DNA of 64,000 nt, taken from positions 186,001 to 250,000 of the forward strand of contig JAPDFW010000082.1 in assembly GCA_028826165.1 (NCBI GenBank), written 5' to 3'. Shown here one piece after another: positions 1-64,000 of this stretch. Position 1 is the stretch's first letter. Each line of letters begins with the position of its first letter. Made by a program: the position numbers and the translations under genes. The DNA is from Anaeramoeba ignava BMAN (taxonomy: Eukaryota; Protista; Anaeramoebae). The notes beneath the pieces are model-generated. The model searched no databases. It was not told the origin of the DNA and saw only the letters and a list, made by a program, of their open reading frames with translations.

Positions 1-318
1 AATAATTTTGAAAATATAAAATCAATTCGAATTACAAAACCTAAAGCAAACACAAACACAAACATAAATATAAACACGAATTCAAACACAAACACAAACA
101 CAAATTTAAATTTAAATATTAATTCAAATTTAAATTCAAATTTAAATATAAATACTAATTCAAATTATAATTCAAATTATAATCCAAATTCAAATTATAA
201 TTTTATTGCAAATAAAATTTCAAAATCGAATTGTAATTTAGATTTAAATCTAGAATTCAGTCCAAATATCAAAAAACCTTTGTTATTTAATAAAACTCCC
301 TTATTTTTAAGGGATTGA
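1..318 (+). CDS. 3' end of a gene entering from the left edge; Asn-rich low-complexity C-terminus
   Basis: Frame 1 is open from position 1 (NNFENIKSIRITKPKANTNTN...KKPLLFNKTPLFLRD) to TGA at 316-318. Confidence 0.6.
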   Translation, partial: NNFENIKSIRITKPKANTNTNININTNSNTNTNTNLNLNINSNLNSNLNINTNSNYNSNYNPNSNYNFIANKISKSNCNLDLNLEFSPNIKKPLLFNKTPLFLRD

Positions 319-547
319 ACAAAATATGAAAAAAAAATTTATTTTTGTTTTAGATTTATTTTCTTTTTTAAAAAAAAATTCAAAATAAAAATTAAATTCA
401 AATTGTTTTTAATTAATTTTTTAAATTATTTATTTGAAATGAAAATCCACTTTTTATTATTATTTACAATTTTTTTTTCCTTTTTTTCCTTTTTTTCCTT
501 TTTCATTTTTTTCATTTTTTTCATTTTTTTTTTATCATTTTATTTAA

Positions 548-874
548 ATGAATCAAAAACAACAAAAAGTCTCATACAAAGAGCAAAGAAAACAAAAAGA
601 AAGTTTACTTGCTGAAGAAAGAAAAAAATGGGTTATTTTTTTTGCAAAACGGTTAATGACTAATCAAGACCAATCAACAAATTTATTTGATCCAAATTAT
701 CAATTTCAAAATACTACAAATTTTTCTAATAATTATTATTATGATCCAAATCAAAATCAGTCATTTAATCCAAATCAAAATCAAAATCAATTTCAAAAAT
801 CCAAATATAAATCAAAATCAATTTCAAAATCAAAATCAAATCAAAATCAAAATCAATTTCAAAATCAAAATTAA
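548..874 (+). CDS. Hypothetical protein whose unique N-terminus runs into an NQFQNQ-coding repeat; true 3' end uncertain
   Basis: ATG 548 follows TCATTTT motifs and gives about 70 aa of complex sequence (MNQKQQKVSYKEQRKQKESLLAEERKKWVIFFAKRL...). The downstream repeat has many frame breaks. Confidence 0.4.
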   Translation: MNQKQQKVSYKEQRKQKESLLAEERKKWVIFFAKRLMTNQDQSTNLFDPNYQFQNTTNFSNNYYYDPNQNQSFNPNQNQNQFQKSKYKSKSISKSKSNQNQNQFQNQN

Positions 875-2210
875 AATTAATTTCAAAATCAATTTCAAAA
901 TCAAAATCAATTTCAAAATCAATTTCAAAATCAAAATCCAAATCAAAATCAAAATCAAAATCAATTTCAAAATCAATTTAAAAATCAAAATCAATTTCAA
1001 AATTTAAATTAAATTCAAAATCAATTTAAAAATCAAAATCAATTTCAAAATTTAAATCAATTTCAAAATCAATTTCAAAATCAAATCCAAATCAAAATCA
1101 AAATCAAAATCAAAATCAATTTCAAAATCAAAATCAAAATCAATTTCAAAATCAAAATCAATTTCAAAATCAATTTAAAAATCAAAATCAATTTCAAAAT
1201 CAAAATTAAAATTAATTTCAAAATCAATTTCAAAATCAATTTCAAAATCAATTTCAAAATCAATTTCAAAAATCAATTCAAAAATCAATTCAAAATCAAT
1301 TTCAAAATCAATTTCAAAATCAAAATCAATTTCAAATTCAAAATACAAAATTAATTTCAAAATCAAAAATCAATTTCAAAATCAAAATCAATTTCAAAAT
1401 CAAAATCAAAATTAATTTCAAAATCAAAAATCAATTTCAAAATTTAAATCAAATTCAAAATATAAATCAATTTCAAAATAAATTTCAAATACAAAATCAA
1501 TTTAAAAATCAATTTCAAAATCAAAATCAAAATCAAAATCAAAATCAATTTCAAAATCAAAATTAAAATTAATTTCAAAATCAATTTCAAAATCAATTTA
1601 AAAATAAATTCAAAATCAATTCCAAAATAGAAATCAATTTCAAAATTAAATTTCAAAATCAATTTAAAAATCAATTCAAAATCAATTTCAAAATTAATTT
1701 CAAAATCAAAAATCAATTTCAAAATCAAATCAATTTCAAAATCAAAATTTCAAAAATACAAAAATTAATTTCAAAATCAAAAATCAATTTCAAAATCAAA
1801 TTTAAATCAATTTCAAAATCAATTTCAAAATCAAAAATCAATTTAAAATCAATTTCAAAATCAATTTCAAAATCTCAATTTCAAAATTAAATATAAATTA
1901 AAATGATAAATCAATTTCAAAATCAAAATCAAAATACAAAATTAATTTCAATTTCAATTTCAATTTCAAAATTTAAATCAAATTCAAAATACAAAATCAA
2001 TTTCAAAATAAATTTAAAAATCAAAATCAAAATCAAAATCAAAATTAATTCCAAAATTAAAATAAAAATCAATTTCAAAATCAAAATACAAAATTAATTT
2101 AAAAATCAATTTAAAAATCAATTTCAAAATCAAAATCAAAATCAAAATCAATTTCAAAATCCAAATCAAAATCAATTTCAAAATTTAAATCAATTTCAAT
2201 TTCAAAATTA
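770..2210 (+). repeat. Degenerate AATCAATTTCAA / AAAATC tandem repeat
   Basis: 6/12/18-bp periodic units are directly visible. Confidence 0.9.
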
Positions 2211-2487
2211 AAATGGAAAAAAAAATGATAAACAAAAATTGCTTTTTTTTGTTTTGTTTTAATCAAAAAATAATTTAGATTTTGTTTTGGATTATTTTTT
2301 TTATTTTTTTTAATTGAAAAAAAAAAAGGAGAAATAAAATAAAATAAACAAAAAGAAAAAAGGGGAATAAAATTCAAGAACAACAAATTCAAAAAAAAAA
2401 GAAAAAAACATCAAAAATCATTTTTTTTTTAATTTGTTTCTTTTTTTTTTTTAATTAAATTTAAAATTAAATCAAAATTAAATCAAA

Positions 2488-5340
2488 ATGGGAAGAACAG
2501 GAGGAAGAAGTCATGGAAGAAGTCATGGAAGAAGTCATGCAAGAAGTTCTGGATTTAGAAGTCATGCAAGAAGTTCAGGAATAAGAAGCTCAGGAATAAG
2601 AAGTTCAACAACAAGAAGATCAGGAATAGGAACTACAAGAAGAACCGCATTCGGTACAAGTTCAACTTCACATCGTTATCATCATTCAAGTACAAGTTCA
2701 AGAAGAAAACGGCATGTAACTTCACTTTCAAGAAGATCAGGTTTTACAACTACTTTTAGTTCAACAAAAAAACCAATAAGTCATTCAAGTAATTCAAATC
2801 AGTTAAGATTATTTACTTCAACTACTTCAACTACTTCAAATACTTCAAATACTCCAAATATAACTTTATTTTCAAACTCAAATTCAATTTCAAACACAAA
2901 TACTTCTCAAGTTAATACAAATCCTGACCTTTTAGAAGAATATAGTCGTATTTCTTATAGTTATTTGGATCCTACAACAAAAAATATTGTTATTGAATTG
3001 AAACCTCCAAGAATTTTATATTATAAAATTGTCCAATTCAGATTGCAACAACAACAAAATCAACAACAAATTCAACCTCAACAAATTTTTAATCCTTTGA
3101 CTGGTGTTTTTGAGACTATAAACATGGGCGTTCAACAGCCTCAATTCCAACAACAACCACCTCAATATCAGCAACCACCTCAATATCAACAACCTCAAGA
3201 ACAATTCCAACAACCTCCACCTCAATATCAACAGCCTCCGCCTCAATATCAACAACCTCAAGAACAATTTCAATTTAAATCTCCTCAAAAAAATATTCAA
3301 GACATGACCCAAGAAGAATTCTTAAAATATCAAGAAGAACGTCAACGTGAAATTCAAAAAACAAGAGAAAAGCAACAAATCGAAAATGAGAAACAAAAAC
3401 AACAAGAACAGCAAAATATGCAACAAAATCAATTTAATTTTGAAACAAAACCATTTGGACAAGAATCACAACCAAATTATGCTTTTGATTTCACAAACAA
3501 TAAACCAACTTATAATTCTATTCCACAAAATAATCCTGTTAAACCTCCATTACAACCTCCACAACCTCAATTCCAACCTCCAAAACCTCCATTACAACCT
3601 CCACAACCTCAATTCCAACCTCCAAAACCTCCATTTCAACCTCAACAACCTCAATTTCAACCTCAACAACCTCAATTTCAACCTCAACAACCTCAATTCC
3701 AACCTCAACAACCTCAATTTCAACCTCAACAATCTAATGATAGTATTTCTCAAGATCCAGAAATTGATAATTGTCTTAAATTTATTACAACAGCAAATAT
3801 TGTTGTTCAAAATGGATCTGGTTTTTTTACAGAAGCGAAAAAGAGTTATTTCAATGTATTTTATTAAAATTGATTTAAAAATTGATTTAAATATTGATTT
3901 AAATATTTAATTAAAAATTGATTTAAAAATTGATTTAAAAATTGATTTAAATATTTATTTAAAAATTGATTTAAAAATTGATTTAAAAATTTATTTAAAT
4001 ATTGACTTAAATATTTATTTAAAAATTGATTTAAAAATTTATTTAAAAATTGATTTAAATATTGATTTAAATATTGAATTAAATATTGATTTAAATATTG
4101 ATTTAAAAATTGATTTAAAAATTGAATTAAATATTGATTTAAAAATTGATTTAAATATTGATTTAAATATTTATTTAAAAATTTATTTAAATATTTATTT
4201 AAAAATTGATTTAAAAATTTATTTAAAAATTTAATTAAAAATTTATTTAAAAATTGATTTAAAAATTTATTTAAAAATTTATTTAAAAATTTATTTAAAA
4301 ATTGATTTAAAAATTGATTTAAATATTTGATTTAAAAATTTATTTAAAAATTGATTTAAAAATTGATTTAAATATTTATTTAAAAATTGATTTAAATATT
4401 GATTTAAATATTGATTTAAATATTGATTTAAATATTGATTTAAAAATTTATTTAAAAATTGATTTAAAAATTGATTTAAAAATTGATTTAAATATTTATT
4501 TAAAAATTTATTTAAAAATTTATTTAAAAATTTATTTAAAAATTGATTTAAATATTGATTTAAAAATTTATTTAAAAATTGACTTAAATATTTATTTAAA
4601 AATTGATTTAAAAATTGACTTAAATATTTATTTAAAAATTGATTTAAAAATTGATTTAAAATTGATTTAAATATTTATTTAAATATTTATTTAAAAATTG
4701 ATTTAAATATTTATTTAAATATTTATTTAAATATTGATTTAAAAATTGATTTAAATATTGATTTAAAAATTGAATTAAAAATTTATTTAAAAATTGATTT
4801 AAATATTTATTTAAAAATTTATTTAAAAATTGACTTAAATATTTATTTAAAAATTGATTTAAATATTGATTTAAAAATTGATTTAAAAATTGATTTAAAA
4901 ATTGATTTAAAAATTGATTTAAAAATTGATTTAAATATTGACTTAAAAATTTATTTAAAAATTTATTTAAAAATTGATTTAAAAATTTATTTTCTTCAAA
5001 GATCTTTTTAGTTACAAGGGATTCTGATGATCCAACATGGTTAGTTCGTTCAGCAAAATATAATGCAATGAAAGAACCAACTTGGAATATGTCAGTAGTA
5101 ACAAAAATTTCAGGATCATTTAGTGATGAAGTTTTATTATTTGAAATGATGAAACCAAATATTTTTTCTAAAGATGAATTAGTTGGAGCTTTTGAAATTC
5201 CATTAACACGACAATCAATAGGACAACAAGAAAATCTACAGTTATCATTAACAGAAGGACAAGTAAATTGTACGATTTTAATCACACAAGCAGAAGTTCC
5301 TCAAAATCAAAACCAAGCACAACTTTGCACTATTTTTTAA
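2488..5340 (+). CDS. PY-motif / C2-domain / CaaX protein, paralogue A (exons 2488-3855, 5002-5340)
   Basis: Intron GTATTT 3856 to AAG 5001 joins KSYFN|IFLVTRD in frame. C2 signature W-N...FSKDELVGAFEIPL; four PPQY motifs; ends CTIF*. Confidence 0.8.
3865..4990 (+). repeat. Intronic 12-bp satellite (ATTGATTTAAAA variants)
   Basis: Directly visible; fills the intron of paralogue A. Confidence 0.95.
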
Positions 5341-5349
5341 AAAAAAGTG

Positions 5350-5680
5350 CAATTTCCTTATTTCCTTTTATTCTCTTTTATTCTCTTTTATTTCCTTTTA
5401 TTTCCTTTTATTCTCTTTTATTCTCTTTTATTTCCTTTTATTCTCTTTTTATTTCTTTTTATTTGCTTTTATTTCCTTTTATTTCCTTTTATTTCCTTTT
5501 TATTTGCTTTTATTTCCTTTTTATTTCCTTTTATTTCCTTTTATTTCCTTTTATTTCCTTTTATTTCCTTATTTTCTTTTATTCTCTTTTATTCTCTTTT
5601 TATTTCCTTTTATTTTCTTTTATTTCCTTTTTATTTGCTTTTGTTCTCTTTTTATTTTATTTTCTTTTATTCTATTCTTT
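5350..5680 (+). repeat. Pyrimidine-rich TTTTATTTCC-type repeat downstream of paralogue A
   Basis: 9-11-bp units are directly visible. Confidence 0.85.
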
Positions 5681-5821
5681 CTACACTCAAATCAAAATCA
5701 TTAAAAAGACGAATTCTTTTTTAATTTTTAATTTTAATTTTTAATTTTTAATTTGGATTTTCATTTTTCATTTTGATTATTTTATCTTATTTTTTAAACA
5801 CAAAAATAATATTCAATTAAT

Positions 5822-8081
5822 ATGCTTTTAAGAAGAGCTGGACCAAGAGCAATTACAATTCAAAACAGAATCAAAAGTTCCGTTCTTAGAGGCAATCAAA
5901 TAGTTGTATTTTTAAACCCACCAAAAAAAATACAAGGCAAGTTAATTGAGTATAAAAAACAACAACAACCACAAAAAGAGCAAGAACAATTACAACGGCG
6001 AGTTGGTTTACAACAACAAGCAATGTTGATGGCAAACACACAACCAACAAATATCAACGAACAATTCGAACTTGGAAAGAAAATAATATCACAAAATCCA
6101 AATATACCAAAAAGACAACAGATCCTAATGCAAAAGCAACTAGAAAGAGCACAAATGAAAGAAGCAAAAACAGGAGAAATGAGCAAACAATTTGAACAGA
6201 TGAAACAAATGATGGAAACACCTCAAATGCAACAACAATTTGAACAGATGAGACAAATGATGGAAACACCCCAAATGCAGCAACAATTTGAACAGATGAG
6301 ACAAATGATGGAAACACCTCAAATGCAACAACAATTTGAACAGATGAGACAAATGATGGACTCTCCACAAATGCAACAAAATTTTGCTAATATGAGAGAA
6401 CAATTGAATACTTTGCCGAATAATAACCCCCAAACAGAAGAACAAAAACGTCAGCGAGTGGAGCAACTTCAAGCACAATTAACAGGTCAACAAACAGTTT
6501 TCCAAAAGCAAATGAGCACCCAACCAAGTTATACTACTCAAACACAAACCTACACAACAACATTCCAACAACAACAACCTCAACAACAACAACAACAACA
6601 AACAAACTATTCTTTTCAATCAAATCCTCCTGATTATACAACTGATTTACCAAATTATACAACTTCTTATGAACAACCTAAACAAACAAACTATTCTTTT
6701 CAATCAAATCCTCCTGATTATACAAGTCAACCTCCTGATTATACAAATTCATATCAGCAGCAATCTTTTCAACAACCTCAGCAATTTCAACAACAACCTC
6801 CTGATTATTCTACTCAATCTCAACAAAATACTTTGAGTGATAAAAATATAGATCCTCAAGTTGATCTTTTTATGAAATTCCAAACAAAATTGCAACTTAT
6901 AATTGCTAATGGATCTGGACTTATGACTTCTTCAAGTAAAACATATTTCAAGGTATAAATTTAAATCAAAATCAAAATTAAAATTAAAATTAGAATTAAA
7001 TTCAAAATCAAAATCAAAATCAAAATCAAAATCAAAATTAAAATAAATCAAATTCAAAATCAAAATCAAAATTAAAATCAAAATTAAAATCAAAATCAAA
7101 ATCAAAATCAAAATCAAAATTAAAATCAAAATCAAAATCAAAATCAAAATCAAAATCAAAATCAAAATTAAAATCAAAATCAAAATTAAAATAAAAATCA
7201 AAATAAAAATCAAAATTTAAATTAAAATTAAAATTAAAATTAAAATCAAAATCAAAATCAAAATCAAAATCAAAATCAAAATCAAAATTAAAATCAAAAT
7301 CAAAATCAAAATCAAAATTAAAATCAAAATCAAAATCAAAATCTAAATTAAAATAAAAATCAAAATTAAAATCAAAATTTAAATCAAAATCAAAATCAAA
7401 ATCAAAATCAAAATCAAAATTAAAATTAAAATTAAAATCAAAATCAAATTCAAAATCAAAATCAAAATTCAAAATCAAAATCAAAATCAAAATCAAAATC
7501 AAAATCAAAATCAAAATCTAAATTAAAATCAAAATCAAAATTAAAATCAAAATCTAAATTAAAATCAAAATCAAAATTAAAATCAAAATCAAAATCAAAA
7601 TCTAAAATTAAAATTTAAATCAAAATCAAAATCAAAATCAAAATTAAAATTAAAATCAAAATCAAAATCAAAATTAAAATTAAAATTAAAATTAAAATCA
7701 ATAAAATTAAAATCAAAATCAAAATCAAAATCAAAATCAAAATCAAATATTTAGGTTTTCTTAATAAGTGAAGACTCGACAGAACCAGAATTTATTATTC
7801 AAACAGATAAATTTAAATCAATGAAAGATCCAAGTTGGGATTTAGAAACTCTTGTTACAATTCCAGGAGATTTTACAGATGAAATTTTCCAGTTCGAAGT
7901 AATGAAAGCAAAATCATTTGGAAAAGATCAATTATTAGGAGCATTTCAAATTGCCTTAAAAACTGATGTTAAAAACAGTCAAATTGAAAGAAAAATTTCA
8001 TGTGGAAATGGAACAGTTTTTTGCAAATGGATAATTCAAACAGAAGAAGCTCCACAACAACAAAATTGCAGAATTTTCTAA
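5822..8081 (+). CDS. PY-motif / C2-domain / CaaX protein, paralogue B (exons 5822-6952, 7755-8081)
   Basis: Intron GTATAA 6953 to TAG 7754 joins TYFK|VFLISED. Four QFEQM(K/R)QMM repeats, PPDY/LPNY motifs, C2 signature, ends CRIF*. Confidence 0.8.
6960..7748 (+). repeat. Intronic AAAATC/AAAATT hexamer satellite
   Basis: Directly visible. Confidence 0.95.
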
Positions 8082-8256
8082 AAGAAAAAAAAGAAATCTT
8101 CATTTTAATTTATTTCTTTTTTTTTAATTTCTAATTTTTAATTTTCCAAAAAAAAAAAACAATTCAAAAAGTCAAATTGAATCAACCAAAATCAAAAACA
8201 AATTTTTTCATTTTTTTTTTCATTTTTCTTCAATTCAAATTTTTTCTTTTTCTTTT

Positions 8257-10226
8257 ATGAAAAAACTTTTTTCAAAATCAAATTCAAAATCAAAATCAAA
8301 TTCAAAATCAAATTCAAAATCAAATTCAAAATATCAAAATCAAAATCAAAATATAAATCAAAATCAAATAATCCAAATTTAAAAGAAACTTATAAATCCT
8401 TTTTTGCTAAAAATCCTGATTCTTTCGTTTATAATCCTCGTGTTTTAAATGCATGGAGAAAATCAAAAACAAATCAAATTTTTATTCGATTAAATCCAGT
8501 TAAAAATAATTTATCCAGTTTATTTCAAGCACATCATAAACTGAAAAATGAAAATCAATCAGAAAACCAAAACCAATTTAAATCAATCGGTTTGTTTGAA
8601 TTACATAAGCAACTCAAACAAGAAAATCAATTTGGAAACGGTGGAAACAATTCATCAAAAAACCAAATACTTAAACTTAAATTAGAGCAATTAAGAAAAG
8701 CTAGGGAAAAAGAAGTATTAGAAAAAAAGAATCAATCTAATTCAAATCAATTTGGAAATGATGAAAAAGATTCACCAAAAAGAAAATCATTTAAAAATAA
8801 GTTAAAAGAATTGAGAAATATTAAGAAACAACAATTACTAGAAAGAAAGAATCAATCTAATCCAAATCAATTTGAGAATGGAGAACAAGTACCAAAAAGA
8901 AAATCATTTAAAAATAAGTTAAAGGAATTGAGAAATATTAAGAAACAGGAATTATTAGAAAGAAAGAATCAATCTAATTCAAATCAATTTGGAAATGATG
9001 AAAAAGATTCACCAAAAAGAAAATCATTTAAAAATAAGTTAAAAGAATTGAGAAATATTAAGAAACAGGAATTATTAGAAAGAAAGAATCAATCTAATTC
9101 AAATCAATTTGAGAATGGAGAACAAGTACCAAAAAGAAAATCATTTAAAAATAAGTTAAAAGAATTGAGAAAAGCTAGGGAAAAAGAAGTATTAGAAAAA
9201 GAAAATCAAAACCCAAAAAAATATGATGGAAACGAAAATAAGGAAACCTTTCAATTTGAAAATCAATTAGATTCACATAATTTACAAAATTTTGGTTTGG
9301 ATCCAAATATCACATCTAATGATTTAAATCAATATCCTATTGGTCCTATATCACTTGAACAGACTTTGGAACAACAAAATCAACAAAGTTTACAACAAGA
9401 AATAACTTACACAAGCAACTCACAAAATTACATTAATGATTTTCAAGGCTATATGAATACTTTTGACCAACCTAAACAAACAAGCTATCTAAATCAATCA
9501 ATCAATTCTCAAAATCATTCATTTCATCAGCCAACAAATTTAAACTCTCCTCAAAAAGATAACCGCAGCATTGAATCGCAAAATCAAATTTTTCAATATG
9601 ACTTGGTGAATTCCTCTTCACTTTTCGAACAAACTCAACAAAATATTTTCCAACAAGAATCACCATCACTTTTTTCAGATTCTCTTTCATTGTTCCAAAA
9701 TACTGAAGAAAAAACAAATATTACACAACCAACTTTTACATTTGATGAAAGTTTTGGAGTTAGAACAGAAACAATAATGAATTTATTAATCATTTTTGAT
9801 AAAGATTTAATGGATATTCGACAAAATACACAATTTAAGGTAAATTAAATGAATAAATTAAATCAACAAATCAAATTTTAATATTTCGGAAACTTGAAGT
9901 TTTCACTAGTTTCACAAATAACAGGTCAAAAAGGGTTTCTTATTAACTCAAAGAAATTTAAGCAATTTAAAGAATCGAATTTGGATTTAAGTGTTGAAAT
10001 ATCAATTCCTGGTGATTTTATTGATGAAATTTTAAGTATTACTTTTATTGGATTTATGGACATAACCTTTCAAGAAGAATTGGGAGAAATCCAAATTCCA
10101 CTCAAAACTGAAACAAAGAACATTCAAATAGAAAGAGAATTTACAATTTCAAGAAGTAAAGTAATTTGTAAATGGATCACAGAAACAAAAGAAATCCCAA
10201 TTTTATTGGATTTTGAAATGGTTTAA
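8257..10226 (+). CDS. Divergent C2-domain paralogue C with no PY motifs or CaaX; probable frameshift near 8330 (intron 9840-9899)
   Basis: The frame upstream of ORF 8592 encodes PRVLNAWRKSKTNQIFIRLNP, homologous to the family N-terminal motif. The nearest ATG (8257) is in another frame. Same intron position (TQFK|FSLVSQ). Internal ~36-39-aa PKRKSFKNKLKELR repeats. Confidence 0.6.
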
Positions 10227-10355
10227 ACACAATATTTACATTTTAAAATTACTGGATAATATTTCCAAAATAAAATAAAAAATAAAATAAAATAAACTTT
10301 CCATTTTTTTTCTATTTTTGCTTTTTTCATTTTTTTTTTTCACCTTTCTAATAAA

Positions 10356-11699
10356 ATGGCTTTCAGAAAAGAAACACCAAAACATCCTCGATTAGGGCCT
10401 GCATGGACTGATACAATAACTAGAAAGATTCAAATTCCATTATATCAACCTGAACCATTAAAATCTAAAGTTTATAATTTCAGTGTTCAAAGAAGACAAC
10501 AACTAAACCAACAAAGAAGAGAAGAACAATTAGCACAACAAGAAACAGTAACAGCTCAGCAAAACCTTCCACAAATAATTACAAATGTTCAAACAAATCC
10601 TCAACAAAACAGAGTTGGATTAAACAGTCTATTTGCAAAAAGAACAAACCAAAATCCAATTCAAATTCAAAATCAAATTCAAATTCAAAATAACAACTTC
10701 CAACAACAAAATCAAATTCAATCACAAACCGAAGAAGAAAAAAAAAGGATGGAATATTTACAAATGAAATTAGGAAAAAATCAAGATACACAAGGAATAC
10801 AACAAACAAATTATTCATTTGAATCAAATCCACCTGATTATACAAGTGATTTAACAAATTATACAAATTCATATCAACAACAACCACAACAAACAAATTA
10901 TACATTTGAATCAAATCCACCTGATTATACAAATGAACCACCAAATTATACATCTTTATATCAACAACAACCTCAACAACCCAAACAAACAAATTATTCA
11001 TTTGAATCAAATCCACCTGATTATACAACCTCATATCAACAACAACAACAACCACAAATCAATTTTCAACAACAAATCAACTTTCAACAACAACAAGTTA
11101 ATTTACAACAAACACAAATTCAAACTTCCTTTTCTCAAGAAAATACAAATTCTGGAAATGAAAATATATTAAGAGAACCTGTTTGTGATGATCCACAAGT
11201 TGATTTTTGTTATAGATTTCACACAGTTATGAATCTTATGATTGAAAAAGGAATTGGAATTTCAGATTCATCTTCAAAAACTTATTTTAAAGTAAATTAA
11301 TTTCAAATTTAAATTTTATAAAATAATTTTATTTAAAAAAATTAATTTAATCTTTAATATATTTTTTAGTTCTTCTTACTTGCTCCAGAAATAAAACAAC
11401 CTGAATTTATTATCAAATCTGAAAGTTATAAATCAATGAAAAACCTTATTTGGAATTTGGAAGTTGAAATTACAATTTTAGGAGATTTTACTAATGAAAT
11501 TCTTCAAATTGAAATTATGAAACAAAACACTTTTTCAAAAGATGTATTTCTTGGAGCTTTTCAAATTCCATTAAAAGCAACTTCTAAAAATCAAGAAATT
11601 CAACAAGAAATCCCATTAACAAAAGGAAAAGTAACTTGTAAATGGTTAGTTCAAACAAAACCAAATCCTGAAAAAAAAGAACAGTGCAGGATTTTCTAA
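10356..11699 (+). CDS. PY-motif / C2-domain / CaaX protein, paralogue D (exons 10356-11291, 11370-11699)
   Basis: 78-nt GT-AG intron joins TYFK|FFLLAPE; TNYSFESNPPDY repeats; ends CRIF*. Confidence 0.85.
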
Positions 11700-11997
11700 A
11701 GAATCAAAAAACAAAAAAGAACAAATTTTAATTTATATTTTATTTTTGTTTTTTGATTATTTTTGATCCACTTTTTTATTTTAATCATAAAACAAAAGAA
11801 AAAAAAATCAAAGGAAACTGAAGGAAAACTTTTAATTCTTTCTTTCTTTCTTTCCAAACTTTTCTTTCTTTAAAAAAAAATAATTCTTCTTTTCATTTGA
11901 TGTTCACAATTTTCTTTTCAATTTTTTTTTAAATTAAAAAAAAAAAAGCAAAAAAAATCATTTTTCATTTTTCATTTTTTTTCACCTTTCTAATAAA

Positions 11998-13449
11998 ATG
12001 GCTTTATCAAAGAAACAAATAGAAGAAAATCCTCGACTAGGACCTGTATGGAGTGATAAAAATACTAAAGGTGTTCATATTCGATTAAATCAACCTGAAC
12101 CATTAAAATCCAAATTTACTGAATTTAGCACTCAAAGAAGAAAAGAACTAAATCAACAAAGAAGAGAAGAAAGATTAGCACGACAAGAAACAAAAACAGC
12201 AGAACAAAACCTTCCACAAATAATTACAAATGTTCAAACAAATCCTCAACAAAACAGAGTTGGACTAACCAATCTATTTGCAAAAAAACAAAATCAAAAT
12301 CCAATTCAAATTCAAAATCAAAATCCAATTCAAATTCAAAATAACAACTTCCAACAACAAAATCAAATTCAATCACAAACCGAAGAAGAAAAGAAAAGAA
12401 TGGAATATTTACAAATGAAATTAGGAAAAAATCAAGATACACAAGGAATACAACAAACAAATTATACAAGTGATTTACCAAATTATACAAATTCATATCA
12501 ACAACAACCTCAACAACCTCAACAAACAAATTATTCATTTGAATCAAATCCACCTGATTATACAAGTGATTTACCAAATTATACATCTTTATATCAACAA
12601 CAACCTCAACAAACAAATTATTCATTTGAATCAAATCCACCTGATTATACAAATGATTTACCAAATTACACAAATTCATATCAACAACAACCTCAACAAC
12701 CCAAACAAACAAATTATTCATTTGAATCAAATCCACCTGATTATACAACCTCATATCAACAACAACCACAACAACCACAAATTAATTTTCAACAAAACCC
12801 TCAACAACAAATTAATTTTCAACAACAAATCAACTTTCAACAACAACAAGTTAATTTACAACAACCACAAATTCAAACTTCCTTTTCTCAAGAAAATACA
12901 AATTCTGGAAATGAAAATATATTAAGAGAACCTGTTTGTGATGATCCACAAGTTGATTTTTGTTATAGATTTCAAACAGTTATGAATCTTATGATTGAAA
13001 AAGGAATTGGAATTTCAGATTCATCTTCAAAAACTTATTTTAAAGTAAATCAATTCCAAATTTAAATTTTATAAAATAATTTTATTGAAAAAAATTAATT
13101 TAATCTTTAATATATTTTTTAGTTCTTCTTACTTACTCCAGAAATAAAACAACCTGCATTTATTATTAAATCTGAAAGTTATAAATCAATGAAAAACCTT
13201 ATTTGGAATTTGGAAGTTGAAATTACAATTAGAGGAGATTTTACTAATGAAATCATCCAAATTGAAATTATGAAACAAAACACTTTTTCAAAAGATGTAT
13301 TTCTTGGAGCTTTTCAAATTCCATTAAAAACAACTTCCAAAAATCAAGAAATTCAACAAGAAATCCCATTAACAAAAGGAAAAGTAACTTGTAAATGGTT
13401 AGTTCAAACAAAACCAGTTCCTGAAAAAAAAGGATGCACAATTTTCTAA
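11998..13449 (+). CDS. PY-motif / C2-domain / CaaX protein, paralogue E (exons 11998-13044, 13123-13449)
   Basis: 78-nt intron; C2 exon near-identical to D and F; ends KKGCTIF*. Confidence 0.85.
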
Positions 13450-13755
13450 AAGAACCAAAAAACAAAAAAGAACAAACTTTGATTCATAATTTATTTTTGT
13501 TTTTTGATTATTTTTGATCCACTTTTTTATTTTAATCATAAAACAAAAGAAAACAAAACGAAAATAAAAGAAAACTGAAAGAAAACTTTTCTTTCTTTCT
13601 TTCTTTCTTTCCAAAATTTAATTCTTTAAAAAAAAATAATTCTTCTTTTCATTTGATGTTCACAATTTTCTTTTCAATTTTTTTTTAAATTAAAAAAAAA
13701 AAAGCAAAAAAAAATCATTTTTCATTTTTCATTTTTTTTTCACCTTTCTAATAAA

Positions 13756-15355
13756 ATGGCTTTTAGAAGAGAAATACCAAAACATCCTCGATTAGGACCT
13801 GTATGGACTGATAAAAATACTAAAGGTGTTCATATTCCATTATATCCACCTGAACCATTAAAATCCAAATTTAATGAATTCAGTTTTGAAAGAAGAAAAG
13901 AACTAAACCAACAAAGAAGAGAAGAAAGATTAGCACGACAAGAAGAAAAAACAGCAGAACAAAACCTTCCACAAATAATTACAAATGTTCAAACAAATCC
14001 TCAACAAAACAGAGTTGGACTAATCAATCTATTTGCAAAAAAAACAAATCAAAATCCAATTCAAATTCAAAATCAAAATCCAATTCAAATTCAAAATAAC
14101 AACTTCCAACAACAAAACCAAATTCAATCACAAACCGAAGAAGAAAAGAAAAGAATGGAATATTTACAAATGAAATTAGGAAAAAATCAAGATACACAAG
14201 GAATACAACAAGCAAATTATACATTTGAATCAAATCCACCTGATTATACAAGTGATTTACCAAATTATACAAATTCATATCAACAACAACCTCAACAACC
14301 TCAACAAACAAATTATACATTTGAATCAAATACACCTTATTATACAAGTGATTTAACAAATTATACAAATTCATATCAACAACAACAACAACAACCTCAA
14401 CAAACAAATTATTCATTTGAATCAAATCCACCTGATTATACAAGTGATTTACCAAATTACACAAATTCATATCAACAACAGCAACAACAACCTCAACAAA
14501 CAAATTATTCATTTGAATCAAATCCACCTGATTATACAAGTGATTTACCAAATTACACAAATTCATATCAACAACAACAACCTCAACAACCAACAATTTT
14601 TCAACAAAACCCTCAACAAAAACAAATTAAATATCAACAAACACAAAAACTTAGGTTACAAGAAGCAAAAGTTAATTTACAAGAAGTCAAGGTTAATGTA
14701 CAAGAAGCAAAAGTTAAATTACAAGAAGTCAAAATTAATTTACAAAAACCACAAATCAATTTACAACAAACACAAATTCAAACTTCCTTTTCTCAAGAAA
14801 ATACAAATTCTGGAAATGAAAATATATTAAGAGAACCTGTTTGTGATGATCCACAAGTTGATTTTTGTTATAGATTTCAAACAGTTATGAATCTTATAAT
14901 TGAAAAAGGAATTGGAATTTCAGATTCATCTTCAAAAACTTATTTTAAAGTAAATCAATTCCAAATTTAAATCTCATAAAATAATTTTATTGAAAAAAAT
15001 TAATTTAATCTTTAATATATTTTTTTAGTTCTTCTTACTTGCTCCAGAAATAAAACAACCCGAATTTATTATTAAATCTGAAAGTTATAAATCAATGAAA
15101 AACCTAATTTGGAATTTGGAAGTTGAAATTACAATTAGAGGAGATTTTACTAATGAAATTCTTCAAATTGAAATTATGAAACCAAACACTTTTTCAAAAG
15201 ATGTATTTCTTGGAGCTTTTCAAATTCCATTAAAAACAACTTCTAAAAATCAAGAAATTCAACAAGAAATCCCATTAACAAAAGGAAAAGTAACTTGTAA
15301 ATGGTTAGTTCAAACAAAACCATTTCCTGAAAAAAAAGGATGCACAATTTTCTAA
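13756..15355 (+). CDS. PY-motif / C2-domain / CaaX protein, paralogue F (exons 13756-14949, 15029-15355)
   Basis: 79-nt intron; extra (L/V)QE(A/V)KVN heptad repeats; ends KKGCTIF*. Confidence 0.85.
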
Positions 15356-15548
15356 AAGAACCAAAGAAAAAAAAAGAACAAACTTTGATTTATAATTTAT
15401 TTTTGTTTTTTGATTATTTTTGATCCACTTTTTTATTTTAATCATAAAACAAAAGAAAATAAAAGAAAACAAAAGAAAACTGAAAGAAAACTTTTTCCTT
15501 TCTTTCTTTCTTTCCAAAATTTAATTCTTTAAAAAAAAATAATTCTTT

Positions 15549-18500
15549 TCAATTTTCTTTTGAATTTTCATTTAAATTTTCTTTTAAATTTTCATTTAAA
15601 TTTTCATTTAAGTTTTCATTTAAATTTTCATTTGAATTTTCATTTGAGTTTTGTTTTGAATCTGAATTAATTTGCAAAGGTGGAGGAATCGATTTAGGTC
15701 TTGGTGGCTTTTCTTTTAAAAATAAAGGTGGAGGACTTGATTTAGGTTTTGGAGGTTTTTCTTTTAATGGTAAAGGTGGAGGACTTGATTTAGGTTTTGG
15801 AGGTTTTGCCTTTAAAAATAAAGTTGGAGGAGTTGATTTAGGTTTTTGAGGTTTTTGCAAAATATTTTGATTTTGATTTTGATTTTGATTTTGATTTTTT
15901 TCATATTTGTTGTATCCATATTTATATCTATATTCATCTTCATATTTATATGCATTTGGATATTCATATTCATCATTATATTCATCATTATATTCATCAT
16001 TATATTCATCATTATATTCATCATTATATTCATCATTATATTCATCATTATATTCATCATTATATTCATCATCATCGTAATCATAATCATAATCATAATC
16101 TCTTCCAACATTTTCAAATGAAAAGGTTTCATTTTCAGTTTCAGGATTCTATTTTAAAAAACAAGAAAAAAAAAAAGATGAAAGAAAATGTAAAAAATTT
16201 TGAAAATTTGAAATAATACACTCAATTCTGTTTGATTAAAATTAGAATTATCAACATCTTCATTTTGAGTTAAATTTGTAGATTCTTCGTTATCTTCTAA
16301 GAATTCGGTATTCAATGGAAGTAAATAATTGGCAATTTCCCCAATCATTGTTGATTGTAATTGATTATTTTGATAAACCTCTATTTGCACAAAATTTATC
16401 CAATCTTCATTATCTGTTTTATTCAATAAACATAAAAAAATCATTTTGGATTTTTGTTTGATTTTCTAATTTTTTTTGTGAATGTTTTTACTGTTTAAAA
16501 TTTGCTTGACTTTTTGGTTTTGATCATATAGTTTAATAATTTCATTTGAAATTACGAAAAAATGATAAAGAAATCCTGAACTCCTATTTTGATTGGATTA
16601 AATGGGGAATTATTAAAGATTTAAGAACTCAAAAAAAAAATGAAAAATTTAAGCATAATTTTACTCTTTGCTCTTAACTACACAACAAGAAATAATAGTT
16701 TCAATAAGATGAGTTTCAGTAAATAAATGATCAATAAAAATTTCTAGGTTTGAATTTAGGATTTCGATTATGATTTGAGAAACTTGGAGATGTAAAAAAG
16801 TGTTATTAGGGAATTTTTCAAAAATATCCTTCAAAATTAAAAATAAATAGAGATTAGATTAAATAAAAAGAAAACCAAGAAAATTTTTTGTGTTTGAATA
16901 AAAGTTCTTTTACAATAAAATAGGAAAAAATTTTCTTTTCAATAAGAAGCTTTTGTAAAGGAAGATAATCAATACACAAAAGTGTGTCAAGTAAATGAAT
17001 CACAAGAATTTTTCTTTTTCCAAAAGGTTCAAATTCTCCGTGAGATAATTTCATTGTTGGCTCTGGAATCTTTAATTGAATTCAATTGAATTAAATTAAA
17101 TTAAATTGAAATGAATTGAATTAAATTGAATTGAATTAAATTAAATTAAATGAAATTGAAATGAATTAAATTAAATTGAATTGAATTGAAATGAATTAAA
17201 ATAAATTAAAATAAATTAAATTGAATTAAATTGAATTAAATTGAAATGAATTAAATTGATTTATGAATTAAATTAAATTAAATTGAATTGAATTGAATTG
17301 AATTGAATTGAATTGAATTTTATTACAAATAATTGATTTATGAATTCATCCATATTTTTCATTATAAATTCAAGAGAAAATGGAATTTTTTCATTTTCTT
17401 GAAAAATTATTGATTTGGTTTGAGTTGATAAAATTCCTACTAAAACAGAAATTCTGTTTATATCCATTTTGTTTGAAGACTAAAGAAAAAAAAATCAGAA
17501 TTGATTAAAATAATTGATGAAAGAAAATAGTACTTTTTTGGCTAGAATATTAAAAAGATTTCCTAGCAATTCCTCATCTTCCATTTTCTTCTTTAGTGAT
17601 GTATCATATTCTAAATGCAAACTAAATAAACTTTGTAAACATCTTGAAGTATTTTCAAAATTCTGGAATGAATAAATTAAATATTTGGTTTTTTTTGTTA
17701 AAAAAATGGGAAGCAAAATGAGAATAAATAACATGAGAATAAATAATGGAAGTAAAAGACAAACATTTTGGTCTTGAGTTTGAAGATCATCTATTAATTT
17801 GGAAAGGAGATTATTTCTGTCAAAATACTTTGAATCAAAAAGAAAATTTTTATTTAAAAAAAAAGATGAATATGATATTTTTAAGAAATGTTGATAATGA
17901 ATACTTCTGTAAGGTTTTGAGAAAATGAACCAACACTTAAATAGATAATTTTTTCCAAAACATCAGCACAATTTGTATCAGAAATATGTAAAAGTAATTT
18001 GTTAAGAATTTGGTCATTTTCTAATAAATAATTAATTGTCTTTTTAAATCAAAAAAAAAAGGAATTTTTAAAATAATCTCCACAATAATAATAATAAAGA
18101 TGAATTTTTCAAATCAAATACTTGTTCATCTTTTCTACGAAATTGAATTAAAATTGTTTTTGCGAAATTGCTTGAAAAAATTGGGTTTAAAGGAGGAGAA
18201 TTATTGAGAAATGAGAATATTTGATCCATTAAACTTTTTTCATTTGCAATAGTTTCAATAATTTGGAAATTTTCTGAAGTGATAACTAAACTTGAAATAA
18301 ATGGATACCTATTTTTATATAAATTTTTATATAATTTTAATTTTAAATTTGAATTTGAATTTGATTTTGATTTTGATTTTGAATTTGAATTTGAATTTGA
18401 ATTTGAATTTGAATTTGAATTTGAATTTGAATTTGATTTTGATTTTGATTTTGATTTTGATTTTGATTTTGATTTTGATTTTGATTTTGATTTTGAATTT

Positions 18501-19229
18501 TAATTTGAATTTGAATTTGAATTTGATTTTGAATTTGAATTTTAATTTGATTTTGAATTTGATTTTTATTTGAATTTTATTTGAATTTGAATTTGAATTT
18601 GAATTTGAATTTGATTTTGAATTTGATTTTAATTTTGAATTTTAATTTGATTTTGAATTTAATTTGATTTTGATTTTGATTTTGAATTTGATTTTGATTT
18701 TGATTTGATTTTGAATTTTAAATTTAAATTTTAATTTTGATTTTAAATTTAATTTGATTTTGATTTTGATTTTGAATTTGAATTTGATTTTGATTTTGAA
18801 TTTGTATTTGATTTTGAATTTGAATTTGAATTTGAATTTGATTTTAAATTTGAATTTGATTTTTAATTAGATTTTGAATTTTTATATAAATTCAAACTTT
18901 CTACAAATTTTCTCATCATTTTCATTTTGATCAGGTGGAAAAAGTTGATATTTAAGAATTTTAGAAACATTTTCAACAGAAGAAATACTATTTATAAAGA
19001 TTTGATATAGTAATTTTTAATTGGATTGTTAAGTAATTTTTTTTTGCTTTTTTTTTTTTTTGATAACATCAATTTTAAAAATAATTTCCTACAAATTAGA
19101 AAAATCTTGAAAACCAAAATGACAAAATTCAATAATATCTTCTTGATCAAGAAGTTCTTCTAAAGTAAAATCACCTTTTTCAAGGATTTTTGTTATTGGT
19201 GATTGTTGAATATCTAAAAAATTTTCCAT
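15549..19229 (-). CDS. SIT4 phosphatase-associated (SAPS / PP6 regulatory subunit) family protein, multi-exon
   Basis: N-terminus MENFLDIQQSPITKILEKGDFTLEELLDQEDIIEFC and KYPFISS match the SAPS-family start. The C-terminal exon has DEYN and Pro-rich repeats. Not every internal exon boundary was resolved. Confidence 0.75.
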
Positions 19230-19477
19230 TTAATTTAAAAAGAAAAGAAAAATGAAAAAAATGAAAAAAATAAAAAAAAAGCAAAAAAAAAAAATTTTAA
19301 AAAGATAAAAATTACAAATAATTTTTCTCCTGTTTGATTTCTTTATTGAATTTACGAATTGAAACAAATTCTTTTGAAAAGAATCGATAATCGAAAACAA
19401 AAATTTGATAAAAAAAAAATGAGAAAATGGAAAAAATTTTTCAATTTGGAATGAAAAAAAAAAAAAGAATTCAATAT

Positions 19478-22400
19478 TTAAAAAGGAAAGTTTTCTTTTC
19501 TTTTCTTTGTTTTGGTTTTGGAGCAACTCTTTTAACTTTTGGAGTTGTTTTTTGAACTTTAAAGGTTGTTTTGTTTTGTAAACCAGGATTTACAATATCA
19601 TCATGACAACGTTCACAAATTGGCTTTTAGTAAAATGTTTTAAAAGAAGGAAAAAAATGAATGAATTTGAATTTTGAATTTTGATATTAATTTTGAATTT
19701 AATTTTTGATATTAATTTTTATTTTAATTTTAATTTTTATTTTAATTTTAATTTTAATTTTAATTTTAATTTTAATTTTAATATAATTTTAATTTAAATT
19801 TTAATTTTAATTTTAATTTTGATTTTGATTTTAATTTTGATTTTAATTTTAATTTGAATTTTGATTTTAATTTTAATTTTAATTTTAATTTTCAATTAAA
19901 TTTTGAAAAAATACGCTTCCATATTGCTCAAAGAATTTAGAAGTTGGTAATTTTTTCCCACATCTTGAACAAATAAAGCAATTAGGATGATAATGTCTTC
20001 CTAAAGCTTCAATAGCTCCTGATGTAATTGGGAGATTACAAGTGTGACAAATTAAAGAAGAAGTTATTGTTGTTGTTGTTTTTGTATTTTTAACACTTGG
20101 TCCTATTTCTCTATCATGACATAATTCACAAATTGGCTACAAATTTAATTTTAATTTTAATTTTAATTTTAATTTTAATTTTAATTTTAATTTTAATTTT
20201 AATTTTAATTTTAATTTTAATTTTAATTTTAATTTTAATTTTAATTTTAATTTTAATTTTAATTTTAATTTTTAAATTTTAATTTTAATTTTAATTTTAA
20301 TTTTAATTTTAATTTTAATTTTAATTTTAATTTTAATTTTAATTTTAATTTTAATTTTAATTTTAATTTTAAATTTTAATTTTAATTTTAATTTTAATTT
20401 TAATTTTAATTTTAATTTTGATTTTAATTTTAATTTTAATTTTAATTTTAATTTTAATTTTAATTTTAATTTTAATTTTAATTTTAATTTTAATTTTAAT
20501 TTTAATTTTAATTTTAATTTTGATTTTAAATTTTAATTTTAATTTTAATTTTAATTTTTAATTTTAATTTTTATCCGATTTTAATTTTAATTTTTAATTT
20601 TAAATTTTAATTTTAATTTTAATTTTAATTTTAATTTTAATTTTAATTTTTAATTTTAATTTTAATTTTGATTTTTATTTTTGATTTTGATTTTGATTTT
20701 AATTTTAATTTTAATTTTAATTTTAATTTTTATTTTTAAATTTTAATTTTTATTTTAAATTTTAATTTTGATTTTAATTTTAATTTAATTTTAATTTTAA
20801 TTTTAATTTTAATTTTTATTTTAATTTTAATTTTTAATTTTTATTTTTGATTTTGATTTTTGATTTTGATTTTTAATTTTAATTTTAATTTTAATTTTAA
20901 TTTTAATTTTAATTTTAATTTTAATTTTAATTTTAATTTTAATTTTAATTTTAATTTTGAATTTTAATTTTAATTTTAATTTTAATTTTAATTTTAATTT
21001 TAATTTTAATTTTAATTTTAATTTTAATTTTGATTTTAATTTTAATTTTAATTTTAATTTTAATTTTAATTTTAATTTTTAATTTTTATTTTTGATTTTG
21101 ATTTTGATTTTTATTTTTGATTTTGATTTTGATTTTGATTTTGATTTTAATTTTAATTTTGATTTTTATTTTTGATTTTGATTTTGATTTTGATTTTAAT
21201 TTTAATTTTGAATTGAATTTTAATTTTAATTTTAATTTTAATTTTAATTTTAATTTTGATTTTGAAAAAAGAAACAAAAATCCAACCTTTCCATAATACT
21301 CATAAAACTTTGAGGCACGGAGTTTCAAACCGCACTTAGAACAAAGAAAACAATTAGGATGATAACTTTTGCCAAGAGCCTCAATAACACCTGAAGAAAT
21401 AGGCAAACCACAAGTTTCACAAGTTAAAGATTTAGGACGGAAATCAGAAACAACACGAGTTTTTGAATCATTAATTAAATCAAGACATTTCTGGCAATAA
21501 TATTGACCATCCTCTTTGAAGAAAGGGCGATGAGCAAGGCCAATATCGCATCTATAGCACGTGAAACACGAAGGATGATAATCATTTCCATCCACTCTTG
21601 CAACTTCTCCTTCAATTTTTTTGAAACATTTTGTGCATGTTGGTAAATCTTTGATGTCATATACAATGTGCGTATCAGGGCTCCGTGTTCTTGTTGGTGA
21701 TGTTCTTGTTGGCTTTGAATTTATTCTTGTTATGTTTTGTCGTGGCTCTTCGTATTTTGGTTGTTGTAATTCTTCATGACATCTTCCACAATAATAATGT
21801 CCATCTTCGAAAAAGAAATCAGTTGTACTTAATTGTCGATCACATCTAAAACAGCAAAAGCAATGCTCATCTTTAAAATTAAAATTCAATTCATAATTAA
21901 AATTAAAATTCAATTCAAAATTAAAATTCAATTCAAAATTAAAATTCAATTCAAAATTAAAATTCAATTCAAAATTAAAATTCAATTCAAAATTAAAATT
22001 CAATTCATAATTAAAATTAAAATTAAAATCATAATCAAAATTAAAATTTAAATTAAAATTAAAATTCAAAATTAAAATCAAAATTAAAATTAAAATCATA
22101 ATCAAAATTAAAATTAAATTAAAATTAAAAAAAAATAAAAAATTCAAAATTAAAATTCAAAATTAAAATTCGAATTAAAATTATAATTAAAATTAAAATT
22201 AAAATTAAAATTAAATTAAAATTAAAATTAAAATTATAATTCAAAATTAAAATTAAAATTAAAATTAAAATTAAAATTAAAATTAAAATTAAAATTAAAA
22301 TTAAAATCAAAATTAAAATTAAAATTAAAATTAAAATTAAAATTAAAATTTAAATTAAAATTAAAAATTAAAATTAAATTAAAATTAAAATTAAAATTAA

Positions 22401-23213
22401 AATTAAAATTAAAATTCAATTAAAATTAAAATCAAAATCAAAATTAAAATTAAAATTAAAATTAAAATTAAAATTAAAATTAAAATTAAAATTAAAATTA
22501 AAATTAAAATTAAAATTAAAATTAAAATTAAAATTAATATTAAAATTAATATTAAAATTAAAATTAAAATTAAAATTAAAATTAAAATTTAAAATTAAAA
22601 TTAAAATCAAATTAAAATTAAAATTAAAATTAAAATCGGATAAAAAATTAAAATTACGATAATAATTGTCATCAACTTCAATAATCTTTCCAGTAATTTC
22701 ACGGAAACAAACAGAGCATTTAAAAGAAGGAGAAATATTATTAGTAGGAGAAGATCTAACATTTTTAGGGGAAGAATTAAAAGTATTTTTAGGAGAAGAA
22801 TTAAAAGTATTTTTAGGAGAAGATCTAAAAGAAGTATTTTTAGGAGAAGATCTAAAAGAAGTATCTTTAGGAGAAGAATAAGAATCAGAGGGTCTCAAAA
22901 AGGTACCACCACTTCCCCAAGTCTTTTTCTTATTACCAGCTTTGACTTGTTCATGTTGAATTTTCTCAACAACTTCGGGTTGATTTCGATAACTTGATAA
23001 ATTTGCTCCTGTTCCATATCCACTTTGTCTGAATAAACGGTTGTAACATGGATGACAATAGGGTTGATTGTTGTGTTCAGCGTATTTCGCTCGGTTTAAT
23101 CGATCCCCACAGGATGTACATGTAAAACATGCTTTATGCCAGTGTCGATCAAGTGCATCAATTTTTTCCATTTGGTACACTTGTTTTCCACATTTAGCGC
23201 AATACCAAGACAT
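19478..23213 (-). CDS. Five-LIM-domain protein (exons 23213-22658, 21870-21287, 20136-19915, 19623-19478)
   Basis: Five LIM-type Cys/His zinc-binding units reassemble in frame across three GT-AG introns. LIM1 is followed by a Gly-rich GYGTGA segment as in CRP/LASP-type LIMs; LIM2-5 resemble paxillin-type LIMs. Confidence 0.9.
20140..21265. repeat. Intronic AATTTT hexamer satellite (similar tracts at 19675-19905 and 21873-22655)
   Basis: Directly visible. Confidence 0.95.
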
Positions 23214-23585
23214 CTTCTTCAGTTATTTTCGTTAGGATTCTTATTTTAAAAAGTTTTTTTTTTTTATTATTATTATTAAAGTTAGAAAAAAAATGAAAAA
23301 AAAAAAATGAAAGAATCAAATGAATAAAATTAAATAAAAGTTTTTCTCCTTTTAAAATAAATAAAAAAAAGAAAAACAAATAAATAAAAAGATCCCTTTT
23401 AAGTTTTTCTCCTTTTTTTATTTATTTTATTTTAAACAAAAAAAAAAGCAAAAAAAATATTTTTAATTTAATTTTTTTTTCATTTTTTTCTTTTCAATTT
23501 TCTATTTCAATTTTTAAGTAAAATATTTAAATAAATAAATAAATAAATTTCTAATTAATATTCCTAATTAATAATTAAATAAGAA

Positions 23586-26321
<2,736 letters not shown>

Positions 26322-26603
26322 GCAATTTTTCTTTCAATTCTTTTCAATTCAATTCAATTTTTCTTTTCAATTCAATTCAATTCAATTCAATTCAATTCTT
26401 TTCAATTCAATTCTTTTCAATTTTTCTTTCAATTCAATTCAATTCAATTCAATTCAATTTTTCTTTCAATTCAATTCAATTTTTCTTTTCAATTCAATTC
26501 AATTTTTCTTTTCAATTCAATTCAATTTTTCTTTTCATTTCAAAACAAAATTAAAACAAATTTTGAAAGGAAATTTTAATTAATTTTAATTTTAATTTTT
26601 TAT

Positions 26604-27632
26604 TTAATTTGATTTCTTTATTTCTTTTTTTTGATTATTTTCCATTTTCCCAATAACATAAAAAATTGAACCAGAAAAAACCAAAATTGTTGAAATCCAA
26701 TGATAAAAAGTAAAAACATTTCTAAAATAAAGAACACTTATTAAAATACTAATAAATTTCCTAACTGATAACATAAAAGTTGTTGTTAAAGAATCTGTAA
26801 TACTTGAAATTTGATAAACTCCTCTAATACAAAAATGATAAGTTAAAATATTAATAAAGAAAAAAATCCATAATCTTGGAATTTGAGAAATAAAAGATGG
26901 AATAATAGAAATCATTTCATCAGAGAAAATAAAAGGTTTTGATTTGTTAAATATCTTAATGTGTGAATAAATATTTTTATAAAATGGAATAAATAAAGGA
27001 ACTGATAAAGAATGTGAGAAATATAAAACTTCTTCAGGATATCTTCCATATTTCTTATAAGTAATCTCTTGTAAAACACCAAGAAAAGCTGACATAAAAA
27101 GAACAACAAATAGAAAAAAGACTCCAATTAAAAAATTTCCAGGTTTTTGTTCTGATTCAATAATTATATTATTATTATTAATATTTTGTTGTTTTGAAAG
27201 TCTGTATGAAGAAAAAGAAGCAGTAAAAGTTCCAAATGAAACAAAAATAAGAGCAAATAATTGTTTTAAATTGATTTTTTCGTTTAAAATTAAAAAACGA
27301 AGTAAAGCATTTGTAATTAAAGAAGCTGATCTAAAAATCATGTGTAAAGGAACAGGAATTGAAAATGCATATGCAATATTATTTGTTATAGAAAGTAAGA
27401 AAAAAGTTCCTACAAGAGGAAGAAATGATTTAAATGGTATTTTAGCACCTTTTCCTTGTAAATATTTTGATATTATTCTTGGTAAATTAACTATTGCTAT
27501 TGAAGATAATTCAAAAAATGTTAAAAATATCCCACATTTTGAATCTAATTTTAAAATGAATTCAAGTGCAATGTTATTTATTCCACATCCTGATAAAATT
27601 TGTAAAAATAGAAAAAATAATTTAAATTCCAT
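26604..27632 (-). CDS. SLC35B4: UDP-xylose/UDP-GlcNAc nucleotide-sugar transporter (SLC35B4/YEA4-like)
   Basis: GC..N.IALE, IPVPLHMIFRSASLI, SAFLGVLQEITYKKYG and RKFISILISVLYFRN motifs; about 10 TM segments; KKxx ER-retrieval end (KKSN). Confidence 0.85.
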   Translation of the reverse strand: MEFKLFFLFLQILSGCGINNIALEFILKLDSKCGIFLTFFELSSIAIVNLPRIISKYLQGKGAKIPFKSFLPLVGTFFLLSITNNIAYAFSIPVPLHMIFRSASLITNALLRFLILNEKINLKQLFALIFVSFGTFTASFSSYRLSKQQNINNNNIIIESEQKPGNFLIGVFFLFVVLFMSAFLGVLQEITYKKYGRYPEEVLYFSHSLSVPLFIPFYKNIYSHIKIFNKSKPFIFSDEMISIIPSFISQIPRLWIFFFINILTYHFCIRGVYQISSITDSLTTTFMLSVRKFISILISVLYFRNVFTFYHWISTILVFSGSIFYVIGKMENNQKKEIKKSN

Positions 27633-27737
27633 TTCTTTTATTTAAAAAAATGATTTAATTCAAAATTTTTTTTATTAAAAATTAAAAAGAAAAATTAAAA
27701 GAAAAATAAAAAGAAAAATAAAAGAAGAAAAATTTTT

Positions 27738-28232
27738 TTAATAAACTTGAGAAAAACCAGGTTTTCCTTTTTTATCTTGAATTTTTTTTGGTAAAACAGG
27801 AATAGCTCTTGGAATAATACCACCACCATGAATAGTAACACCATTTAAAAATTTATTTAATTCTCTATCACTTTTAATAGCTAAATGAATATGTCTTGGA
27901 ACAACTCTTTGTTTTCCATGATCAATAGCAGCATTTCCAGCTAATTCAAGAACTTCAGCTGTTAAATATTCAAGAACTGCTGCTAAATAAACTGGTGCTC
28001 CTGCTCCAACTCTATTTGCAAATTTTCCTTCTCTTAAATGTCTGTGAATTCTTCCTACTGGAAATTCTAATCCTGCTTTAACTGATCTTGGTGCTCCTTT
28101 TCTCTTCTTTTTGGGTTTATCTCCTTGTTTTGTTCCTTTCTTTTTTTTGCTTTTACTTTTATCTGGTGATAAATATTCTTTTGCTTCTTCTGCTGTTTGT
28201 TGCATTGTTGATTTTTTTGATGGTTTTGTCAT
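27738..28232 (-). CDS. H2A: Histone H2A variant, H2A.X-like (C-terminal SQVY)
   Basis: [12 protein letters not shown] and [28 protein letters not shown] core; terminal SQ-x-Y motif. Confidence 0.95.
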
Positions 28233-28303
28233 TGTTTTTTAATAAAAAAATAAAAATAAAAAAATGAAAAAATTAAAAAAAAAATTTTTGTTTTTATATT
28301 ATT

Positions 28304-28375
28304 TTAATCCAATATTATCCAATAATTTTTTATTTTTATTTTTTAAAATTAATCCAATATTATCCAATAATTTTT
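28304..28375. promoter_or_regulatory. Duplicated 27-bp element with four CCAAT boxes in the divergent promoter upstream of H2A
   Basis: TTAATCCAATATTATCCAATAATTTTT occurs at 28304-28330 and 28349-28375. Confidence 0.6.
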
Positions 28376-28449
28376 GATTTTTGATTTTTATTTTTATTTT
28401 TTTATTTTTTTTTTTCATTTTTTTCTTCTTTTTAATTTAACATAAATAA

Positions 28450-29468
28450 ATGAATTTTTATCTACAATTAATTTCTTTTTTCCTTTTCTTTATTTTTCTT
28501 CAAACAAAACCAGAAACAAAACCAGAAATAAAACCAGAAATAAAATCTGAAATAAAATCAGAAACAAAACCAGAAATAAAACCTGAAATAAAATCAGAAA
28601 CAAAATCAGAAATAAAATCTGAAATAAAATCTGAAATAAAATCTGAAATAAAATCAGAAATAAAACCTGAAATAAAATCTAATAAAGATATTAAAGATAT
28701 TAAAGATATTAAAGATAATAAAGATATTAAAGATAATAAAGAAATTAAAGATATTAAAGATATTAAAGATATTAAAGATAATAAAGAAATTAAAGATATT
28801 AGAGATAATAAAGATAATAAAGAAATTAAAGATATTAAAGATATTAAAGATATTAAAGAAATTACTCTTAATAAAATTAATGAATTATTTGAAATTAAAT
28901 CAGAAAATGAAAATATTTTAATTCTATTTTATTCAAAATGGGACGATCAAAGTAAAAATATGCTCAGAAAAATAGAAGCAATTCCAAAATCATTTCCTGA
29001 TTTTAAAATTTATAAAACTCAACAAATTACATCAGAAATTACTCAAAAATTCAAAGTATACTCATTTCCAACCCTTTTTCTAATTAATAATCAAAAAAAT
29101 GAAGAAAATCCATCAATTTTTACAATTTCAGGAAATCTTGAAGGTTCAATAATTTTAGATTTTATTCATAATAATACAGGTAAATTTATTACAAATGATT
29201 TAATATTTATAAACAATTTTTCTAAATATAAATGGAAATGATAATGATAAAATTTTTTAAATCTATTTTTCAATTTAAAACTTCAAAAGGTGTTTCTGAA
29301 ATTCATCCTTTTATTATTCCTGAAAAAAAAAAAGATAATCGTTTTCTTATATCTTTTTGGATTGTTATTTCTTGTTTAGCTCTTTTTTTTCTTGGTGGTT
29401 GTGATGCTTGTTTGATGTCAAGAAGTGTGCAAAAAAACAAAAAGACAAAAAGAATAAAAAAAGATTAA
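28450..29468 (+). CDS. Type-I membrane protein with a redox-inactive thioredoxin-like domain (intron 29180-29289)
   Basis: Signal peptide; EIKS and DIK repeats; LILFYSKWDDQSK (WCxxC replaced) and FKVYSFPTLFL cis-Pro motif; C-terminal TM with a basic tail. Confidence 0.7.
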
Positions 29469-29477
29469 ATTGTTTTG

Positions 29478-29508
<31 letters not shown>

Positions 29509-29667
29509 TAATTTCTTTATAAAATTTTTGAAAAGAAAAAAAAACAATATTTCAATTTGAATTCAATTAAAAAATGACTATTTTAAAAATTATTTTTTGA
29601 GTGAATTTGAATTGAACTTTTTTGATAAAATAATAAATGAATAAATTTGTTTTTGTTGTTTTGATAA

Positions 29668-32600
29668 TTAGAATTTTTTTTTAGTTGAATCTTTGGGAGA
29701 ATTAGAAATTGAAAAATGAGGGAAAATTGTTGGAAAATTTGTTGGTTCTTCATTTTCATTTTCTTCATCTTTATCATTATCTTCTTTCGAAAGCAAATTC
29801 ATTTTTTGTTGAATTGAATATTGCTTATTTTTCGAATCAGTTGTTTGTTTTTGTTTTTGTTTTTTTTTTTGTTTTTGTTTTTTTTGTTCTTGTTGAAATT
29901 CCTTTATATTTAAATTTTCGGAAAAAGATTTTTGAATAAAAGGATTCATTTGATTCATTTGATTCATTTGATTCATTTGATTCATTTGATATATTCGATT
30001 CATTTGAGTTATTGGGCATATTTTATCAGTTTGATCTAATTGATCTAAATTGTTTGAATTTATTCTATTCATTTGATTCATTCGATTTTTTGGATTGATT
30101 TGATATATTGGATTCATTTGATTTGGATTCATTGGATTCATTTGATTTGGATTCATTGGATTCATTTGATTTGGATAAATTTGATTTGGATTCATTTGAT
30201 TTGGATAAATTTGATTTGGATTCATTTGATTTGGATTCATTTGATTCATTTGATTTGGATAAATTTGATTTGGATTCATTGGATTCATTTGATTCATTGG
30301 ATTCATTGGATTCATTTGGTTCATTGGATTCATTTGATTCATTGGATTCATTGGATTCATTTGATTCATTTTATTCATTTGATTTGGATAAATTAGATTT
30401 GGATTCATTTGATTCATTGGATTCATTGGATTCATTGGATTTGGATAAATTGGATTCATTTGACTCATTTGATAAATTTGTTTCATTCGAGTTATTGGGC
30501 ATATTTTATGAGTTTCATCTAATGGATTTATATCTAATTGATCTAATTGGTCTAACTGATCTAAATTATTTGGATTCATTGAATAATTTGGATTCATTGA
30601 ATAATTTGGATTCATTTGATTTGGATTCATTTGATTTGGGTTCATTTGAATAATTTGGGTTCATTTGATTTGGATTCATTTGATTTGGGTTCATTTGATT
30701 TGGATTCATTTGATTTGGGTTCATTTGATCAAATTGATTCATTTCAGAAGGATAATAATATGGATAATTTTTTTGGACTTGAGAAACAGGAAAACGACTT
30801 GAAAAAGGACAATTTTCATTTTCATTTTCATTTTCATTTTCATTTCCATTTTCATTTTCACTTTCACTTTCACTTTCGCTTTGACTTTGACTTTGACTTT
30901 GACTTTCACTTTCATTTTCATTTTCATTTTCATTTTCATTTCCATTTTCACTTTCACTTTGACTTTGACTTTGACTTTGACTTTCATCTTGATTTCGTTC
31001 TTGATCATCATCAAAATCATCAAATTCACCCAAATCATCAAAATCATCAAGCATAGGATTATAATCAGAATGAGTAAATGGATTGAAATTTTTGATTTGA
31101 AAATCTCCATCCTTATTTGATATTTCTTGATTCAAAAAGTTTGAAATCAAATTTCTATCAATTGAATTTTGAGTAGAAAATTTCTTCAAAAATTCATTTT
31201 GGCAATAGTTCATATGAGATCCTTTTATTTTTGGTTTTGGTTTTGGTTTTGGTTTTGATTTATTTGAGATTGAGTCTTGATATTTTTGATTCGAAAAATC
31301 TTTCTTTTTCTTGGATTTATTTTCCATTCGATCTTGTGATCGAGTACAAATTCTTTTTTTTGGGAATAAAGAATTATTTTCATTCGCTTTGGTTTCATCT
31401 TGGTTATTTTTATCGTTATTTTTAATGAAAGATTTGTGTTTTCCTTTTCCTTTTGATTTTAATTTTGGTTTTGCTTTATCTTTTTTTGGTTTTTCTTTTA
31501 TTTTTTGTTTTTTTGCTTTTTTGCGATGTATTAATTTTCTTTCTTTGTAACCGAAAGATGAAAAGATTTGGAATAAAGAAAATCCTTGCTCGCGAATAAT
31601 ACCTTTATAAGATATATTCTCTGAATTTTCGGAAGCATTTAAATAAGGGTGATTAGTTTTAAATGAACGGACCCAATTTTTGTATAAAGCATGATAAAAG
31701 AGGTTGTGGAAATTGCATTTGGGTACATTTTTGTCTTCTATTGGAGGAATTGTTTGTTTCTTTTCTTGGTCGAATTGATTTTTTTCAATAAGTTGTTTGA
31801 TTCTTAGTTTTTCAAGAAGTTGAACTGCTTTCAGACAAAGATTTCTTCGTTTTTTTCTTAAAATTATAATGTAATCAGTAAATTGAGTTGCATGAGATAC
31901 AATAATTGCTTGATCTCGTGACCAAAGTACAGATCCTTTAAATTCTGTTGGTTCATCTATTAGTCCAACACTACGAAATATTGAAAGAACAGTACAAATT
32001 CTTTGTCTTGAAAATCCAGTAATTTGTGAGAGTTCGTCTCTATTTCGTGGTACTTTTTTATTTATAATTTATTTTATAATTTTATTTATAATTTAATTTA
32101 TAATTTTAATTATAATTTTATTTATAATTTTGTTTATAATTTTGTTTATAATTTTATTTATAATTTATTTGCTTTTTTGTTTATAAATTATTTGCTTTTT
32201 TATTTATAATTTTATTTATAATTTTATTTGCTTTTTTATTTATAAATTATTTGCTTTTTTATTTATAATTTAATTTAAAATTTATTTATAATTTATTTTT
32301 ATAATTTTATTTTATATTTTTAATTATAATTTTATTTATAATTTTATTTATAATTTTTATTTATAATTTTTAATTTTTATTTATTTATAATTTTATTTTA
32401 TAATTTTATTTATAATTTTATTTAATTTTATTTATAATTTTATTTATAAATTATTTATAATTTTATTTATAATTTTATTTTGCTTTTTGTTTTATATTTT
32501 TGTTTATAATTTATTTTTATAATTTTATTTTATATTTTTATTTATAATTTTATTAAATTATTTATAATTTTGTTTATAATTTAATTTTATAATTTTATTT

Positions 32601-35086
32601 ATATTTTATTTATAATTTTATTTTATAATTTTATTTATAATTTTATTTTATAATTTTTATTTTTTTTTTATTTATAAATTTATTTTATAATTTTATTTTA
32701 TAAATTTATTTATAATTTTTATTTATAAATTATTTGCTTTTTGTTTTATAAATTTATTTATAATTTTATTTATAATTTATTTATAATTTTATTTATAATT
32801 TTGTTTATAATTTTATTTTTTTTATTTATAAATTATTTGCTTTTTGTTTATAATTTTATTTATATTTTATTTATAATTTTGTTTATAATTTTATTTTAAT
32901 TTAATTTGCTTTTTATTTAAATTTCTTTTTTTTTGTTTATAATTTAATTTATAATTTTATTTATAATTTAATTTATAAATTATTTTGCTTTTTATTTATA
33001 ATTTTGTTTATAATTTTGTTTATAATTTAATTTGCTTTTTATTTATAAATTATTTGCTTTTGTTTATATTTTATTTTCAATTTATAATTTTATTTTATAA
33101 TTTTATTTATAATTTTATTTATAATTTTATTTATAATTTTATTTATAATTTTATTTATAATTTAATTTATAATTTTAATTTATAATTTATTTATAATTTT
33201 ATTTATAATAATTTTATAATTTTTATTTATAATTTTATTTGCTTTTTTTTTATTTATAATTTAATTTATAATTTTATTTATAATTTTATTTATTTTTTTT
33301 TTTTTTTATTTTTTTTTATAATTTAATTTATATTTTTTTTTATAATTTTATTTTTATAATTTTATTTTATAATTTTTTATTTATAATTTTTTTTTATAAT
33401 TTTATTTTATAATTTTTATTTATAATTTTATTTATAATTTTTATTTATAAATTCTTTTGCTTTTTATTTATAATTTAATTTATAATTTAATTTATAATTT
33501 TTATTTATATTTTTATTTATAATTTTATTTTATAATTTTGTTTATAATTTATTTATAATTTTTATTTATAATTTTATTTATAATTTTGTTTTATAATTTT
33601 ATTTGCTTTTTATTTATAATTTTAATTTTATAATTTTGTTTATAATTTTATTTATAATTTTGTTTATAATTTTTGTTTATAATTTTTTTAATTTTATTTT
33701 TTATTAATTTTGCTTTTTATTATAATTTTATTTATAAATTTATTTATAATTTTTAATTTTATAATTTTATTTTTTTTAATTTTTTTATTTTTTATTTTTT
33801 TTAAATTTTATTTATAATTTTATTTATAATTTTGTTTTAATTTTATTTATAATTTAATTTATAATTTATTTATAATTTTGTTTTATAAATTTATTTATAA
33901 TTTATTTATAATTTTGTTTATAATTTTATTTGTAATTTAATTTTAAATTTTATTTTGTTTTTATTTATAATTTGCTTTTTATTTATAATTTATTTTTAAA
34001 TTATTTGCTTTTTATTTATAAATTATTTGCTTTTTATTTATAAAATTATTTGCTTTTTATTTATAATTTTATTTGCTTTTTATGTTTATAAATTATTTGC
34101 TTTTTTTATTTATATTAATTTAAATTTTATTTATAATTTTATTTATAATTTTATTTATAATTTTATTTATAATTTTATTTATAAATTATTTGCTTTTTAT
34201 TTATAATTTTGTTTATAATTTTATTTATAATTTTATTTATAATTTTATTTATAATTTTATTTGCTTTTGTTTATATTTTGTTTATAATTTTATTTATAAT
34301 TTTGTTTATAATTTTATTTATAATTTTATTTATAATTTTATTTATAAATTATTTGCTTTTTAATTTATAATTTTATTTATAATTTTATTTATAATTTATT
34401 TATAATTTTATTTATAATTTTATTTATAATTTTGTTTATAGTTTAATTTATAATTTATTTGTAAATATTTACCTAATTTTTTTGATAATTCCTTTACAAT
34501 TAAAAAGCTTAACATCCCAATTGTTCTTGTTGATCTTGGTGTTGGTGCTTTTTTTTCTCCATCATCCAAATCAAAATCAAATTCCTCTATTTTATTTTTT
34601 ATTTTTTATTAAATAAATTTATAAAAATAAAATTAAAAAATTTTGATCAAAATTTAAATCAAATTAATAAGAAAAAAGAAACAAAAAAAAAAAGAAACAA
34701 AAAAAAAAATTAAATATCAGGCAAAAAAAGAAAGAAAAAAACTTACCAATTTTACAAGGAACACCTCCATCTCCTAAAAAAATCCTTTTCCAATTAGAGT
34801 TTAAAAAATAAGCATCATCATTTCGTTTTGAAACTGCTTTAAAAATTCCAATTTGAATAAACACTGTCATTACTAAATCAACTTGTTCTTCTGGACAAAA
34901 AGTTAAATGGAGATCTTTCGCTCTTTTAATTAAATCTTCTCTCATTTGAACAAAAGAAAAGATTTTATCAGGTTCAATTTTATAAGAAGTAAATAAAAAA
35001 ATGCCAAAATGTGATGCTAATTCATAAAATGATGATTCTAGTTTTAACGTTTTGTTAATGCCTTTGTTTTGAGTTAATTCTGTCAT
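29668..35086 (-). CDS. Winged-helix protein, E2F/DP-like, with a long N/Q/M-rich C-terminus (introns about 34588-34747 and 32053-34472; frame break near 30648)
   Basis: The spliced exon reads ELSKKLVPRNRDELSQITGFSRQRICTVLSIFRSVGLI, similar to the E2F RRxYD.xNVL..xGLI helix. The reading frame continues into ORF 30566-31327 and then 29668-30645. Confidence 0.55.
32055..34465. repeat. 2.4-kb degenerate TTTATAATT(T) satellite filling an intron
   Basis: Directly visible; bounded by GT at 34472 and AG at 32053 on the minus strand. Confidence 0.9.
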
Positions 35087-36067
35087 TTTTGTTTAATGTT
35101 GCTTTTCAATTTTTTGAAAATTTTTTTTTTCTGTTTTTTTTCCTTTTTTTTTTTAATTAAATTAAAATTTGAGTGTTTTTTTTTTTTGTAAATTAAATTA
35201 TTTAAATGGAAAAAAAAAATTTAAAATAATCAAAAACAAAAACAAAAAACAATAAATAAAAATTAAAAATTAAAAATTAAAAAGGAAATGTAAATGTAAA
35301 AGTAAAAGTAAAAGTAAAAGTAAAAGTAAAAGCTAGAAAGTTTTTCAGAATTAAACAGAAAAATTAAAAGAAAAATTTAAAAAGAAAAACAAAAATAAAA
35401 ATAAAAACAAAAAAAAAAAGAAGAAAAGAAAAAAGAAGAAAGAAAAATGTTTTTAATTTAAAATTTAAAAAAAAAAAAAACAAAAAATAAATTTTTTTTT
35501 AATTAAAAAATTTAAAATAAAAAAATTTAAAATAAAAACTTTTGCCTGCATTTATTTATTTATTTATTAAATTAACACGTATTAATTTTGATCTTGTTTT
35601 TCTTTTTATTTTCTTTTTTTTTTAAAATAAAAAATAAGTTACAAAAAATAAAATATAAAAATCAAAATTTAAATATAGACCAAAAGAGTATTAATTTTAA
35701 TTATTTACAATTAAAGAAAAGAAAAGTTTATTTAATTGGAAAAAAAAAATTTATTTTTTTATCTTTTTAAAAATAGATTAAAAAAAAATTTTTTCATTTT
35801 CTTTTTTTTCTTTTAAATTAAAATAAAAATTAAAAAAAAGTTTTGATCAATTTTTTTACAATAATTTAAATTTATTTTAATTTATCATTTATTTATATTT
35901 TTTATTTTTAGAATTTTCTCTCCTCTTTTTTGTTTGTTTTAAATAATAAAAAATATTTAAAAAGCAAAAAAAAAAAGAAAAAAGCAAATAAAAAAAAAAG
36001 ATTAATAAAAATTTTTTCTCTTTTTTTTTTCATTTTTCATTTTTTTTTTTCGCTTTTTTTTTTCTTG

Positions 36068-38180
36068 ATGACTTCGTTGGGCATTTTAAATGCAAACGAA
36101 AAAGATTTAACACAAATTGAAGAGGCCCACGAAGACCAACCACTTTTATCGAAACATTCTAAAAAAATAAATGAATTTGAATATGAAGATCCATATGAAC
36201 TTACATTTTGTGGATTTTATGTTTCTAAAAAAACTTATCTCAAAATTTGGCAATATGTTTGGTATTCATCAATTGATTAAGAATAATTTATTATTGAAAT
36301 TTATTAAATCAATGGTTCAAAACTGATGATTTGAAAATCCAAAAAAAAAAATGTTTTAAATTCTTTTTTTTAAAAAGGCTTTTTATTGTTGGTTGTTTTG
36401 CATGTGCTTTTGAGTTTTGGCTTCCTGATTTATATTTTTCAGATGTCAATCTCACAAATTCTTTTAAAAATGCTTTTGGTTCTTTTATTATTTCTTTAAC
36501 TGGTCAAATCGCACAAATTAAATTTCAATATCCTCAAACTTATTTAATGTAATTTAATAATTAGGATATTTTTTCAACAAATATTTCTGAAAATTAATTT
36601 AAATTCAAAATGAATTTTAATTTTGATTTTAATTTTAATTTTAATTTTAATTTGAATTTTAATTTTAATTTTAATTTTAATTTTAAATTGAATTTTAATT
36701 TTAATTTTAATTTTAATTTATAATTTTAATTTTAAAATGAATTTTAATTTTAATTTTAATTTCAATTTCAATTTTAATTTCAATTTTAATTTTATTTTTA
36801 ATTTTAATTTAAATTTCGATTTTAATTTTGATTTCAAAATAAATTTTAAAAAGGTATAACGCAATTCAAGGAGCATTTTGTAGTGTATTCACAACATTTG
36901 GAAATATTATTGAAGATACAGAAGAAACCCTTTATTTTACTGAAAGGTGGTTTTCTCCAACACTTTTATTTGGAAATATTATAGTTAGCGTCGCATTTAA
37001 TTTTTTGGGAAGATTTGTAGCAAACAAAATCAAGAAAGGAGTTAAATATTCATCTGCATTAATGAAAATGGATAATGAAGACAAAAGAATGCTTTATGAA
37101 ATTGGTGTTCGTTTATGGAAACAAGACGAAATCACCGCAAAAAAAAATCCAAATCGAATCAAAGAAAAAAATAAAAAGAAGATCAAAAAAAGAAAGAATA
37201 TCAACAAAAAAGATCCACCTCAATTAGTTATTTTTTCTGAACTTTCAAGCACATCAACAACAACAACAACGACAACAGAAGAAGAAAAAGACATATCAAC
37301 TGAAAAATCAACTGAAAAATCAACTGAAAAATCAAATCAAAAATCAAATCAAAATTCAAATCAAAATTCAAATCAAAAATCAAATCAAAATTCAAATCAA
37401 AATTCAACTGAATCAGAAGTTTTTCAATTACAAGGTTCTGATGATGATATTTTTGATATCAACGAACCAAAAATTCCTTATGACCCAAGAATAAATGCAC
37501 CAAGACAAATGCAAAAACTTCAAAAAGAAAAAAACAAAAAAAAAACAAACGGATTTTCTTTTTATCTTCATAACGTTGCCGGAAATACAGATATTCACGA
37601 ACTAGCCGATCATATCGAAAACCAAATCGAGAAACGGAGTCGTCACAAGACGTTAGAATTAAAAAGAAGACACAAAGTAATTCTTTTCGTTTTAGCATTT
37701 TTTGCTGCGATCAACTTTGTACTTGCAAGATTTCCTTTGTATTATCCGGCAAAATCAATAACAACTCCAAGTTTGTCGGTTTTTTATTATGGAATCACAC
37801 TTATGTGGAGTGTTTCTGGTGCTTTTTCTGGGAATTTTCTGAAACGGGATCTTAACAAAAATGCTTCAGTTCAATGGGGAACGTTTAAAACCAATATTAT
37901 TTCTTCTATTCTTATTGCAACCGCTCATAATATTTTGATGTTTCGTCTTTATTTCTCAAATTCATTTAAATTCTATCTTCTTGTTTCCACTTTCATCTCT
38001 GGTTTTTGTGGTTCTGAATCTTCTTGGGCTGGTCTTATTGATGAAACAGTTATTCTCTTTGTTTCTGATATTCCAAAAAAATATGCTTTTAGAAATATTT
38101 TTTATAATTTGTTTCTTTGTTTTTTCTTTTATCTCGTTCTTTCTTATTTTGTTCGGTTTTTTTTGTTTTTTACTTGGTAA
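36068..38180 (+). CDS. FEX: Fluoride export channel, FEX type with two Fluc/CrcB domains (introns 36262-36377, 36549-36853)
   Basis: Domain 1 has KNAFGSFII...GAFCSVFTTFG and domain 2 has WGTFKTNIISS...SGFCGSESSW. Both resemble the CrcB GTxxxN...GFxGxxTTFS pattern. Confidence 0.75.
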
Positions 38181-38398
38181 ATTCTTCGTTATTTTCCTTT
38201 GAAATTTTGGAAAATAAAAAAATTTTTTTAAATTAAATTGAAAGAAAATGAATTGATTTTTTTTTTTAATCAATGAAAATCGGAAAAAGAAAAAGAAAAT
38301 CGGATAAAAAATTTTTTTGTGTTTTTTTGAAAAAATGATTTGAATGAAAAGAAAAAATATTAATTGAAATGATATTCTTTGTTTTGTTTATATTTCTT

Positions 38399-40887
38399 TT
38401 ATTTCTTTTTTAAGGCTTCTAATCTGTCTGCTAAACTTTGAAAATCAAGATCATTTGAATTGTCTAAAAAAAAAAGAAATGAAAATTTGTTTATTAAAAA
38501 AAATTTGAATATAACATTTTGTTTTGATAAATTTTTGAAATGAATGAAATTTACTTTGAGTATCTTTTTTTTCTTGTTTTGGAGTTTGAGGTAATTGATT
38601 TTGATTTGGATTAACCATTGGGATTTGAGGTTGTTGATTATTCATATTCATGTTCATATTCATGTTCATATTCATATTTGGATTCATATTCATATTCATA
38701 TTCGGATTCATTTGGAATTGATTTGGAAAAGGTTGCATGTTTGCCTAAATTTATGTAAAACAATTTTATTTTTCAATTAAAAGAAGTTTAATATAAAATA
38801 AAACAAAATAAATTATAAAGTGTACACTCATCATAGCTTGTTGGGAAAGTAATTCAGTTGGAGGAGGACCCATTGGCATTTGAACTTAAAAAAGAAAATA
38901 TTTTTTAATTATAAATTTAATTATAAATTTAATTATAAATTTAATTATAAATTTAATTATAAATTTAATTATAAATTTAGTTATAAATTTAATTATAAAT
39001 TTAGTTATAAATTTAATTATAAATTTAATTATAAATTTAATTATAAATTTAATTATAAATTTAGTTATAAATTTAATTATAAATTTAATTATAAATTTAA
39101 TTATAAATTTAATTATAAATATAATAGATAAATTTAATTATATATTTACGACCATTTTGATTTGGTCCTAATGAAAAGTTTTGCATTAATTCAAAGTTTG
39201 GATCTTTTTCTGCAATTTGTTTCATCTAATTTTTATTTTTTTTAATTTGAAAATTTTTAAATTCATTTTAAATTTAAAAAAACAATAATAAATAAATTAC
39301 TAAACCAGGAAGGGATTGATTTGCATCAAAATAAACATTGTTTGATTTTGCAATTTCTTTTTTATAATTAAATAAATTGAAAGAAATATTTTTTTTTGAA
39401 TTAATTTAAAATATTTAAAAAAATTTTTTTGGAATAAATTGTTTAAAACCATTCAAATATTGAAGAACAAGAGAAGGTTCAGGAATCATAATTCCAAGTT
39501 TATGAATAACCTAATTAAATTAAAAATATATTTAGAATTAAATAAATATTTAGAATTAAATAAATATATTTAGAATTAAAAATATTTAGAATTAAAAATA
39601 TTTAGAATTAAATAAATATTTAGAATTAAATAAATATTTAGAATTAAATAAATATATTTAGAATTAAATAAATATATTTAGAATTAAATAAATATTTAGA
39701 ATTAAAAATATATTTAGAATTAAATAAATATATTTAGAATTAAATATATTTAGAATTAAATAAATATTTAGAATTAAATAAATATTTAGAATTAAATAAA
39801 TATTTAGAATTAAATAAATATTTAGAATTAAATATATTTAGAATTAAATAAATATATTTAGAATTAAATAAATATTTAGAATTAAATAAATATATAGAAT
39901 TAAATAAATATTTAGAATTAAAAAAATATTTAGAATTAAATAAATATAGAATTAAATAAATATTTAGAATTAAAAATATTTAGAATTAAATAAATATTTA
40001 GAATTAAATAAATATTTAGAATTAAAAATACAGTTTCATTAACAGATTTATTGCTATTATCTGAACAAGATTTAACAAATGGAAGTCCATATTTAGCAAT
40101 AAAATGAACTTTGGAAAGTTCTGATAATTCTTTAACTTCAAGTCTTTTTGAAGCATAAACAATTGTTGCAACTGCTTCTTTTATATCATCAGTACATTTT
40201 GATTCAGCTAATAAAACTTGAAATCTAACTTGTAAAAGATCACATAAAAGTTCTAAAACCTCAAGAGCATCTACTAAAAAATCTTCTCTAATTATTTATA
40301 AAATTAAAATTAAAATTATAAATTAAAATTAAAATTAAAATTAAAATTAAAAATTAAAAATAAAATTAAAATTAAAATTAAATTTAAAATTAAAATTTAA
40401 ATTGAATTGGAAATTAAAATTTAAATTAAAATTAAAATCAAAATTAAAATTGAATTGGAAATTAAAATTAAAATCAAAATTAAAATTTAATTTAAAATTT
40501 AAATTAAAATTAAAATTAAAATTAAAATTAAAATTAAAATTAAAATTAAAATTAAAATTAATTTGGAAATTAAAATTAATTTGGAAATTAAAATTAATTT
40601 GGAAATTGAATTGAATTAGGATTTTGTTTACCGAATCACATGTTCAACTTTAATTCTTGCACTTTCTTCTTTTCTATCTTCAATTAATTTTGCAATTTGT
40701 TTTTTTTGCATTTTCACTTCATTAATTTTCTTGTTTTTCAAAAGTTTGATTCTGTTAATTGCTAATTTTAAAGTTACTTTGCTAATATTTTATAATAAAA
40801 ATTAAAAATAAAAATTAAAAATAATTAAAAAACTTTGGTCTAAAATGGTAAAACAAACCATTGATTTGCATTAAACTTTTTTGGCAT
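38399..40887 (-). CDS. IST1: IST1 (ESCRT-III-like Vps4 regulator), multi-exon
   Basis: CKVTLKLAINRIKLL...ARIKVEHVIREDFLVDALEVLELLCDLL...IKEAVATIVYAS; C-terminal MIM1-like DFQSLADRLEALKKK*. Confidence 0.9.
39520..40030. repeat. Intronic 18-20-bp TTTAGAATTAAATAAATA minisatellite (also an AATTATAAATTT 12-mer at 38905-39140)
   Basis: Directly visible. Confidence 0.9.
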
Positions 40888-41178
40888 TGTAAAAAAAAAG
40901 GAAAAATAATAAAAAAGAGAAAATAAATTTAAAAAAAAAAAATGAAAAAAAAAATGAAAAAAATGAAAAATGTTTTTTGATCTTTTTTTTAACAAACAAA
41001 TACCGGAAAAAAAAAAGAAAACAAAAAAAAAAAAGAAAACAGAAAAAGAAAAGAAAAGAAAAGAGAAAAAAAAGGAAAAATAAAAGTAAAAAAGAAAGGA
41101 AAAATAAAAATTGGAATTGAATTTAAATTTTAAATTAAAAATTTTAAATTAAATTTTTTTATAAATTCAATTTAAAAA

Positions 41179-44100
41179 TTATTTCCTTTCAAATGTAACA
41201 GTAAAATCTTGACTTTTCTTGAATTTTATAGCATAATTATCAAATGAACGTTGTTTTGTAAGGTCATTTTGTAAAAAAACTAAACTCCATCTCAAAGCAG
41301 TTGTTTCATCATTTCCAAAATAATGTAAACATTTTAAAATTATTTTTGGAAGATAAACCTAATTTTAAATTTTAATTTAATATTTAATTCAAATCAATTC
41401 AATATTTAATATTCAATATTTAATTCAATATTAAATTTAATATTCAATTCAATATTTAATTCAATATTTAATATTTAATATTCAATTCAATATTCAATAT
41501 TCAATATTTAATTCAATTTTTAATATTCAATTTACTATTCAATTTACTATTCAATTCAATTCAATATTCAAATCAATATTCAATTCAATTCAATATTCAA
41601 TTCAATTTAATATTCAATTCAATATTCAAATCAAATCAAATCAAATCAAATCAAATCAATATTTAATTCAAATCAATTTAATATTTAATTCAATATTCAA
41701 TTCAAATCAAATCAATTCAAATCAAATCAAATCAAATCAATATTTAATTAAATATTCAATTAAATATTCAATTAAATATTTAATTCAATATTCAATATTC
41801 AATATTTAATTCAATATTCAATTCAATATTCAATATTCAATATTCAATTCAATATTAAATTTAATATTCAATTCAATTCAAATCAAATCAAATCAATTCA
41901 AATCAATTCAATTCAATATTCAATATTCAATTCAATTCAAATCAAATCAAATCAATTCAAATCAATTCAATTCAATATTTAATTCAATATTTAATTCAAT
42001 ATTTAATTCAATATTTAATTCAATATTTAATTCAATATTTAAAATTTAATATTCAATTTAATATTCAATTTTTAATTTAATTCAAAATAAATACTGTTTT
42101 GTGCTTTTCATCAATATAAATATTTTCTAAAAAAAATTGTCGTGTCGTTTCATTTAATTGCTCTTGAAAAAATTCAGGTTCATATGATTTTAATGAAGGA
42201 TTTTTTTGATTTAAAGTTAACAAAGAAAAAATTATCCTTTGACCTTGCTTCTCAACTACAGAAAGAGAATCATTTTGATTTGAATTTCTCCAAAATATTT
42301 TTCCAAAAGCTGTTTTTTTGTTTTTTGTATTTGACTCAAGTAATCCACTTTGAATATCTAATAAAGAAAACACATTTCCTGCAATATTGTATTTAGTTTC
42401 TGTATAAAATTTATGTTGTTCTGTTTTTGTTGTTGGCGTTCCATTCACAATAATTGAATGAAGAAATAATGTGTTATAAATATTAATAAAAAAAACAAGC
42501 ATATCTTGAGGCAATAATGAAACAAAGGAGATCTTTACAAATTATTTAAAAAATTCAATAAAAAATTTTGTTTTTTTGTTAAAAACACAAAATCGGATAT
42601 TTTTTTTTTTTTGGAAATTTTTCGTTTTGTTTATGAATACTTTTTGTAAAGCGTGAGTGGAAAGAACAAACCGACGAAAAGGAAGAGATTTCGATAAAAT
42701 ATCACAATTTATAGATTTTAACGTGACTGAATAATGGATTGAAATTAAATATATTAAATCTTTCATAATTTTCAGACTAAAATGAAGAGGATCTTGAAGA
42801 ACATCATTTGATTCAAAATCAAAATTTAAAATATTTGAAATTTTTTTGGGAGAAACTAACATTCCCTATTTTGTTTTTGTTTTAATATTAATTTTTTAAT
42901 ATTAATTTTTTAATAATTGAAAATCAAATCAATTCTTAAATTACAATTTTATAATTTGTTTGATCTGAAACGTGAGGTTTATCAGAATTAAGTTTTTCAA
43001 GAAGTTTTGTATATAAATGTGATTGTTTAAATGGTTCAAATGAGTTATAATTCATATGTGATTTAACAGCAATAATAGAGGTATCAAAAATAGATTTATT
43101 AATTTTTCCATCAAGAATTAAACGAGAAAGATCATCTCTTGTTTGTGAATCTACATTAATTTCAAACAAAGATCCAGGTTTAACAAATTTCTCATAAATT
43201 TCATTTGCTCTTTGGATTAGTTTCTAAATCGGAATAAAAATTAAAATGAGATTTTTTTGTTGAAATGGAATTTTTTTGTTGAAATGATTACTTCTTGTGA
43301 TTCAATTTGTTTAAAATCTACACAAGCAAGATAAAACAAAATATTTTCACTGTTATATTGTTCACAGAGAAATTCTTGAAAATAATCAATTGCAAGTGGA
43401 ACTTCAAATATTTCGTTTAATTTTTCAAATTTATATAATTTTTTTTCTGATTTTTCTTCAATTTCTTGGGTTTTTCTAAATTAAAATATAAAATATAAAA
43501 TATAAGAACAAATTTGAAAATGAATTTATAAATTATTTATAATGTACTTTGGAGTATTTTGAGTTGATTCCTGGTTAGGATTAAGTGTTAAATCTATGCT
43601 AGGAATATTTTGAGAAGTTTCGCTTGTATTTTCGCTCAAAAACTAGTAAACAATTTAGAAGAAATAAATTTTAATTTTATAAATCAATTTTAATTTTATA
43701 AATGAATTTTAATTTGAATTTTATAAATCAATTTTAATTTTAATTTTAATTTTAATTTTAATTTTAATTTTATAAATGAATTTTAATTTTATAAATTAAT
43801 TTTAATTTTATAAATCAATTTTATAAATCAATTTTAATTTTATAAATGAATTTTAATTTGAATTTTATAAATCAATTTTAATTTTAATTTTAATTTTAAT
43901 TTTAATTTTAATTTTAATTTTAATTTTTAATTTTAATTTTAATTTTAATTTTAATTTTAATTTTAATTTTATAAATGAATTTTAATTTTATAAATGAATT
44001 TTAATTTTATAAATTAATTTTAATTTTATAAATAAATTTTAATTTTATAAATAAATTTTAATTTTATAAATCAATTTTAATTTTATAAATGAATTTTAAT

Positions 44101-46204
44101 TTTGAATTTTATAAATCAATTTTAATTTTAATTTTAATTTTAATTTTTAATTTTAATTTTAATTTTATAAATCAATTTTAATTTTATAAATGAATTTTAA
44201 TTTTATAAATTAATTTTAATTTTATAAATCAATTTTATAAATCAATTTTAATTTTATAAATGAATTTTAATTTTAATTTTATAAATGAATTTTAATTTTA
44301 TAAATTAATTTGAATTTTAATTTTGATTTTAATTTTATAAATGAATTTTAATTTTAATTTTGATTTTAATTCTATAAATAAATTTTAATTTTATAAATGA
44401 ATTTTAATTTTATAAATGAATTTTAATTTTATAAATCAATTTTAATTTTATAAATGAATTTTAATTTTATAAATGAATTTTAATTTTATAAATTAATTTT
44501 AATTTTATAAATCAATTTTAATTTTAATTTTGATTTTAATTCTATAAATGGATTTGAATTTTATAAATGAATTTGAATTTTATAAATCAATTTTAATTTG
44601 AAAACTACTTGAAAATCTTCTCTAAGCTTCACTTGTTCTGGAATAGGACACTCAAAAAAATTACACAAAGAAGAGAAAACCGAAGCCAAGGAAAATTGAA
44701 TCTCACCATTTTGGAGCTTCAATGAATAATTCTCAAGTAGTTTTTGGTGAAGTTGCTGTTGAAGCATTTGCTGATGTTTTTCAAGAATAGCTTGAGATTG
44801 AGTTTCCATATTCAAAGTCTTGATATCAGAATCAACTTCTTTGATTTGGGAGTTAATTTCGACAAGATCTTCTTTTAGTTTCTTAACACTTTCCTCATTG
44901 TTTCTGTGTTTTTGGTCAACAATTGCTTTTTCTTGTTCGACTTGATCCTTGATTTTGTGATATTCCTCTTTGATGATCTCCAAATCTTCGATTTTGGATT
45001 GCAGCTTTGCGCGCAGTTGCTCAACCTTTGATTTACTTTCAAAAAACGCCTTTTGTTCTGAATGCATAAGTACTCGCTTGATTTTGAGTTTGTTCACTAT
45101 CTCGTGTTGCTTGTCAAGCTCCTTCTGGTGGAAGTCTTTCTCCTGCTGCGCTGCTATTTTTTTCTGCGCAATACTCTCGTGATTCCGCTTCTCTTGGGTC
45201 TTGAGTACTAGCGCGCTTTCTTCCTTTTTGTGTTTTTCAACTTGATTTTCCAAGTGATTTTTTAAATGCTCAATTTGTCGCTTAAGCGCTTCTTTTTCAG
45301 AATCAATTTTCGTCAGCTGCGACTTGATTGTTTTCGACTCCTGCATCTTGTCTTTGAGTCTCATAAATGATGATTCAAATTGAGCCGTATTGGATCTTGA
45401 TTTAGATAGAGCAAGTGTGTATAAGTACTTTAATTTTTCAAGTTTTTTCATCGCAAGATCCCTGCTTTCCAGCTTTCTTGGAGACTCAGGAAGCGGGTTT
45501 GTATACGACCGCTTGGTTTTCGTCGGAGACGTTACCTTTTCTACTCTGTTTAATTTCTTGTTCTCAATTCCTGTATATTTTGGGCTCGAGTGAAATGACT
45601 CGTTTGCATCGGTTTTCGAATCCAAATCTTCAACCAAATCAAATTCATCAAGATCAAGCGGTTCGAATTCGCCAATTGTTTGCTGCGCATTCTCTGATAT
45701 TGTTTTCGAGATCCGAAGCGATGATTTCTGGCTTTGTTTACATTCGGAAATTGATTTGTTCGGTGTCATTTTTCTTTTTTCCGTTATTTTTTGCTCGAAA
45801 TTTGGGTTTTCTTCAACAGAAAATCCCACTTTGATATACATATATCCCTCAATATCAACCCGAGAAATATTGCACCGTGCCCAAAAAGGCGCTCCTGTTA
45901 AGCTCAACATCCGCAAAATGATCGGCGTTAAGTTTTCTTTTTTTTCTGATAAATCTTTGTGAATTTCGGTTAATTTTTCTGTTGTTTCTTGATTCAAATG
46001 AGGCTGTATTTTTGGCATAAATTTCTTCACATTCTCTTCAAGAATCTGTTTTGGTGTCTTTGCTTTAAATAAAACCAACGCTTTTTTGCTAATTGAACAA
46101 AAAAACCCTTTTTCATCAAATATACAAACTGGAATATTTTCTTTTAATTTTCTTTTTGGTTTTTGTTTTGATTTTAAAGAACGTGATATTTCAACATTTC
46201 CCAT
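41179..46204 (-). CDS. PAS-like / coiled-coil / RGS / DUF547 multidomain protein, multi-exon
   Basis: Exon 1 (46204-44609) splices in frame to 43642. RGS motifs FQEFLCEQYNSENILFYLAC and EIYEKFVKPGSLFEINVD; DUF547 motif FFINIYNTLFLHS...YNIAGNVFSLLDIQ; N-terminal PVCIFDEKG...FMPKIQP...GAPFWA PAS-like pattern. Confidence 0.75.
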
Positions 46205-46297
46205 TTGGAATGGCTTTTTTTTTTAAAAAAAAAAATAAATGAAAAAAATGAAAAAAATGAAAAAATTTAAAAAGAATTTTTTATTTAAAATTTCTTT

Positions 46298-47365
46298 CTA
46301 CTTAATCAATAATCTTGGAATTTTTCGAATGAAATTTTCAATATCATTATCCAATGAATCAAATTCGTGCATTAATCTTGTAAGTCCATTTAAATCAGAA
46401 ACGTTTTGTATATCGGGAAGCTTCTCAAACAATATCCGAAATGCCCAATCAGTAATATCTTCCAAAATACGTTTGCGCATATAAAAATCAATTAATAAAG
46501 GATCAAAACCAATGAAATCGGGACAAATATCCTGATAACTTTTTAAGAAGTCCATGAAATTATGCTGATCAATAAAAAACCAGAGGTCCTGTTCGCGAGG
46601 AGCTAGAGTCGGTGCATCCCAATCTATAATAACAAGATCTCCTTCTTTTGACCGAGATATAATATTGCTTCCAACAGGATCTTGATGACAAAATACAAAA
46701 GAACTTGCTTCCTTATATTTTGCTTGCAAATTCGCTCCTGTTTCTTTTGCTTTTTTGAGTTGTTCCATGATCATTTTTTTCGATGGAAAAATAATTTCTT
46801 TCACTTTTTTCTGGAATTCATTTGATCCAATTTTTTCCATTTGATCCAAGTATCCAAAACAACGAACAAGATCTCCTTCAAAATGAAGATCAAATTTCTC
46901 TATTGGAGCACCATTCAGATCCAAATTAGGTGTTGATTTATGAATGCTTGCAATTATTCTCCCTAATTCTTGGATTTGATCATTTGAATATTTATTTTGA
47001 TCCAATGATTCTCCTTCTTCATAATTAAATATCACAATTCTGTAATCTTTCGAAAATGTTTCCAATTCTGATTTTTGATTCATAACAGTTCTCGAAATGT
47101 TCTTGATTGAAAAATCATTTCTTAGTATTTCAAGGTTTTTTAAACTGAATGTTAAATTTTTGGAACTGATTTTGCAAAGTCTTGTTTGATCAAAAACTTT
47201 CACAAAGAATTTCTTTTTTTCTTCTTTTAATGTTATTCCAATGACTTTATAACAATATCCCACTTCACCAAAAGGAAGAAATTCAAACTCTAAAATTTTT
47301 ATTTTATATTCTTCTTCAATAATTTGTTTGATTTGATTTTTATCAAGATGTTGATCTGTTTTCAT
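46298..47365 (-). CDS. Aminoglycoside phosphotransferase family kinase (APH(9)/spectinomycin-kinase-like), intronless
   Basis: Brenner-type motif VFCHQDPVGSNII and IIDWDAPTLAPREQDLWF; N-lobe FLPFGE..Y...FFVK. Confidence 0.85.
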   Translation of the reverse strand: MKTDQHLDKNQIKQIIEEEYKIKILEFEFLPFGEVGYCYKVIGITLKEEKKKFFVKVFDQTRLCKISSKNLTFSLKNLEILRNDFSIKNISRTVMNQKSELETFSKDYRIVIFNYEEGESLDQNKYSNDQIQELGRIIASIHKSTPNLDLNGAPIEKFDLHFEGDLVRCFGYLDQMEKIGSNEFQKKVKEIIFPSKKMIMEQLKKAKETGANLQAKYKEASSFVFCHQDPVGSNIISRSKEGDLVIIDWDAPTLAPREQDLWFFIDQHNFMDFLKSYQDICPDFIGFDPLLIDFYMRKRILEDITDWAFRILFEKLPDIQNVSDLNGLTRLMHEFDSLDNDIENFIRKIPRLLIK

Positions 47366-47595
47366 ATTTTTAAAACAAAAGAAAAGAAAATGAAAAATGA
47401 AAAAAAAAATTGTTTGATTTTCTCATTTTAAAATCTTTTATGTTCTTTAATTATACTTTACAAACTCCAAAAAAAAAATAACTTAAATGAAAAAATAAAT
47501 GAAAAAAAAAAAAGTGGAACAAAACAAAATTTTGTTTTAAAGATCATTTCTAAATTATTGTTATTGCATATAAACCCAAGTTATTTAAAGAAATC

Positions 47596-50500
47596 TTATT
47601 TAAACCTTCCTTTTTTATTTGAAGTAAATGGGATTCGAAAAGGAAGCTTTCTTGTAATTGATTCAATCGGTTGAGGAAGTTCTTCATCTCTTCCTTCAAA
47701 AAAATGGTCTGAAGTAAGAAAATTATTCATTTCCTGCTCAAAAAAATCAAATGAAATTGAAGGTTTTGGAATAAGCCACTTGACAAAACATTGATTTAGT
47801 GAGATATGGTTATTTGATCCAAAACTCTTGATTGAAGCAAAAATCTCAATTCCACCCTCCATTCTCATTCCTACACAATCACCTATTCTTAAAATCATGT
47901 CTTGAATATTTTTATCTGAGCCTTTCTTTGCATTTTCCATTGTATCCTCTCTTTTTTTTTGTTCAAAGAAAAAATCAACATTTTCCGATGATTTTGATTT
48001 GGCAAAATATTTTTTTGGTGTTTTTCCATCTTGATTTGAATTTTGATTTATATTTGAATTTATATTTGAATTTATATTTGAATTTATATTTGAATTTTGA
48101 TTTGAATTTGAATTTTGATTTGAATTTGAATTTGAATTTGAATTTATATTTGAATTTTGATTTGTATTTGTATTTGAATTTTGATTTGAATTTGTATTTG
48201 AATTTGTATTTGTATTTGAATTTTGATTTGAATTTGAATTTATATTTGAATTTGTATTTGTATTTGAATTTGAATTTATATTTGAATTTGAATTTATATT
48301 TATATTTGAATTTATATTTGAATTTATATTTGAATTTATATTTGAATTTGAATTTGAATTTGATTGATTTTTCTGACTTTTTGGATTTTGAGTTTTTGCT
48401 TTCTTGTTTTTTTGGGATCTACTCTTTTTATTTTTACTTCGGGCTTTTTTAACATGATTTTGTTGTGTTTCTTTTTTTGTTTTGTTTCTTCTATTCCTGC
48501 GATTATTATTTTTTTGTAAATTATTCCTTGAATTTTTGTGATGATTGTTTCCTATATTCTTATTTTCTTTTTTTAAATATGAAATTTTTTCAGAATGGAC
48601 TTGATTATGATCATTAATGTTTTGTGGGGAAGTGTCATTAATTTCTTGGGTATTCACGCTCAATATGATTTGATTTTGTGCTTTGTCTAAAGACAAATCA
48701 ATTTGATTTTTTTCTGTTGTTTTTAATTTAGTTAAATATTGAGGAATTGAGCTTTTTTGATTTTTTTCATTTTTTACTGAGGATTCCTCTTTTAATTGGT
48801 TAAATGTATCTTTTTTAGATTTATCAATAGTTGGGTTTGTTAGGGAAATTGATTTTGGGATATTTTTTTCATTTTCATTTTCATTTTGATTTTGATTTTG
48901 ATTTTGATTTTGATTTTGATTTTGATTTTGATTTTCAATTTGATTTTGATTTTGATTTTGATTTTGATTTTTATTATTTTGATTTTGATTTTCATTTAAA
49001 TTTGAATTTATATTTGAATTTGAATTTATATTTGAATTTGAATTTATATTTGAATTTATATTTGAATTTGAATTTGAATTTACATTTTCATTTTGATTTT
49101 GATTTTGATTTAAATTTTCATTTTGATTTTGATTTTCATTTTCATTTTCAATTTCATTTTTATTCTGGTTTTGATTTTGATTTTCATTTTCATTTTGATT
49201 TTCATTCTGATTTTGATTTTGATTTTCATTCTGATTCTCATTTTGATTTTGATTTCCATTTTCATTTAAATTTTCATTTTCATTTTCATTTTCAATTTCA
49301 TTTTCATTTTCAATTTGATTTTCATTTTGATTTTCATTTTGATTTTGATTTTGATTTTCATTTTCATTCTGATTTTGATTTTGATTTTCATTCTGATTCT
49401 CATTTTGATTTTGATTTTCATTTTCATTCTGATTCTCATTTTGATTTTGATTTCCATTTTCATTTAAATTTTCATTTTCATTTTCATTTTCAATTTCATT
49501 TTGATTTTCAATTTGATTTTCATTTTGATTTTCATTTTCATTTTGATTTTGATTTTCATTTTGATTTTCATTCTGATTTTGATTTTGATTTTTATTTTGA
49601 TTTTGATTTTGATTTTTATTCTCATTTCCATTTAAATTTTCATTTTCATTTTCATTTTCATTTTCATTTTCATTTTGATTTTGATTTTCATTTTGATTTT
49701 CAATTTGATTTTGATTTTCATTTTCATTTTCATTTTCATTTTGATTTTCATTTTCATTTAAATTTTCATTTTCATTTTCATTTTGATTTTGATTTTGATT
49801 TTGATTTTGATTTTGATTTTGATTTTGATTTTGATTTTGATTTTGATTTTGATTTTGATTTTGATTTTGATTTTGATTTTGATTTTCATTCTCATTTCCA
49901 TTTAAATTTTCATTTTCATTTCCATTTAAATTTTCATTTTCATTTTCATTTTCATTTTCATTTTGATTTTGATTTTGATTTTCATTTTCAATTTGATTTT
50001 GATTTTGATTTTGATTTTGATTTTGATTTTGATTTTGATTTTGATTTTGATTTTCATTTTCATTTTTATTCTCATTTTCATTCTCATTTCCTTTTTGATT
50101 TTGATTTTCAATTTGATTTTCATTTTCATTCTCATTTTCATTTAAATTTTGATTTTCATTTTCATTTAAATTTTCATTTTCATTTTCATTTTGATTTTGA
50201 TTTTCATTTTCATTCTCATTTTGATTTTGATTTTCATTTTGATTTTGATTTTGATTTTGATTTTCATTCTCATTTTCATTTTGATTTTCATTTAAATTTT
50301 GATTTTGATTTTGATTTTGATTTTGATTTTGATTTTGATTTTGATTTTGATTTTGATTTTGATTTTGATTTTGATTTTGATTTTGATTTTGATTTTGATT
50401 TTGATTTTGATTTTGATTTTGATTTTCATTCTCATTTCCATTTAAATTTTCATTTTCATTTTCATTTAAATTTAAATTTTCATTTTCATTTTCATTTTGA

Positions 50501-51546
50501 TTTTGATTTTGATTTTGATTTTGATTTTCAATTTGATTTTGATTTTGATTTTGATTTTGATTTTGATTTTGATTTTGATTTTGATTTTGATTTTGATTTT
50601 CATTTTTTTCATTTTGATTTTGATTTTCAATTTCATTTTGATTTTGATTTTCAATTTGATTTTGATTTTCATTCTTATTTAAATTTTCATTTTCATTTAA
50701 ATTTTCATTTTCATTTAAATTTTCATTTTCATTTTCATTTTCATTTTCATTTTGATTTTGATTTTGATTTTGATTTTGATTTTGATTTTCATTTAAATTT
50801 TCATTCTCATTTCCATTTAAATCATCTTTATTATGCTCCATTGTTTGAGTAAATGAATTAATAAGAGAAAGAAGTTGTGCATATTTTTTATTTTGAGAAG
50901 AATCTGTTTGAATAACTCTAAGATTGAAATCAGATTTCGCCTTCTGGTTTATTAAATTAAAACGAACTGTTGCTTCTGAATTATTCAAAGTTTCAATTTT
51001 CTCTTCAATTTCTTTTTGGATTTCAATTTGAGAAATATTTGGTGTGTCTAATAGTAATGAAGGTAATGAAAATGGTAATAAATGTGATGATTGAGAAATT
51101 TGCGGATTTTTGAATTCTTGAAAAATATGATGATTTTTTTCAATATCATTTTCTGTTTTTAATTGATCAATTTCATCAAATATTTCAGAACCGTTTTTCG
51201 TTTTTGTTTTCTTTTTCTTTTTTTGTTTTTGGTTTTCTTTTCTTTTTTTTTTTTCGTTTTGTTTCGCTTTTGATTTTTTTTCTCTTGTTTTTCCTTTTCG
51301 TTTTTTTCGAGTTTTTTTTTTTTTGTTTTTTTTCTTTTTATTTCCGTTTTCTTTTTCCTTTTCTTTATCTTTATCTTTTTCTTTATCTGTTGCCAATCTC
51401 CATCCAACTTGTCGATCTTTTCCATGTCTTTTACGATAAACAGCGCAAGCATTACAAAAATATTCATCTCCAATTTTCCTCCAAAGCGGTGTTTTAGTTA
51501 CTCCACAAAAGGGGTTGGAACATTTGATTACTACAGGCTCATTCAT
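47596..51546 (-). CDS. GATAD1: GATA zinc-finger protein, GATAD1-like, with very long N/Q/E dipeptide tracts
   Basis: N-terminal CSNPFCGVTKTPLWRK...CNACAVY finger. C-terminal RIGDCV...IFASIKSF...KWLIPK...FEGRDEELP resembles the GATAD1 C-terminal module. The 1316-aa ORF is uninterrupted. Confidence 0.65.
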   Translation of the reverse strand: MNEPVVIKCSNPFCGVTKTPLWRKIGDEYFCNACAVYRKRHGKDRQVGWRLATDKEKDKDKEKEKENGNKKKKNKKKKTRKKRKGKTREKKSKAKQNEKKKRKENQKQKKKKKTKTKNGSEIFDEIDQLKTENDIEKNHHIFQEFKNPQISQSSHLLPFSLPSLLLDTPNISQIEIQKEIEEKIETLNNSEATVRFNLINQKAKSDFNLRVIQTDSSQNKKYAQLLSLINSFTQTMEHNKDDLNGNENENLNENQNQNQNQNQNQNENENENENENLNENENLNENENLNKNENQNQIENQNQNEIENQNQNEKNENQNQNQNQNQNQNQNQNQNQNQIENQNQNQNQNQNENENENLNLNENENENLNGNENENQNQNQNQNQNQNQNQNQNQNQNQNQNQNQNQNQNQNQNQNQNLNENQNENENENQNQNQNQNENQNQNENENENQNQNENENENLNENENQNLNENENENENQIENQNQKGNENENENKNENENQNQNQNQNQNQNQNQNQNQIENENQNQNQNENENENENENLNGNENENLNGNENENQNQNQNQNQNQNQNQNQNQNQNQNQNQNQNQNQNENENENLNENENQNENENENENQNQIENQNENQNQNENENENENENENLNGNENKNQNQNQNKNQNQNQNENQNENQNQNENENQNENQIENQNEIENENENENLNENGNQNQNENQNENENQNQNENQNENQNQNQNENENQNQNQNENQNENQIENENEIENENENENLNENGNQNQNENQNENQNQNQNENQNENENQNQNQNKNEIENENENQNQNENLNQNQNQNENVNSNSNSNINSNINSNSNINSNSNINSNLNENQNQNNKNQNQNQNQNQIENQNQNQNQNQNQNQNQNENENEKNIPKSISLTNPTIDKSKKDTFNQLKEESSVKNEKNQKSSIPQYLTKLKTTEKNQIDLSLDKAQNQIILSVNTQEINDTSPQNINDHNQVHSEKISYLKKENKNIGNNHHKNSRNNLQKNNNRRNRRNKTKKETQQNHVKKARSKNKKSRSQKNKKAKTQNPKSQKNQSNSNSNSNINSNINSNINSNININSNSNINSNSNTNTNSNINSNSNQNSNTNTNSNTNSNQNSNTNTNQNSNINSNSNSNSNQNSNSNQNSNINSNINSNINSNINQNSNQDGKTPKKYFAKSKSSENVDFFFEQKKREDTMENAKKGSDKNIQDMILRIGDCVGMRMEGGIEIFASIKSFGSNNHISLNQCFVKWLIPKPSISFDFFEQEMNNFLTSDHFFEGRDEELPQPIESITRKLPFRIPFTSNKKGRFK

Positions 51547-51706
51547 TTAGATTTAAAAAGCTGATTTGGACAAATTTTTTTTTTATTACAAACTAATTTT
51601 AAAAAAGAAAAAAGAAAAAAAATGGAAAAAAAAATGTTTATAAAAACCATTTCTTTTATTAAATTTATTCTTTTATTTAATTTCCTTCAAATCTTTTTTT
51701 AATTTT

Positions 51707-53405
51707 ATTTTATTAAATAATAAGTAATTAATTTATATTTATATTTATTATTTTAAACAGATTTTATATTATTTTATTAATAATTATTATTTAATTTTTA
51801 AATAAAAAAATTAATAAAATATTTTAATTAAATTATTTCTAAATTTAAATATACTTTATTAAATAATAAGTAATTAATTTATATTTATAATTAATATTTT
51901 AAATAGATTTTATATTGTTTTATTAATAATTATTATTTAATTTTTAATTAAAAATTAATAAAATATTTTAATTAAATTATTTCTTAATTTAAATATATTT
52001 TAATAAATAATAAGTAATTAATTTATATTTATAATTAATATTTTAAACAAATTTTTATATTATTTTTATTAATAATTATTATTAAAAATTTAAATTAAAA
52101 ACTAATAAAATATTTTAATTAAATTATTTCTAAATTTAAATATATTTTATTAAATATTAAGTAATTAATTTATATTTATAATTAATATTTTAAATAGATT
52201 TTATATTATTTTTTATTAATAATTATTATTTAATTTTTAAATAAAAATTAATAAAATATTTTAATTAAATTATTTCTTAATTTAAATATATTTTATTAAA
52301 TATTAAGTAATTAATTTATATTTATATTTAATATTTTAAACAAATTTTATATTGTTTTATTAATAATTGTTATTTAATTTTTAAATAAAAATTAATAAAA
52401 TATTTTAATTAAATTATTTCTAAATTTAAATATATTTTAATAATAAATAATAAGTAATTAATTTATATTTATATTTAATATTTTAAATAGATTTTATATT
52501 ATTTTATTAATAATTATTATTTAATTTTTAAATAAAAATTAATAAAATATTTTAATTAAATTATTTCTAAATTTAAATTTATTTTATTAAATAATAAGTA
52601 ATTAATTTATATTTATATTTAATATTTTAAATAGATTTTATATTATTTTATTAATAATTATTATTTAATTTTTTAAATAAAAATTAATAAAATATTTTAA
52701 TTAAATTATTTCTAAATTTAAATATATTTTATTAAATAATAAGTAATTAATTTATATTTATATTTAATATTTTAAACAGATTTTATATTATTTTATTAAT
52801 AATTGTTATTTAATTTTAAATTAAAAACTAATAAAATATTTTAATTAAATTATTTCTTAATTTAAATATATTTTTATTAAATAATAAGTAATTAATTTAT
52901 ATTTATAATTAATATTTTAAATAGATTTTATATTATTTTATTATTAATAATTATTATTTAATTTTTAAATAAAAATTAATAAAATATTTTAATTAAATTA
53001 TTTCTAAATTTAAATATATTTTAATAAATAATAAGTAATTAATTTATATTTATAATTAATATTTTAAATAGATTTTATATTGTTTTACTAATAATTATTA
53101 TTTAATTTTTAAATTAAAAATTAATAAAATATTTTAATTAAATTATTTCTTAATTTAAATATATTTTATTAAATAATAAGTAATTAATTTATATTTATAA
53201 TTAATATTTTAAATAGATTTTATATTATTTTATTAATAATTGTTATTTAATTTTTAAATAAAAAAATTAATAAAATATTTTAATTAAATTATTTCTTAAT
53301 TTAAATATATTTTATTAAATAATAAGTAATTAATTTATATTTATAATTATTATTTTAAATAGATTTTATATTGTTTTATTAATAATTGTTATTTAATTTT
53401 TAAAA
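51707..53405. repeat. Intergenic tandem satellite, about 12 copies of a 144-147-bp, almost pure A+T unit
   Basis: Anchor AAGTAATTAATT at 51722, 51868, 52012, 52159, 52305, 52452, 52596, 52741, 52886, 53033, 53178 and 53324. Confidence 0.95.
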
Positions 53406-53486
53406 AACAAAAAAATCTTTTCTTTTTGATTTATTGATTTATTGATTAAAAAATTTTAAAAAGGAAATTATTTTATTCAATTATTT

Positions 53487-54211
53487 TTATTTTTGTCCTT
53501 GAATTGTAATAATTATTTTGCGTTTTCTTGCAGAGTCACGATGTTCATTTAGATAAATACCTTGCCATGTTCCAAGACCTAATTCACCTTTTACAATTGG
53601 AATTGTTAAAGAAGCACCAAACATTGAAGATTTAAAATGGGCTAACAAAATTAAATCCAAAATATAAAATTCAAATATAAATTAAAATCAAAATTAAAAT
53701 CAAATATAAATTAAATCCAAATTAAAATTAAAATCCAAAATCAAATATAAATTAAATCCAAAATATAAAATTAAATCAAAATTAAAATTAAAATCCAAAA
53801 TCAAATATAAATTAAAATTAAAATTAAATTTAAATTTAAATCAAATATAAATTAAAAACCTGGCATATCATCTTTTCCTTCATAACTATGAATATATGAA
53901 GTTCCATCAGGAACTAATTTATTAGAAATATTTTCCATATCATCTCTAACAGATGAATCAAAGTTTTCATTAATTGTTAAAGATGCACTTGTATGTTTTA
54001 CTTTTAAGAGAAAATGATTTAAATTTTAAAATTTAAATTTGAATTTAATTTTTTTATTGTTACAAAAAATATTCACTAATCCAACAGATATTTTATTTAT
54101 TGAATTATTAATTTCTTTTGTAATAACATCAGTTATAAGATGAAAACCTCTCTTGTATGGACCAAGAGAAATTGTTGTTTGAAAAAAAATACAAACACTT
54201 TGAACTTCCAT
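53487..54211 (-). CDS. yjbQ: UPF0047/YjbQ family protein (secondary thiamine-phosphate synthase-like), 2 introns
   Basis: [35 protein letters not shown] and [13 protein letters not shown] motifs. Confidence 0.95.
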
Positions 54212-54300
54212 TAAAAAAAAATTGAAAAAAAATGAAATGAAAAAAAAATCATTTTTCTTTTTTTTCTTTTTTTCTCTTTCTTTTCTTTTAAAATTATAAA

Positions 54301-54765
54301 ATGTTTAGACAACAACAAGTTTCAAAAAAATGGGTAGTTTATGAATTGATGTTAATATCTTTTGTGGGTTTAACTTTATCTCTATTTTCAGAAATACCCA
54401 AAACCGTTGATATAACAATTATAAATATGACTTTACCATTTTGTTCTTATGAAAACAATCCATTTCAACAACAAAATTGTTCAAATGAAAAAAATCATTT
54501 GTATATTGTAAAAAATCTTTTGAAATCAAATTCTAACAATAACGACAATAGCTCTTCAAGTGAATTGTTGATCAAAAGACCTTTGGGAATTGCTTTGAAT
54601 ATTTTTTATGATTTTTTATTTGTTGTTTCTATTATTTGGAGAATTTCAATAAGAGGAAAGCCTGGTAAAATTGTTTGGGATTTTGGAACACAACTTGAAA
54701 AATCTCCGTTATTGAATTCTACTTTTGATGATGATTTTGATGCATATCGAGAATTGTTTAATTAG
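54301..54765 (+). CDS. Hypothetical 154-aa protein with two TM segments
   Basis: Complex-sequence ORF after a TCATTTT motif; two hydrophobic stretches flank a loop with Cys and N-glycosylation sequons. Confidence 0.6.
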   Translation: MFRQQQVSKKWVVYELMLISFVGLTLSLFSEIPKTVDITIINMTLPFCSYENNPFQQQNCSNEKNHLYIVKNLLKSNSNNNDNSSSSELLIKRPLGIALNIFYDFLFVVSIIWRISIRGKPGKIVWDFGTQLEKSPLLNSTFDDDFDAYRELFN

Positions 54766-55107
54766 TTTTATTGAAATAATTTTTTTTTTTTCAATTTATT
54801 TTCCCAAAAAGAAAATTATTTTTTTTTTGGGGAATTTATTTAAAGATTTTGAAAGTAAATTATTTTATTTACAAAAAAAAAAAGAAATGAATAATAAATT
54901 TCTTTTGTTTTCTTTTGTTTTCAAATTAAAAATTTTTTTTCAAAATTTAAATTTTGATTATGGCTTTTTATTCAAATATCAAAAAAAGGAACTGAAATCG
55001 AACAAAAAAAAAAAAGGGAAAAAGAAAAAGCCATTTATGTTTGTTGAACCAAAATTAAAAGAATGATTTTCATCAAAAAAAAAATTGAAATTAATTATTC
55101 ACAAAAA

Positions 55108-58100
55108 TTATTTGTGAAATCTTAAAATTTTGTTTTTAGATCTGTCTCTTGGTTTAATTATTAATATTATTAAAGTTAATCCAATTATTCCCATGAGGAT
55201 ATCAGTAAAAACTTTCCAAACAACTCTAAAACCTTGTAAATTTGTAACTTGAACACCATAAAGCACTATAAAATTAAAATTCATTTATAAAATAAAAATT
55301 CATTTATAAAATTAAAATTAAAATTAAAATTAAATAAGAAAGTAAATTTACTATCAAAGGAGGTTAATCTTGCATAATCAGCAAATGCCATTGCACAAAA
55401 TTGAGAAACTGTGATTGAAGATAATAAAATTAAAGCAGTATTAAAAAGTAAAGAACTCATAATTGTTCCATTAATTCTAATCAAAAAGAAATTTGAATAT
55501 TGTAAATATAAATATAAATATAAATATAAATGTAAATATAATTGTAAATATAATAAAATAAATGTAAATATAAATATAAAAATAAAAATAAAAACATAAA
55601 ATTAAATATAAATATAAAATATAAATATAAATTTAATTATAAATATAAATATAAATATAAATATAAATATAAATATAAATATAAATATAAATATAAATAT
55701 AAATTTAAATATAAATATAAATATAAATATAAATATAAATATAAATATAAATATAAAATATAAATATAAATATAAATATAAATATAAATATAAATATAAA
55801 TATAAATATAAATATAAATATAAATATAAATATAAATATAAATATAAATATAAATATAAATATAAATATAAATATAAATATAAATATAAATATAAATATA
55901 AATATAAATATAAATATAAATTTAATTATAAATATAAATATTTAAAATATAAAATTTACCTCATTGGATGAACTGAAAAAAAGAAAATTCTAAAACCAAA
56001 TTTCACATTTCCTTTGACAACAGCCCATAAAAGATAAAAAGAAAATATTCCATAAGTAATTGCTCCAAATAGTGAAAAAGCATCATCAAGTGAATTTAAG
56101 TAATTATTCATAAATAAAGAAATTGGTTTTTTTGGAAGCATATAAAGAATAATGTGAAGAATCCAAATTATAGAAACAACTAACGATACAATTCCAAGAA
56201 GTAGTTTTAAAAAATGTTTAACAGGACTACCTCCAAATTCTTTATAAGCAAGATTTAAATTTTTATAATCTTCTTCTAAAAAGAAAACTGCTTTTCTAAA
56301 TTCGTTATATTTTCTTCTTTGTTTCATTTTTGAACCTTTTCCTATTCTTCTGCTTTCGTCAATTTTTCTTGCATCAAGTAATAAATCTGATGCTCTTCTG
56401 TTGATATCTGTCTTATATCTTGCATATCTTTAAATAAAATTAAAATTAAAATTAAAATTAAAATTAAAATTAAAATTAAAATTAAAATTAAAATTAAAAT
56501 TAAAATTAAAATTAAAATTAAAATTAAAATTAAAATTAAAATTAATATTAAAATTAAAATTAATATTAAAATTAATATTAAAATTAAAATTAAAATTAAA
56601 ATTAAAATTAAAATTAAAATTATTATTAAAATTAAAATTAAAATTAAAATTATTATTAAAATTATTATTAAAATTAAAATTAAAATTAAAATTAAAATTA
56701 AAATTAAAATTAAAATTAAATATTAAAATTAAAATTAAAATTATTATTAAAATTATTATTAAAATTAAAATTAAAATTAAAATTGAAATTAAAATTAAAA
56801 TTAAAATTAAATATTAAAATTAAAATTAAAATTAAAATTAAAATTAAATTACTGTTCTAATTTTATTCTTCTTGGTCTATGAACCCAACCCAGAATCAAA
56901 TCTAAAGGAATAGCAATAATTCCAATACCACCAAACAACATAAACAAAAGCCAACCAGCAAAACTTAAAATTGCAATGATATAAACAACCACACTAACTT
57001 TTACATCCCAAAAACCATATTTTCTAGAGCAATTAAGTGTGCAAGGAGTAGTTTGTACAGGATCTGTTTCGGGAATAGTTCCTCCTTGAAGTAATGTAAC
57101 TTCTATTTCAGCTTTACCAACAAATAAATATAATAAGATAATAATCAGTGCAAATATAAAGAAAGTAATAAAAGTCCAAATAATTGCTCTTCTTATAGGA
57201 TGTCTAATTTATATAAAAAAAATAAAAAAATTATTATAAAATTATTATTAAAATTATTATTTAATTTATTATAAAATTATTATTAAAATTATTATTAAAA
57301 TTATTATTAAATTTATTATTAAATTGATTATTAAATTTATTATTAAATTTATTATTAAATTTATTATTAAAATTATTATTAAATTTATTATTAAAATTAT
57401 TATTAAATTTATTATTAAAATTATTATTAAAATTATTATTAAAATTATTATTAAATTTATTATTAAAATTATTATTAAATTTATTATTAAATTTATTATT
57501 AAATTTATTATTAAATTTATTATTAAAATTATTATTAAATTTATTATTAAAATTTATTATTAAATTTATTATTAAATTTATTATTAAAATTATTATTAAA
57601 TTTATTATTAAAATTATTATTAAATTTATTATTAAATTTATTATTAAATTTATTATTAAAATTATTATTAAATTTATTATTAAATTTATTATTAAAATTA
57701 TTATTAAATTGATTATTATATTTTATTATTAAATTTATTATTATATTTATTATTAAAATTATTATTATATTTATTATTAAATTTATTATTATATTTATTA
57801 TTAAATTTATTATTATATTTATTATTAAAATTATTATTATATTTATTATTAAATTTATTATTAAATTTATTATTAAATTATTATTAAAAATATTATTAAA
57901 TTTATTATTAAAATTATTATTAAAAATTATTATTAAAATATATTATTAAATTTATTATTAAATTTATTATTATATTTATTATTAAAATTATTATTAAAAT
58001 TATTATTAAATTTATTATTAAATTTATTATTAAAATTATTATTAAATTTATTATTAAATTTATTATTAAATTTATTATTAAAATTATTATTAAAATTATT

Positions 58101-58988
58101 ATTAAAATTATTATTATATTTATTATTAAAATTATTATTAAATTTATTATTAAATTTATTATTAAATTTATTATTAAATTTATTATTAAAATTTATTATT
58201 AAATTTATTATTAAAATTATTATTAAATTTATTATTATATTTAATTATTAAATTTATTATTAAATTTATTATTAAATTTATTATTAAATTTATTATTAAA
58301 TTTATTATTAAATTTATTATTAAATTTATTATTATATTTATTATTATATTTATTATTAAAATTATTATTAAATTATTATTAAATTTATTATTAAAATTAT
58401 TATTAAATTTGAAAAAAAGTTTTCTTGAAATTTATTATTAAAATTATTATTAAAATTATTATTAAATTTGAAAAAAAGTTTTCTTGAAATTTATTATTAA
58501 AATTATTATTATATTTATTATTAAATTTATTATTAAATTTGAAAAAAAGTTTTCTTGAAATTTAATTTAATTTAATTTAATTGATTTTAGTTACCTTCCA
58601 TCATCAACATTTTCATAGTAAAAAATAGAGAAAGGAATTATAACAAGAACAAATCCAGCAGTTGCCATCAAAAATATCTCGAGAGCTATAAATATATTTA
58701 ACCCTCCTTGTGTATTTCTGTTTATAACATCCATTGGAAGCAAAAGAACATTAAAACAAGATAAACTTAGACCAAGAATGACTACAATTTTAGGAAACCA
58801 AGCAGTATTTTTATCCTCTTTTTATTTTTCATAATTGAATTTTTATTTTAAATTTTTTTTATTTTTTTTTTTTTTAATTTTTTTTTTAGTCAACCTTCGT
58901 GTTGGAAATAAACTAAGAAATATAATGAACCAATAACCACTAATACGAAGAGAACAATCATAGTAATCAAAAGGATAATATTTATCAT
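55108..58988 (-). CDS. LMBR1-like (LIMR family) membrane protein, multi-exon
   Basis: [26 protein letters not shown]...[28 protein letters not shown] and [16 protein letters not shown] motifs. Confidence 0.9.
57230..58570. repeat. Intronic ATTATTAAATTT 12-mer satellite (also AAATAT 55500-55950 and AAAATT 56430-56850 in the same gene)
   Basis: Directly visible. Confidence 0.9.
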
Positions 58989-59146
58989 TTTTTTTTTACT
59001 TGATTAATTAATCTCGATATAAAAATAAAAAGAAAGAAAAAAAGATGAAAGAAAAAGAAAAAGAAAAAAGAAAAAGGAAAAAATGATTTTTTTCAACTCT
59101 TTTTTTTTTTAAAAAATTTTTTTCTATTATTTTTTTTTATTCTATT

Positions 59147-61371
59147 CTAATTTCTTTTTTTTCTTGAAAAAAGATAAAGAGTTAAAGAAGAAAAAAATGA
59201 AAAACCAGAAAAAACAAAAATCATAACTGAATGATTTTGAATTTTTTGAAAAACAGCTGAAGAAATAGGAGGAACACATAAACAAGCACATGTTGTGAAA
59301 ATTTGGAGTAATCCTAAATAAACTCCAAAATTTTGTGATCCAAATCTTTCTCCAACAATTGTTGGAATTATTGATAATACTGTCCCGAATCCAAATCCAA
59401 TTAAACAAAGAAAAATAAATCGAAAAAGATCAATAGTTATTCCTTTTTTTGTGATTATTGTTAAAATTGCCAAAATAACTAAATCAAGAAACATAAAAAA
59501 TTGGATAATCATAAGATAATTTTCTCTTGTTGATCCTTTTCGCTATTTTTTATTAAAAAATATTTTGAATAATTTTTTTTTGTTTTGGATTAAACTTGAT
59601 TTTTACTTTAAATAAGTCAGAAAAAATTCCACTAAGAATTCCTCCACAAGCATTTGATAATGAAAATGCTGTTAAAAGTACTTCTCCCCAATTTTTTTCT
59701 GAATTATATGATTCCCAAATAGAATGTGCACCTAATAAATAAGAAATTTAATTAATCATTTTGTTTTAAAAAAAAAATTAAATTTTTCTTTAATAAAAAT
59801 ACCAGCAATAACAAATATTCCATAACCAACTCCTGTAAAAAAATTAAGTGCAAGAATATAGAAGAATTTGTTTTTAAAAACCAAAAAACTTTGTCGAAAA
59901 GTAATTTTTTGATTATTTTGGAGATTTAAGTTTTGATTTTGATTTTGATTTTTTTTTGGATTTAATGGAATTTTTTCGAGATCTTGATCATTTTCATTTT
60001 CATTTTCAATTTCATTATTTTGATTTTGATTATGATTTTGATTTTTATTTTGATTTTTATTTTGATTTTGATTTTTATTTTGATTTTTATTTTGATTTTG
60101 ATTTTGATTTTGATTTTGATTTTGATTTTGATTTTGATTTTGATTTTGATTTTGATTTTGATTTTGATTTTGATTTTGATTTTGATTTTTATTTTGATTT
60201 TGATTTTCATTTTCATTTTCATTTTCATTTTGATGAATATTTTCCGATTCATCATTAACTGTTGTTTCATCAGATAATTTTTTATAAAATTGTTTCTTTT
60301 CTCGATAATGAATAAAACTTAAAGGAAAAATAAATATAAAAGAAAGAATTGCAATTAATCGAAGATCATTCTTCCAACAATTATCAGAATCACAATTAAC
60401 AATTTTTTCATAAGCTATCAAAACAATCAGGAAAATAAAAGAAGAAAAAAGAATAATAAATAATAAAGAATAACGAAAATGAAGAAATAATTGAATGAAT
60501 AAAAGGAAAGACATTTTGATGAAATTATCTTTTAAAAAGTTAATAATAAAAATAACAAATATTGATATAGCATTAAGACAATAAAATCCATTAAAAAACA
60601 TTCCACACATTGAAAAATCAGGACAACAAGCCCCATTGATAAACTCATTGCACTTCCAACGCAAGCAACCGAAAAACCACGAAATTTTTCTGAACTTGCT
60701 TTGACTGCAGTTCCCAAAGAAACAATAAAAGAAAAACCAAGTCCAAAACCAACAATAACAAAGAAAAAACTCATTGAAAATTTTCCTGGTATAAAAGACA
60801 TAAGCAAATAACCTCCAGAAGCAAGAATTGAGCCTAAAATGCTTGTAAATCTTGGTCCAATTCGATCATATAAAATACCTGCTGGAATAGTAAAATATAA
60901 ACCAACCATTCCATAAGATGCTAATTGACTCATAAAATTTTCACTATAATTTTGATCATCTTTGATTTTCGAATTTAAATGATTAAAAGCATTCTTAAAA
61001 TTTAATTTTGATTTTAATTTTAATTTTAATTTTAATTTTGGATTTAATTTTAAATTTTAAATTTATAAATGAATTTTAATTTTGATTTAAATTTATAAAT
61101 GAATTCTAATTTTGGATTTTGATTTTAATTTTGTATTTGATTTTGATTTAAATTTAATTTTATAAATGAATTTTAATTTTAATTTTAATTTTAATTTTAA
61201 ATTTTGATTTTAATTTTGGATTTAATTTTGATTATAATTTTAAATTTTAATTTTAATTTTAATTTTAATTTTAATTTTAATTTAAATTCTCACTGGTGAA
61301 CCACAAAATAATGATATTAAAATAGCTGAAATTATTTGAATTTTTTTATAAAAACTAAAATTTTTATTCAT
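59147..61371 (-). CDS. MFS transporter (nodulin-like / Mch1-type), multi-exon (including introns 60994-61293 and 60415-60608)
   Basis: MFS motif A AGILYDRIGPR; PTIVGERFGSQNFGVYLG; NQ-rich central loop; about 12 TM. Confidence 0.85.
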
Positions 61372-61441
61372 TTAAAAGAAAAAAAATAAAAAGAAAAAAT
61401 GAAAAAAAAAAGAAAAAAATTTTTTTTTTGTTTTTTAATTC

Positions 61442-61522
61442 TCTTCCTCAGAAAAATATGTCTTTCTAATCAAGGATAATTCATATGTCCCTATCTTGAC
61501 ATTGTTATTCATCATAGAAAGA
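61442..61522 (-). ncRNA. Box C/D snoRNA, snR64/SNORD74-like guide for LSU rRNA 2'-O-methylcytidine
   Basis: Minus strand: C box ATGATGA (61515-61509), guide AGATAGGGACA (61496-61486), D' ATGA (61484-61481), C' TTGATTA, D box CTGA (61451-61448), terminal stem TCTTTC/GGAAGA. The guide is complementary to conserved LSU UGUCCCUAUCU. Confidence 0.85.
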
Positions 61523-61663
61523 AAAGAAAAAAAAAACACAAAACTTTTTTATTATTAAAAATTAATTATAAAAAATTTGAAATGAAAAAAATGAAAAAAA
61601 TTTTTTCCTTTTTTTTTTTCATTTTTTTATTTTTTATTTTAAAAAAAATTAAGTAAATTAAAA

Positions 61664-62266
61664 ATGGAACCATTTCGTTATCGAATTGGAAAAACAGTTC
61701 CATTACAGTTAACAGAAATCAAATCTTTTATTGAACCATTATTTTATACAATAATTTTTCAAAGAGATATTTATAATTCAGAATACAAAACAATATCAAG
61801 TGATATTATGGACTTAGAATATCCAAAAACCGAAGAAAAAACAATAAAGAGTTTAGTTGAAAAAAAAACAAAGGATATAGCTGACTTTTTTAATGGTAAT
61901 TCGAAGGAACAAGAATGTCTTGTTATAGTTTCAACACAAAATGAAATTTGGGAATTAATTATTCAAATTGAAAAAGAAAAAAAACAAAAATATGGTGTTT
62001 CTATTGAATTAAGTGAGAAAAGAAGAGAAGAACTTACTGAAAATGCTAAACAAATTATAATCGAACTTGTTTCTCAGACACAATTAAATTCAAAATCTAT
62101 TGCTCATCTTCCAAAACCTGAATTCAAAGTAATTAAGAATCATTTCAATTTTAGATCCAAATAATTTTCTAATTAAAAATTATTTTTTCAATTATAGATT
62201 GAAACTCCTAAAGAAAAAAGAAGTGGCTTTTCTTTATTTGAAATACTTCCAATAACTCAAAAATAA
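61664..62266 (+). CDS. ATG101: ATG101-like HORMA-domain protein (intron 62129-62197)
   Basis: LFYTIIFQR, DIMDLEYPK, WE and IIIELVS...HLP follow the ATG101 pattern (HTIxFxR, DxTY, WExW, IIExxN..YLP). Confidence 0.55.
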
Positions 62267-62269
62267 AAA

Positions 62270-63020
62270 ATATTTAAAAATAAAAATATCTAAAAATATC
62301 TAAAAATATCTAAATATCTAAAAATATCTAAAAATATCTAAATATCCAAATATTCAAAAATAAAAATATTTAAATATCCAAATATCTAAATATCTAAATA
62401 TCTAAATATCTAAATATCTAAAAATATCCAAAAATATCTAAATATCTAAATATCTAAAAATATTCAAAAATATCACAATTTAAAAATAAAAATATTTAAA
62501 AATAAAAATATCTAAATATCTAAATATCTAAATATCTAAATATCTAAAAAATAAAAATATTTTAAATATTTAAAAATAAAAATATCTAAATATCTAAATA
62601 TTCAAAAATAAAAATATCTAAATATATCTAAATATCTAAATATCTAAATATCTAAATATCCAAATATCCAAAAATAAAAATATTTAAAAATATTCAAAAA
62701 TAAAAATATCTAAATATCCAAATATCTAAAAATAAAAATATTTAAAAATAAAAATATCTAAATATCTAAATATTCAAAAATAAAAATATCCAAAAATATC
62801 TAAAAATATCTAAAAATATCCAAAAATATCCAAATATTTAAAAATAAAAATATCCAAAAATAAAAATATCTAAATATTAAAATATCTAAAAATATCCAAA
62901 AATAAAAAATATCTAAAAATAAAAATATCACAATTCAAAAATAAAAATATCTAAATATTCAAAAATAAAAATATCTAAATATCCAAATATCTAAAAATAA
63001 AAATATTCAAAAATATCTAA
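62270..63020. repeat. AAATATCT / AAAATAAAAATAT intergenic repeat
   Basis: Directly visible. Confidence 0.9.
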
Positions 63021-63118
63021 AATCGGATAAATTTTGTTTTAAAAAAGCAAACAAAAAAATATTTGAAAATAAATGAAATTAAAAAAAAAATCATTTTTTT
63101 TCTTTTGGAAAAATTAAA

Positions 63119-63967
63119 ATGAAATTTTTCTTATTCACTTTATTGATCTTATTTACATTTCAACAACAAACAGATTATATAACATTTCCCATTTCGAAAA
63201 CCACAAACCCAACACCAATAATTAAGCACACAATTATAAATCAAGAAAACAAAGAAAATGAAAAAAACACAACTGGAAATTTATTTATAATTCAAAATCC
63301 GATTAATCATTTCCATTTTCTTCCACCAAATGGAGGATGTCCAGGAATGGTAAGAACAACCGAAACAGCGAAAACAAACAATTGCACTCTTGCGACTAAT
63401 GCAGGATTTTTTGATATGGTAACTGGAGAATGCTTAGGAAATTTCATATCAAATGGAGAAATTATCCAACATTTATCATTCAAAAGATCTAATTTTGGAT
63501 TGACAAAAGATGGAAATTATTTATTTGGATATTTGCAAGATCAAGATGTTTTGGATTTAGGGTTTAACGACTTAGTTTCAGGTTCTGTTTGGCTTGTTAG
63601 AAATGGAAAATCTTATGTTGAAGAGTCTGTTAAAATTGAGCAACCTAGTTCAAATTTTGTGACTGAAAAAGCACCTCGTGTTGCAATTGGTCATGACAAA
63701 TCTGGGTTTTTGATGATTTTGGCTGTTAATGGTTTGGAGAGTGATGATTATGGTTTGGATCTTTATCAATTTGCTGATCTTTCTATTTCTCTTGGTTTTG
63801 TTAATGCTTTAAATCTTGATGGAGGTGGAAGTGAAACTGCTTGGTTTCAAAATAAAATTTGGAATACTTGTTCTGATTTGTGTACTTCAAAAGATATCCA
63901 ATTTCATTGTCCTAATACACAAATTAGATGCCAACGAGCTGTTACAACAATAACTTGTGTGAAATGA
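63119..63967 (+). CDS. NAGPA: Phosphodiester glycosidase, NAGPA/uncovering-enzyme family (DUF2233), secreted
   Basis: Signal peptide; GGC, C..ATNAGFF..GECLGN, APRVAIG and ALNLDGGGS motifs; ends CQRAVTTITC with no TM. Confidence 0.85.
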   Translation: MKFFLFTLLILFTFQQQTDYITFPISKTTNPTPIIKHTIINQENKENEKNTTGNLFIIQNPINHFHFLPPNGGCPGMVRTTETAKTNNCTLATNAGFFDMVTGECLGNFISNGEIIQHLSFKRSNFGLTKDGNYLFGYLQDQDVLDLGFNDLVSGSVWLVRNGKSYVEESVKIEQPSSNFVTEKAPRVAIGHDKSGFLMILAVNGLESDDYGLDLYQFADLSISLGFVNALNLDGGGSETAWFQNKIWNTCSDLCTSKDIQFHCPNTQIRCQRAVTTITCVK

Positions 63968-64000
63968 TTTTTGGATACGAATATTTGAATAAAAATCAAA

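Follow-up and report, generated by a model that had tools for sequence, protein, structure and literature searches.

NDFIP1/2 and yeast Bsd2 are membrane proteins with three transmembrane helices that display several PPxY/LPxY (PY) motifs on a flexible cytosolic region and work with a WW-HECT ligase. The ARTs (alpha-arrestins) carry PY motifs alongside an arrestin domain and show lineage-specific expansion. In a third group, comprising angiomotin, Expanded and PTPN14, PPxY scaffolds hold YAP/Yorkie at membranes via its WW domains.

A gene cluster of the anaerobic amoeba Anaeramoeba ignava recalls the first two groups, in that its products appear to be membrane-attached, bear multiple PY motifs on a flexible segment and belong to a family expanded in one lineage. 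However, a predicted CaaX lipid and a C2 domain take the place of the transmembrane helices of NDFIP/Bsd2, Pfam reveals no arrestin domain, and the ligase partner is missing, as no WW-HECT protein was found. Neither an arrestin fold nor three membrane spans are present in the cluster proteins; apart from the C2 domain, predicted order is limited to an N-terminal module and some helices. The nearest functional analogy is with angiomotin, Expanded and PTPN14, in which a PY scaffold at the membrane holds a class-I WW protein that is not a ligase, although these proteins have no sequence relationship to the cluster and the pairing of a scaffold with the A. ignava WW protein P0017 is putative. We tentatively favour the view that the cluster arose by tandem duplication and encodes orphan peripheral-membrane scaffolds, held by a prenyl group and a C2 domain, which present PY motifs to non-ligase WW proteins. 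C2 domains, CaaX lipid anchors and PY motifs are each familiar, but their combination was seen neither outside the cluster proteins nor in the literature searched.

The cluster occupies positions 2488-15355 of the window, by which we mean the whole 64,000-nt stretch of contig JAPDFW010000082.1 (186,001 to 250,000; assembly GCA_028826165.1) to which all coordinates refer. As the initial annotation had proposed, six paralogues, A to F, lie head-to-tail on the + strand. All follow a common plan of N-terminal motif (N-motif), Q-rich repeat-bearing middle, one intron and C-terminal C2 domain:

Gene A, 2488..5340, + strand: exon 1 at 2488-3855, exon 2 at 5002-5340; a 150-aa Ser/Arg/Thr-rich N-terminal extension, a variant N-motif, four PPQY, a P/Q-rich stretch, C2 and a CTIF end.
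Gene A intron: 1146 nt, filled by a 12-nt microsatellite; inferred splice with donor GTATTT and acceptor AAAG.
Gene B, 5822..8081, + strand: exon 1 at 5822-6952, exon 2 at 7755-8081, with the junction as in the public model P0002; a variant N-motif, four 16-aa Met/Gln-rich repeats, five PY motifs (four PPDY, one LPNY), C2 and a CRIF end.
Gene B intron: 802 nt, filled by a 6-nt microsatellite.
Gene C, 8388..10226, + strand: N-motif at 8388-8530, exon 1 to 9839, intron of 60 nt, exon 2 at 9900-10226; an open frame of >520 codons from about 8181 (genome GC 24%); four 40-aa Lys/Glu-rich repeats, a degenerate proline-free Tyr-rich unit, altered C2 loops and an FEMV end.
Gene D, 10356..11699, + strand: exon 1 at 10356-11291, intron of 78 nt, exon 2 at 11370-11699; N-motif, three PY units (three PPDY, one PPNY), C2 and a CRIF end.
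Gene E, 11998..13449, + strand: exon 1 at 11998-13044, intron of 78 nt, exon 2 at 13123-13449; N-motif, three PPDY and three LPNY, C2 and a CTIF end.
Gene F, 13756..15355, + strand: exon 1 at 13756-14949, intron of 79 nt, exon 2 at 15029-15355, identical to the public model P0001; N-motif, four 32-aa PY units, a helical heptad insert, C2 and a CTIF end.

The N-motif, already described as common to the family, can be aligned across all six genes. It has no Pfam match, a genome search at E<=1 returned no paralogue besides D, E and F, and the ESM Atlas offered generic long-helix matches alone, none of them a usable look-alike. Gene C has no in-frame ATG upstream of the N-motif, no PY motif and no CaaX box.

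A single phase-0 intron with GT..AG ends follows the homologous codons YF[KN] in each gene, which bears out the earlier proposal of one intron at the same codon. For genes A-E, each exon was analysed separately and entered the alignments as a row of its own; the public models were used whole. P0001 (506 aa, NCBI M0811_09559, 'C2 domain-containing') equals gene F exactly and is spliced as predicted. P0002 fuses B and C in one model, with the same junctions as predicted for the two genes, and protein searches returned no public models of A, D or E. Our gene structures thus correct the public annotation, in which F alone is modelled separately and B and C are wrongly fused.

The family appears to be confined to this locus. 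A genome search for further copies found the six cluster copies only. A profile search of 1.84 billion representative proteins recovered no relatives outside the cluster: apart from P0001 and P0002, it gave 14 weak matches, all to ordinary multi-C2 proteins. Word-index queries, one using exon 1 of E and one using the C2 portion of P0001, brought back no protein other than P0001. These results agree with the initial annotation, which had considered the family lineage-specific and its architecture unfamiliar: a search of the literature, by locus tag and by the combination of C2, CaaX and PPxY, retrieved no description. The Anaeramoeba genome paper makes no mention of C2, NEDD4, HECT, WW or prenylation (PMC11550330).

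The C-terminal exon encodes a C2 domain, as had been claimed, with Pfam, AlphaFold2 and Foldseek in agreement. PF00168 is recognised in the whole of P0001 and in the second exon of A, B, E and F. Against a cut-off of 22 bits, the scores are 27.9 for E exon 2 (E 2.9e-6), 26.4 for F, 25.5 for P0001 and 22.5 for B, with A slightly below the cut-off at 21.6 bits (E 2.6e-4); exon 2 of gene C gave no PF00168 hit. The AlphaFold2 model is an 8-strand sandwich (pLDDT 70.8), with which Foldseek found 116 PDB matches at E<=0.001, the listed top matches all being C2 or C2-like. The NEDD4L C2 domain (PDB 2nsq) has the top TM-score, 0.62, and the Trichomonas vaginalis C2 proteins 9zk0/9zk4 have the lowest Foldseek E-values. 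The fold is the same as in these proteins, but identity is only 14-19% and the cluster domain carries Lys/Asn in place of Ca ligands. In the alignment to 2nsq_A, two Lys and one Asn occupy three of the five canonical Ca-ligand sites: SDPY of NEDD4L becomes SKTY, FDEN..RDD becomes MKxN..SKD, and D-x-D becomes K-x-N. This upholds the earlier observation of Lys at Ca-binding Asp sites. Two acidic ligand positions are left in D-F and fewer in A-C, so that the five acidic ligands in loops 1 and 3 of the synaptotagmin/PKC type are not found here. None of the other listed C2 proteins has a terminal CaaX, unlike the cluster proteins.

Directly before the stop codon, A, E and F end in CTIF, B and D in CRIF and C in FEMV, as expected from the initial annotation, which had listed five CTIF/CRIF ends. 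A Cys at position -4, an aliphatic a2, an accepted X and a true C-terminus occur together in five of the six proteins, the exception being C. The box is retained in A and B despite exon 2 identities of 39-49% with D-F, and the linker directly before it varies. Three prenyltransferase beta-subunit loci were detected in the genome; among them, the C1 locus matches GGTase-I beta (E 2.8e-30 to 8rdx_B/1n4p_B) and the C65 locus FTase beta (E 1.7e-42 to 1jcq_B). A CaaX box with Phe as X favours GGTase-I. We infer that the Cys of C[TR]IF would be prenylated, and because the last residue is Phe most likely geranylgeranylated.

K-Ras4B-type CaaX proteins require two signals, a prenyl group and a polybasic stretch, and the cluster proteins would likewise need a second membrane contact. 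In contrast to K-Ras4B, A and B have no polybasic run ahead of the Cys, and an entire C2 domain with basic loops would supply the second signal. The adjoining C2 domain, with Lys/Asn at three of five Ca-ligand positions, could serve as a Ca-independent contact, in the role that the polybasic stretch plays in other CaaX proteins. The cluster proteins thus probably sit on a membrane via lipid tail and C2 domain. If this model is true, they provide a natural example of C2 as a 'second signal' for a prenyl anchor.

Between N-motif and C2 domain, PY motifs abound. Counts of [PL]PxY are 4 in A, 5 in B, 0 in C, 4 in D, 6 in E and 6 in F, and the observed count was never reached in composition-preserving shuffles (n=5000) of any PY-bearing gene. 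At 10.5 per 1000 aa, against 0.49 in other ORFs of the genome (45 kaa), their density is ~20-21x background. Multiple PY motifs had been reported for the middle region; this holds for A, B, D, E and F, but C has none and the copies are not independent because they are located in tandem DNA repeats of 87-96 nt with 86-95% matches:

Tandem 96-nt repeat in gene F, 14206..14581, + strand: 3.9 copies, 95% matches, encoding NY[ST]FESNPPDYTSDLPNYTNSYQQQ.
Arrays homologous to the F repeat: 6554-6754 (B), 10799-11075 (D) and 12511-12779 (E).

Most copies stem from recent tandem duplication, and independent motif origins therefore number about three or four, not 25. The four PPQY reported for A were found. 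The reported pairing of PPDY with LPNY is correct for B, E and F; D has PPNY and LTNY, and no LPNY. In the full-length AlphaFold2 model of P0001, residues 76-284, including the PY units, have pLDDT 25-45, compared with 72-81 for residues 11-60. The linker therefore looks disordered, as expected for linear motifs, and the four to six motifs each of A, B, D, E and F fall in such accessible sequence. The repeat unit has no other occurrence in the A. ignava genome.

No other segment is conserved as well between B and D/E/F as the 22-residue PY unit. Between B and F, 19 of 22 residues are identical, and the codon changes comprise five synonymous and three conservative ones; over the C2 exon the same pair is 49% identical, with a dN/dS of about 0.7. 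With its high conservation and synonymous changes, the unit looks constrained. Across the B vs D/E/F split, Pro8 is kept in 11 of 12 units and Pro9 in 12 of 12. The aromatic spacing Y2, F4, Y11, Y18, Y22 is kept in all units, and in gene C and partly in A it is retained at the homologous place with the prolines absent. In C, unit prolines, CaaX box and start codon are lost together, a pattern that speaks for the scaffold reading.

Since the whole unit is conserved and its aromatic spacing persists proline-free in C and A, the constrained feature may be a Tyr motif unrelated to WW binding. A real possibility, if one we rank second, is that the proteins share the prenyl and C2 anchor but use the Tyr-rich unit as an aromatic 'sticker' for self-association or condensation on the membrane, or as a non-WW ligand (e.g. 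phospho-Tyr). The linker would in this case be a low-complexity, Q/N-rich one, and PPxY a chance product of a composition rich in P, Q and Y. P-to-T changes already present in recent copies (LTNY in D and F, TPYY in F), the disorder predicted for the linker and a unit multiplicity that arises from tandem DNA repeats are all consistent with such a role. However, the retention of both prolines across the B vs D/E/F split in the face of synonymous change, the four PPQY of gene A in an unrelated repeat context and a class-I WW domain encoded in the genome argue for a reading through WW domains.

It is unlikely that the cluster is a young, drifting set of orphans with little or no function, its frames and motifs being leftovers of duplication and gene conversion. 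In favour of drift, introns of D, E and F are 92-96% alike, as similar as their exons (94-97%). The damaged look of gene C and the lack of relatives outside the cluster point the same way. NG86 dN/dS of the C2 exon is 0.24-0.43 among D/E/F and about 0.6-1 for older pairs, coming near 1 for A vs D-F, which indicates fast or relaxed evolution, though we give these values little weight as dS is unreliable at 24% GC. Set against drift are the six frames of ~420-570 codons each, open despite the frequent stop codons of a 24% GC genome, splice sites intact in all six genes, and a CaaX box and PY unit that have persisted through the deepest splits, with synonymous sites diverging.

The initial annotation had interpreted the family as adaptors for NEDD4/Rsp5-type ligases. 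Scanned in all six frames, the complete 42.8 Mb genome yielded nine WW candidates and 29 HECT matches, and none of the nine lies within reach of any HECT match, a result bounded by the limited sensitivity of the scan for a 31-residue domain and by assembly completeness. C35 is the sole contig with both, 486 kb apart, and the four highest-ranking HECT genes are giant, resemble HUWE1 and show no WW pattern. Grau-Bove et al. 2013 placed all C2-WW-HECT families in Opisthokonta plus Apusozoa (PMC3673628); absence from Anaeramoeba is therefore expected. Prenylated multivalent adaptors that bring a WW-HECT ligase to membrane cargo in the manner of ARTs or NDFIP/Bsd2 are thus very improbable and already close to refuted: the enriched PPxY/LPxY motifs, the many HECT ligases and a best sequence match among solved structures to NEDD4L C2 (E 4.6e-4) are outweighed by this genome-wide separation of WW from HECT, by the phylogenetic confinement of C2-WW-HECT and by Pfam matches to C2 only, with neither arrestin fold nor NDFIP-type membrane spans.

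In the scaffold reading that we favour, the long disordered Q-rich linker would display two to four copies of the 22-residue Tyr-rich unit (PPDY, LPNY; PPQY in A), and its PY motifs would recruit WW-domain proteins to the anchored membrane. The motifs may bind WW domains, which here belong to non-ligase proteins. As the genome lacks a WW-HECT ligase, the readers would be non-ligase WW proteins, and the scaffolds would therefore recruit or sequester them instead of acting as ubiquitin-ligase adaptors. PY-WW signalling would then work as a code for membrane recruitment, and would do so in a eukaryote in which NEDD4-type ligases never existed. Candidate readers among the non-HECT WW proteins of the genome are P0017, a WW-WW-RhoGAP on C35/C85 and a WW protein on C58.

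A more specific version, in which geranylgeranylated, Ca-independent C2 scaffolds capture P0017, the only clear class-I WW protein of the genome, or the WW-WW-RhoGAP at a specific membrane, seems doubtful at present. If true, it would represent an independent invention of the angiomotin/Expanded-YAP/Yorkie logic, far from animals and fungi. The cluster adds to several lineage-specific tandem families with CaaX ends in the Anaeramoeba genome, which is known for expanded membrane traffic. Such ligase-free recruitment may be linked to the elaborate endomembranes and symbiosomes of this organism. A complex prediction for the WW region of P0017 (230-289) and a PY unit of P0001 (146-185) scored 0.08, a value that bears on binding in neither direction.

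P0017 contains the clearest class-I WW domain of the genome (52.8 bits), together with a Glu/Arg-rich coiled coil. The closest relatives retrieved for it from databases are WW fragments of the Rsp5/NEDD4 type, and no TEAD-binding region or other Hippo feature was seen in the protein. The name 'yorkie' given to it by NCBI derives from the WW domain alone.

The best-supported mechanism for the six tandem paralogues, genes A-F, is a prenyl-plus-C2 anchor, in which a prenyl group and a C2 domain would together hold the protein at the membrane and from which a disordered linker extends, bearing a Tyr/Pro motif that is multivalent and constrained. The anatomy behind this reading was well described in the initial annotation and is real. 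All six genes lie head to tail on the + strand (window 2488-15355), in an extremely AT-rich stretch (GC 4-33% per 2 kb; contig C83, 186001-250000) of the 42.8 Mb Anaeramoeba ignava assembly (genome paper PMC11550330). For every gene we searched for GT..AG pairs able to splice the long upstream frame onto the short one that follows. A single phase-0 pair was found in each case, always behind the homologous codons YF[KN], which bears out the single shared intron position.

Predicted structures of genes A-F (window coordinates)
Gene A, + strand: exon 1 2488-3855; intron of 1146 nt, donor GTATTT; exon 2 5002-5340
Gene B, + strand: exon 1 5822-6952; intron of 802 nt, donor GTATAA; exon 2 7755-8081
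Gene C, + strand: exon 1 to 9839; intron of 60 nt, donor GTAAAT; exon 2 9900-10226
Gene D, + strand: exon 1 10356-11291; intron of 78 nt, donor GTAAAT; exon 2 11370-11699
Gene E, + strand: exon 1 11998-13044; intron of 78 nt, donor GTAAAT; exon 2 13123-13449
Gene F, + strand: exon 1 13756-14949; intron of 79 nt, donor GTAAAT; exon 2 15029-15355

When exon 1 of gene E was used as a protein query, the single match was P0001 ('hypothetical protein M0811_09559 [Anaeramoeba ignava]'; C2 domain-containing protein in UniRef). Gene F with its predicted splice, joining ...SSSKTYFK to FFLLAPEIK..., equals this protein exactly, and P0002, another public model (1044 aa), has the same junctions in B and C. 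As had been claimed, all six genes share an alignable N-terminal motif, which reads PRLGPVWTDKNTKGVHIPLYPPEP in F and is weaker in A, B and C.

The long introns are microsatellite arrays, built in gene A from a 12-nt unit (AAAATTGATTTA, x94; window 3866-4992) and in gene B from the 6-nt unit AAATCA (x131; window 6963-7747). They share their codon position with the 60-79 nt introns of C-F and reach 1146 and 802 nt by microsatellite expansion; the gene A array also produces a spurious 209-aa minus-strand ORF (4656-5285). Only gene A has an N-terminal extension, of ~150 aa (window 2488-2940), rich in Arg, Ser, His and Thr (GRSHGRSHGRSH...); repeats of 12, 15 and 27 nt (2498-2632) make it up, and it resembles an RS-like low-complexity region. 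The linker of each paralogue holds a private tandem repeat (window 6186-6384, 8712-9209 and 14656-14766): a 16-aa unit in B (QFEQMRQMMETPQMQQ, four copies), a 40-aa Lys/Glu-rich unit in C (four copies), and in F the heptad QEAKVNL, modelled as a helix by AlphaFold2 (residues 286-327).

Pfam, AlphaFold2 and Foldseek agree on the C-terminal C2 domain. In the second exons of A, B, E and F the Pfam C2 match covers model positions 47-104; in spliced P0001 it extends over positions 20-104. AlphaFold2, given an alignment of P0001:359-506 with the exon-1 tails and second exons of A-E as separate, unjoined rows, predicted an eight-strand sandwich (pLDDT 70.8). With this model, Foldseek found 116 PDB matches at E<=0.001, and the top matches listed are C2 or C2-like. 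Trichomonas vaginalis C2 proteins have the best E-values; by TM-score the best match (0.62) is the NEDD4L C2 domain (2nsq), which also ranks first in a profile search of PDB sequences (E 4.6e-4). In the alignment to 2nsq, SDPY of NEDD4L corresponds to SKTY here, and FDEN...RDD to MKxN...SKD. Since this places Lys, Lys and Asn at three of the five canonical Ca-ligand positions, the earlier proposal of a C2 domain without Ca dependence is reasonable.

Five of the six genes end in CTIF or CRIF, as reported, and gene C ends in FEMV. A and B keep the CaaX box with second exons only 39-49% identical to those of D-F and with different residues just before the CaaX Cys. A terminal Phe in the CaaX box favours GGTase-I. 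The genome has three prenyltransferase beta-subunit loci, one matching GGTase-I beta (contig C1, E 2.8e-30), one matching FTase beta (C65, E 1.7e-42), and a third (C137) whose sequence suggests the Rab enzyme.

The middle region was said to carry several PPxY/LPxY motifs. This stands for A, B, D, E and F; gene C has none, and D carries PPNY/LTNY with no LPNY. Counts of [PL]PxY in A-F are 4, 5, 0, 4, 6 and 6. In each PY-bearing protein the observed count was reached in 0 of 5000 shuffles, and PY motifs occur at 10.5 per 1000 residues, compared with 0.49 for other long ORFs of the same genome (45,076 residues), statistics that overstate the independence of the motifs because these sit in 87-96 nt tandem DNA repeats (86-95% matches). 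More informative is the 22-residue unit itself, NYSFESNPPDYTSDLPNYTNSY, of which B and F share 19/22 residues, their codons differing by five synonymous and three conservative changes, whereas this pair's C2 exons have only 49% identity (dN/dS ~0.7). The unit lies in a region that fits a disordered display segment in the full-length AlphaFold2 model (residues 76-284, pLDDT 25-45), behind an N-terminal module of short strands and a long helix (residues 11-60, pLDDT 72-81). A disordered unit that is better conserved than the neighbouring C2 domain, and that has diverged synonymously, resembles a linear motif under constraint more than a tract of recent conversion.

Recognition of the motif by WW domains is a plausible prediction, and the full model, with putative lipidation, WW binding and expression, is one that we hold tentatively, at a little under an even chance. 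The main rival, in which the unit acts as a Tyr-based sticker or binds some other partner, is a serious possibility, only slightly less probable than the full model. Against a pure WW-ligand reading, conservation spans the whole 22-residue unit beyond the PY cores, and at the homologous place in C and A the aromatic spacing is retained although the prolines are missing. A NEDD4-type ligase as the reader is very improbable, as six-frame scans of the whole genome with Pfam profiles found no WW domain beside a HECT domain; the initial annotation itself had named the lack of a WW-HECT ligase in the genome as refuting its proposal of NEDD4/Rsp5-ligase adaptors.

In these scans, whose sensitivity for the short WW domain is limited, WW gave nine candidates, six of them significant, at four loci (C81, C35 with two, C58, and C85 with two), and HECT gave 29 matches on 19 contigs; the sole common contig is C35, where the two lie 486 kb apart. 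Eight genome regions were retrieved for inspection, and no WW pattern is present in the four top-scoring HECT genes, which are HUWE1-like giants with 1256-2612 codons. Grau-Bove et al. 2013 (PMC3673628) assign all C2-WW-HECT families to Opisthokonta and Apusozoa, a distribution from which absence in Anaeramoeba is expected. Near-identical HECT C-termini occur on C119/C115 and C116/C125, suggesting recent duplication or an assembly haplotig.

Returning to WW recognition of the PY motif, the clearest class-I (PPxY-binding) WW domain in the genome, of textbook pattern, is at C81:360136-360225. It forms the C-terminus of P0017 (289 aa; minus strand, 4883-5431 of the retrieved C81 region), behind a Glu/Arg-rich coiled coil and a Ser/Thr/Gln-rich stretch. 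The NCBI name of this protein, 'transcriptional coactivator yorkie', evidently derives from the WW domain alone; no other Hippo-pathway feature was seen in P0017, and its nearest database relatives are fungal Rsp5/NEDD4 WW-region fragments. A WW-WW-RhoGAP protein is encoded on C35 (542672-544974), with a near-identical copy on C85 (17621-17840) whose protein sequence is identical as far as it was compared; the pair may reflect recent duplication or a haplotig left in the assembly. The C58 protein combines a WW domain with a weak DIL match.

Genome searches with a single exon and with a profile, the follow-up originally proposed, recovered only the six genes, and neither the PY unit nor the N-motif was found elsewhere in the genome. 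Searched with the profile, 1.84 billion representative proteins yielded P0002, P0001 and 14 weak matches. Four of the latter, on inspection, are ordinary Asp-bearing proteins with repeated C2 domains, and the other ten have 900-3300 residues with several matching stretches each. On current data the family is therefore an orphan. Within it, the copies D, E and F arose recently, with 94-97% identity in exon 2 and 92-96% in the intron.

Gene C looks like the odd one out, with no CaaX, no prolines in the PY unit, altered C2 loops and no in-frame ATG ahead of the N-motif (8388-8530); its frame is nevertheless open for >520 codons. P0002 joins B to C through a GT-AG intron at ~7977-8384 (~408 nt), dropping the last 34 residues of B including CRIF, and reflects either an artefact of annotation or a genuine fusion transcript encoding two C2 domains.

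Directly downstream of F, a minus-strand Pro-rich ORF (window 15549-15860) with repeats KPPKPKSSPPPL[PF]LKEK may be a ligand of the profilin, SH3 or class-II WW type. Elsewhere in the genome, a first look at the Ras family (PF00071) gave 1014 candidates, of which all 150 scored reach E<=1e-29; many of the candidates are densely packed in tandem arrays, such as those at C101:161-179 kb, C60:775-794 kb and C61:108-235 kb.
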